Both the position numbers and the translations under genes were made by a program. The notes under the pieces are model-generated. The model made no database searches. It worked only from the letters and a program-made list of their open reading frames with translations, and had not been told where the DNA came from. 64,000 nucleotides of DNA from the NCBI GenBank assembly GCA_026025075.1, contig JAPEUI010000065.1, positions 1 through 64,000 of the forward strand, in the 5' to 3' direction. Positions 1 to 64,000 of the stretch are shown one piece after another. This stretch comes from Vezdaea acicularis. Its lineage: Eukaryota. Numbering within the stretch: position 1 is the stretch's first letter; each line of letters begins with the position of its first letter.

Positions 1-1169
1 TCTGGTCCACTTCCAAGGCGACCTTCAGAACCCTCCAGAAGAAGGCCAACAATGGAAGCGCCTGAAATGCCGTACGATCAAAACAGGTCCGTGGAGCCGT
101 CTGGTACGATAGACCGGCAACCTCCAGCCACAGATGACCTTTCAAGGGTCGCCAGCAGATCAAATCCAAGAAATGACCTTCCAAAGGAGGTCTTACGCCC
201 GGTAGCATTCGCTGCCCTTGCAGATGAATACTCCGTCGGCAATCCTTATCATACCCCAACAGAATCTCAATCATCCAATGAGTCGGATTTTTCTGGCGCA
301 AAGACTGGTAGCTCAAGATCGAGCCCGCCCCTGTCAGATACGTCCTCACTGGCTCCGAGGAAGGGCTCAAAAACCGCCAACATGGACAACGTGATGAATG
401 ACCTCCAAAATTCCTTTCGAAACATACAACCCACATCTGACAGCCATTCCGGACCCAAATCCACGTTTGTGGCGCCAGAATATAATAGGTCTGCGACCTT
501 TCCTCAGCCAGAATCCCCAATGGATCCAAGCTTCCCGAGTCGGTTCGGCTCCAAAAACGCATTCAACGCTCCGTCAACAGCCTCTCCTTTGCGACAAGCG
601 CCGCAACGAGCACAGACCGTCTCGAATAAAGGATTCTGTAAAGGCTGTCAAGAGCCGATCCGAGGGAAGTCAGTCAGCTCCGCCGATGGGAGGCTGACTG
701 GCCGTTACCACAAACACTGTAAGACCCACTGCCGCTCCTTTACTCTTGAAGAGGAATTAACAGTAATAGGTTTCGTATGCAAATCGTGTAGAGCGCCCTT
801 CGAGACCGCTGAGTTCTATGTTCTCAAGGATCAGCCGTATTGCGAGCGCCATTACCACAAGCTCAACAACTCCTTATGCCAGTCATGCGATCAGGGCATT
901 GAAGGTCAATACCTAGAGACAGACAGGAAGCAAAAGTTCCATCCACGCTGTCTCTCATGTCATGTATGTTATTGCCAGCCTTTAGGTGAATAATTCCGCT
1001 TACATGTTCCCAGGATTGCCATCAGCAACTGCACGAGGATTACTTTGAACTGAATGGGAAGATTTATTGCGAACGAGACGCCTTGCGGCTAGCTCAACGA
1101 CCTACATTCCCTGGATCCGGGAGGAAAAACCCAGAGAGACGTACCACCCGCCTCATGATGATGATATAG
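1..1169 (+). CDS. PXL1: Paxillin-like LIM-domain protein, 3' part (gene starts upstream of window); introns 719-769 and 964-1013
   Basis: Spliced C-terminus has two LIM zinc fingers (CKGC...HKHCFVCKSC...YCERHY; CQSC...HPRCLSCHDC...YCERDA) ending NPERRTTRLMMMI*, the tail typical of fungal Pxl1. Both introns are GT-AG. Confidence 0.8.
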
Positions 1170-1735
1170 CGCGTTCTACTTGAAACTAAAACCTAAGATT
1201 TAACTTACATATCCCACGCTTTACTCCGATAATTCTTCCGGCGATGCTCACCTCAACTACCTCAACTTCGTCTGTCGCTGCTAAATTCTTCATTATACCC
1301 TCCATTAGAGTGGTGCTATACCGCATTATGGCGCAGTTTTCATTGTACAAACTAATATCACTATTTCTTGGATCTCCTTGTGTTGGTGCTGGCGGTGGTG
1401 TTAGGTCAAGGGAGTCTTTGTGGCATGGACGTTGTACGATATCAGGGGGAAAGGCGGCTAGGCTGTGGATCCTGCCAAGGGGGGTTCAGTGAATTTACTG
1501 AGTTATATTGCCTTCGCAATCAAAGAACCAATCTTCATGCGTTATACCACGGGCATTTTGTCAAGCCTAAAAATATTGGTCACGAGTGTTGAATCTGATC
1601 TCATGCGCAAGACGAAAATTCTTGAACTTCAACCGCTTCGCGTATCCTCATTGCGTGCCCCCACCAATGTCCCCATGCAACTATCAAACTCATGTTAGAC
1701 CACTACATGGACTTTGAAGTCTTCTGGTCGTCGCC

Positions 1736-2603
1736 ATGGCATCTGATACCATCGTAGACCTGAAGAAGTCCTTCCTACTGAACCAGCTGCGCACGCTGTC
1801 CACGCCTCTTACGCCGGGATCAGATTGGCAAGAACGCGCCCTAGAAAGTGAGGACGGGGCACTAAAGGAGCGTGTGGTTGGAGAGGCCTTGTATCGACGT
1901 GAGACCCACCCAGTGCGCTACAATCAGTTCGGCTTGCTTATAGACTTTTCCTTGGTGCTCTTGTATTACCCATTGCGCAAATGCGTAGCTCACTTGTAAA
2001 ACCACGCACAGTGAATCAAACCCTTCGCCAGCACAACAAAGCTGCATATTCGTCACAAGCGGTGCGCCATGTCGCCGAGCAGCTCGATGCGCTCTATATG
2101 GCGGATACGGAGCCCGGGCGCGGGAACGATCTAGGTGAGGCGTTGGACCGGGGGCAGGACCTCACGCTGGACAAGAACTTGGAGACGTTGCCGGATACCT
2201 GGCCGGACGATGATGTTACAGAGGGCAGGGTGGAGGAAGCGATCAGGTGCGTCATTCCCATCTAAAGTCTCTCTATACATGCTAATTGTTTCCGGGCGGT
2301 AGATACCAGGAGCTGCATCGGCAATTGATGGAGCTCTCACAGCGAAGACAAGAAGCCAAGAAGAAGCTTGTGCAGTATAAAGCGCTTCAGTCGTTGCTTG
2401 AGCCGTACAGAAATCCGAGAGAAAACGTACAGCCAAATCTGGTCACGCGAGACGGCGAGCTGGGCAAGGAATTGGAGCGAATGCGCATGCTGATGGCGCG
2501 GGTGGGAGGTCGTATAGCGGAACTTAAGGGACCTGCGCGAGGTCCGGAGGAGGCAGAGGCAAGCAGCGAGAAAAAGCTCGAAGACTTGATGGCGCTGCAG
2601 TAG
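1736..2603 (+). CDS. FTA4: Kinetochore Sim4-complex subunit Fta4-like protein; introns 1899-2011 and 2247-2302
   Basis: Three ORF-track fragments join in frame via GT-AG introns. Motifs TIVDLKKSFLLNQLRTLS, YSSQAVRHVAEQLDALY and VQPNLVTRDGELGKELERMRMLMARV match my recollection of the Fta4 family. Confidence 0.75.
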
Positions 2604-2880
2604 CTGGTCTAGGGGTGAACAATCTCAATACAACGGAGTCAAGGCTGGGATATACCCTCTATATTATTCTAAGTCAATGGAAACGCTGAACAATGGCGCG
2701 TTTGCTCTATTGCTCATTGTTGCCTAGCTGTGTCGACGATGCTGCACACAGATTTCTTGTGGTACTATGCTGAGAAACGCCCATAAGAGGCGGTTCTGAG
2801 TCTGGGAGTAGACTTGTAATAAAAATTTCGCACAGCAACGAAACCCTCTCCAACTGTCCACCATTCTTCGTCCTAACAAC

Positions 2881-4543
2881 ATGGCAGATAGAGAGCCCTT
2901 TCCAGAAATGGATGAAGCATCTGGGCCTTCAGGCTCCTCAAATTCTCTTCCAATGCCGCAAGTTACCAGAAATTGCCCGTATTGTGGGGATAGAATTCTG
3001 AGGAAGGAAGGATGCACTTTCGACAACCACCATGAGACTGACGATAACAACCTTCAAGACTACCGAGACGCGATAAACGCCGCTAAACGCCACAGGCGTT
3101 CTAGCAACAGCTCAGCGATCACCGTAATTTATGACCCAATCAAAGACTCTTATCCTCGTCTGACAAGAGGTAGGTCCAATTGTGTGTCATATCCGAGACC
3201 CTTCTTTGACCTGAAGACAGTCGAGTCACCTGTTTCTCCCATTCGAGGCCGTTTTGTCTCTCGGTCTTCCAGCTTTAGCCGATCGTCAAGCAGCAGCTCA
3301 AGAACCAGTGAGCGAACTGCAAGCGCGGCCCCCACCCACCGCCCGTTGCCACAAACGCCAGCAGCCACCAACACTCGCAAGGATTCCGACCCACTGGGCG
3401 ATTTCCGGCGGCTACCAGCTGTCCAGCAGATCCGCAGACTAGTCATCGAAGCGAATCGCGATCTCGCCGAGAAGCTGCGAGACGGAGTTTACAGCGGCGG
3501 CAGCAGCAGGCTTAGACAGCCGACAAACCCTAACGCTCTAGACATGTCCGGTCTCAACCAGTTCTTCGAAGGCAACTCCAATCCCCTCGTGCCCCGTAAC
3601 GCTCCTTCTCCAGGTCTCCAGGCGCAGGCTCAGCAGGCGAACGGCGTCAACGGTATGAACGGACAAGGCAATGGTGGGCCTGGTGGCGTGAATGGACAGC
3701 AGTTTGGACCCATGCCAGCGGGGCACCAGCTGGACCTCAATCACCTTTGGCAGCAGGTTCAGGAGCTTTCCGAGGTCTTGGGACGCAATCGAGAGCAGAC
3801 CGACTATGTGATCAGGCGCGCTGCTGAAGTTAGGGTAAGTTGAACTTTCTAGATTCTTAGCGTAATTTGGCTTGGGAAGCAATACTGACAAGCTTCTTGC
3901 AGGCTCGAGCTCAGCTACCAGGTGCAGACCCAGTGTTCAAGGAGCTCAATGGCCAGCTAGATGGTGCGTATCTTCGTCCCTAATACTCCTGATCGTATTC
4001 ACTCTAACACACATCATTACAGAATCCCTAGCAAGCCCACCGGCTCCCCTCCCCGAAGTGCTCCAGCTCCGCCGCGACAAGGAATACTACCAGTACGAGA
4101 ACGACGAGAACCTCAAACTCCTCCACAAGTACGAAGACGCCTTCGAAAAGGTAGTCTGCCAACTACGCGAATACTGCTACAACCGGCAAATGGAGACACT
4201 AGCCATCCACCGCAACTACAACGAGCAGCTCGCCCGCGAACGCGAGACGAACATGAACCTGCGCAACGAGCACGCCGAGTGGCAGGCCCGCCTCCTCAAT
4301 CTGTCCAGCCTGCTCCGAAAAGCGAAGCGCGAGCTCGAAGACGACGAGGGCGATGCGACGTACTATGCTCTTCGCGCCGAGAATGACTTCTTAAGGAAGC
4401 ATATCGGGCTCAAGACTAGTGAGGAGTACGACGCTATCGAGGCAGAGCGCAAGAAGGCTGAAGAGGCGGCAGAGGCTGAGAAGGAGAAGGCTGAACAGGC
4501 GGCGGCGGCAGCAGAGCAGCTTCGGGCCCTCTCCCTCTCCTAA
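2881..4543 (+). CDS. Coiled-coil protein resembling STRIPAK-associated SCI1/SipB (Far3/SIKE-like); introns 3835-3902 and 3964-4022; alternative start at 3544
   Basis: Exons join in frame (..AAEVR|ARAQLP..QLD|ESLASPP..). Motif PAGHQLDLNHLWQQVQELSEVLGRNRE plus a C-terminal coiled coil. Family assignment is from memory. Confidence 0.6.
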
Positions 4544-5092
4544 CTTCGGCTGAAGCTTCGACGACGCTTTCATATCTCACGTCTCTTTTTTCCCTTAATC
4601 TCGCTCTTCGGGCTCTAGCAAGGCGAACTGGTTTTCCGCGCGGGGATTCTACATTTGGTTGGAAGGGCTGATTGGCAATTGTTTCCGAGACTTTCTCCTC
4701 CACATTCTGAAAAAAAGTCGCTGGTGTGGTGGGACATTTGGCAAATTCGGGCATGAGATACCACCGGCGTAGGCGTAGCATAGCGACGGGACGCACAAGC
4801 TCTGCATCATTTCTGAAAGACCCCACCTTTTTTTTCCTCCGTAGGGCCAGCGTAGTAGAAGTAATCGAACATTTGAACCGCACTTGATTTCTCACTTCCT
4901 TGCATGTTGCGCGCGCATAGAGATTGAAGCCTAGATACATACCCAGTATTTTCCGGCCCCCAAAGCCCCCGCCCATCGCCACCCCGCCAAAGCTCTTTCC
5001 CCCCGCCTACCACAAAAAAAAAGCAGCTTTTTTATACGACCCTCCCTCTCCTCCTCCCCCCTTCCTCTCCTCCCCAAAGAAATACGCAAAAA

Positions 5093-5851
5093 ATGCCTCA
5101 CGCAACACCCTCCCTCTCCCCCCTCCTCCAGCTCCCCCCCGAGATCCGTCTATCAATCTACCGCCACCTCCTCCTCACCCCACCACACCTCCTCCTCGCC
5201 ACCTCCTCCCCGGCCATCCACGTGCACCCCTTCGCGCACCGTCTCAGCCACGGGAACTTGCACCTCAGCATCCTGCGCGTGTGCCGAAGGGTGTATGAAG
5301 AGGCCCTTCCGGTGTTATACGGCGAAAACACGTTTTTGTGCTTGCAGGTGGGGTTTTCGGTGCCGATGTTCTGGGGACTGCCGAGGGGGGGAAACTTGGG
5401 GATGGTGAGGAGGCTGAGAGTCGAGGATCGGTCGAAGCAGCCGTGGTCATTGACCAACTCCGCGAGTCCCGAGGAGCGGAGACGGTTGAAGAGGGAGATC
5501 ATGTCGGCCCTCCCTCCGGGACTGAAGGTGGACTGGTTAGAGTATTGTTGCGACAACTACCAATACGAGACCGAATACGGGATTCGCTCGCGGCTGTACC
5601 GGTTTCTGGTCGAGCGGGAGAAAGAGATGGAGAGGTTTGCTAGTGTGCTAAGAGCGTCTGGCATGGCGGGGGTAGAGGGCGGGGGAGTGGTTAGGGTTGT
5701 GAATAAAGAGGGGGAGGGCTGTGTGCGGGATTGGGAGGATGAGTGGTGGAGGAGGGATTGGAGGGCTTGTAATCAGGTTATGAGGGAAGGGGCGGTGAGG
5801 TTGGTGGGGGACGTGTTGCCGAGGGCGAGACTGGAGTTGGAACTGGATTAG
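5093..5851 (+). CDS. Fungal F-box-like (2EXR/DUF7730-type) protein
   Basis: Single-exon 252 aa ORF with SPLLQLPPEIRLSIYRHLL and SILRVCRRVYEEALPVLYGENTF motifs characteristic of this family. Confidence 0.7.
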   Translation: MPHATPSLSPLLQLPPEIRLSIYRHLLLTPPHLLLATSSPAIHVHPFAHRLSHGNLHLSILRVCRRVYEEALPVLYGENTFLCLQVGFSVPMFWGLPRGGNLGMVRRLRVEDRSKQPWSLTNSASPEERRRLKREIMSALPPGLKVDWLEYCCDNYQYETEYGIRSRLYRFLVEREKEMERFASVLRASGMAGVEGGGVVRVVNKEGEGCVRDWEDEWWRRDWRACNQVMREGAVRLVGDVLPRARLELELD

Positions 5852-6010
5852 GGGTGTGGGGGGGGGGAGGGATGGATTTTCTCTAGGCGCATGTGTACGA
5901 TGAGGACAAGCTGGTTAGGCTGCGTAGAGGAATTGTAGATATCTTTATAACTGCTAAGAAAGATACAGCCAAGATGATGCTTCGCGTGCCCACCCCCTGA
6001 GACGGCTCGC

Positions 6011-6927
6011 TCAGCCCGATTTATAGACCCGCTCGAATTGCATGCTCTTCACGTATCCGCCGCTCATGCTGCTCCGCACGTTGCGCTTGAAGCCCTCCTT
6101 GTTCGTCCGCAGATCATCCGCCGCCTCCTTGTTCAGCGGGTCTGAGGCGTTCGGGTCGAGGAACAGGAACTACGATCGTATTAGTCCGTGACCCCACACG
6201 TAGCAATTTTCTGGAGCCAACAGCGCCCCACCCAACCCCTTTTATTTTTCTTGGTCCCATAGCCCCCCTTTCCTTCAAGAGCTAGACCCCAACCCCTGGA
6301 CCGTACATATAAACGCAAAACTGACCTGCAAACCGACCAAAACCGCATTAAGATTCAACACGGGCTTCCAGTCCTCCCTCAAAATATTCAAGCAGACATT
6401 GCCCTCCAGATCGATATTCGGATGATAGATCTTCTGGGCGCACTTGACCTTCGGCGGGTCGTGCGGGTAGTTCTGGTTGATATTGAAGGAGAAGCGGAAG
6501 GAGCCGCCCTTGTACATGCCCTCGTCCGGCTCGATCGTCAGCGTGAAGTTGAGGATGTCGTCGGGGTTCGGGAAGGTCGTGTGCATCGTCGGGCCGGTGT
6601 CGAGCTCGGAGAGGTCTGGGGAGGTGGGTGGGGTTAGTTGTGGTTTATAGATAGGGGGGAAGAAGGAGGAACGGGGGGGGGGGGGTTGCTAATATGGACG
6701 AGGGAGTAACATATACCTTTCTGCACGCGCAGCTGAGCCGCCGTATTCTTCTTCTTCTTCGGGCCACTACCCTGAGCATTCTCCGCGTCCTGCTGCTCCT
6801 TCTTCTGCACACTGCATCAGCACATTCATCTCCCCCCCCCAAAACACAGCCAGACCCTCAAGGTCTTCCCCCGAGTCGTCATCATGGCGGAGGGGCAAAA
6901 ACTCACCATAGACCAGATCTTCAGCAT
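6011..6927 (-). CDS. UBC12: NEDD8-conjugating enzyme Ubc12; exons 6927-6907, 6804-6717, 6615-6326, 6169-6011
   Basis: Spliced product MLKIWSMKKEQQ...[14 protein letters not shown]...[26 protein letters not shown]...[18 protein letters not shown]2 active site with the Ubc12-specific N-terminus. GT-AG introns. Confidence 0.95.
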
Positions 6928-7695
6928 TGTGAAAATGTGTTGCTAACGCCTGGAATTACTCACAGGATGGCGAGAGTCACGGCAGAAGCTTCGGAGGTGC
7001 AGAGATGACTCGACTGCCAGATATGGGCGTGCAGGCGGCAACGGCGCGGATCTGGAAGGCTGAAGCCTCAGATGTTGACGAGGTGCGGCGTCCGGTGATT
7101 AGATAGAGGTCTGGAGCGAGGTGGGGGATTATTAATGTGCAATGTACCACGGCACTGTAAAAGGTAGACTCCCCAGTTCGCAGAGTGTAAAGGGGGCAAA
7201 TTGGGGGCACTCGTGGAGGATTCGGTGAGGCATGCTCGAAAGGTTCAGAACCTCTGTTGACTTCGCACGCCACCTTTTCGTCTCGCATGTGCTGGCGATC
7301 CCTCCGGCAAGCCAATCACAAAATAGAGCCAGTTATTCCAGAAGCTAAAGGCAGTTTACGTGGTCACTATTTGCTGATTCGCCATTCAGAGGCAAAGTGA
7401 AGTTAGTTGATAGAATAACAAGTTTTTTTTTTCCGCACGTGCTCGTGCTAAAGCCGTCGAAGCCAGCTTCTGCCTCTTTCATAGGGTACCGCTATCTTAA
7501 TACTGTCCGATCTCATGCCAGCACCAGCACACTATCTATGGCCGTCTAAGCAAAATGCAATCACATCCCTCCACCCATCCTACCCTATGACGAGATACAA
7601 GGCCCATACTCGTCGCGGAGATATCATAAACATAAAGCTAAGAGAAGCAACTCCCCGTCCAACCCCACCCAACCCATCAAACCGAAACTTTTTCT

Positions 7696-8561
7696 TCACT
7701 TCATCATCCCAATGGCCCCGCCAGGGTGATGGCTCCGGAAAACATCTCGCGTTTTTCTTCCCTCTGCAGCGTGCATCTTCTTGGCCACGGCGAGCGCGAG
7801 GGCATCCCCGAGAGCTAGCGCTACTGTCGTAGAAGTTGTAGGAGCAGGGCAGCCGAACGAGTACTCCTCGCTTTCATGGATTGGAGCCGGCAAAACGGTG
7901 CTGTTGGGCCTGTTGGCGATCAAGGGCGATGTTTCGGGGTTATTGTGCGAAGTCAAGGTGATGACAGGGATAACGTGGGGAACATGCTGCATAAGTTGAT
8001 AGAGCTCAGGGGTCCGACCGGAGAAGGTGATGAGAAGCAAAGTATCAGCCTGGAGCAACTGAGTCAGTCAAACGACTCTCGTGAATGTTATTCGGACCTT
8101 GAACTTACCGGTTTTACAATCCCCAAATCGCCATGGAGCGCCTCAATCGGGTGCAGAAATACACTAAATAGTCCCAAGCTATTCATCGTTGCCACGAGCT
8201 TGTCCGCAATTTTTCCGCTCTTGCCCACACCAGAAATAACAACCTTTCCCCCATTCCAACATGTCCGGGAGATCTGCTCGATCGCTTGCGTGAGTCCCGC
8301 TCGAGCGCTCGGATCCTGCCGATAAAGACTTGCGAGGCTGGCAAGAGCCATGGCCTCGGTTGATAGGACGTGGACGGCCGTGTCCAAGAGCTCGTCCGTC
8401 TCAACATCCGAGTCGGAAGCCGGTGGAGTGACGGGAAGCTCAGGTATCTGGTCAGTGACATGGGGAAGTATGGTCGGAAGTGACGGAGACAAGGGCGTAA
8501 GCGGGTCCTGAGGCCGCTTGGCTGGGAACACTGTGCTCATGGCGCTGGATCGGTATTCCAT
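7696..8561 (-). CDS. SIS-domain sugar-phosphate isomerase, KpsF/GutQ-like; intron ~8108-8050
   Basis: GKVVISGVGKSGKIADKLVATMNSLG, FLHPIEALHGDLG, APTTSTTVALALGDALA and FRSHHPGGAIG are KpsF/GutQ hallmarks. No CBS domains. Confidence 0.85.
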
Positions 8562-10623
8562 GACGGCGGGTGGAGATGTTCAACGGCGTTGGGAACAGTA
8601 TAGTTGTTGTATTGTAGTTCCGAGTTTTTTATAGAGAAGAGACCTTCAACACAGCCGATGAGAAGGAGGTAGCAAGAGCAGCTGACACTACAGAGCAGAG
8701 GACAGTCGCGTCGGCCGACAGCTAACGGCTCATCAGGGGAAGTCCAGCCAACATTGCTGCAAGGTGTTACCTCTGTAGCGATATGAAGGGGAGCGTCGAA
8801 GGCGTCAAGTTGGAGAAGCTTCGTCGGTGTCGAACCCTGACACATGATGTAAGTACACGTATGTGAATAATGAAGGAGGCATGGAAGTCGGTCATAAAAG
8901 AATCTCCGAGTAACCGCGAGTTTGTCTTGTTTCCCCGGGGGAAAGATCGGCTGAAGCTCACTTACCAGTGAAGCAAACACGCCTCTGTAAAGAGCTCACA
9001 CAGACGGGACAGTGAAGGCAGAGCTCTAGATAGCTATGGAGACGAGGATGACGTTTCTCCGATAATCTAACCCGTGTGGAGAAGTGGACGAGAGGGTGGA
9101 AACAAAGTTCACGAGCACGCGCTGCGGCTCTGGGGAGGCGGAGAAAAGTTCTGGAAGTGATGACGCCAACGAGAGGGCAGCGGCGACGGCCCTGACAGAT
9201 AAAGCGCCCACCAGGCCTGGCCAGGCTGTCTAGCGGCGGGATTAATAATAGTAGCTCTCATGATGGCCCTCGAACGCAGTCATCGACTGGGCACAGGAGG
9301 GAGAATGGAAGAGTCCTCTGCAGCCGGCGATAGTGGGGCCGAAGCTTTGATGGGTGAAAGGGGGAGGATGCCCTACCGTGGGCTCCGGCGGACTACGGGT
9401 TGAGCCGGGGCAGGACGGACACGGACGGGGGGCGCGCGCATCGCCCAATACACCCTAAGACATGGCAGCAGCATTGGCCGCCTTCGTAAGGCCACCGCGC
9501 CGGCATTCGAGGATGGCGCAATCTATCAAAGAGGGCGATGGACGCAGCGAGGGACCGACAATCAACAATCAATCGGTCGAGGGGTTGAGTCGAGTCTACG
9601 CCGCTCGGCTACTATCATAGCGTAGCACCAGCGATGGGGCGAAGGATGCCGAACCGTGTTCGTCGAGCCAGCACCGTTTCCAAGAGCTTCCAGAACGCAT
9701 TTCACCGCAGACGTCGCGCCAGCAATTCGGCGACATTGCTGATCGCGCTCGAGATATCCACCGCCGCCACAATCGGAGGCGTCGAGTCCGGCGCCAGGCG
9801 GAGAAAGGCGGTGAGGTTGCGCGGCGCGGTGGTGGGGCTACGGGCGGCCTTCGAGCGGTCATCGATAGTCCATCGGGATCTGACATCGACGCGACCCAGC
9901 GCGGCCGCCCCGGAAAAACAAAGGAAAGCTTGGCGTTCGCCGCGAACAATCGCCGTCTTTATCTCAACCGTCGTCGGCATAACAGATGCTGACTGCAGCC
10001 ACCGCGTTTCATTCTTGAACGCCGCATACGGTGCACGCATGAAACCGCCGCCGAGGCATCACTTGACATTGATTTGCTAATGAGATAAAAGCCATGGGCA
10101 CGGTGAATCAGCCATGTCCTGCCGAGCTGGACATTCGCTGCCCGCTTCATCCACATCGTAGAGGGGCCATACGCTCAAGTCCGAGCAGAGAGTTAGAACA
10201 TCGAATAAAACAAAACAAAGTCACAGCTTCTGTCCAGCATCAATGCGCTGCTCGTGAACCAATTGTCCGAGCTTCAAAGGCCACGTGTGTTTCAACCTAA
10301 AAGATGGTTTTTTTGTCTATCTCACCGTGTTCGTCTGGCAATCAGGGAAGAGCCGTGCAGATGGTATATAACGCAAGCACAGATCGCAACACCTTCAACA
10401 AACTGATTCACGCCCGAGGACTGACCATGTTTGGCACAACGTCGAGATTGGATTAAGCCGTCCAAGCCGTTCCAATCTCTGGCCCCAAGACGATTCGATA
10501 CCGGCATGCGTATCGTGCTTCAATTTGTCTGACGCGAATTCGAAGGATGCCAAAGGTTGACTCGAAACAAAAACGACCGCCAGGAAGGAAAAAAGGGGAG
10601 AGAACCGCAGTGTCGGGCGTATA

Positions 10624-11649
10624 TCATTGTATGGACGGCGGAGGGGTTCCTTGATGGAATTCCTCTTGGGTCGTCCCGTTCGTGATCTTCGTATGCTTTA
10701 CCCCGTTCGTCCCCTCCGCCGCCTGTGAGGCCACTTCTTTGGGTGCGGCTTCACTTCCAGCCTTGCTTCGACTACGACTCCATTCTCCGCTCATTCTCTT
10801 CACCATCGCGCCCACGTCGAGACTCCTTCTCCGCGATGGAGGAATGGCACTTGCCACGGCCGTGGGTTCTCGCGAGCGGCCTCTATCCTCCCCATCGCTA
10901 GCCGTCGCCGGGTCCAAGCCCAGTACTACGCGTACGTCCGGGATTCCTGCATGGTCTCGCGTGTGACGCATACGATGGCACCAAATGACCTTGTAGTCCT
11001 CGAAGAGAAACTCTCCTCCAATCTGCTTGATATCCCCGCTTTTCAACGCGCCTCGACCACTCTTAAGGCCATAGATGAAAGACTGCACGGCCGACGTGAC
11101 CAAAGACTTCTTGACGTAGTCGGGTTTCGGGCCCAAGTTGAGTGTCCGTGTCATCCCAAGAGCGTCATAGAGCTTACGAGAGGGTTCTGCGTATATTGGG
11201 AACGCGCATCCAACCTCCTTCTGGTACATGGCAATCACATCCGGTGAGCCGCAGCCCATGATGACGAGTCTCGTTGGTTGGGGAAGGGCTGCAACAGCCT
11301 CAGGAGTGATAGAGTTGCCCAACTCTCGAAGGTAATCCTGGCAGTTCTAATCAAGAGACAGGTTAGTTGTGATGCTTCGCCAGCGATATATACCTCGTCT
11401 TGTCACACGCACCCCGCACATAAAGTGCCTGATGAAAATCACCATAACCCTCTTGTTCCCCTCACCAGTGAAGAGCTCCCTGAATGGGCGCGACTTGCCA
11501 TCAGGAGTGAAGACGAGTATCTCGCCAGCCTGCTTCAAGGTTTCTTCTGAGGGTAAGTCGTTTGTGACTGCTATTTCTCCGTGGACATCTGATGTTGTTG
11601 GGGCCTCCTCGTGCGGTTGCGGCCCACTCAGATTTTGTGCCTCACTCAT
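10624..11649 (-). CDS. AhpC/TSA-like (peroxiredoxin-like, thioredoxin fold) protein; intron 11412-11347
   Basis: Spliced motif VIFIRHFMCG|NCQDYL (CxxC), plus LYDALGM, QIGGEFLF and WCHRMRHTRDH. Confidence 0.85.
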
Positions 11650-12909
11650 TATGGCGAAATAACACTGCAGTGGAGCGGAGGTTAGGACTTAGAAGAGAAG
11701 CTATTCCAATCACAATTGAAGTGATTGAGCATACGTTGCGGGTCTTACAGAGCTATTTCTATTATGGATGAGGTCTCGTTAGAGTATGCAAGAGTTTTCC
11801 TGTTTTTAATAGGCTCGAAACGAAGATCCAAAGGACAATAAGGTCCAGTTGCTACCGTATTTAAAAACCTGGGGGTTCTGCGATTTCTAAGGTGTTTTCG
11901 AGAAACCGTGTTCGTGAGACGTGGTGATAAATAGTCAGGCTAGACGGGAAAGCGCCATCCTGAACTGCTGCGGCAGCACGAGCTTCCCGTCCTCGAGCCA
12001 TGGGGGAACTGACAACAGTGATCGCTTTGGTCTAGCGGGGCGCTGTTTTAGCGAAGCTGGTCAACATTTTCAGTCATGTGGCGCCGCGCTTATCCCTTTC
12101 GAGGAGCCTCCGCACTGCTGGAAACAGCATCGGGCGCAAAGTCATCCTGGTTAGCACGTCCCATTGCAGCGAAGTCACCATCTACATGGAGGCAGGATCA
12201 ACGATCCGTAGATCATCCCGAACGGATATGAGACTGTAGTCGTCCAATTCGCCGGAATCCGTAGATCGTCCATAACGCCGGACCAGTTTCATCGCCGGAC
12301 CCCCCTCCACGGCGTTGGCGAGGATTCACTCGAGTGCAATAAGGATTTCGCATGATTATTACTCAGCTGGGCTCTATGGCTTGCAAGGATCTATGCAATG
12401 CATCGCTGCTTCTCGTCGAAGATGAAACGACGGTCACAAAATTGAGGGGCCCAGGCGTGTGCAGAGAGAAAAGCAAGGGAGCAAAAAGAGTGTCCTACCA
12501 ACCCTACTTTAGGTGCAACGGATCCGTTACCGATTGGACCACATCATCATTCCCCCCCTCAATTACGCACGCTCTATACCCCAATTACCAAACTCTTCCA
12601 TGGCAAATATGCTCCTCCGATAGCAAGTAGCAAGGGCGTCTTGCAAGATGCATAGCGCTGGTGCGCGCCCTACAACCCTGTGTTTGGGCAAGATCGGCGA
12701 CTGCATTGGGTCAGCCGCACGTCAAATGGATAGCTTGATAACTGTGGGCGCAGATCGTTCCCGGTGCCGATCGCTCAACCTCATCATGATCCTCCTTCTA
12801 CGCCGATGCAACGTCGGGTCGGCGGATTGTGGGAGTGCGACATGAGCATATCTCGGAGCACCAGTAAGATGAGTATGATGGAGGGTATCGTGCGTGCAGC
12901 CCATACGCA

Positions 12910-15900
12910 TCAGTCGTAACTTCCGAGTCCAACTTGACTGGCAAATGCCGTGGAGACGCTGCGAACATCGTCGTCTTCGAGAACCGCATTGGCCCCTCGA
13001 GCCCGAAGGTTGCGTCCAGGGTACGAATTTTCTGCATCGTGCCCGCCGGTCTTGTACTCCGCACCACGGCCACCAGATTCAACGTATCGCTTCAGGCGGT
13101 CCGACTGGCTTAAGCTGGTCTGCTTTCCAGCATCTTGCAGACTGATCCCAGCGCCGAGGCTAACGCCACCCTGGCCTACGGACCTGCCGTCTACTACGCT
13201 TGCGCCATTTGTGGTATCCGTGAGTTCACTAGCAGCCACTGATTCACCGGCAACACTTCCAGCCACTCGTCCACGAGAGCCGTTCCCACCACGGCCTCCC
13301 CCAGGAAGAGTGGGCCAAGTGTCAGCGGTGAAGCCAGAGAACATAGGCGGAAAGGCCGCGGCGACCCCAACGCCACCAAGCGCTGATGAGTGGACAGAAG
13401 ATACATCATCGGGGATATATCCTATAGTAGATCCATTATCGGTGTATTCTTGACGTGGGTTCTTGTGGGGTCCATTACGACCATTGGCGGCGTTTGCACC
13501 ACCGATACTTGCAGCAAGGTTGGAAGCATTCTGATAAGCCATTTGATAACGTTGAGGGCCACGATACGTCTGCTTCGGTCGGCTAAATTGCAGTAGAGAT
13601 ACCTGTAGGTTAGAGAGTGGACCCTCAACAAGACAGTTTCGCTCCTTGAAGTGTAGCAAGAGGTAATGCCAGAGAGGATGCTTCGAGAGAACCTTCGGAT
13701 TGCCTAGGATGACGAGACCGTATTTCGCTCGAGTCAGGGCGACATTCAACCGTCGAGGATCGCTCAAGAAACCAATTCCTTGGTGGTCGTTCGAGCGGAC
13801 ACATGAAAGTACGATGAAGTCTTTCTCACGACCCTGAAAGGCGTCCACCGAGGCAACCTCGATCTCCTTGTAATTCTCCTTCTTAAAGGTGCCATTTGCC
13901 TGCATGGAGCTGACCACATAACTCCGCTGTCCTTCATAGGGGGTTATGATGCCGATGTCGCCAGGATGAACGCCTGCTTTGAAGAATCGGGTAATGATCT
14001 TCTCGACGTTGGTTGCTTCAGTACGGTTGAGGTATGACGTCCCAGAGGCCGAGATCTCTTCGTTGCCTAGGTTCGACCAGAACATCATTGGTGCATCAAC
14101 TACTGGCCAAGGGAAATCCACATCTCGACGAAGCCGCTGTTGCATGGTCACGCCATTCTGAAGTGAGCCTTCGTAGAACATGTTCGAGGGGAATTCGGAT
14201 AGACAGGGGTGCATGCGGTATTGCACATTGAGTCGAATTGGAGCACAGCCTAGGATCACAAGACGTTCGAAAAGTGACTGATTCAATCCAGCTTTGGCAG
14301 CTTTCTTGTTCATAATGACCGGGCCCAGCTGCTGGTGATCTCCTACAAGGACGACTTGCTTGCATCCCAAGACAAGCGGGATCATACACTCAGGCTCGGC
14401 TGACTGAGTAGATTCATCGATGAGGACGGTACGAAACTTGAGCTTTGCAAGACGAGGATCACCCGCGCCAACGCAAGTACAGCAAATGACATCTGCATTC
14501 CCGAGTATTTCTCGTTCGGCATTACGTGTCAACTGCTTGAACTTCTTCTCATCCTGGCTTGACAGCTCGCCCAACTCGTTCTTAAGCTGGCTGAGCTTGG
14601 TCAATTCCACATTACTGTCATTCATTCGGACCTGCTCGTGTAAAGAAAGGAAGCCAACGGGAGATTCAACATCTTCACGAGACTTAGCCGTCAAACGGAC
14701 CGTCTTCAAGCCAGTTCGATGTATTCGCTCGCAGAGCTGATCGACAGCAACGTTCGAGGGGGCACAGACCAAAACTTGGCCTTGGTTGATCTTCGCCAGA
14801 TGATAGATAATCGTGGCCGAGGTCACGGTTTTTCCCGTGCCAGGAGGGCCTTGGATCAAGCTCAATGGCTTTTGGAGGACATCTTTAACGGCATGGATTT
14901 GACTACCGTTGAGTTCCGGCAGTCCAGGAACGCTGAACTTTCTCGGGATCTGAGTCTTCATCGCTGCTGCTGCAACTTCATGGCCAAGTAAGCGGTGGAA
15001 GATATAGCCAGAGACACTCATCTCGTCGACCGCGAAAGTTTTCATAGCCAGCTGCATGCGATCGAATGAGGTTGCCTTCCATACGTAGTCTGCAGTGAAA
15101 TTATGGGTGCACTCCGTAGGAACAGACTTGTCGTTGCCGTGTCTTCTCAGCTCGATCGTTACTTCATCGGATTGATTATTGGGAATCTTGACGACATATC
15201 CTACACCCTCCCATTGCGGACGAAGCTCTCCTACATATCTTAGACGCATCTCGTCTCCAACTGCAAGCTTGACGTCTCCTAGCTCGAGTTTTGGGAGCAC
15301 GAAGCTAGCAAGGTGCTTGTTGTTAAGGCCAAAATCCCATCGAACAATAAGCCCGTCTTGAGACTGTGATTCCTTCAATTTACGATCGTAGTCAGCCTCG
15401 ATCTTGACTAACGGCCCGAACACGTTCTGATACTGAAAAGCGTCATCATAGCGGAGCAACACTGGCGCAGGCTCGTCATCGACTCCAGCCCCCTTCTCAA
15501 GATCAGCAATTGTCGCATTGCCATTCTCCTTCCAGAGCTCTTCCAGTTTCGCAATCATCTGCGGACTGAGGTGTCTTGCCCTTAGCTGTTCAGCGTCAGT
15601 AGGTAGAGCGACAAGCCAGGAGAGAAAGGATCTGTCCTCGATTAGCGGCTGCCAACGGGATGTGTCCCAGTTCATGTCCTTTGAGGATGGCATAGAAGCA
15701 CACGGCTGACGACAGAGCAGGACGACGACTGTGTCTGACTTGGCAGGAATGAAGCCAAGTAGAAAGACATTCTTAGTTCCGCAATTGTAGCATTCGAGTA
15801 CTGTATCTCCAAGCGAAGAGCCCGGGTGTAGCTGGACTTCTTTGTGGCGAGCGCGCACAAGATGGTTGATGATATGAGACGACGAAGTATTGCCTCTAGC

Positions 15901-16371
15901 GCTACAGAACCATTTACTACAAGCTAGACATTTGACGACAGTACTTGGTGCATGGATTCCGCAATATCTATATTAATAGTCTATTAGTCGTTGTCAAACC
16001 ATATGTACCGTAGTACAGTTTGCCACGCATAAAAGATATATGCCCTAGTGAACGTAGAGGAAGTCTACTTACGCGCAAGCATGAGCAGGGAGCGCCTTTT
16101 CTTCCTCAGGTCTCGTTCCAGCTTTACCCCGCACTCCGTTGACAGGCATACTGGCCAAGCTCTCAGCATCGTCGTCATCAAAGACATCTGTAGCCTCATC
16201 ATCCTCATCGTGGCGTCGCCTCCTAGGGCCTCCGTTCAAATTTCCTGGGCCATATTCCGTGTCTAGAAGGCTCTCATCTGGATCGATAGCGGAGAGGTCG
16301 TCACCAGCATTGATAGTGGAGGCAGAGTCTGAAATGAGGTGGTTGCCCAGGTGAGTAAACGCCCCTTCCAT
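12910..16371 (-). CDS. UPF1: Regulator of nonsense transcripts 1, SF1 RNA helicase; intron 16072-15968
   Basis: N-terminal CH zinc domain (HACA|YCGIH..., ECYNCG), Walker [37 protein letters not shown]. Confidence 0.97.
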
Positions 16372-16839
16372 CTCTTGATCCTTCCAGAGCTCCAAGCTCT
16401 CAGACAGGGCTGGTCGCGTTAATATTCCAAAGGGTGAGAAGAGGTGGTCTCAGGAAATTTTTCCTGCGTGCAATAGCGTGTTTCTTCCTCGGGGCAAAGA
16501 TGGGACAGTTCTCTTTCGGAGAGGAGTGAGAGATAGAGCCGAAGGATGAGAACGCGGCTCGTTAGAATGTATTTGGGACGCGGCCAGAAGTGTTCTGGCT
16601 CTTTGAAAGCCGTGTCACAGAGTAAGACCCTGCGGCATACTCTAGCGCTGGCTTATCGTGTTCACTCTGTCCATCTATCAAGCAAAAATGTTGCTTGTAT
16701 AAGCTCTGAGAGTGAAGGCGCTTGTTTGAGGTACACATATCGGGTCCTCGAGAAGCCCGCAAATCGGCAGTTGGGGCACGCCCCGCCAAATTGAAAGCGC
16801 GCTAAAATATTTCTTGCATTTGCCAGGTACGCCATGCCG

Positions 16840-16848
16840 AATTTTTCA
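16840..16848 (+). promoter_or_regulatory. RRPE-like element (AATTTTTCA) upstream of IMP4, in the divergent UPF1/IMP4 promoter
   Basis: Matches the core of the ribosomal RNA processing element about 60 nt upstream of a ribosome-biogenesis gene. Short motif, could be chance. Confidence 0.4.
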
Positions 16849-16905
16849 CCACGTAGTTCTTACAAAATCCATTTCTCAGGTGAAGGACATTAGGTCAACT
16901 GAAAC

Positions 16906-17843
16906 ATGATTGTAGGTTTCCTGTAATTCTCACTTAAGCCATCTACTGACAAGCCTGAAAGCGTCGGCAAGCCCGACAACGCAGAGACTACCTCTATCGA
17001 CGAGCCCTCACACTTCAAGCAGCATCAACTACAGCCAAGAGAGCAGCATTGAAGGAATCACTTGCCAGCGGCAAGCCCCTCGACCCGACTATCGCCAATG
17101 ACACACAATTAAGGGCCGACTACAAGTTTGACGAGTCAGTAGTCGACAGGACCACTGAGGACGAGCTCGCCCTTGATGATGAGTACGCCGCACTGAGTGG
17201 GATCATAGACCCTAGGATCCTTGTCACTACCTCCCGCGACCCTTCCTCGCGACTATCGACATTTTCAAAGGAGATTCGCCTATTGTTACCGACGTCGATC
17301 AGGCTCAATCGTGGTAATCTCATCCTCCCAAACCTCGTCTCCTCCGCCCAAGCGGCTGGTCTGACAGACATTGTCCTTTTACATGAACATCGCGGAACTC
17401 CAACGGCATTAACGATCTCACATTTCCCTCATGGGCCTACGGCTAGCTTCTCACTACACAACGTCCAGCTGCGTGCCGATATTCCCAATGCCTCGCGCGG
17501 CACGGTGTCGGAAAGCTACCCACATCTGATCTTTGAGAACTTCAACAGCAAGCTTGGGAAACGTGTGGCTCAGATATTAAAGCATGTATTTCCACCACGA
17601 GAAGGAGGCAAGAAGATTGGGAGTCGCGTTGTGACATTCAAGAATATTGAAGACAGCATCGAGATGCGGCATCATGTCTTTGTCAAGACGGGGTACAAGA
17701 GCGTTGAATTAGCTGAGGTTGGGCCCAGAATGACCATGCGCTTGTTCGAGATACGAAGTGGGACCCTGGAAAATAAAGATGGGGACGTTGAATGGAGGCT
17801 CAATCAGTACACGCGGACCAGCAGGAAGAAGGACTATCTCTGA
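16906..17843 (+). CDS. IMP4: U3 snoRNP protein Imp4 (Brix domain); intron 16912-16961
   Basis: Spliced start MI|RRQARQRRDYLYRRA; motifs TTSRDPSSRL, LHEHRGTP, HFPHGPT, ELAEVGPRMTM. Confidence 0.95.
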
Positions 17844-20800
17844 GCACCTATCCTCCGAGAAAGCGGACCGGTAGATTTGGCAAAAGGATCGAGCGATGAA
17901 TTCGAAGCGGAGCAACGACTTTCAACTCCCAGCCTTGGTCTCCGCCTTGCGGAATGATCCGCCGGTTGGGCTCGAAAAAAGAACCAGCCTCTATCGGGAA
18001 ATCTTGTACGACCTAGGAAGTTCCGAATAGAGCGAGAGAAAACATTCTACACCAGGCCTCAAGAATGCAGCCTGAGCTTGATCACCGCCACGATGCGGGC
18101 TACCGTTCGGTTTCTGCCGGCTATCTGCCTAGCATCCAGCAAAAAAAAAGCAAGCGCAGCGCCAAAGCCATGGCTTGCATTTCGTGATCCTAGATCTGGG
18201 ACTGGGGTATACAGCCCCCTCGACTGTATAGGCCCCAAGGAATCAGGGTCTGGCAATCACTGAAGGGGGTGCGCCCGCCTTGGTCGGAGGGTTTGCGAAC
18301 CCGGATCCGCCTGCATGGTAATCGGGCATGATCTAGCTTCAAGCTTCCATTGCACCTTCCCATCTCGTAGAAGACTGGCGGACGAGCAGGTGGGGTGCAT
18401 TGTCATCAAAATTCCCGTGACGTATCAGGTGGAAATAAACAATTAGACATGACCGCATTCTTACTCCGTGGGCACCTCGCACATCTCAATCACCCCATTT
18501 GCATTTGCATTGACAAGTCAGCCTTGCACGTTTCATACTAACTGTCCCAGACGACATCCCTCCCCAACGGAAATTTAGAGTTACGCTCGAGCCCGGTTTA
18601 CAATGGCCATCAGAAACGTAATATCGCGCGCCTCCGCCAGCTCACGGGCTCTCTCGCCGCGGCGGCGTCAGAGTAATAGTAGTAGTAAAATGAGATACCG
18701 CGTGCTGGGACCTGCACCTTCGAGACAACCACTGCGCCGCTGCATCACCGGGAGGTCACCGACGTCCTATGGCGCGATCAGGCGCGAGATCGCGTGAGCA
18801 TTCAGGAAGATACAAGGCTATGTACGCTAACAGGGCGTTTTGACTTTTCTTTTCTTTTTTGGGGGCTCTAGGTCTACTACTGGTATCGGGAGGAGCTCCA
18901 CCTTCACTGCTCCAAGCTTTTGTGACGTTTCTAGCTCTCGCGGGCTGTACGGGCCTGGCCTGATGGGGAGGCGACATCCTGTACAAGAAAGTGCGGGTTT
19001 GGTGGGAACTGACTTGGACTCGATCTGCTGTTTTCGGGGGTCGTGTGCTTGCTTTTCGCCAATTAAGATTGTTCTAGCGGGCTTCTAGAAGGGGGCGCGG
19101 TGGATCCACCTTTCTCGCGTCGCGAGTCCGAAAAGTCAAAAAAGCTACGGCGGAAACGACCGTGGGAAAAAAAGAGAAGTCAAACGCTCAACTCTCTCTC
19201 CCCGCATCTGCACCTTGCAAGTGACGCCAGGACGGGAATTTGAAATCTTGAGCTTCTTTACTTTTTTGGGGGGCTTTTGCGGGAGAGGAATGTGGGATGG
19301 GCGCTTTTCGCTGTGGCATTCGATACCAGGCGTTGGACCAGAAAGTAAGAGAGGAGAGAAGCTTCTAACGGCCAAGCCCGCTCGCCCGCTCAGACGCACA
19401 ATCTCTCGCCCCTCGCACTTAGCCAATCAGCGTAAGCCCACTGACTCGTCGAAAAGAAAAAGGACGGGCAACACTGACATCGGGGGCTTGCTGGGTCGTG
19501 TGCATCCTCTCTCCATCCAGCACAAGAGGTCATTGAACAGGGGAGAAAGGCAGGCAGGCAGATCGGCTGTCGCGCCATTTCGCACCTCACCTCGCCTCGG
19601 CAATTCCGCAGGTAAACGAAACGCCACTACTAGTACCGCCGAGTCACGCGATTCGCTACAATACACCCGGTGGACGCAGTATCTGTCCGAAGCAGCGGGC
19701 AGAGATAAGAGATCTGCCTCCCACTCTCTAGCGTTGCCCCCCCGGGGCTCATACGGAATGACGCTCATCATGCAGGGACCTGCCAACTCGCCTCGGCCCT
19801 TTTTCCCTCCATCCAGGTGCGATCGGTCTCTTATCTCGCAGCTTGTCTGCCCACGCACCGGATCAGCTTCCCCATTCGACCAATTTGTCCCCTGCTTAGC
19901 GCCGACGACCCAGCCAGCGAAACGAAGACGGCTCGGCTTAACGATTTTCCCGAGTTTGCCAAGGGGGGTGGGGTGTCGGAGCTCCCCGCCATGCGCTGCT
20001 CATCGTCCCATTCGCGTTTGGTTCTCTCCCTTTTCGTATCGTTGTCGTTGTTGGCTATGTCGCGCTAGGCTCGGCGCTGCTACTGTAGCACCGCCGTGGA
20101 AGGAATAACTTTCCGCCGGCGCGATACCGTGGTTGAATGTACGTGCCTGCCTTGTCTTTTCTCGCGCGGGACCAGCGAGCGCGCCCCGCCCATTTCACCA
20201 TATCTCGTGAGCTGTAAGAAAGGCCAGTTCCATTGCGCCTCTACCCGTGAAACGTCCGAGCGCGTCAGTCGCACCTCGCCTTGCAGCAGGCCCCTCCCCT
20301 CGAGTCCCCTTCGCAGCAAAGATACGTCCCCGCAGGCTTGTAACGGGCCCTTCATTTCCTTCGTTTGGGAGTGAGAGTGGATGACGAGCCGGCGGAGGGA
20401 TTGCTCGCCATCGCTGCGAGATGGGCGGGAGGTGCAGCCAGCGGTCGCGATCCGCGCTATCATTCGAGTGTATGATGGCGCTAGAAGCCGCGCTAGAGCA
20501 TCGACGGGGGGGAGGAGTGGGTTACCCGCCACAACTCGGGGCGGCCAGAAGGAGGAGGCGAGGGGAGGACGATGGGCGGGACGAGAGTGGGGAGACCAAA
20601 CGCCTCGGTTGAAAGCAAGCCACGGGAAGCCACGAATGAGGTGACGGGGTCACGAGCGCCGGTATCTGGGGGCGCCGATTGGAATGCCTGCGGGGCCTGG
20701 GGAAAGGCATGGATGCTGTCGGTCGACGGGTAGAGGAGCTGGATGCTGTGAGAGGGCGGACGGAGTAAGACAGCGACGGATTAGGGCCGAGATGGGGACG

Positions 20801-21638
20801 CGGGTCCGCCGCAGAAGAGAATACGAAGGAGAGCTTCCCTTGCGCGAATGGTTGGCCCCGCCACCCCGCAATCTCGCTCGTTTGTTTCTGCGCTTGATAT
20901 GCTCGATGCGTCGCTGCCGCCCGCCGTAGCTTCTTGCCGGCCTTCTGGAAGATCAACAAAGTCCGTCACTCCGGTAGCACCACGGCGCCGGCCCCTTGTC
21001 CTCGTCCTCGTACTCGCTGGGTACCGCCCTCAAACACCCGACGAGCGCACGGGCGAGGAGGCAGTCCGCGACCCAACGCATTGGCCAGCAACCCCCCTTG
21101 CTGCGGCCATGCATCATGCTGTTGTTGATGGGTCGCCATCGCAGATCTCGTGGGGAGGGCGAGGAAGTTCGGTCCCTCGATTGCATGCTAAACGGCCATG
21201 ATGGCGTCCCAAGGTTCCCCCCACCCCCATCAACCTCTCCTTGTCGTCGACGTCGTCTTCTTTCCCCCCAATCGCAGCCCACGCGATGCATTACTCTGTC
21301 GGTCTTCTTCCACCCCCCTTCTACACCCCTGCAACGGCGTTCCCTTTGGCAACTTCCTTAAAGGGCCCTCTCCGCCGCGGTGGGCTGCCGCACTAGCGCA
21401 GAGGCCCCGATGGTCTCGAACCTACGGGCCTAGGGTTATGCGCCCCCAAGCCCCGCCCTGCGCTCCGGCGGCCGAACTGGAAGGTGTCTCCATCTCGACT
21501 TTTGCAGCGTCAAGTGGGTAATCATCATCTGGCGGGGTGCAGGGCAAGAAGGCAGACCAGACCGGGGGGAGCAGTGCCACCGCAGGCAAACATGCCCGTA
21601 TCGCGTCTGGCTCGCGCCTCTCGCATCACCTCTTTCTC

Positions 21639-21668
21639 GATGGCGGATGGCGGATGGGCGGATGGCGG
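21639..21668 (+). repeat. Short tandem repeat (GATGGCG)n, about 4 imperfect copies
   Basis: gatggcggatggcggatgggcggatggcgg read directly. Confidence 0.7.
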
Positions 21669-22309
21669 GCAACCCACTGGCCCGGTCGAACGCTGATCCC
21701 GTCGAACCAACGGCCTGCCGGCGAGCGCGCGCGCGCATCGAAAAAAGCTTCGGCCAGCAAGGGCTGCTCACTGCCGTATCTTACCCACGGGCCATCGGGC
21801 GTGCGAGGAGGGTGTAGCTTGCGGCCTGCTAAGCTCATCCAGAGATAAACCAACCCCCCCTCTTCGAGACTGGCGAATGGCGATACGGCGTCGCGCCAAT
21901 CGTGCAATGCGTCGCACAGCTATATATGTTGAGCTGCATCGCAACCGTGCTCGCGGTTTTTCTGGTCGATCTCTCAAGAGTCTCTCCCTGTCGAGTCTTG
22001 ACAGTCCTCTCCAAACGAATCCCCCCAAAGCCAACAATCGCGCGAGCCCCTCTCCTCGTTGCTCCTCTTTGCTTTCGTCACTTGCGCCGTGCTCCACGCT
22101 GCAAGTCAGCCGGAAGACCGTGATACCCTCGTGTCACGCCGCTGCGCTGTGACCACCTCACTTCCTTCCTTCCTTCCAGAGGATCCTCCCACAGCCACGT
22201 GCTCTCTCATCCGTGAGAAAGTCTGGTCCACCGGCCCAGAAAAACAAGGGCAGAGTCTCATTTGCTCTCCTTCCCTTCACCTCGTTTGTGAATCACCACT
22301 CCCTTCACC

Positions 22310-24223
22310 ATGGACGCCGACGAGAAGGGTGCCGTGCCCACCTACACGTCTGAGTTCCGTCGTGGTTCGAAGGCAGAGATCGCCAAGGAGACGCAACTCG
22401 GCGAAGCTGCGGAGATCTACGGTGATATCGAGACCGCGGAGGACTATGGCTACGTCTCTCGAGGGTATGTGCATGCTGTGAGATGAGGGTGGTTTTCTAA
22501 AGCTGATATATGTGATTTAGACTCAAGTCTCGTCACATTCAGTTCATTGCCCTCGGTGGTACCATTGGAACTGGTCTGTTCTTGGGTATCGGCCGAGCCT
22601 TCCACAATGCCGGTCCATTGTCCGTTCTCCTCGGTGAGTCCATTGAATCTTTTCTTGTTTTTCCCCTGTAAAACAGTCAGAATATGCTCTGGAAAGAGCG
22701 TAGAAGTTGGGACTGAACAATCACTAACATTATTATTTCCAGGTTACACCTTCACTGGTCTTGCAGTCTTTGCCATGATGCAATGTCTTGGTGAGATGGC
22801 AACATGGCTTCCTCTCCCGGGTGCCATCCCGCAGTTCTGCGCTCGTTACGTCGACCCCGCGATGGGCTTCGCGGTTGGCTGGAACAACTGGTATGCCTCT
22901 GCTATAACACTGTGCGCAGAAATCTCGGCCGCCTCGATCGTGATCGGGTTCTGGAACGACAGCATCACACCAGGAGCGTGGATCACATTGATCATTGTGC
23001 TCGTGGTGGTGCTGAACATCGTTGCTGTAGCCGTGTACGGTGAAGCCGAGTTCATTTTCGCCTCCATCAAGATCATCACCATTCTCGGGCTACTCCTCAT
23101 GGCCTTCATCGTCGATCTCGGTGGCAACCCGCACCACGACCGCATCGGATTCCGGTACTGGAAGCACCCCGGTGCGATGAAGCCGTACGACTCCACTGGC
23201 AACACTGGCCGATTCCTCGGTCTTTGGTCCACGCTCGTCAACGCCGCTTTCTCGTATGGTGGCGTGGAGATGGTCGCCGTTGCCGCTGGCGAGGCTGAGA
23301 ACCCAAGGAAGAACATCCCCAAGGCTGTCCGCAGAGTGTTCTGGCGAATCCTCTTCTTCTATGTTCTCGGCTCCCTCGCCATCGGCGTCCTCGTTCCATA
23401 CGACGACCCGAACCTTCTTGGCGCCAACCCAGACGCCAAGAGCGACGCCTCGGCCTCCCCATGGGTCATTGCCATCCGCCGTGCAGGCATCAAGGTCCTC
23501 CCCTCCATCATCAACGCCGTCATCCTGACCTCCGCCTCTTCGTCCGCCAACGCCTTCCTCTACACCGGCTCGCGCTACCTCTACGCCCTCGCCCAGAACC
23601 GACAGGCCCCGCGCTTCCTCCTGCGGTGCACGAAGCTCGGCGTCCCGTACTGGTGCGTCGGCATCACCGCCTCCATCAGCGGGCTGACCTACCTCTCCCT
23701 CGGCAGCAGCGGCGCCTCGACCGCCTTCGAGTGGTTCCAGAACCTGACGACGATCGCCTCGCTCTTCACCTGGACGTCCATCTGCGTGGCGTACATCCAG
23801 TTCCACAAGGCGCTCAAGGCGCAGGGCATCGACCGCAACACGCTCGTCTTCAAGGCGCATTTCCAGCCCTACCTCGGCTGGATCGCCCTCATCTTCTTCT
23901 CCCTCATCATCATCTTCAACGGCTTCGACGTCTTCATCCACGGCAACTGGGACATCTCCAGCTTCCTCACCGACTACATCGGCATCGTCATCTACTTCGG
24001 CCTCTACGCCTTCTGGAAGATCTTCAAGCGCACCAAGTGGGTCAATCCCGCCGAGGCCGACATCTTCACCGGCAAGGCCGCCCTCGATGCCGAGGATGGC
24101 AAGTGGCCTGAGTTGCACCCCCGGAATATCTTTGAGAAGGTTAGTCTTATCCTCTTGCCCCCTCTTCGTTCACGACATCGGCTAATCTTCGTGCCTTTCT
24201 AGTTCTGGTTCTGGCTTGCATAA
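22310..24223 (+). CDS. Amino-acid permease (APC superfamily, YAT family); introns 22465-22520, 22634-22742, 24140-24202
   Basis: RG|LKSRHIQFIALGGTIGTGLF, YGEAEFIFASIK, AGEAENPRKNIPKA and many hydrophobic segments. Substrate cannot be determined from sequence alone. Confidence 0.93.
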
Positions 24224-24820
24224 GCGCCTACCATCTTCCGGTGGCTTTTCTCATGCTGCTCTGTTTTATCTTGCGTGCTTATACTCTTGGTCTTTTCAAA
24301 CTACGGCGGCTGGATGCTCACTCCCCGCTTTTCGATGGGTGTTGGCATAGCGGACTGGTTTGCCATAGAAACTGCAAATACATATGCTAATGAAACCTCG
24401 TCAAACAAAATGTCTGATGTGCACGTGCCGTTTTCGCCTACACTAGTTTGAGATTTGGGTATGAATGGATGAATGAATGAATGACTAATTAAGGAGTGAT
24501 TGATCAATGATCAACTAAATAAAGAAAATGTAAAGAAAAGGCCTATCCACTAATGGATCCGCTCCCTTCTGAATCCCCAGCACCAATTTTATGAAAGACA
24601 CACTCACCCGCCCATCCCGCTTCTCAATTCTGAATATACCAACCCTTCCCTCACCCCAACTCTCTCACAGCTGGACCCTTCCTGCATCGCTTGTCCAATC
24701 CAGCAAGAAAGTGAATGCGGCGCCGAAAAAGCCCGTGTTCTAACCAGAGCATAGGACGGAGGCGACAGGGGCGAGAGCTCCTGTTCTAGGAAGTCAAGGG
24801 CGGGTGTATAGGTTGCGCAC

Positions 24821-26509
24821 CTAAGGGAACTCGAGCTTGGTGCTATGAGTTGTAGGGGAGTGCGCTCGTTCGGTCTGAGAGGTCGAGCAGCTAGTGGCGG
24901 TTGCATCCGTTTCTTCTTCGTCTTCATTATTTTCGTCGTTGTTGTCGTCACCGCCGCTGGCTCCATCGCTGTCACCATCGCACTGGTCAGCTTCAACGAC
25001 ATCCTGCTCCACAGCCTCATCACCGCTTTGTTCGTCCCCGAATTCTTTGTCCTGGGTCCTACCCGTGCTTTCTGCGCGCTCTTTGATGCTTCCAGTCTCC
25101 GAGTCAATTTCCATGATGAAGCTTTCGTTACTAATATCATCGTCTTCATTTTCGTTGTTGCCATTGTCGTCATCACCACCATCTTCACCACACTCCACCT
25201 CCTCCGCGTCCCCAACTCTCCCATCCTCGCCATCCTGGGAAACAGCGACTTCGTCCTCGACAAGTCGTGGGTCTACCCAACCATACGGCATTATCCCTAC
25301 CGGCCGTCCCAGCTTAGGCGGGTCATACACAAAGAACTCGCCCGGTACCACCTCTGGAAGGGTGGGAAAGAGTTCGGCTATTTTCAGAGCGAGCTGCTCT
25401 CTGAGACCGGCACCGGGAGCTTCGTCGGCCGCACTGGACAGCGTACCCGCCTGCTGAAGCGGTTTGCCTCTTCCGCTCCCCTTTCCTCTTTCCTGACTCT
25501 GACTCCCACCATTCACATCTTGCTCCCCAACTTGACTCCCCTGACTGAAAGGTAGTACGACCAACTTCTGTGGATGGGCCGTAATCCGGTCGTCCCAGGC
25601 CCTTCCCGTTCTCTGCTTGAAGAACTTTTCGAAAGCAGCCAACGACGTCCCGAAGTAACTTGAGGGCGGCACTAGCTGTTGGATGATCTTCCTGCCCCAA
25701 GAACCCACCTGGAACGTCACGCTTGCGGCATAGAGAGGGGGTTGGGCGTGAGATTCCCATAGCTATGTCGCACGTACAAGTCAATGTCAGTGCGTGTTGC
25801 TACACTTGAAGACAAAGAGAAGTAGGAGGGCTTACCACGAGACGATACTTCTCCAACACCTGCTTCCCTTGCCTGTCTCTCCCCATGCGCCTCAGCACGA
25901 TATCGTACTCAAAAAACGTATGATCCCTAAACACATGATATAGATTTCTGGATAGTATTTCATCCGCAGCTGTGCTACCCTTAACAAAAGATTCTTCTGT
26001 ATGGGCCACTGCCGTCAGTAGGACGTTGGAAAGTGCAGTGGGGATAGGTTTGGGGAACGCACTGGCGGCCTTGATTTGCTTCTGGGCTTTGAGAAGAGCG
26101 CACTTCTTCTTGCGGGCTGCTTTATCAAGTGTGGCGAGCTCAAAGGGACGTTCTTTCAGGCGTCGCGGCGTTTTAGCTAGGAGGCACTGTTCGAGCCAGT
26201 CGATGGTGACGACGTGTGCGTGTTGAAACATGAGAGTTTGTTTGACTGGTGTTCAGAGTTAGCGGTCTCTGAAGGACCCCGGGAGAGGGGTAGCGCACCT
26301 TTCGTGACCTTTTTCTTCCAGTCTTCCTCCGTGCATAGCAGGTGTGTGATGTCGGCGCCGATGGTGCGGGCGAGCGTGCCACCGGCGCTGAGAATCCAAC
26401 CTTCGATCTTGTCGTGGGTGCGAGAGGTGCCAAAGTCGCCAGTTTGTGCGATGACTAGGCCGGCGAAAATCTTTTTGGTGGTGTTTTTGTTGAAGGTTTT
26501 GCGCGACAT
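24821..26509 (-). CDS. BRCT-domain protein with WGR-like domain and acidic tail; introns 26298-26246, 26062-26009, 25835-25763
   Basis: BRCT motifs (WILSAGG...ITHLLC...VVTIDWLEQCL), WGR-like C-terminal motif AFEKFFKQRTGRAWDDR and a D/E-rich tail. Exons join in frame. Confidence 0.75.
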
Positions 26510-27233
26510 AGTGAGAGCTGGGGTTGAATTGGAGATAAGTGATGAGGGTGTGAATGGGACGTTATGGTAAATCGGAGATGAGATGATTTGAAGATGCAGA
26601 AGCGCAAAGTGTTTGCTTGGATTGTTTAGCTGCAGGTTATTATGAATCAACTTGAAACCTTGATCAAAGAGTCACGTTGGTAGGAAAATCTGCCAGGGAG
26701 AGGATGTTAAAGGTACTCCTGCTTAGGTAGCTTCAAGGATCCTTGAAGTATTGAAAGAAGAGATGGAAGTTAAAGCTCCTCTCGAGCGATAATCTCAACG
26801 TAGTTGGTGAATGCAAGCTCCTAGAGCTAAAATAGGTACGTGCATAAAGCTTAACCTAGCACAGGTATGATCTGGAGATTGTGAATAATGGAAGAGGTGG
26901 GTTGGTGCAGGCCTAGCGCAGAGAGATCTCCAGCTATGCGAGACTGATCATAGATGAGAGAATCCACTGAGCTCAGTGTGTTAAGGTGAGGGAGATATTC
27001 AGAAATAGGAAAGAGGAGCTCAAAGTATTCAATGCATTGAGTGTTGAGTGTTGAGTAGAGCTCAGTCATTGAAGTCATCTTGATGCGAAGTTGGGATAAG
27101 GTACATGCGCCAATCCAAAAAGGGGCCGAGATCGGTGCTCTCATACTCCCCCATATTCGCAAGCGAAGATGCTCAAAAAATCTAAGTACCCGTTAACATC
27201 TATAGCCGGGGGAATTGCGCCTTAATCATTTAT

Positions 27234-29633
27234 CTATACCACCGATTTCGCCGCTGCAATGAATGCACGAATCTTTTCTGGACTCTGGACGCCGCTCTCT
27301 TCAACGCCGCTGCTAACATCGACCGCAACAACCTGCCGCCGCGCATCTCCCAACCGCGTCAGGGTCGGTTGCAAGTTATCAGCGTTCAGTCCGCCAGCAA
27401 GGATAATCTTGAGCTCTGCGTCCTTGTTGAGTGCCTTCTCGACGTTTCGAATGTCAAGCTGTACTCCAGAACCGCCGGCGCCAGAGTCCAGTAAGGGCAG
27501 AGCATGATATCCGCGGGTTGCAAGTGAGGGATCGCTTGGATCGAAGCTGCGAATAACTGGGACTGGGATAAGTGATGCCCACTCAAGAGGTTCGGACCCG
27601 TGTAACTGGACGACATCTAGGCCTAGAAGCTTTTGCTGAGCAAGTACATATGCTAGTGACTGGTTTTGGAAGACTCCAACAAGAAGAGCGCGCGTTGGAT
27701 GTACGAGATGGTGGGTGCTAGTATGTGCGAAGAAATCGATGGCTATTTCGCTAAGATCATCCTGCATCTTGATTGTTCCTTGTCTAGATAGTTTGGGAGT
27801 TTCGTGGACAACTTTGGCGATCTCTAATGCATCTTTCGGAGGTACATACCGAGACCGACCTTCCACTCTGATAATTCCTACCATATCGGCCCCCGCTTCT
27901 ATGGCGACTTTCGCAGCTTCTGGACTCCGCGTGCCACAAATTTTTACGAGAAGTTTATCATGCTTCACGGCCTTCCTCTGGCTCAGTCTCTGGCCTAAAA
28001 GGTTGTTGATGAATTGTTTGGTATCAGGCGCTCGCATCAGCGCCTCTCCGACTAGGACTGCACCCACTCCATTTCTATGATAGACATCGACGTCCTGAGG
28101 TCCAGATATTCCACTCAAAGCACAGACAATCGTCGTACTTGGGACGCCATCCATGAGCCGGCTTGTAGTATCCAAGTCGACTTCAAAGGTGGTCAGATCT
28201 CTGTTGTTCACACCGATAACTTGTGCACCAAGTTCAACGGCAGTCCGCATCTCCTCCACGGTGTTAACTTCCACTAGAGGCTCCATCCCAAGAAGTTTAG
28301 AGTACGCATAGAGTCGCGATAAGGTAAGGACATCGAGCATCTTTACAATGAGAAGAACCGTATCAGCTCCCGCAAGTCTTGCTTCAAGGATCTGATATTC
28401 ATCAAAAATGAACTCTTTTCGCAAGATCGCGGGTCTATTGGGCATACCCTCCAGGCTCTGTCGCACCTGCCGGAGATCCTCGATGCTTCCTTTGAACCAT
28501 TCGGGTTCTGTGAGTACAGAAATGACACTAGCTCCTGCCAGCGCATACGCTCTTGCTTGTCTCGGGGCACATGTCGAAAGCGAAATGGTTCCCTTTGACG
28601 GTGAAGCACGCTTGATCTCAGCCATCAAGGAAATGCGATATGGGGATTGACGTAGTCGCTCGACAAACGGAACCAGCGCTGGGGAGAGATTGAGCTCGTA
28701 TGCTGCTTGTAGGTCGCTCAGTCTCTGTGACGGCACCTGTCTCTGGAGACCCAAAGCTGCTTTACGGTGCTTATAGATCTTTTCTAGAATAGAAATTGTG
28801 TCCTGCGCGTCGACCTTTGGGGTTGTTCCGTTCATCGGGGGTTGTGCAGTGCCAAGTTTTTCTCGCGCAACCAAGCTTGCTTCCTTCTGATACTCCTCGT
28901 TCTCTTCCCAAGTCCCTCCTCGCATATTCAAGAAATTCTTCAACATGACTCTTCCTTCGGCTGTCAATATACTCTCAGGGTGAAATTGAACACCTTCGAC
29001 AATATATTTCTTATGTCGGATCCCCATAATCACGCCTTTGCCTCCATCTGGACCTTTCTCGATCCAAGACGACACCTCGAGGCATTCAGGAATTGTGGCA
29101 TATGTGCCTGCGAGAGAATGATATCGAGTTACAGGAAGATCTTGAGGAAGATTGGCATATACGCCTTTCGAATCGTGGGTCAGCGGAGAAGTCTTCCCAT
29201 GCAAGATTTCTCCCGCGAAGATGACTTCGCCGCCGTACACTGAAAGCATGCATTGTCTAAGGAAGAAATGTCGTCAGCGGTTTGCGAAACGCGCGGAAAG
29301 ATCCAGAACTTACTGCCCCATACACACCCCAAGCACGGGAATTTTTCCGGCAAAGTGTTTGATTGCATCTCGGCTGACGCCCGAGTCGCTTTCCGGGTGT
29401 CCTGGGCCAGGACTTATGACTACTTGGGTGGGATTCAGCTCGATGAGCTCCTGGAGGGATATTTTATCATTTCGATAGACCGTTACGGAAGCACCTTCCA
29501 GTACGAGGTACTGAAAAACGTTCCACGTAAAGGAATCATAATTGTCGATTAGAACCAAGTTGGTGGCATTCGGGAGGCTTGCAGCTGCCGACGGGTGCTG
29601 GGGCGAGTGGTCCACAAGGTCGAGAGCAGTCAT
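27234..29633 (-). CDS. trpC: Trifunctional tryptophan biosynthesis protein (anthranilate synthase component II / IGP synthase / PRA isomerase); intron 29313-29257
   Basis: [74 protein letters not shown]. Confidence 0.97.
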
Positions 29634-30198
29634 ACTGGCAACTCGGATGGTTTTAAAATGATCAGAAAAGCATGGAAAGTTATGAGTTAGTGCGGACGCT
29701 CCTTGGGGCGAAGGGCGCGTCGCGCCCTTTGTCATGAAATAGTTCTTGCTCACGGTCACTATCAAGCTCCGAACTCCGGAACTATCCCTGCCCCACTACG
29801 GAGCGCGCGTAGGGCTACTATAGCAATACATGGTTGTGGGACAGGGGTAGTGTAGATCCCTGGAAAACGCCAAAGCATCGTTTTGCCAATAAATACAGCG
29901 CGTAACCTGGATACTACAATGTGAAAACTATTGCGGAGCTTTACGCAGGGATACTTCTCCCTGGAAGTTGGATAAAATGACTGGTGACCCTTTTAATTCT
30001 CAAAAGTACTGTGCCTACCCCGGCTACCCTTACCCACTTTTCACCAAGCTGTCGCGAAACAGCATAACCGAAAACGCGTTCGCCTTGTAGCGGCGCATCT
30101 GTAGATTCCATATTTTAGAGTCTTTGAGGCAGAGCTTCTTGCTTTTGTCAGCCCCATCTGGCCTGCGCAACAAGGCTTCATAGTCTTTGCGCTCAATT

Positions 30199-33100
30199 AT
30201 GGCGCCAGCTGGGGATACTGTTTATTTTCCATCCCTACAACGCTGCCTTGACGGCAGCGTACGACTTATGTGAGTAAGAGCACCTAAGGATGTTACTGCA
30301 CCCTTGACTGACCTCATAAAGCTCATGGAAGACTGCATTCGTGCATGCCGTAGACCTTAGGTCAGCGACGCGCCCCGATACAAATCTGAAGCAATTCCTC
30401 TCCAGCCCAGGAGCTGTGGATTGCCTCGGCGATCCTCTCAACGCCTTCCACTCCGCTTCTCCGCAGAGTAAAACGGATTTTGAGAGCAAAACAGCTCCAA
30501 TTAATATCACTCCTACCTCCAAGACTTACAACCTCCAAGAGATCAAAGATGATGCTCTTCGCCTTAGCAAAGAGACAAGTATCGATGAATTATCTGCACT
30601 GAGAATAACTATCTTGGAATGGCAATCTCGACCAGCTGCGCAGCTATTGGACGGATCGCGTTTGGATGGCACTGCGGGCTCTCCAGACCCTTCGAACCCA
30701 CCGAATGGGAGTGTCTCTAGATTTGCGCCGAAATCTTCAATTCTAACAAGGCCCGAGGCCCTTCCAGCTTCGCGAGCTGCTTCATTCGATTCCGGGGAGA
30801 GCCGACGCACGCGACAAATATACACTTACTTTTCTGAAAGAAAATACTTAGTAAAACTGAGTGAGCTCCTTGTCCGAAGTGCTGTTAGTAAATCGATTAT
30901 GGACGATCAGTCTCAGCCTACTCTGTATCCAGACTTGTCAAAAGGAAAAGACGTTGATTCAACAAGCTGGCTGGAGCAGATCGGAGACAAGCTATACAGC
31001 AAGACCATACTCTTAAGAGGGGCAAAATCGGGTGCCTTTTTACGAGAATGCACTGGTGCAATGAAAGACCGCATAAAAAGGCTTGAAACTGGCAGTGGAT
31101 GCTTCAAAGAAGAAGGCGGAAAACTCGAGGTTGAGGCCGAGTGGGGTAAAACCCTCATTCTTGAGATTATACACATATTGCAAATTATGTTCAACGCTAT
31201 CGAGAGCTCTGCAACAATAACATCCGCCGACACTCTGATGGCGTGGCTAGAATTCGTCCGCGGATTTGCATTTTTCGAGAAGTTTGAGCCTGTAAGTGCT
31301 ATCTTATAATACCTAGGGGTAAGCCCCATGTACGCTTCATGGTCTAACTCTATCACAATGCAGCCGTACTCGATTCAACAGCCATATGTACTCCCTCTAC
31401 AGTCACTAGTAGCAATCGTTTCGCTAGCGATATTAAACCTCCCATTGGCTGTTGCTGCTATGCAAGAAGCCCCCGAGAACACCTCCAATTCGCCCACGCA
31501 CCGTCCATATATCACCGATAATGCTGTAATTGAGTTCGCTACAGTGACTTTCCTTGAGGCAGCTGGATCTGCTTCTAAAGTTGCCAGCCTTGCAACATTG
31601 GCGTGGAGTATCTTACTACAAACGCTTCGCGACGTTGTACTAGCCCACAGAGAAGCTAGAGAAGAGCACCAGTTACAGCGGGCAGTAGCTGGGTTTGAGG
31701 TTAATTCTTCAGAGACCGAGGAAGGTGAATCATCGGCGACTGAGAATGGTACGTTGTATAAGCGAAGGAGCATCTCTTCAGGGAGTGAGCTCTCGATCGA
31801 GCCCAGCATATATGAGGAGACGCTAGAGACTATATTGGCTTTGGAAGTTGAGGATGATACTATAAGACATCTAGCAATCAAGGCAGTAGTTGACGGCAAT
31901 ATCTTTGACGTAATCATTAATTTGGTCACAGAGTATTGCACACCATTCGGCTCAGGACTTGGTGACCAAAGTGCCTTAAGGATACGTCTTCTACTATTGT
32001 CTCTCATCAGGGCAGGCATCGATGGCATGGAATATTTACCAGCACTTATCCTGGCAACACTGGCAACACTGTCAGGAGTTGATCGATTCTGGGATAATGT
32101 TGATCGGTTGACAATGCCGAAACTGAACCCAGCAGCAGATTTCTTGAATGATCCGGTAATGATGGGTATTTTCTTTAAAGCTGCGGCTTCGAGATACCCA
32201 TATGAAGCCCTTCCATTCCTAAAATTAGTCAGAGCGTTGGCTACTACCAACGATGTTGATTCGGAGGGCACGCTCAAAGCGACGTCTATTATGAAACAAA
32301 TGAAGACCTTCACGCAAGTTCTTCCTCCAGGTTTCAATGATTATCAAACGACAAACGAGGCTGAGAATGCCAACGTCGTCATACTTCTTAAACCCTTGCA
32401 GATCTTCTTAAAGAGAAATAGGATGCCGCTTATCACTCAACCATCGCTTTCAGAAGGAGCGATTTTCTCCTTGTCACAAGACGCAAACCACAACGGCCTC
32501 TTCATCCCGACAAACACTCTTGGACGTATCATATCCGAGCATGACCCAGTGGTAGCGCTATGGGAATACGAGTATTCGGGGCTACAATATCTAGGACGCA
32601 TGCTCAGCTCAGCCCGAGCTGGTAGCTCAGTTGTTGACGCTGCTACGGGGTTCACACCAGATGCAGACACACGGGCAGAGATGATTGGACTACTTGCTAC
32701 ACTAGTGACCGTCTCAAGTGATCCTTCTGAAACTACCGACGATGGTGCTGCTGCTCGTCGAATACTCGAAGAGGCCAGTGATGGCGTCGAACGGAACGAC
32801 GACATAATATCGATTGTACTTGATATATTCGAAGAAGAGCTTCAGAATTATAGGCCACAGGCAGGAGTTGACGGTTCTCTGGACGTCCTTGTGAGCTGCG
32901 TTCAATTTGTGTTTGCGATAACCGCTGTCATTCCTGGCCGCGTTTGGCCGTTTCTCGCGAAGAGCGGCTTACTAGAGATTGAAGGCCGTGGCGGTAAGTT
33001 AGCTTCGATTGTTGCTGGTACAGAAATCGTAACTGGTCGCTACGAGTTCCTCATGGGATGCATTCGCCTTTTCGACGTCTTAGTCGAGGACTCAGTTACA

Positions 33101-35999
33101 CACACGGTGGCTCGCAACTCTCACGGCCAGCTTTCGAGAGATTCGGTGAAGTGGGAAGGCCTGGCCACTGGTCTTCCGGAGAAGATCATGTCCAAGGTCT
33201 TGGGTGCCTTTGAAAGGACGCTCGTAGACGTTTTCGAGAGCATGGGGAATTGGAGATATGCCATTCCAGATGAGAAGCTGGAAATCGCTTCCAGGCTGCT
33301 AGGTACCTTCGACAACATTCTTTCATACGCCTATGGCATCGGCGAGTCTGCGAGCTTAGATGACAAGATTACTTCGGTCCTGGCGTCCACAGCAGAACAC
33401 CTTGTCGATGTCTTCCTCTCGTCTTCCTCAAATGATCTCCCAAGTCAGCCATTCCTTCGCATATTCGATGAGGGCGCTAGTACGCCAGCCACCACGCTGT
33501 ACTTGAAGACCCTCGAATGGTTCATCTCGGAAGTAACTAATGGCCTGAAATTCTGCGTTACTCTGGTGCGGGTGGGGAATATCTTGAACAGGCCACCTTC
33601 ACATCTCGAGAGCCTCCTGTTCCAAGCTTCACCACTACTGACCAAGCTTTACGTTGCACATGACTCCTATCGAATACTGGTCTTGCGATTATTCCATGCT
33701 TTAGTTGTAAGCGCAGGCTCGTTGAAAGAAGAACCGCCTTCACTACTCGGCCATCTAGGGCCTGTGGCAGCCAAATCTTTCTTAAGCGTCCTATCTGATT
33801 TTGAGAGGCCTCTCAATAATGAGGAACTGGAGATCAGCATTTGGCATCTTCTTTCCGCGATAGTGAGCAACCGACAGCAGTGGTTATCAGTTTATTTGCT
33901 TACAGGAAAACCACCTCGAGAATCATTGAAAGAGAACGCCTCCGTTGCTGCTGGAAAGAGTCACGAGAGATCGCTATTGACCCTCGCCTTGGACGCGCTC
34001 TCGGATATTAAAACATTGTCCCCAAGAAAAGCTCTAGCTATGCTGGAGTTTGTTAGTTTTGCCGAAGACTACTGGCCATGGGCAATGACAGATTTACACA
34101 AACATCCTCGATTCCTCGCGGCCATATCTGGCTTTACCATGGGATTGGAGTCTACCAAAGAGCATGCAAAAACAGAGCACAATGCAACAGACTGCAATCA
34201 TATCCGAATGGCTGCTTTCGTTGCTGATATCCTTGGCATGTATACTCTCCATGCGCGACAACTCGGAAACACATCCTTTGCGGAAACGCTGGCCAAAAAA
34301 CTTGATTACTATGCCAAAAATGCCGTTAAAGTCCCAAGCTACAACAGCTCTCTTCATGGAAACCTAGCCAAAAATTTCAATAACAAGTTTCAGCCCTTCG
34401 ATTTGGCCAAGTTCAAGCGATCTCAACTGCATCACGCTGAGCTCGGACCGCAATATGTGTACGATATGAATCTTGCTACGAAAATGCTTAGCTTTGAACC
34501 TGTTTGGAAAGGGATTCGCGGAAATCCAGGGTTGGCAGCAGAGGTCGAGAGAGCTAACGTCAATCTTTCAAAAGTCGAAGCTCAAGTCGTAAGTAGCTCT
34601 TCAGGAAGGCGCCGGACATATGCTAACGTACTTCCAGGCGCTTTTGCAAGGCTGGAAGGTTCTTGCAACAGAACTCACAAGCGTTCTTCCTGGAAGTGCA
34701 AATCTGCGCGAGATCATGATTCAAGTAGCGAAAGACTGTTTAGTTGCCAATGCCAACAGCAATTTATCAATACATATATTCGAGAACCTAACGCATGTTC
34801 GAGCCGATCTCGCCTTTATTCTCTTACAACGTCTCCTAGAAACAAAGCCGGATGACCCCCATATTCACACAACACTTCCCTCGGCATGGGCCTTAGTCCG
34901 AGATCAGAACACTGGGCCAGAATACGCGCTCACCGGGCCAGATGCCGTATACAACCGCAAGCTCCTCCAAATCCTCCTCCTCGCACTTCGTGCAACAGCG
35001 CACAGCCCCTCACCACCTCAAAAAGCCTCGACAAACGGCACATCCCCTCACATACAGCCCGACTCCCCAACCATCTTAACGACCCTCGAAATCATAACCA
35101 CTCTCATTTTACCCACCTTCCGCTCTCTTGCCTCCTCCCTACACACATCCCCTACCACGACCAACCCAGCGGACTTCACCCTGCTCACCGCCCTCCTCCG
35201 CGCCTCCTTCCAGGTACCTGGCATCCACTACCACCAACCGTCCCTTGTGTCCGCCCTTGCAGCCACGAACACCATCTCTATCACCACGACCCTCTACAGC
35301 TGGTCCGACAACCCCAACCTCTGTCCAAACCACGACCCTATCTATGGAGACCTATCCATGCTCTTCCTACTCGAGCTCTCTACCCTCCCACAACTAGCCG
35401 AGCATATGGCCCTGGATGGCGTGATCTCCCAGCTTGCAGCCGCCAGACTGACGCAGTACGTTCAGCGCGGCGTCAACCCCCTCGGCGAGGTCGGGCACCA
35501 GCGCCTGTACGCCATCTGGGCCCGTGGTATCCTACCACTATGCCTGAACCTGCTCACCGCAGTAGGAGCTAGCATCGCGGTGGAGGTGAGCGCGTTCCTG
35601 GCCAGCTTTAAGGGCCAGCTGGAAAAGGCATCTGCTTTCTTCACGGTGCCACTGCCGGGACGGACGTCCATCACCGAAGGCGGTATGGGGGGAGCACTGA
35701 CGGTGCTCATGTGCAAGGAGGCGTATAGCCTTGCTCTCTTGACCGCTGTGTTGGACAAGGTCCGGAAGGCGGGAGCGGGCGTAGGGGTCCGGAGTGAGGA
35801 TGTGGTGCAGCTGGGATGGGATGGCAAGAGGGTGAGGGAGGATGTAGATGGGATTCTGACGGACGGGGTGGTGGCGCTTAGGAAAAGAATCGTGCCTGTT
35901 AGTGAGGTAGAGGTGGAGGGGCTGAGGGGCGAAGAGCTGGTCAAGAGGGTGCAAAGGGATTTGGAGGGGTTGGTGGAGGTTCTAAGTGAGGATGAATGA
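30199..35999 (+). CDS. NUP188: Nucleoporin Nup188; introns 30270-30321, 31292-31363, 34589-34637
   Basis: Large helical protein from three long ORFs joined in frame. Motifs YFPSL...I|SWK, IDELSALRITILEWQSRP, EEPPSLLGHLG, NRQQWLSVYLLTG, LYAIWARGILPLCLNLL. Confidence 0.88.
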
Positions 36000-36238
36000 G
36001 GGGGAGAGTGGGGAGTTGTTCGAACTGCATAGCGCGTCCTGAAAAGCGTTCTTCTGATCTAGACACAGAATAGATGAGAGTGCTATCAATGGATTCGTGG
36101 GTTTTGATCCAATTTAAGACCGCTAATTCTAAGAGGCGTTCGCTTTTTTGGAACTCCGTACTCCATCCTTAAGATGTCTACAGTACAGTACAGAAAAGTG
36201 CATGAAAAAACGGTTCCACCCGTCCTAGATCATTCCTC

Positions 36239-37170
36239 CTACCTATCGCCCCCAGGCGGCCCCCCCGGAAACCCACCAGGGGCTCCCGGCTGCCCAGTCG
36301 GACTCATCTGCGGCGGCGGGAACCCACCCGGCGGGAATTGGAAATTCGGCGGCATCGCACCTGGAGGAGGAAGCCCCCCGGGCGGAGGGAATGGCATACC
36401 ACCCGGCATTTGCGGTGGTCCGGCCTGCCCTGGAGGCGGGAAGGGCATTGGAAACGGAGGCATACCGCGACCACCTGGCACTATGAAATTCACATATCAG
36501 TATGAAGCCCAACACCAGAGAAAGCTCAAAGATATGACTGACTAGGTGGGAACCCCGCTGCCCCGCCCGGCCCCAACCCAAACGGCGGTGGCGGAAACGG
36601 TCCATCAGGTTGACCTATAGTGCGAATCAGCCTCTGACACAGCAAGAGCCTCTTTATCCCATATTCGACATACCACCTGGAAACCCAAACGGTGGCGCGC
36701 CAAAGCCTCCGCGCGGCGGCCCTTGGTTCTGGCTCAACATGGGGTTTGCGCCTGCTTGGCCCTCGGCGCCGTACGCGTTCGTGATGCTGTCGATTACCGA
36801 CTGTGCTTTTTCATGGCCGATTTCTGGTACAGGATGTCAGTCTTTCGGTCTTCTCAAGCGTGCAGTGGGTGGAGGAGAGAGGTGGGTTGGTGGGGCGATG
36901 TGAGCGTACGTTGATAGTAGTCGACTACGTTTCGTAAATGGTTACGGCCGCTGTTGTGGGCTTTCCGCACGCTCATCGAGTCGTGGGTGAGGTAGACATC
37001 GCAGTAGTCACCTAAAATGGTAAGCAAAGGCGCAATTAAGGTTGCTGAGCAGAAGCTTGGTATAGACCCGCATTGCTATGGTGGGAACTGAGGGCACCTA
37101 CAGAAGAGTGCACAGACAGGTTAGCTGAGCGCCAGAGGATTTTGAGAAGGGGATACTTATATTTCGGCAT
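36239..37170 (-). CDS. YHC1: U1 snRNP protein C; exons 37170-37161, 37107-37102, 37011-36910, 36823-36674, 36614-36543, 36480-36239 (intron 1 is AT-AC)
   Basis: Spliced product [54 protein letters not shown]... (U1-type zinc finger) followed by a Pro/Gly-rich tail. Confidence 0.92.
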
Positions 37171-37298
37171 TGCGGAACTTTTCAAGACGTGAGGAGAGCG
37201 AATAGATATGGTGAAGTGGCAATGAGAAGCTATATATCTACTGTCCGCTTTGTCGTCAAGCTTGAGAGAAATTCGTGTGAGCACGGCGGAGATTCACA

Positions 37299-37306
37299 GT
37301 CACGTG
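37299..37306. promoter_or_regulatory. E-box / Cbf1-type site GTCACGTG upstream of U1-C
   Basis: Exact RTCACGTG about 130 nt upstream of the ATG. The same motif occurs in the UPS1/WRS1 promoter. Confidence 0.35.
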
Positions 37307-37708
37307 CTTCGCCTCACAATGTCGAGGAGGTGATCATTTCACTGTTACTGTAACTAGCCACATGTATGAAGAGTGACGTTTGGTATTTGAAATTTCTGGC
37401 AACACTAGTGCTGTAATGTATGCCGAAGCCGCAATACCTAACTACAAGCAAAATCGTCACGGAACTCGCACTCGCCTCGAGAATACAAAGGATACGAAGG
37501 TTTGGTATCCAACAATCTGCACAAGAGCAGAAAGTTGATACACAGCACCTTGTGGTAGTGTAGGGAGCTTAGCTAGAGCCTTGAGTGCTGTGAGTTTCAC
37601 TCCCAATGTGCCGTGATCCAAAGGCCTCCATATCCGAACAAGAGGTGAGGCAAGTATTACCCCGAGATGGGAACAGAGACAGACTACCAACTTGTAGCAT
37701 GGCAAGAT

Positions 37709-39796
37709 CTACCATGAACTGTCGCGATACGAAGTGTCCTCAGTTGCTGGAGTATTCCAGTCACCACCATGGGCAGCCGGTGTACCCCAGTCTCCAGCGT
37801 TAGCAGACGGAGCATCCCAGCTACTTGCGTTGGCAACTGTGAATCCATCGCCGTTTCCAGCATTAGGATTCTCAAAGTCACCCATATCTACAGGAGCTTT
37901 TTTGCAACGAACAACAGTATGACCCACTACGCATGTCAGCTACCATTTTCTTTATGGATGTCGTCTCTACTCACTTTCGTTACAATTAGAGCACTTTACA
38001 CGGGAATAGTCTCTTGGCTTTGGACATTCCTTCGACATATGGCCGACTCCGTCACAGTTGCGGCAGACTATGACCCTTAGGTTCTCGCAATCTTTGGCCT
38101 TGTGCCCATCCTCACTGCAAAGGCATGTCAGTTTCGCTCGTAACTTTGTGTGTGTAGCATGCTTACCCGCAGTTGCGGCAAGCGAAATCGCCTCCACCGT
38201 TGGGACAATCTTTGGCGTAATGACCAACTATGATTGTGCATTAATAAACTTATATGATAGAGTATACAATACTGTCATATAACTAACCTTCGTTGCATCG
38301 TCTACATTCAACACCATGGGCAGGTTGAGGTTCGGTACACTCGAAAGCTTTATGGCCGGATTGTCTACATAAAGGTTAAGATGAATGCGGTGAGAATCTG
38401 TCACAAGGTATACATACTTGCAATTGCGACAAGCAAACTTGTCAACACGAGGGTCTGGACAGTCGCGAGCGCGGTGCCCTACCTTGTCACAATAGACGCA
38501 CTTGACAACGACTCGATCATGCTCCACTTTTTCCTCTTTACAAGCCCGGCTTTCATGGCCGAGAGCTTTCCAAGATAAACTTCAGCATTCCTTCAAAATA
38601 GAGAGTTTGTTGAGAACTCACTTTTGCAATTATCGCAGAACTTTATCCCACGATCGACGACACCGCCACAATCAAGCAAGCGTTCAAGATTTTCCTCGGG
38701 AGTACTTGGCCACTGTGCGCACATCCTTCTTCTGCTGGGCTTCGATGAAAAATGGAAAGACAACACATATGTGCAGTTAAGTTTTCCATTAAAGTCCATA
38801 ATGGTTTGCGTTTCGGCAATGTTTCTTGTCTACATGCAGTAGACAAGAATTAGCATGTTGTTCTAGGGAGATAGCCAAGAGAGCATCTGGATCATTGGCA
38901 ACATACAAGTGCAATAAGATAGGTGTTGAAGTTCAAAGCACGGAAAGATTGCTCTAGGGCTTGATATGTAGGCGCCCCTGAGTCGGTATGGTCCATGAGA
39001 AGAGCCCTCTGATATTGTTCAACAGCCTGAATGTTACAGTTAGCACGGTGCAATGCTCTTCAAAGGATTGACGAAAATGAAAAAGCACTCACTTTACGCA
39101 TTAGAGCAAGGTCCTTTTTTTGGTCAGCCTCAATGCATGCTTTCCAGGCATTATCAGTAGAATCAGCAGCTTCGCCATCAAAATCCCGAACACGGTTATT
39201 GGTGCAATCAATAGTCTCATGACCTACGAAATTGAAGTCAGCATCAAGCTTATGGCATTTACAAGGTAGAAAGTAATACATACCGTCCTGTTTGCAGTTC
39301 TTACAAGCTTCAAGGGGCTTGTCTGGACATTCAAAAGCTCTGTGTCCCACTTTTGAGCACGTTCTACAGGTGCCAGAGAAAACCCTAGGGTTTGGACAGT
39401 CCGCCTTTGAATGACTAGAATGATTGCCAAAATTAGTGCCCAAAAAGATGATGAAAACCAGATCAGACACTCACCCCTCTTCATTACAATTGAAACATGC
39501 ACCCTTTGATTCTCTGGGCAGAGTGCAATCACGAATAAAATGGCCAGATTCCCCACAACTAATCATAGCCGAAGGGGTCAGTAAAGATTGCACGGGGAAG
39601 GATTGAAAGAAAAGGCGTTTGGGAAAACAAACTTGTGGCATGAAGCAAAGTTAGCGCTAGCTAGAGCAGCATTTCCCACAAACCCGTCAACCAATTCCGC
39701 AACATCAGCCGCAGCAGTTTTCCAGTCAGTCAAGTCAAGAGTTTCACCCGAGTCATTAACAGGGGCTATCAACGGCCACAAGTCAGCAAATGCCAT
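37709..39796 (-). CDS. Multi-exon CCHC zinc-knuckle protein (fungal CnjB-like), 11 knuckles; start codon tentative
   Basis: Exons join through canonical introns to give repeated CxxCxxxxHxxxxC units (CHNCGESGHFIRDC, CFNCNEEGHSKADC ... CSNCNEMGHTVVRC), a central non-knuckle domain (WPSTPEENLERLLDCG) and a Trp-repeat tail. Confidence 0.85.
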
Positions 39797-40511
39797 AACG
39801 TCAGAATCCTCCAATTTCTAGGAGAACAGGGACAGATTAGGGGTGAAGTTAAAGCTTACATCTATGCCATTCTTCAGCCCTGTCGCTCATGATGACTGTT
39901 CAAATTGTTGACTATCTCAAGAACTGTAACCATGACAGTGATATCAGCAAGTTTTGTACACATTTGAAAAGGGCAGACGAGCGAGAGTAAGCCAGCACCA
40001 ACGCTCTGAGGACGGATCGAGCACGAGCAACAAAGGCCTTGGCTATAAGGATAGAAGACAAAGACGCGGAGCAGAGACTTCACCAAGTCAACAACACTCG
40101 CTATCGGCACCAGCAAAAAGCAAATTTGGCCGGCCCCTTAATGAGATGAACAGCAAGCTAAAGGTAACATCTAACTAGTAAAAGCGTGCTAAAGAAGTGT
40201 ATGCTTACCTAGTCGATGAACAGTGGCCAGATATAATATCACCGAAGAGAGTGATGAAAGAGACGAAACAAAGAGAAGCGAAATAAAAAGTGTGGAAGAG
40301 TCAGAAAAGAGACGTATTTCGCTTAGAAGGGGCTGAGTTTGTGTAGACGAGTCCGTTTTGCCGTGGCGTCATGGGGTTAGAGCCCCTCGCTGACCTCGCT
40401 GACCTCAGGAGAATTGCCGTGGCGATCCTACGCCTTTCCAGGTACCACGAAAAGTCCAATCCAACTGGTAGACCATGTTTCTTGTCCTTGCAGCGCAGTC
40501 TTGTCAGGGTT

Positions 40512-40969
40512 ATCTCCTTTAACCCCCTTAGAGCAATCCCATATGTTGCTTGCGTACAGCTTCTGTGGGTTCAAGGAGATCGCCTCCGTAGGTACGATGA
40601 ATAGCCCAATCCAGCTGGAAAACGATTCCATTTTCCCTACTCTACGATTCTTGCATTACAACCCCTTTTACCCCCTTAAAGTAATGCAACACCTTGCTTA
40701 CACACGTCTCTTGTGTGATAAGGGGAATCACCGCGGCAACAGGAACTCTTCGACACAAGACGAACGCGGTCAGAGTGTCCGGTCCAGCTTGTAGACCACA
40801 CTCTTTGCAGCGGCGCAGATCCTCTGAAGTTTGCCCCTTTTAGCTCAGCAATAAAACCCGTTGCCTTTGTGCAATCTTCAGTAGCTCAAGAGGGGGGAGA
40901 GGGGCGACATGGTAGCGGTACGCCTTACCAAGCGCCAGCAGAAGATTGGCATAGCGGCCAGCCAATACG

Positions 40970-41003
<34 letters not shown>

Positions 41004-41340
41004 GCTGAACTTTTATACTCTTTTACGATAAAAGTATAGGGATACGTCGTTTGCGTATAGCTCTCAACGAGTCAAGGGGGAGTCGCCGCGGCAACGCTAT
41101 TCCTCAAAGGGTACAAGGTAGGGGCTGGTCCAGTTGGTCCATGAAGCTCTTTCTGATTCTACTGGAGGTTCCGGTGAATCAAGACAAGCCCTCGATAGCA
41201 TCAACGGGAATACAGGGGGTACGTTGTTGTCCGTTACCGGGCGGCATATAGCGATGGCCAAGATGGTCCAGTCATTATGACGAACGTGTAGATCAGGCAA
41301 ATGAAAGCAATATACAGTCTTATCTGTATCAAACAAATAT
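40512..41340 (+). ncRNA. Candidate unannotated structured non-coding RNA (family unknown; boundaries approximate)
   Basis: At least nine local stems with no credible ORF; G-U wobble pairs favour the + strand. See findings. Confidence 0.4.
40972..41000 (+). repeat. (TC)n microsatellite, about 14 units
   Basis: Read directly from the sequence. Confidence 0.95.
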
Positions 41341-41493
41341 GAGAAACGTGGCAAGCAGTGAATGGAGTCACAGTGAGCATATCATTACCAGAGCGCGAAC
41401 GGCACGAGCCCTAACATCATTCGAATCATTTGATGCCAGCCCAGCAAAAAAGCCCCAATCGCAACCCCCCCTCCCCCCAACCCATCTCCTGAC

Positions 41494-42341
41494 CTAAAAA
41501 ATAGTTCCCACAATCTTCGAACCAATCGTCGCGCCCTAGGCAAAGTCAGCCAACCACCCAATCCACATCAGTCATCTTCCAACCCAGAAACAAAACTCCC
41601 AAACCAAGGAGAAAAAGGAGAGAGAGAAAAAACTCACCGCCCCAAACACGGCCGCATTGCCCAATTTCTTCCCAAACTTCTTGCCCTGCTCATTCATCTT
41701 ACTCGGCGGGCCCTGCACCTGCGCGTGCCCATCCTGCGCGCCCTGCGCCGTCTCAAGCGGAAGATTCCCATACCCACCACTCCCCTCCTCCACAACGCGG
41801 ACATAGTTGCGCGGGAAAATGCCCTCTTGGCCCGTCCGCTCGTTCCGGCCTTTCCACCACTCCGCGTTCGTGTATTCGTGCACGGCGATGCGGTCGTTAG
41901 GCGCGAGCACGCAGTCGCCGGGGTCGGTGCCGGGGTAGGCGTAGAGCGCTGTGGCGTGGGTCAGGGGTGGGGGCGCGTTGGTGGTGTAGGGCGGTGGGCC
42001 CGGAGGAGGGGCAGGGGCGTGGGCGTGGGGAAGCTTTTCGCTGAGGGCGTTCATGCTCCAGGGGTTTGGGGGATTGGGGGAGTGGACGGGTGGTGGGTTG
42101 TTGTTGGTGGTGGGGGGGTTCTGAGGAGCGGCGGCGGCGGCGGCTCTGCTGGTGGCGTTTTCGGGGAGTTGGGAGAGGATGGAACTTAGTTGTTGTGGAG
42201 TGATAATGTCGGAGTCGGCGAGGAATTCGAGTTCCTGAGGAGATGTCAGTTTGGAGCACTTGGGTATGGGAGATTGGGAGTGGGCACGTTTCGGATCGTC
42301 CGTAAGGACCGGTTTATCACTGCTTTCTCGCTGCCCGCCAT
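41494..42341 (-). CDS. SH3-domain protein, Pin3/Lsb1-like; introns 42287-42235 and 41637-41536
   Basis: INRSLRTIRN|ELEFLADS N-terminus, SH3 (ATALYAY...EWWKGRN...GIFPRNYV) and C-terminal KKFGKKLGNAAVFGA|GATIGSKIVGTIF. Confidence 0.85.
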
Positions 42342-43681
42342 CTTCGTGCTTTGATCTTTTGAAGATGAGCTAGTAAGTAGGAATTCAGGGTTATAGCTTT
42401 CTTTCGGTCGAGGGTAAGAAGCGCAGGTCTCATATACGGGCAGAACGAAGCAGGTTTGACATCCGAAGGTTGAATTCGTCAACGTCCCGTGGCTGAGCAT
42501 TTGATTGGTGGCGAGAATCGGAAACGCGCCAAGCGCCAATTGCCTTTCACGAGTCAATCCGCCGTCTAGATGAATCTCACCCAAAATACAAGTTCAGATC
42601 GTGATACTACTGCTAAAACGGCAAGAATAATATACTATATTTACTGTTTGAATTTTCCCCATCAATTCAAAATGTTGATGCGCAAAATCGTCGAAGTATC
42701 TCTCTCGTGGGAAAGGACTTTCGAATCGATTGAATATATCTCGGGCTTCACGTTCACCAAGGACTCCCGAAGCCGACAGCAAATTCACAGATTTACACCG
42801 ACAGCACTGAAAAATCGTTAGAGATATGTCACCACAAATCAATCAAGCAGAGAATAATCTAGTCCCATCTCGTCCCGTCCCAAACTCCCAAGTGAAGATG
42901 CAATCTCCAATCTCTCTCGCTCATTCGCGATGCCCCAAAGAGTCCTACCGCAGAATTACCCCCCAAAACCCTATCGCAACTAAGTAACCAGGCGGGCTCC
43001 CAGCCAGTACTAAAGCCAAGCTACACCAATCGTCTGCCCACGGAACATTTTACCTCAGCAGCAGTGCTCCAAGGGGGGGGGAGGAACCTTTCCGGTTTAG
43101 CCGCCCCGCAATCACCCACCAATGAATATGAACCGCAAAAAGTCAGCATAGGCAAAGAGCACGCGCACCATGAGACAGGACCAGTATGTTTGAAAAAGAA
43201 GGACGAAAAGGCATTTCTATAGCCCATTAAAAAGCCCTAACAAAAAATAGCGAGCGAGATATCTATCTACAGAGAGCGCCCCATCTAATCATATCATATA
43301 CAAGCGAATGTTGGGGGAACAAAAGCCGAGCAAAAGTTTCTTTTCGCAACGCCCCCAGATGCCAAGGAGGAAAGCCCCAAACACGCCAATTTCTCATGCA
43401 ATGCCCACCCCATTCAGATGCATGTCCCGAAGGAAAAAAGAGAGGAAGATATTGAAGAGAAGGGGAAGATAAAAGAAGGGAGGCGAATGTGGAAGCAAAT
43501 GACGCTATGCCAACGCGCGCAAAAGCCGTGCGAAAAAGATGAAGTGAAACGAGGGAGAAGAAGTAGAAGATGCGACGCCAGGGTGAAATGCTAGCAGACA
43601 AAGCAACGTTTGATGCAAGAAGTATCCTCGCAGAATAACAATGCCATAACGAGCTGCTGAAGAACGCTAGTCGAGTCGAGT

Positions 43682-44421
43682 CTAGTTGTAGAGCCAGTAC
43701 TGGGCGGCGTACTCGATGGAGAAGGCGGCTGACTGGCCAGCGCATGTAGCGGGAGCTTTGCCGCCGCTGGTCTCGACGCGGTAGACCTCGGAGAGGCCGA
43801 CGCTGCCGCCCTTGTCCTGAAGTTGGAGCCAGTCGACGGCGCCGGTGCCGGCTGGGCCTTTGCTGGCATTGGCTGGGGCGGGGATATCACCCGTCTTCTT
43901 GGCAATCAGGATGTCGCCGTCGTTGAATTGGAAGGTGGGGGAGCCGGCGGCGTTGAAGAAGTGGTGCCCGATGGGCTGGATCCTGCCGATGTTTTGGACA
44001 GGGAAGTCGAGGGGGTCAGGCAGGTAGGCAACGTATTGCGTGATGACGTTGAAGACGTCTTGGGATAACTGTAAGAGCACGCTCGCATCGTAAAGGGAGG
44101 CAATTGCGCCGATTGCGACTGGTGTTGCGGAAGACGAGGCACAGGTGTAGTTTTGAACGCCGCGGCCAAGAGCGACGTATTTGAGAGTTACGCCACTCGG
44201 AGCAGGTAGTTCGGAGCCGCCTATTGGAAGGAAAGTTAGTTCGAGGTAGCCGTAAAATGGATGTTTCCTCTTAGATCTGACTTACCACCATTTTTAGGAA
44301 GGCTATAGCGCGACAGATCAACTTGGTTCCTCGGCGTGAGCGGTGCCGGTGCAGCAGAAGCCAAATTGGAGAAGACCGCGAGGGCCGTGAGGAAAGTGGA
44401 AGCAATGCTGAGTGAAAGCAT
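43682..44421 (-). CDS. Secreted DUF3455-type protein (family often mislabelled malate dehydrogenase); intron 44285-44221
   Basis: Signal peptide MLSLSIASTFLTALAVFSNLASA; ALGRGVQNYTC, IGHHFF, AVDWLQL, VYRVETSGGKAPATC, EYAAQYWLY. Confidence 0.85.
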
Positions 44422-47010
44422 TTTGACGGATGCCGAGCAATTGACCAAGGCCTTGAAGAGAGTAACGGGCGAAAAGGAATAGCAAAGACAAGAGGTACAG
44501 AGATATAGAGAGACGGAGGCAGAGGTAGAGGAGCAGAGAGGAAGCTCGAGAGCGCGAGGGAGTAATACTACAGGAGATGGAGGAGGAAGAGCTCAAGGTG
44601 GGGGGGCGCGAGGGAAAATATATAGAATGCAGGAATCTGGGGATTGATCCTCAAGATAGCCGCTAGCAGGCCCAACGGAGAGAAACAAGCGAGAGATGAA
44701 GGGATTCGATATGCACGACGATATGCAGGAGTGATCCCTCGTCATGGGTGATCCCTGGAACCTTATACCTTGCGTTCTGACCCAAATCGCGGCCCGGCAA
44801 TCTGGAATCGGTCGAGACATCCCGTCGCATGGCCGACAGGAAAAATGACTCCGGCTAGGACTCTTTCGCGTCGACGAGTCTATAATTGCACGTTTTTTGC
44901 GCCGGTGGAGTTTGACAGCAATAGCGCAAGCCGGAAAAAGTCTGGGCTCGCTGACGCCCGTAGACTCGTTCGAGGTCTAGCGCAGCCGTGGAAGAACCAG
45001 CCCGCTCCGCGCCTCCGTCGATTTCGGGACAAGGTGGGTCGGCAGCTACCCTCGAACGGCCGCGCAATTCATAGATCTGAGATCCCGGTTCGGGGCATGC
45101 TCCTGGACAAGCCTCTGCCGTCCTCTCACCCTTGAGATCCAATGAGCGCGACGTGTGAGGGCGGGCACCAGGTCGAGGTTTGAGGTGCCTCGCCATGTCA
45201 CTGCTTGGCCCTGCTGCTGCGCGTCCACGGGGTGAAGATCGACACTTGAGCATCCTCAAGTTGTTACAGCGCAGTCGGACCGTGGTCGAGGAGAAAACAG
45301 AGACTCGGTCGACCTGCAGCGAGAGAATTGGCAGCTGTGCGCAATCCATGGCGCGGTAACGCTGGGGGGCTGCCCGTTTCTGCCCTGCCTGCTGGTGAGG
45401 TCGAGACTGAGATTGCTCCTCAAGCCCCATCCCAAACACGCTGCATCGGTTCATGCAAGCCTCATCACAACCCCCCAAATTTATAGCATATCGGCCGCCC
45501 GCTAGACCCATTCGAGTCAAATTAGCCGTCTTTTTCTTCTTCGGCAGCGCTCGGCACTCCATCTGTTTTGTCGGGTCGTCGGCTCCGTTCACGTCTTTGT
45601 CGCACCGCAGCATGTCTCTCTTGTCGTCGGATGAGGATCTCGACCGGTTTGCAGCATGCAGTTCCGTAGTGGGGGTTGGAAAGGGCCAGACATGCAGCAA
45701 TGCGTCTGGTGACACGGTCCACGAAACTCCATACACAAGAAGGATGAGCTTTGCGCTTTACGCTCTCGCGACCTGGCGTGCAACCATAGGCTTGGCTCGG
45801 CGGTTGCTCGAGCTGAAGCGGAACCATTTGCTCCATGCAACGGCCAGATCTGCCTCAAACTGGAATGCTGTGCGTCTGGCGTCTCCTGCGGCAAGGCCTT
45901 GACTAGAAACTCACCACCTGCGAAGATTTCACCAGGCCACAGGAAAGCGGTCGCTCATGGCGCTTAGGGCTCTGGCTGTCGTTAATCGGCATGGAAACGG
46001 CCCGTCTATTCTGGAACGGGAGCATTTAGCGGAACAAACGCCAAGCAAATGCCAAATAGCCCGACTGGGCGGCTTGGCGAGGCAGCATGGTAGAGTCGCT
46101 GCATCTCCCCAGTTCCGGCGTGGAGCTAATTGTGCCACGGCGGTTATGTCTGCTGCCAAACCGAAAGCGTGTGGGAGGTGGATCAAGAGACCGTAAATTA
46201 GCTGCAAAACCGTTTTTCGCTGCTTCTGAGAATAGACGCGTGAGTCAATAATGTCTTGGGAGAGATCATATTGACTCGTCAGCCTCCGTCGCGAAGAGTG
46301 GAGTCTTGACGCCGTCCTTTATGAGTTCCACTTCCAATTCGTCTGCTTTACCGACTGTCAGAATGTCGCCATCCTTTACGTCTATCGTTTTGACCGTGCC
46401 GCATGGGTACTGGTGCCATGTGTAAACTCTGAGCTTTCGATGACCCCACGACCTGGTCGTCGATGTTGGGAGCTGGCCAGAGGGGACCATGGTTGTCCGA
46501 GCGTTCGAAACCTTGCGCTCTAGTTTGTTTCTGGGGTCGATCCCGTGTCCCCGCATGGAAAGCAAAACCTTATGGCCAGTAGACTCGTAGCGTGATGAGG
46601 ATCTGGATAAGACAAGTGCAATCGAGTGAACCGGGGCCGAGTCCCGAGCACCCTCGACCAGTTCCTTGGGTGAATCAACCTAAAAAGCTCTCACCAACAT
46701 GATCCTTTAGCATCCGCGAACCATTACTTGCCAGATACTGGGCCACCAACTCAACGAGACCAACGACACACAAGCATGAGCTGGAGAGGATGAAGTCCCA
46801 AAGCAGGACCGAGTATTCAATTTTCGATATTATTGTACAGAGTAAAATCACAGGTCGAGAGCGATACGACGCACTCAAGCTAGCTCCGTTTTGCCGCCAC
46901 AAACTCCAATGCAGATGGTAATCCCCGTGACCATGTTGGTATGCAAACAAGACAAGCTCCGCGGTTGGAGAGAATGTGAGATGAGCGGTCAAACTCGAAG
47001 ACGCCCTCTT

Positions 47011-47871
47011 CTAGTCCTCCTCGAACGGGTCGTGGATGTCCATTGAGGGCGTCTCTACTCTCGGACTAGTGTTGTCATTACCATTGTGGAATACCCGCTT
47101 CCATGGGCCTTCACTTCCAGAGGCAGCCTCGCGGTCTTTCCTCATGCCTTCCAACACTCCGACTAAGCCGCCCCTTCGCATTCTCTCTAAGACAACTTTC
47201 ATTCCCTCTTTACTATTCTTAAGTTGATCGGCTGACTTGCGTAGGCCGATCAGCTCTATCGACCGCTGAATGCCATTGGTAGACAAAGAAGCGAAAAACC
47301 CTGGCTTCGGCTCATCTTCAATATTGATGGCTCCGGTCTCCTCCGTCCGTGATGTTTTCCTTTTCTTGCTACCTAGGAGCACTTTCTGTCCAAACCGAGA
47401 TTGAAAAGTAACCGTAGTGGTAACATCTGTGATGTTCCCTGGACCGGCTGTTTCGCCACCCGATTGTCTGCCCTCGTCATCCAATGTTTTGACCCGAGGT
47501 CGCTGAAAATGTTGTGTCTCCACGACGCTCAAGATGCCCGTCCATTCTAGATTCCGGTTCTCTGCCTTCATCCATCCCTCCCTCACATCTACCACGCTCT
47601 TCTCAAGGATATACGACTCGCTCGACCCGTTTCGCGTCGAACCAAGAAAAGACCTCGGGAGAAGCTTGACGACCGCGGCTGGTATCTTCCCACGCTTGAG
47701 ATGGAGCCTAGTCGTATATAACCTTTGGGTTGTGGGGTCGAAATAGCGGTCGATGACGTCCGTAGAGAGGACGTGAGTAGAGTAGGGGTTTGGGTACCGA
47801 AGGAAGTAGGCTAAAGTGACGGCTGGGAAGGAGTAATCATAGCTGAAGGCACTCTCGTAGAATTTGACCAT
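47011..47871 (-). CDS. UPS1: PRELI/MSF1-domain mitochondrial lipid-transfer protein Ups1
   Basis: YDYSFPAVTLAYFLRYPNPYSTHVLSTDVIDR, NRNLEWTGILSVVE, SKEGMKVVLE. Confidence 0.88.
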   Translation of the reverse strand: MVKFYESAFSYDYSFPAVTLAYFLRYPNPYSTHVLSTDVIDRYFDPTTQRLYTTRLHLKRGKIPAAVVKLLPRSFLGSTRNGSSESYILEKSVVDVREGWMKAENRNLEWTGILSVVETQHFQRPRVKTLDDEGRQSGGETAGPGNITDVTTTVTFQSRFGQKVLLGSKKRKTSRTEETGAINIEDEPKPGFFASLSTNGIQRSIELIGLRKSADQLKNSKEGMKVVLERMRRGGLVGVLEGMRKDREAASGSEGPWKRVFHNGNDNTSPRVETPSMDIHDPFEED

Positions 47872-47991
47872 CTTGCCTGCAGTGAGGGCATTGTATGATG
47901 GCCGACGTTTTCATGACTTGGTGACGCCCTCGAAAGGAGCTCTGGTGAGAATGAGAAGTCACTCTCGAAACGAAATCTCATTCCATCATCA

Positions 47992-48000
47992 GTCACGTGA
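47992..48000. promoter_or_regulatory. Palindromic E-box GTCACGTGA in the ~250 bp divergent UPS1/WRS1 promoter
   Basis: Exact TCACGTGA palindrome roughly midway between the two divergent ATGs. Confidence 0.45.
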
Positions 48001-48118
48001 TCACGGGAAGCCGAAGTGCCCGTATGCCCCGCGGTGAATCACTCACTCGCATGAAAGTATTTCCGGCCGTTTTATAGCAAGCTGATGACAGTTTCATTGA
48101 GAGCTGACACAGAGCAAA

Positions 48119-49486
48119 ATGACCACTGTGCAGGCCGAACAAGATGTCAATCCGTGGTCCGTCAGTGGGGAGATCGTCGACGGCGTACCTATCGCCATTG
48201 ACTACATGAAATTGATCAACCAGTTCGGTACACAAGCCATTGACGTTAACCTACTAAAACGGTTTGAAGCTGTGACGGGGCATAAACCGCATCGATTGAT
48301 GCGCAGAGGCATAGTCTTTAGCCACCGAGATCTCACAATCATACTCGATCGCCATGAGCAAGGTAAACCATTTTTCCTGTACACCGGGCGGGGTCCCAGT
48401 AGTGACAGCATGCACATTGGGCATTCAATCCCTTTCGCTTTTACAAAGTAAGCATATTCCTCCAACTAGCCTGAGACAGCTAAGCTAACCCTGCACTAGA
48501 TGGCTGCAGGACGTCTTCGATGTACCTCTAGTCATCATGCTCACGGATGACGAGAAGTACCTCTTCAAGCCCGAGCTCGAGATCGAAGACATCGTAAGGT
48601 TTACGGACCAAAATGCGCGAGATATAATATCATTTGGGTTCGACCCTGCGAAGACCTTCATATTCAGCGACTTTGACCAAATGGGTGGGGCTTTCTACAA
48701 GAACGTAATACGCGTATCTAAGCATGTTACACAAAGCCAAATAAGAGGCATATTCGGCTTCAAACCAGAGTAAGGGCTCCCATGGCTTCCCTCTAAGCTT
48801 TCAACTTCTAACACCGCGCTCCTTCTAGAGACAACAGCGGCAAATGGTTCTTCAGCAACGTCCAAGCCGCAACATCCTTTGCCTCAACCTTCCCACACAT
48901 CTTCCCCCCCTCAAAAGCCACCAACACAATCCCCTCCCTCATCCCCTGCGCAATCGATCAAGACCCCTACTTTCGTATGACGCGCGACGTCGCCGGCCGC
49001 CTCAAATATGCGAAGCCAGCTCTCATCCACGCTCAATTCCTGCCCGCCCTGCAAGGCCCAGGCTCCAAGATGTCCGCCTCCATCGACAGCAGCGCCATCT
49101 TCATGAAAGACACACCCAACGCCGTCAAGAAGAAAGTCAACAAGTACGCCTTCTCCGGCGGACAAGCCACCGCGGAGGAGCAGCGCAAGCAAGGCGGTGA
49201 CCCGGACGTCGACGTCAGTTTCCAGTACCTCCGCTTCTTCCTCGAGGACGACGCCCTGCTCGAGGAGACCCGTCTCAAATACCGTAAGGGCGAGATGCTC
49301 TCGGGCGAGTTGAAGCAGCTCTGCATCAAGGAGCTGCAGTCCTACGTGCTCGAGTTCCAGGAGCGCCGCGCGAAGGTCACGGATGAGGTGCTGAAGGAGT
49401 TTATGAGCGTGCGGCCGCTGACGTGGGGCACGTCGCGCCGCGAGATTCCGCTTAGGCCGAAGGAGCTGACTACTATAGAGTCATGA
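48119..49486 (+). CDS. WRS1: Cytoplasmic tryptophanyl-tRNA synthetase; introns 48448-48499 and 48770-48828
   Basis: [15 protein letters not shown] (HIGH), [29 protein letters not shown]. Confidence 0.96.
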
Positions 49487-50054
49487 ACGATTGGGGGGGG
49501 GTGTCGGTGGCGTTACTAAAAGTAGATATGCGGAATATAATGCGCGGCGTCTACTTTTATCTGGCTCGTAACGGGCTGGACGATGGAATTTTTTTAAAGT
49601 GATGGTTCTATGTTTGTAGAGGGGCGCAGTTTTGCGGGGCCCCCAACCTCTAGATCGAGGTCTCGCTTTTCGTCTATAAGCCTAAAATGTGAGAATCGAC
49701 CGTGGGCGAGACGGAATAGGATAAGGCGCTAGGAAATGGTAGAAATCTAGGGCAGTCAAGAGTTGAGAGCTTCACTTCATGGCCTTGCCAACGGAACAAG
49801 CTACAATAATTCATCTAGGCCCGACTTAAGCCGATGGGTCCCTCCGCAAATATCCAGTAGTGCGTAAAGAGAAAAACGAGATGCCTCTTCCCAGTCCCAG
49901 TCCCCGACACCTGAACCTGTGTTGCCCCTGCCCCCTCTCCAGTCCTTGAGCCCTAGGTTAAAATGATGTTAGGAAAGGCTAGTCCTAAACGATTCCCCCA
50001 CTAAGCTATCTCGATAGCCTGTGGATCCAACCCATGGCAAGAGAATATCACTTT

Positions 50055-51891
<1,837 letters not shown>

Positions 51892-52619
51892 AGTTTCGAG
51901 TAATTTGAGCTCCGAGGATGACCTTACAAGAAAGAGCCAAGCTCACCAAGACCGCGTGGGGTATATGAATGCCGGTAAAATGCGCGTACGTTCAAAACGC
52001 AAAGAGGTTATTTATTGATTGCAGTAGAACTTAGCATGAGTTGATAACCGCTGGTGCTGTTGGCTTGGCCTTTTGCCGAAACTTCTGATTGGGATGTTAT
52101 GACAGACGGTCGAGGATCTAAATAGGCTGAGCGCTTGCCTGAAATAACACCCTTTGGAGCGAGCGTGATAAAAGCGTCTATGGGGGCGATGAAGAGTGTG
52201 ACAGAGTTAGCCTCAGGCATAAGCTTTCATTTGGCTGAGCTTCGATGGATTCCGCCAGCTCTAACCGTTAAGTGGGCTGAAGATGAGGCGACAGGGATAT
52301 TCTGACGACCCCGCCGTAAGCGGGATGTAGCTGGCGGGGAATGCATGCGCGCAATCACGATAAGCTACCTCCAAAGTCATTCACCAAAGGTTTTACATCA
52401 AGATGTAGCTGATGAATGTATCATAGCTCTAGAAATCTTGATACATGATGATGAAATAAGACATCGGCCTGCACTGATTCGCGGCAGTGATGCTCACTTG
52501 AAGCTAGGCCTAAACTGATTCTACGAAGCTGTTGGACGGTTAAAGGGCTTGGATTTAGATAGACACTTGTGATTTTGGGAGCATTTCACGTACCAATTTC
52601 ATACACCTAAGGGATTTGA

Positions 52620-54627
52620 TCAAGCCGGAACAGCAGCTCCATCCCCTCGCGGATCACTCCCAGCTGAATATACATTCCTTCCATCTTCAACATGGCATCT
52701 AATTACCTGACCTCTGCCAAATATCCCCCTCTGCCAGCCCCCTAAAATTTTAGCGTCGTGTCCTAGCGCTCTCAGTTCTTTTGCAGTCTCCTCAGAGATA
52801 CCCTCTTCTAGATATACTGATCGATCCAATACTTTCCCTTGTTCTGGAGTACCTGCTCCAATGCAAAGCCGAGGCGCATCAAGAGCCGCCTGAGGGTTAT
52901 ACTTGAAAGCTAGCATATTGAGCAAGACTTGCACATGGCCTTGCGGCTGCATGAAGCCTCCCATGACACCATAAACACTGTGAAGTGTCCCATCGCTGGG
53001 ATTGGTAATCATAGCTGGAATAATGGTATGATAAGGCCTCTTATTTGGCGCTAGTACGTTTGGATGGTTCTTGTCAAGGGAAAAGTTGGCGCCACGGTTA
53101 TGTAAGGGGAAACCAGTGCCTTTTGGTATGATGGCGGATCCAAAGCCACCATAGAGGCTATTGATGAAAGAGCAGCCATTTCCTTCTGCGTCCGTGACTG
53201 CGAAATAGACGGTATCACAGTGATTGTGCGCTGGAGAGCCATGCTTGAGAGAATCGGATGCTTTTCGCGGATTGAAGAGCTTGGCGCGCTCTGCAAGATA
53301 GGATCGCGTAATCAGACCCTTCGTAGGGACCTTTTCTACTTCAGGATCGGTCACGAACCATGCTGAATCTGCGAAGGCGATACGCAAGGATTCGATAATG
53401 GCATGGAGGTACGGAGCAGTATTGTGGTCCTTTTCTGTGAACTTGGGAATCTTACCCGTGCGCTCGAGTTCTTCAAGAATGCCAAGAGCCATAAGAGCAA
53501 CGATGCCTTGACCATTGGGCGGGCATTCCCAAATCTCAACGCCATTTTCTGTGGATTTTTTATCATCGCCGTCTTGGCCATTAACATATTGGCTTTGAAT
53601 CTCGCCTATGTTTTGACCATTGAATTTAAGGGAGATTGGGGCGGTTTCCTCAGTTCCGGTCTCGCCGTGGCTTTTGAGATCTTCTGAGGTAAGATAGCTT
53701 CCTTTCTCTTGGAGTACTTTGATGATTGATTCTGCAACAGGTCCTTCGTAGAAGCCTTTCTTTCCTTCTTTCGCGAGCTGCTTAAAGGTATGGGCAAGGC
53801 CAGGATTCCCGAAAATCTCTCCTGGTCTTGGGGCCCGCTTTCCATTAATCGCTTTTGGGTCATCCTTCAGGAGCTCTCCGTAGTTCGGAGAAGCCTCCCG
53901 GATCTGTGTCTCCCCAGCGTGCCACTGAGCTCATGTCAGCATTTCTACCCGTTGATTGAACTCCTCGGCTCTGGATTGGACATACAAATGTTGATACAAG
54001 CTCAGACACGGGGAATCCCTCTTCCGCTAGCTGAATGGCGGGTTTCAGAATTTCTTCCAGATTAACTTTGCCACTGCCAAACTTCTCAACAGTATCTACC
54101 CAGCCGGCTGCAGCCCCTGGTACGATGCATGAATGAACGGAAGACATTGGAATGGCATCATCCTGGCCATACTTGAGGCGAATGTCTTCCTTGATCCCCT
54201 CAAGAGCGAACTTGCTCCCTGCCCGCCCCGAGCCATTGAGCGCCCTAACACTCTTCTCTTTTGCATTGTAAAAAAGTGCAAACATGTCTCCACCAATGCC
54301 AGTAGAGGACGGCTCAACCACGTTCAATGCCGCGGCTAATTACAAAATGAGAGGAATATCTAGCAAAGGTGATTGTCAACTCACCAACCGCAACAGCCGC
54401 ATCCTAGAATAATTAGTAGATAGTCCTGACGAGACGACGATAGACGTTTGAAAAACACCCACAGCAGCATTACCTCCGACCCTCAATATCTTGAGGCCGC
54501 ATTCTGAAGCCAACGGCTGGGTGCAAGCAACGATGCCTTTAGTGCTATGGACGACACTGCGGCGACTTGGGAAGGCTATAAAATCAGGGTCCGAGGAGGG
54601 GAAGATTGCATTTGCATTGAGAGGCAT
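52620..54627 (-). CDS. Gamma-glutamyltranspeptidase family protein (no signal peptide); introns 54462-54404, 54384-54336, 53985-53925
   Basis: GGNAA|DAAVAV|AAALNVVEPSSTGIGGD, EIWECPPNGQG, catalytic Thr in DTVYFAV, KRPYHTIIPA, GVMGGFMQPQG, SDPRGDG. Confidence 0.92.
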
Positions 54628-55279
54628 CTTTTCTTAGATCATATGTAATTAAGAACTAAGAAACCAAGATGTATTTTCAAAATGTACTGGGGAAGACCAG
54701 CGGAATTGGCAAAAAGAGGAGTGTCACTCGTGGTCCGACTCTGGTCCGACCAGGTCCGGTGTCGGGCATAGGAAATCTGAAGAGAAGCCAATTGATGTAT
54801 GAGAGAAGCAGGGTGTGAAATTCTGAAGACCCTCTGAGATGTTTGTATGGATGATACTCGGCACGCATCTATACCCATCGCACGATGATGGGGCGAAGAG
54901 CAATGACGGCATTTGCCATTTGGCACTTCCATACTTTCTGACTGGGACCGACACCATCAGCTCGATTCGGCCTGATTGGAGACACCTCCAATTCGCTTCA
55001 ACCCAAGCTAATTTTGGTGACAGTATGTAAACAGCCACGTTAACTGGATATCCTCTCAAAGACTTGAATGAAGGTCTGCGCTTGCATAGCTCGCGAATAG
55101 GTGTTCTCGTGATTCGGTTGAGATTCAATGCGCGATGGGCGTCGAGGAAAGGATGTTATTCCGAGGTGCCCTTCTGCTGGCCTCGGTTCCAAACGACGCT
55201 AAAAACGGACGCGGAAATTTCATAGACGAGCGTATCTTCCGCTCTGTAGGGCTCCTAGCGATATACAAATGATGTTAAC

Positions 55280-56698
55280 ATGCTAGCATCCTCATGGATC
55301 TGCTCAAGATGTTTGCATCGAGGTTCGCGTTTAGCAAGGGTCGGTCCGGCTCGATTTCAGAGCACGGGTAAGCCATAGAGCTCGCTTTTCCAGAAATAAA
55401 AAGCTAACAGATATCAAAGCGTCGACTGCGCACAACGGAGTCTCCCCCGTCCTGATCAGTCGCGCCCGCTCAATCGCCCACGAACACGATGATCTCTCAA
55501 AAGCCGTGGCCGAGAACTTCGACTCAAGAGCCGCGAAGAGAATAGGAGAGCTATCTGCAGTGGCCAAGGCATTGAGAAACTGGGAAGATGTCAATAAAGT
55601 ACGCAAACGCAAACTCCTTCACCCTCAAAGCATCTCGAGCTAACTCTACAGTCCATATCCGAACTACGTGCCCTGGCCCAAGACCCCCAAAGCGGCGATG
55701 AGCTCCGTTCTCTCGCCCTCGAAGACCTCGAAGCCAGCAACGCCGAGCTAGCCAGCACTACCTCACACCTAATCAGCACTCTCATCCCCCCTCACCCCTT
55801 CGCGCACCTCCCCTGCCTCCTCGAGATCCGGCCAGGCGCAGGCGGCGGCGAGGCCTCCATCTTCGCCGGGGACCTCCTCCAGATGTATCAAGCCTACTGC
55901 TCTCGCACCGGCCTCCGCGCCACACTCCTCAAATACGAGGACGACTCCGGCGCCGGCTCCTCCAGCGGCTCCAACAACGACACCGCCCCCCCCCTCCAAG
56001 AAGCCATCCTCGAGATCGAAACCGCAGGGTCCTACGGCCTCCTCCGCTGCGAAGCCGGCGTCCACCGCGTCCAGCGCGTCCCCGCTACAGAAAGCAAAGG
56101 CCGCACGCACACCAGCTCCGCCACCGTCCTCGTCCTCCCCTCCCTCCCCACCCCCACCACCCCGGACACCTCGCCGGAAAACACCTACGACGACCCCACA
56201 AGCGACTACTACATCGCCCCACGCGACGTCCGCACAGAAACCATGCGCGCTCGCGGCGCCGGCGGGCAACACGTCAACACAACCGACAGCGCCGTGCGGC
56301 TCACCCACCTGCCCACCTCCACCGTCGTCTCCATCCAAGACGCCCGCTCGCAGCACAAAAACCGCGAGAAAGCCTGGCGTCTCCTCCGCGCCAAACTCGC
56401 CCAAGCCAAGCGCGAAGCGCGCGAAGCCGAGCTCCTCAAACTGCGCAGAAGCGTTATTGGGCATAAGATGGCGGGAAGGGAGTTTAAGGTCCGCACGTAT
56501 AATTGGGGACAGCAGAGGGTGACGGATCATAGGAGTGGGGTCAGTCTTAATCTCCTAGATGAGGTGGTGGCGGGCGGGCAGGCGCTGGAGACGGTCATGG
56601 CTAGTGTGAGGGCGTGGATGATGGAGAGGGAGGTCGAGGGGATGATTGCGGAGGAGGAGGCGGCGGCAGCGGCGGTGGCGACTGGTAAGAAGAAGTGA
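55280..56698 (+). CDS. MRF1: Mitochondrial peptide chain release factor 1; introns 55368-~55419 and 55599-55651
   Basis: Presequence-like MLASSWICSRCL; EIRPGAGGGEA, EAGVHRVQRVPATE (PxT), GAGGQHVNTTDSAVR (GGQ), VRTYNW...RVTDHR. Confidence 0.92.
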
Positions 56699-57316
56699 GG
56701 GAGCTTTGTTGGGGTGATGGCGCTGGTGGTGTTTGCTATGTACTATAGCCTGCATGATGGGCGTTGAGTGTAGATCGATCCAGTGGCGCAACAAGTCTCA
56801 CTCCTCAGAAGCACGTGCAGGAAAATCATGCAGAGTTGAATGCAACAGTCATTCCATTCGCTATGCCGAGGCCACAAGCCCTGTATGGGGCAACCCCCAA
56901 ATCCCTATCCATACCTCTCCACAAGAGTAAGGGATTCCTCTCCCTCCCTTCTTCTCCACACACACACACACATATATATCTCAAGCAGCGCAGTACAGAA
57001 CCGATGAGAGAAAAGAAAAATCGTCATTACATCGTTTCAAACAAGTGGAGGAAAGCTTTCTAGGGGCCAAGTAGAGAGGAGAAGAAAGAAAAAGAAAAAG
57101 AGGACAGATGGATTTAATGCTGACGCTTGCTTTTTATGATGGGGGGGGAAAAGAAAAAGGGAGGCGCTGGAAAACAAATGCTCAGGGAAAATGAAAAGGG
57201 TGAGGGTGATGAGGGCTGCGTGTGTTACTGCGCGAAGGCGAGTGCTAAGCACAACCCGGATAGGATCCCGATATATGGAAGGAAAAGGTCGGATTAATAA
57301 GCTTGTACGGTGTTTC

Positions 57317-60300
57317 TTAGAACGTGACGTCTTCCTCGTCGACTCTGCTGCCAAAGGTATCTGCGATGCATTAGCGACCAAGCTCTCATGTGTGATGGCT
57401 CGATGAACTAACCTCTCTTGCGCCTCCCACTCCCCACCATCTCCCTCGGCCCGCGGACCTTCCTAGGCGTTTCAGCGCCACTACCCCGTCCTTCGCTCGC
57501 GCTCGAAAACCGTACGTTCTCGGCCTCTTCCGGACTCAGGAAGTGTTCCAATCCGTCCGTGGCACTGACCTTGGGCGGGCGTTGGGGGACGAGCGGGTCC
57601 TTTGGCGGTCGTGGTGGCGCATGCCGTCCACTGCCTGAGATCGAGTCGGCCTGGCTGTGCGTGCTTGTGGGGCTCATGTTGCGCTGCTGCCGCTGTTGCT
57701 GGTGGCTAGCGGCTGATCCGGCGGAGTAGCGCCCGAGATTCGAGTGCGAGCCGACCCACTGTTCGGAGGTGGGGGAGACGGGCGAGAAGTTCTGAGCCTG
57801 TGTCTCGAGATGGTTGTGATACCTCGCTGTGGGACGGGGTTGTGGGTGCTGTAGGTTTTGGGAGTTGCGATGGACTTGGTATCTTGGGTCTTCGTCGGGT
57901 TCGGAATGTTGAGGGAGTAGAGGGGAGTTGGGACGCTGGTCAAGGGCTTCTCGGGGTTCAGGCAGGTCGTCGAGCGAGTAGGTCATGTGCAGCTTGTCAC
58001 TCGGGAGTGGGGGTGCGTCGTTGCCCCAGTAGTCAGCTTCGGAGCCGGAGCGGGAATGTGGGTCCGTGTATTTATCTTTGCGGCCGCTGCTGCGGAAGGG
58101 TTGGGCAACGGTGGATGCTGTGGTTTTGGACCAGCGGGAGATGGCGTGGGGAAAGAAGGAGCCGTGTTTGCGGGATCGGTCGGAACGAGGGGTATTTTCG
58201 TTGCTGTTGCTGAGGGGTTGGGCAGCAGGGATCTTCGGCGGGGTATCAAGAGGCACTGAAAGGCCCCGTGGCAGCTCCTGGCTTGGTGTAAGACGCTGCT
58301 CGGGGTCACTATACTGACGCTGATCGTTCGGGTACTGCGGCTCTTTTGCATACTGCCGTTCCCCATCATACCCATCTTGGTACGCCGCCTGCTCTTCAGC
58401 CTCTTCGGGGACAGTGCTAATGCGATTCTCAGAATGCCTCCGCCCATCTGAGCTTCTCATACCGCCCGCCTGTCGTGAAGGAGGGTTCGAGAAGTAGCCT
58501 GAATGTGTAGCAGTCGAAGTCCCGGCGTGGCCCTCAGGCTCGTAGCCATCTTGCGCGCCTTGGATGTTGTCGTACGAGTCGAGGCTACGGGTACGGGCCC
58601 CACTAGGACGACCTTCTTGTACAGCTTTGAGACCCTCGACCTCGTCAAGTAGATGATGGAACATCTCCTCGATCCTAGCAAGATCGCTATCGTTACGCCC
58701 ACTCAAGCCTTTAAGAGCTCGCTTGAAAACATTCCGTCGCTTAGCAGGAGTATCCTCGTTTTCCTCGGAGACACGTCTCGGGACACGAGGACTCCCTAGG
58801 GGCTGCGGGCGTGGACCCTGAATGTGCTTTTGAATGGTGCGTTCGGTGTTCTTGTCGGTCACAGTGAGAATGTTCTGCTCAGAATCAAGCATCATTCGCT
58901 TCATGTCCTCAAAGGAATTGCGCATTTCCGCTGCGCTTCGAACAAGTGTGATCAGAATCTCGGTGTCACGGGCGTTTCGTTGAGCATCGCGTACGGTAAG
59001 GTGGTCCATGAGAGCAACTACATCCCTCGACTGGATGCGGTCTAGCCCCTTGCCGGTTGCACCGTCGTAGAGAGGTGAAGGCATGCCATGAGAATAGCCA
59101 CTCAGATGTCTCGTATGGCCTTGGCCAACGAAAGGATCATCATCGCCATCGATAGGATCAAGCCCACGAAGGTCTCCCTCATCGAAGAGCTTCGGAGCCT
59201 TTCCGTACTTGTCAAGAGGATCAACCGGAGGGCCTGGAGAATGAGCATTGGGGTCTGCCGTGATATATCCCTCGTCCTTGATCGGAGGGGTGGGAGGAAC
59301 CGTGAAGCCGCTCTGATAAGAGTCACGAACGCCTCCAATATCGCGAGGGCCTCCAAGACCATTGACTCCGTCAGTCACATGATCGTTTTCGATGTTGTTC
59401 GGAAGGTCTCGTTTTGAGTCTACGCCATATTGATCTTGCCCAGGACTCAGTCCACGATCGCCCGACAAACCTGCAACACCCAGACCAGCGCCTGCAGCAG
59501 CTGCGGCGCCAAGGATGCCGGCTTCGGTGGCATTTATGCCCCCATGGCCATCTGGGGTGTCGCGCAGATCACCAAAGTTACCATTCGAGCGAGGTGGCGT
59601 GGGCTCGTACGGCCAGTGATCACGACCACCCTGTGCAACACCGCCGATGGGACCTCGAATGATTGATGGATTCGTAGTGATGTCGGATTCATCATCAACA
59701 CCATATCCCAGTTCAGGCATGGTATGGTCTGCCGTAGGTAACCCACTCGCGCCCATAGGGATCCGCTCTTCTTCGTGTTCCTTGTAGGAAAGCCGTTTTC
59801 GACCGTTCGGAGAACTAGCTGCGGCACGTTCCTGGAAAGACTTTTGTGACGTAGATTGCTCTCCGTCAGACGCGTGTGGCTGTCTCTTCGTTGGGCTGTC
59901 AGACTGGCTTAACGCAAGGCCTCGATCTGCTCCTTCGTATCGGTTGCTGTCAATTCTGCGGTCGTCCAGAGAGTCTACGTAGGATTGATGTCCACCATGA
60001 GAGTCTTGAGATCGTAGAGAGCGAGCGTCTAGAATCGATGCCTCGTGAAGAGAAGCAACTGCAGACTGTGCAGCGACGGGAGTATGCCTATATTCAGGAT
60101 TCGCACCAACACCAATAACATGTTGTCCAGCGGCGGCCTTGTCAAAGAAATTACTGCTCATTGTTTCGTCCGTATAGTTTGTCATTCGATTATAGTCGAC
60201 CTTTGGATCGCTGAAACCGCTGCTTGCATAGGATTGGCGATTGAGGTCATTGACCTTGTGTTGTTCGTTCCAATAGGTCAAGTCGGCGTCTCTGAAGCTC

Positions 60301-62522
60301 TCCTTGTCCGGTGTCAACTCCGAATCGGGTAACTGCCTCTCGCTTACCGAGATCTCGTCCTTTTCGGCTGGACGAGAGCGAGCGAAGTTTGCGCCGGGGG
60401 ATGATCGGGCGGAATCGGCAGTGACACCGGAGTATCTCTGGCCAGCTTTGTTGAGTGATGATAATGAGCCTTCGCTATAAGTGCGCTGATAGGAATCTCG
60501 CTGGGTTTCCGGAAAGTCATCCTCTCTGTTGCTTGCAACGCTCTGAATAGGACTGAGTCCTCGAGAGCCATATCCCTTTGCGTCTTGCGAGTGAGGCTCC
60601 TTAGTTGCAAGAGCTGCCGCGCCTGCACCTAGGCCAGCGCCAATCAAAGCAGCTTCAGCAGCCTTCGTGCCCAATTCCCCTTTGCCAAGGCTTCGATCGC
60701 TCTTCGCGCTCTTCATGCTTAGATCGCCATGTGAAAGGTTGCTATGCTGCGTCCCCAAGCCGCGTTGTATATCAACCGGGGTCTTCGTCCTTGAGTTTGG
60801 CGAATGCGACTTGCGAATCGGCGTACTACGGTCCTGCTCTGCGGCTGATATTGGTCGCTCAGTATCTGCAGTACGGATTGAAGTCCTGGTCACGTCGGAG
60901 GATTGAATGTCGCTGCTCATAGGCATTGGAGGCAAGCCACCGTGTTGAATCGTATCAACGCTCTCGGTGACACTAGCACTTCTGCTACGGCTCTTACTGC
61001 TCCTCCTCTTCTTCCTGCGTTCCCTTTTCTCCTTTGACTCGTGGTTTGACAGAGCAGCCGCAGTTAGACCAGCAGCACCCGCCAGCAGCCCGGCTTCCTC
61101 TAACCTGTGTTTATCCTTGCTCCTCTTCTTCTGGATTTTCCCATCCGTCATAGTTTCCTCGGAAACGCCGCGCTCGAAGCTCCTCTCGGACGGTGAATCA
61201 GCCACTCCCTTATCGCTGTTGCGGTGCCTTTTGCTTTTCTTCGTGCTTCCTGAAAGGACCTCACCGCCCCCTACTTCACCAGAATTAAGAACGACCCGTG
61301 GGGCGTTCACGTCAGGTGCGCTAGATGAGTGTGACACTCGCCTCCTCGACTCCCGAGTCGCACTTTCGACTGACACACTTGAGTCCCGTCGGCCGTTCTC
61401 GAATATCTCACGGTTCTCGCGAGCCTTTTGTGCTTTCCGTAGAGAAGCCAGCTCTGGCAATACTAGCCTCTTGATGGTGTCTTCGACAGCCTCCACGAGT
61501 TTTGGGTTGCGTATCGAAGAGCCAGAAGTGCCTGATCGGAAAGAACGGTTATCCCCAGATCTTCCAGAGAGTTGAGAATTGGTGTAGAGACTTCGGCCAT
61601 CACCGACGTCCTGCTCCTCGACATGGCCTCTGCTTGACCTTCGCCTTGACGTATCCACAACATCGACATGTTCCTTGCTGACGCTCCGGCTTCGGCTCTT
61701 GCTTCGGCGCTTCTTGCCGCTTCCAACCTTATCCGTGCTCAGCTTCTCTATAGCCTGTTGCGCAATCCTTCTTTCGGCACTCAAGCTTCTGTTGCGTTGG
61801 AGTGAGGGTGCTTCTAGGGTACCTTTTGTGATGACTTCTTCCTGGCTAATGCCGCGGCTTCTGTCCCTACGAGAACTGTCTTTGGTCGGCGTCTCAAGGA
61901 AGTTGTCAGGCGGCATTGAAGAGATCTCGGATGCGTTTGGGAGGATGAAGCGTTGGTTTCGAGGTGAATTAGCAGCAGAGCTGCTGCGATCGTCGTGCAT
62001 GACTTCGACTTGCAAGGGCGACTTTCGTCCCAAGCCCGACTCCTCTGTGGCCGATGCGTACGAGCTCAAGCTCTTCTCGTCTCCCTCCTCAATCAGCAGC
62101 CTCTCGCCTTCGCCTCGAGGTCGGAGAGATATGCGTTTTGTGTACGAAGGCTTCCTATCTGTGCCCGTCTCGGTGATTCGAATATGATCGTTCCCTATCT
62201 TCTTCGCCGCAGAAGGCGTGACCTTGACTCGCACACTGGGCTTTGTCCTGACTTTCCCACCCTCGAAGTATTCAATCAACCACGAAGTATTCGAGCCAGA
62301 CTTCGAGCTGCTGCTCCGAGTATCTCTGTCGCGTTTGCGACGAACGGGAAGAGTAACGTCTTCGCCCTCAGGGAGTGAGTATGATGTCTTATCGGTTCTC
62401 GTCGACAGATCAGTCGCAAGATCAGTTTCGGCAGCGCCTTCGTCGTTGACAGAGCTTAATGTGGAGGGTTCGGTCGGTGGAGGCAACGGTGGTGCTTTGC
62501 GACTGGGACCCTCAACTCCCAT
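57317..62522 (-). CDS. Large (~1720 aa) low-complexity fungal protein of unknown function; terminal intron 57412-57361
   Basis: 5.1 kb ORF with an ordered island LDRIQSRDVVALMDHLTVRDAQRNARDTEILITLVRSAAEMRNSFE. A GTTAGT...GCTAAT...CAG intron gives the C-terminus RKR|DTFGSRVDEEDVTF*. Confidence 0.85.
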
Positions 62523-64000
62523 CGTGAGGATCTCTCAGTAAAGTGGACAGTCCTGTCGATCGAGAGAGAAAGATCTCTCAAGATATCGGGCTGCCCCAGC
62601 TGCCGCTAAGCCTCAATGCGAGCCTTACGCGTCGATGCCCGCAAGGGTGTTTTTTTTGTGTTGAAGTTGAAATGTTCGGGGCCGGCAAGACTCCCCTAGT
62701 CGAGAAGGCTAGGTAAGAGACAGGTTCGCTTGATTCTCTCTTCTCAAGTCGTTGTGTTGTCAGTGGCGGGAGAGCTGAAACCGGTAACGCAAGCAGATAG
62801 TCGAGGGGAAGTCATCGGCGGAAAGCGGAAGGACGATCAAGACGCAAGAATTGTTATCGATCGCCAAAAGAGCTTGTGAAAGTCGCCGGCTGAGGGGAGT
62901 GGTTGGATCATGTACGTGGCCGTCGCAGCGAGCTTGTTTTCTCCGTTCGGCTGTCGCTAAAAGTACGGAGAGGATCTAAAGTCGAGTGAAGGGTATCCCT
63001 GCGACAACGACCATGATACCTCAGGTTGTATAATTCCTATCGGCTCCGCAGTATGGCGTATGTGAAAACAGAGTTCAGCGATCTAATTGCGGACCCCAAG
63101 AGATGGCTGGAAGACACGGGGGTGACGCAAGAGCCCATCTGCGAACAGTGCACCGTCTCAGCTTCCGGGGCGGGGAGGGGAATGAGGGTTGGGAGAGAAA
63201 GAGAAAAAAAGGAGTCCAGCAATTCGAAGAAAATCACCGGAGAATTACAATTGTTAAGGTCAGAATTACGGTCAAGGCCGGGCGAGAGATAGAGAGAGAA
63301 CGAAAAGCGTCGGTTTGAAGGGCAAACAGACAACAACAAACGGCTTGCCGCCAGAGCCCATCATCCATCCGCCGGTCATCCACCTGCCCCAGTGGAAGCC
63401 CAGAAGTCACCGACTGCAAGCAGCGGCATAAGCGGCGAGCCCACCGTTTCGAGGCTCTGAGCCAGTGAGGATCACCACTTGGCCGCCCACACTAGACAGC
63501 GCATCTCCGCGCCGGGCTGGCGACCAACCGCGACCGCGCGCGGGCCGACCGCTCGAAAGCCAAAAAAGGCCCGCCCCGGAAACCCCGTCGCGGAGCGTTC
63601 TCAGCGCAGTCCGTCCGCGACCATCAATTGGCCTGTAACAAGCTCTGGGCGTTCTTGCGACGACGGGTTCGACCTTGCGTCACGCAAAAGTCCGATCAGC
63701 ACGGCGGGGCAGCTGCCGATAAAACATGTCACTTCTGCCTCCTCTGCGTGGGGCAAGGCAGGGTCACCTTCTCCTGCGTGCTGCGTCTTGATGATTGGCG
63801 CGAGTGAGGTCGAGGGGGGCAGGTCGCACAGCCTTGAAGGATCGGACTGATATAATCTTTTTTTTCAGCTGTGGGAACCTGCCATCAAAGCCGCGCCTTA
63901 TGCTCGATCTACAGCCCCCGCTTGCACTGTGAGAAAACAGCATAACACCTGCCTCTACTAATCCTGTCCATACAACCACCTCTCAATATGACCTGATCCT

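Follow-up and report, generated by a model that had tools for sequence, protein, structure and literature searches.

U1-C stabilises the pairing of U1 with the 5' splice site, and an AUAAGU donor serves the spliceosomal 3' cleavage of Neurospora telomerase RNA. The closest described relatives of the intron reported here are the U2-type AT-AC introns, which carry a "very strong /ATAAGT consensus" in the words of PMC5029451 (excerpt), with excerpts of PMC1557818 in agreement. The same excerpts cite an engineered AT-AC intron that splices in yeast, and in PMC1557818 some xylanase genes of filamentous fungi are hypothesised to contain type II AT-AC introns. A further system is the Aspergillus telomerase RNA, in which an AUA(A/C)GU donor with an AG acceptor is used for 3' cleavage; a G-to-A change at intron +1 permits step 1 of splicing and blocks step 2 with an AG acceptor (PMC4299874, from part of the text). 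U12 components and introns have been reported to be absent from Pezizomycotina in the part of PMC2846911 cited here. A first-pass annotation of the DNA studied here had described its donor as a U2-type consensus and had stated that Pezizomycotina lack the minor spliceosome, and both statements agree with these sources. Its telomerase claim, made for Neurospora, is documented for Aspergillus.

We analysed a window of 64,000 nucleotides, the whole stretch of DNA presented above, and identified a gene on its minus strand. With a probability that we put at about 0.85, this gene is U1-C (Yhc1/SNRPC) of a Pezizomycotina fungus, and its first intron (intron A) belongs to the U2-type ("type II") AT-AC introns and would be removed constitutively by the major spliceosome. 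The view that intron A and the adjoining TCTTCT are a real and ancient U2-type AT-AC intron plus a microexon is strongly supported by the sequence comparisons described below.

Structure of the U1-C gene in the window

The U1-C coding start, ATGCCGAAAT, was read from the sequence at positions 37161..37170 on the minus strand, as were all of the features below, and it encodes Met-Pro-Lys and the first base of codon 4. It is followed by intron A (37108..37160, 53 nt, AT-AC, ATAAGTATCC...GCTAACCTGTCTGTGCAC), whose placement was derived from both the sequence and the orthologous loci. In particular, intron A opens with the donor ATAAGT (37160-37155), contains the branch motif GCTAAC (37125-37120), in which the branch A at 37121 lies 13 nt before the 3' end, and closes with CAC, ending at 37108. 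The exon that follows, TCTTCT (37102..37107), is six nucleotides long and codes for the last two bases of Phe4, the whole of Phe5 and the first base of Cys6. Intron B (37012..37101, 90 nt) is a GT-AG intron with the donor GTAGGT and the acceptor TTTTAG. Exon 3 (36910..37011, 102 nt) begins GTGACTACTGC, starting at 37011 with GTGACTAC, and supplies the last two bases of Cys6 followed by the zf-U1 zinc finger (33 residues).

Downstream of exon 3, three further GT-AG introns were placed at 36909-36824 (third, 86 nt), 36673-36615 (fourth, 59 nt) and 36542-36481 (fifth, 62 nt). They delimit exon 4 (36823-36674), which resembles U1-C homologs, exon 5 (36614-36543) and exon 6 (36480-36239), which holds a Pro/Gly-rich tail and the stop codon. 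The whole-gene model comprises six exons and a 582-nt coding sequence for 193 amino acids with a single terminal stop, and each of the four introns after the AT-AC intron A is GT-AG.

Exon 3 alone matched the Pfam zf-U1 profile (PF06220) with an E-value of 1.9e-17 over profile positions 7-38 of 38; because the match starts at profile position 7, the first six residues must be encoded upstream of this exon. The product belongs to the zf-U1 family by its profile match together with the CCHH ligands, of which Cys9, His24 and His30 are found in exon 3 and Cys6 is made only across the microexon/exon-3 junction. A search of window positions 35500-38500 against Rfam, with E-values up to 1, gave no match.

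When 37161^37107 and 37102^37011 were joined in silico, the MPKFFCDYC frame was obtained (39-residue translation), and we infer that these two junctions are used in RNA. The first-pass annotation had proposed this very layout (ATGCCGAAAT, 53 nt, TCTTCT, 90 nt, GTGACTAC), and the letters match it exactly. It had also held that routes confined to GT-AG introns run into stops, and our translation script reproduced both of them: from the GT at 37156, the two routes give MPKYK and MPKYKCPQFPP, each followed directly by a stop. Reading from the U1-C start without any splicing meets a stop as well. The composite signal ATAAGT-N(25-45)-CTRAC-N(9-12)-YAC-TYTTYT-GT occurred once in the 64-kb window and in none of 100 dinucleotide-preserving shuffles.

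Several other junctions were considered and rejected. A stwintron or recursive route to MPKFFC with canonical GT-AG introns only is ruled out by the A that follows AAAT, since any internal intron would itself begin non-canonically. Joining the GT at +5 of intron A to the AG at +4 of intron B recreates an AT donor opposite an AG acceptor. Two alternatives that would encode MPKYFC, AAATA+CTTCT and AAATAT+TTCT, need TA...CT and AA...TC termini, respectively.

Conservation of the intron termini across related loci

Metagenome contigs were scanned with the exon alignment, which gave 309 confirmed relatives, and 80 of these were kept for parsing. Each locus was parsed from the start codon, the microexon or exon start was then placed by coding motif alone, and the flanking bases were read last. 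This procedure parsed 79 of the 80 loci, the exception (L057) ending at a contig edge; L054 offered two candidate microexon positions, and the first one was used. ATGCCNAAR was present at the equivalent position in 79 of the 80 loci. As evident from the parsed loci, the first and last bases of intron A vary together. All 28 loci with an AT donor (26 with intron B and two without) end in AC, as intron A of the window (37160-37108) does, and all 45 loci with a GT (42) or GC (3) donor (23 with intron B and 22 without) end in AG; six loci are intron-less at both places. The first-pass annotation had asked for a comparison of U1-C intron 1 across Pezizomycotina, and an independent pattern search found the AT-AC form, conserved together with the frame, in 28 of the 80 loci, including L054 and L063. 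The covariation of the termini and their conservation were seen directly in the sequences, and this A...C/G...G covariation backs the earlier claim that the U1-C N-terminus needs a U2-type AT-AC intron and a 6-nt microexon.

The hexamer T[CT]TT[CT]T is bounded by introns on both sides in 49 of the 80 loci (26 AT-class and 23 GT-class), and the identical 6-nt microexon is present also in GT-AG lineages (15 distinct). It is a tiny internal exon with a conserved position and conserved coding content, and it is presumably included in RNA. Two AT-class loci, L073 and L074, do not contain intron B, and by read-through the same applies to Orbilia and Microthyrium. Of the six loci with no intron at these places, two (L035 and L036) are genomic and retain a later intron. 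L077 and L079 contain no introns anywhere and are cDNA-like. The cDNA-like L040 and L041 equal the genomic GT-class locus L076 at 99-100% with exactly intron A absent, so that transcripts confirm the position of intron A, for a GT-AG species only. None of the cDNA-like L040, L041, L077 and L079 could be matched to an AT-class genomic locus. A tblastn comparison of 41 spliced-looking proteins, and of the full protein set, with the loci likewise gave no near-identical AT-class pair, the conserved region varying too little for this purpose and the Pro/Gly tail being repetitive. Contig L074 (1045 nt) contains the AT-AC intron and is devoid of intron B and intron 3; both are found in L075, a relative with 81% identity. 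Either L074 is a transcript in which intron A alone was retained, or it is a genome from which the other introns were lost. In the first case, the AT-AC intron would be retained in at least some mature-looking RNA, an outcome for which inefficient or regulated removal would account better than a purely constitutive one.

The AT-AC set comprised 25 distinct introns, including that of the window. Their donors were ATAAGT in 23 cases, ATGAGT in one and ATATGT in one, their lengths were 49-56 nt, and their 3' ends were CAC or TAC. All 25 had a CTRAC branch motif whose A is 11-13 nt away from the 3' end. Both signals are of the U2 type: the donor is /ATAAGT and not /ATATCCTT in the window and in 23 of the 25, and the branch site is GCTAAC in the window and CTRAC throughout the set. 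Splicing restored MPK[FY]FCDYC in every one of the 25 AT-class sequences, and retention of intron A led to a stop within 37 codons in each of them. Four of these introns hold an AG between the branch and the AC; its use would break the frame, and it is evidently passed over. Between donor and branch, the introns showed a median pairwise identity of 0.54 (253 pairs from 23 of the 25 introns), and interior identity exceeded 0.8 in 2.8% of the pairs from these 23. Interiors so near saturation indicate that the lineages are old and that selection maintains the terminal bases.

The positions that pair with U1 were compared in 23 of the 25 AT sequences, L054 and L063 (both with ATAAGT and exon AAAT) lying outside the set. 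AAGT at +3 to +6 was found in 21 of 23 AT-class sequences versus 12 of 34 in the GT/GC class (p 2.6e-5), and A at exon position -2 in 23 of 23 versus 24 of 34 (p 0.004); these p-values treat related sequences as independent and measure constraint, not independent origins. The stronger U1-pairing positions in the AT class would be the expected compensation for the +1 mismatch. A tree of 177 coding bases contained seven AT/GT changes, of which well-supported branches force only two, and the A/C covariation may trace to a single event.

Additionally, the intron B donor begins GTAG in all 23 distinct AT-class sequences that contain introns A and B, compared with none of 15 in the GT class; in the 21 AT-class sequences counted with L054 and L063 outside the set, the comparison was 21 of 21 versus 0 of 15 (p 1.8e-10, again a measure of constraint among related sequences). 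The intron B acceptor is AAG in 13 of 23 AT-class sequences versus 0 of 15 in the GT class.

The invariant GTAG at the intron B donor is left unexplained by an account in terms of constitutive splicing. We also observed that YAC-TCTTCT-GTAG-G resembles a canonical 3' splice signal placed 10 nt past the AC. This signal might aid early recognition of the AC site, or it might aid an unproductive GT...AG route.

A database search with the zinc-finger exon gave 702 matches, 120 of which were listed. Directly before DYC, the 120 matches listed contained MPKFFC in 52 cases (47 N-terminal and five internal), MPKYFC in three and MPRFFC in one. Open reading frames that run through introns revealed two intron positions 6 nt apart, with intron A after ATGCCNAART and intron B inside the Cys6 codon (T/GY). 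The read-through sequence is a signature of the donor: MPKC... corresponds to a GT donor, and MPKY[KE]... or HSSVG (that is, CAC/TCTTCT/GTAGG) to the AT form of the window. Named database proteins were assigned to taxa by read-through signature only, and on this basis the AT form was found in Eurotiomycetes (Penicillium rubens, MPKYN; P. capsulatum and Aspergillus terreus, MPKYK...; Polytolypa, MHSSVG...), Lecanoromycetes (Xylographa soralifera, MPKYK...; Lambiella, MPKYK...HSSVG...), Dothideomycetes (Microthyrium) and Orbiliomycetes (Orbilia brochopaga, MPKYKYLFRPPYPAVLTPPLLFC/DYC), and the GT form in Leotiomycetes and Sordariomycetes. The taxonomic class was looked up for five species; the classes of the remaining named species are those to which we take them to belong. 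In Orbilia, the codons force A at intron +1 and C at the last base, and they permit a CTRAC branch 12 nt from the intron end. Since Orbilia falls outside the clade that contains all of the other classes named (taxonomy lookup), the read-through in this single gene model suggests that the AT-AC form may be ancestral in Pezizomycotina and GT-AG derived in Leotiomycetes and Sordariomycetes.

Database matches also revealed how the gene has been modelled. The 47 named Penicillium, Aspergillus and Paecilomyces U1-C models considered here are all of the named ones among the 120 matches listed in a separate search, and three of them start with MPKFFC (P. coprophilum OQE43614.1, A. luchuensis XP_041539784.1 and A. 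novofumigatus XP_024681050.1). A further 23 of the 47 start at MSVRK and hence do not contain either zinc-finger cysteine, and 21 have other false N-termini; Eurotiales models other than the three with MPKFFC include some that read through an AT donor (MPKYK...). Many models from lichen-forming fungi likewise start at MSVRK. Several Sordariomycete and Leotiomycete models read MPKC-DYC with two phenylalanines missing, which is the product expected when a predictor skips the 6-nt exon. The AT-AC intron and the microexon explain a systematic annotation error in U1-C, as most gene predictors miss the arrangement; among the databases sampled, most U1-C models of Eurotiales and lichen-forming fungi are without the zinc-finger cysteines or carry false N-termini.

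Proposed splicing mechanism and alternative readings

In the constitutive mechanism that we favour, U1 would recognise AAAT/AUAAGU through exon position -2 and intron positions +2 to +6, where the consensus would offset the mismatches at +1 and -1. The distance from the CTRAC branch to the 3' end is just 11-13 nt. In the second step, A and C would replace G and G in the contact between the first and last bases. They are the compensatory pair of yeast genetics, and with this contact any AGs between the branch and the AC would be passed over. Intron A could not be spliced to the AG acceptor of intron B; removal of an ordinary GT-AG intron would then link TCTTCT to exon 3 and give MPKFFC, with Cys6, the first zinc ligand, assembled at the junction. 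Purifying selection on splicing itself would maintain this ancient arrangement. With only one terminus altered, an essential gene should fail at step 2 of splicing, which makes the AT-AC state hard to leave, and because both termini must change together, long conservation needs no regulatory role. From the motifs and the published points cited at the outset, we infer removal of intron A by the major spliceosome, and this removal would probably be constitutive rather than regulated.

A broader alternative, which we regard as doubtful, is that the AT-AC form is a selected device in the gene of a 5'-splice-site factor, providing U1-dependent output, a skip-proof microexon and, in GTAG, a surrogate AG. 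Each of its three parts is possible. The +1/-1 mismatch may tie U1-C production to U1 snRNP performance, with the retained-intron RNA stopping early in every lineage; the mismatch of A...C with G...G may forbid skipping of the 6-nt exon; and the invariant GTAG of the intron B donor may act as the AG by which the AC 3' site is recognised. Given its branch spacing of 11-13 nt, intron A could also be a converted U12-type relic that outlived the minor spliceosome.

In the proposal of the first-pass annotation, the AT-AC donor would make U1-C output a sensor of U1 snRNP activity: splicing of intron A would vary with the level of U1-C or U1, and stop-bearing unspliced or mis-spliced RNA would provide the feedback. 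We consider this unlikely. The host gene product stabilises U1/5' splice-site pairing and the donor is mismatched at -1 and +1, and the early stop upon retention of intron A in 25 of 25 AT-class sequences would suit such a switch; however, early stops are the rule whenever a retained 5' intron has a length not divisible by three. Because the intron B donor always starts GTAG, the route from the GT at +5 of intron A to the AG at +4 of intron B is available in all 23 sequences with both introns, and it yields a stop in 20 of the 23 within the exon-3 stretch translated. L074 may be RNA that retains intron A alone. Unproductive splicing controls U1C and U1-70K (PMC3798272) and U11-48K and 65K (PMC5473595), as described in portions of these papers. 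On the other hand, the two-mutation barrier of the constitutive mechanism by itself accounts for the conservation of AT and AC, and the 45 of 80 loci in GT-AG lineages manage without the AT-AC form. Moreover, a loop in which U1-C assists weak donors would be positive feedback and not homeostatic. In the sequences compared, nothing observed speaks specifically for a splicing switch.

It is quite unlikely, in our view, that the AT-AC termini are there to safeguard the microexon, with a donor that starts with A being unable to reach the AG of intron B and GTAG aiding recognition of the AC. Such a role would agree with the presence of both introns in 23 of the 25 distinct AT-AC sequences, with the GTAG donor of intron B that separates the AT class (23 of 23) from the GT class (0 of 15), and with the pyrimidine tract plus TAG/G that forms the canonical-looking 3' signal 10 nt downstream of the AC. 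The block of step 2 between an A at +1 and an AG acceptor (PMC4299874, in part) would provide the means. However, 15 distinct GT-AG lineages hold the same microexon without AT-AC. The converse is found in L073, L074 and, by read-through, Orbilia and Microthyrium, which have AT-AC without intron B, so that AT-AC can exist independently of the microexon and may be older; in addition, L074 contains no AG near the AC.

It is very improbable that the feature is non-functional, arising from an assembly error, a pseudogene or a gene start elsewhere at the internal Met of MSVRK. The MSVRK start is used by 23 of the 47 Eurotiales database models, but those models are without both zinc-finger cysteines. 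All 28 AT-class loci, which come from diverged lineages, preserve ATGCCNAAAT, the microexon and the frame, and the 11-residue stretch upstream of the MSVRK Met is invariant.

The AT-AC termini of intron A and its branch-to-3'-end distance of 11-13 nt resemble those of U12-type introns, in which this spacing is short. Removal by the minor spliceosome is nevertheless extremely improbable, as the donor is ATAAGT (ATAAGTAT in the window) and not ATATCCTT, the branch is GCTAAC in the window and CTRAC in the set and not TCCTTAAC (consensus as given in part of PMC5029451), and U12 components and introns were reported absent from Pezizomycotina (PMC2846911, in part); intron A of the window thus has neither the U12-type donor nor the U12-type branch.

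Comparison with known splicing systems

U2-type AT-AC introns are already known as a kind, and this one stands apart by its host gene, its age, the adjoining 6-nt exon and the natural contrast with telomerase RNA in the same fungi. A full-text literature search outside subscription journals found no AT-AC intron or microexon described in fungal U1-C, and the supplements of surveys of non-canonical splice sites (e.g. PMC7072748) could list intron A. If our reading is true, intron A is a natural and deeply conserved U2-type AT-AC intron in fungi without a minor spliceosome, and tractable fungi could serve the study of first-base/last-base recognition at step 2 and of the splicing of a 6-nt exon.

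We compared intron A with the U2-type AT-AC introns of animals (such as those of SCN4A and SCN5A), as described in part of Sheth et al. 2006 (PMC1557818). Both have A at +1 and C as the last base together with a strong, U1-fitting /ATAAGT, and the termini of the animal introns, too, are conserved between distant species. Unlike the animal introns, intron A is fungal, is 49-56 nt long with a branch 11-13 nt from its end, and lies in U1-C, 6 nt upstream of the next intron, in several classes of Pezizomycotina. The yeast intron of Parker and Siliciano 1993, with G1A and a last-G-to-C change (via parts of PMC5029451 and PMC1557818), has the same compensatory pair; it was an artificial construct, whereas intron A of U1-C is natural, conserved and located in an essential gene. 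U12-type AT-AC introns share the terminal dinucleotides and the short branch-to-3'-end distance with intron A, but the motifs of intron A are of the U2 type and its host group is reported to be without the minor spliceosome.

The feedback of U1C and U1-70K (PMC3798272) and of U11-48K and 65K (PMC5473595), known here from parts of these papers, likewise involves genes for spliceosomal proteins with an unusual splicing signal near the start. The likeness of U1-C to such unproductive-splicing feedback is a possibility seen from the sequence alone, and the identity of the host gene would make a feedback role plausible enough for a direct test. Plant microexons, as described in part of PMC8831610, are likewise at most 15 nt long, conserved, coding and systematically missed by predictors; in contrast to them, the U1-C microexon is fungal and, in one large clade, borders a non-canonical intron.

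The Aspergillus telomerase RNA (Kannan et al. 2015, PMC4299874, in part) has the same donor in the same fungal group and undergoes spliceosomal step 1. Its 3' site is AG, step 2 fails and the RNA is cleaved, whereas in U1-C the last base C should permit ligation. The two RNAs would form a natural matched pair in the same fungi with the same AUAAGU donor, with AC leading to ligation in U1-C and AG leading to cleavage in telomerase RNA.

Splice sites of the intron after the microexon

The U1-C gene of the window is encoded on the minus strand, where its first intron (intron A, AT-AC, 37160-37108) is followed by the 6-nt microexon TCTTCT (37107-37102) and a GT-AG intron (intron B, 37101-37012). 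Comparison of the intron B donor of the window (37101-37096, minus strand) with those of the metagenome loci encoding the U1-C zinc-finger exon (L001-L080) revealed that the donor began with GTAG in all 23 distinct sequences of the AT class, in which intron A is AT-AC; the donors were GTAGGT (15), GTAGGC (5), GTAGGA (2) and GTAGAT (1). In contrast, this start was found in none of the 15 GT-class sequences (intron A GT/GC-AG) containing the same microexon. In the AT class, the microexon and GTAG together formed a pyrimidine tract plus TAG/G, located 10 nt 3' of the AC of intron A. The two classes also differed at the other end of intron B. AAG, usually the least favoured acceptor, was used in 13 of the 23 distinct AT-class sequences (e.g., L001, L019, L054 and L055), while no GT-class sequence (0/15) had it.

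Motifs were also shared within the introns. In the GT-class loci bearing the microexon (L004, L020, L032, L039, L046, L060, L061, L064 and L071), a TGCGA-like motif occurred in intron A, approximately 17-20 nt from its start, and intron B had a CGCGA-like motif in its early part. Additionally, intron B was long (135-159 nt) in the AT-class loci L012, L043 and L070, and a conserved inner block of intron B was common to these three loci (...TCATATCG.GC...TTCCGG...GCGAC...); this block was absent from intron B of the window.

Genes neighbouring U1-C

Open frames with Pfam matches were present in the regions of the neighbouring genes at 34593-35996 (plus strand) and 37970-38581 (minus strand). One open frame near U1-C matched the Nup188 C-terminal domain (PF18378, E 5e-98), and others matched CCHC zinc knuckles (PF00098).

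Intron content and public gene models of U1-C

The entire U1-C coding sequence was found in L074 (1-1045), with a 50-nt AT-AC intron still present; introns B and 3 were absent, whereas both were present in its 81% identical relative L075 (1346-2069). L074 is either a transcript in which the AT-AC intron alone was retained or a genome that has undergone intron loss. Exons 2 and 3 were contiguous, with no intron after DYYQ, in L074 and in the GT-class loci L034, L038 and L076, and the U1-C intron content therefore differs widely across Pezizomycotina.

In many public U1-C gene models, the post-DYYQ intron was kept as coding, giving DYYQR...EIGHEKAQ and not DYYQQIGHEKAQ (the database proteins P0026, P0031, P0046, P0049, P0074 and P0106, among others); this retained intron is a second recurrent annotation error for U1-C. 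As for Fusarium and Metarhizium, their models, which read MPKFFCK...G|DYC, indicate a form of U1-C with intron B alone.
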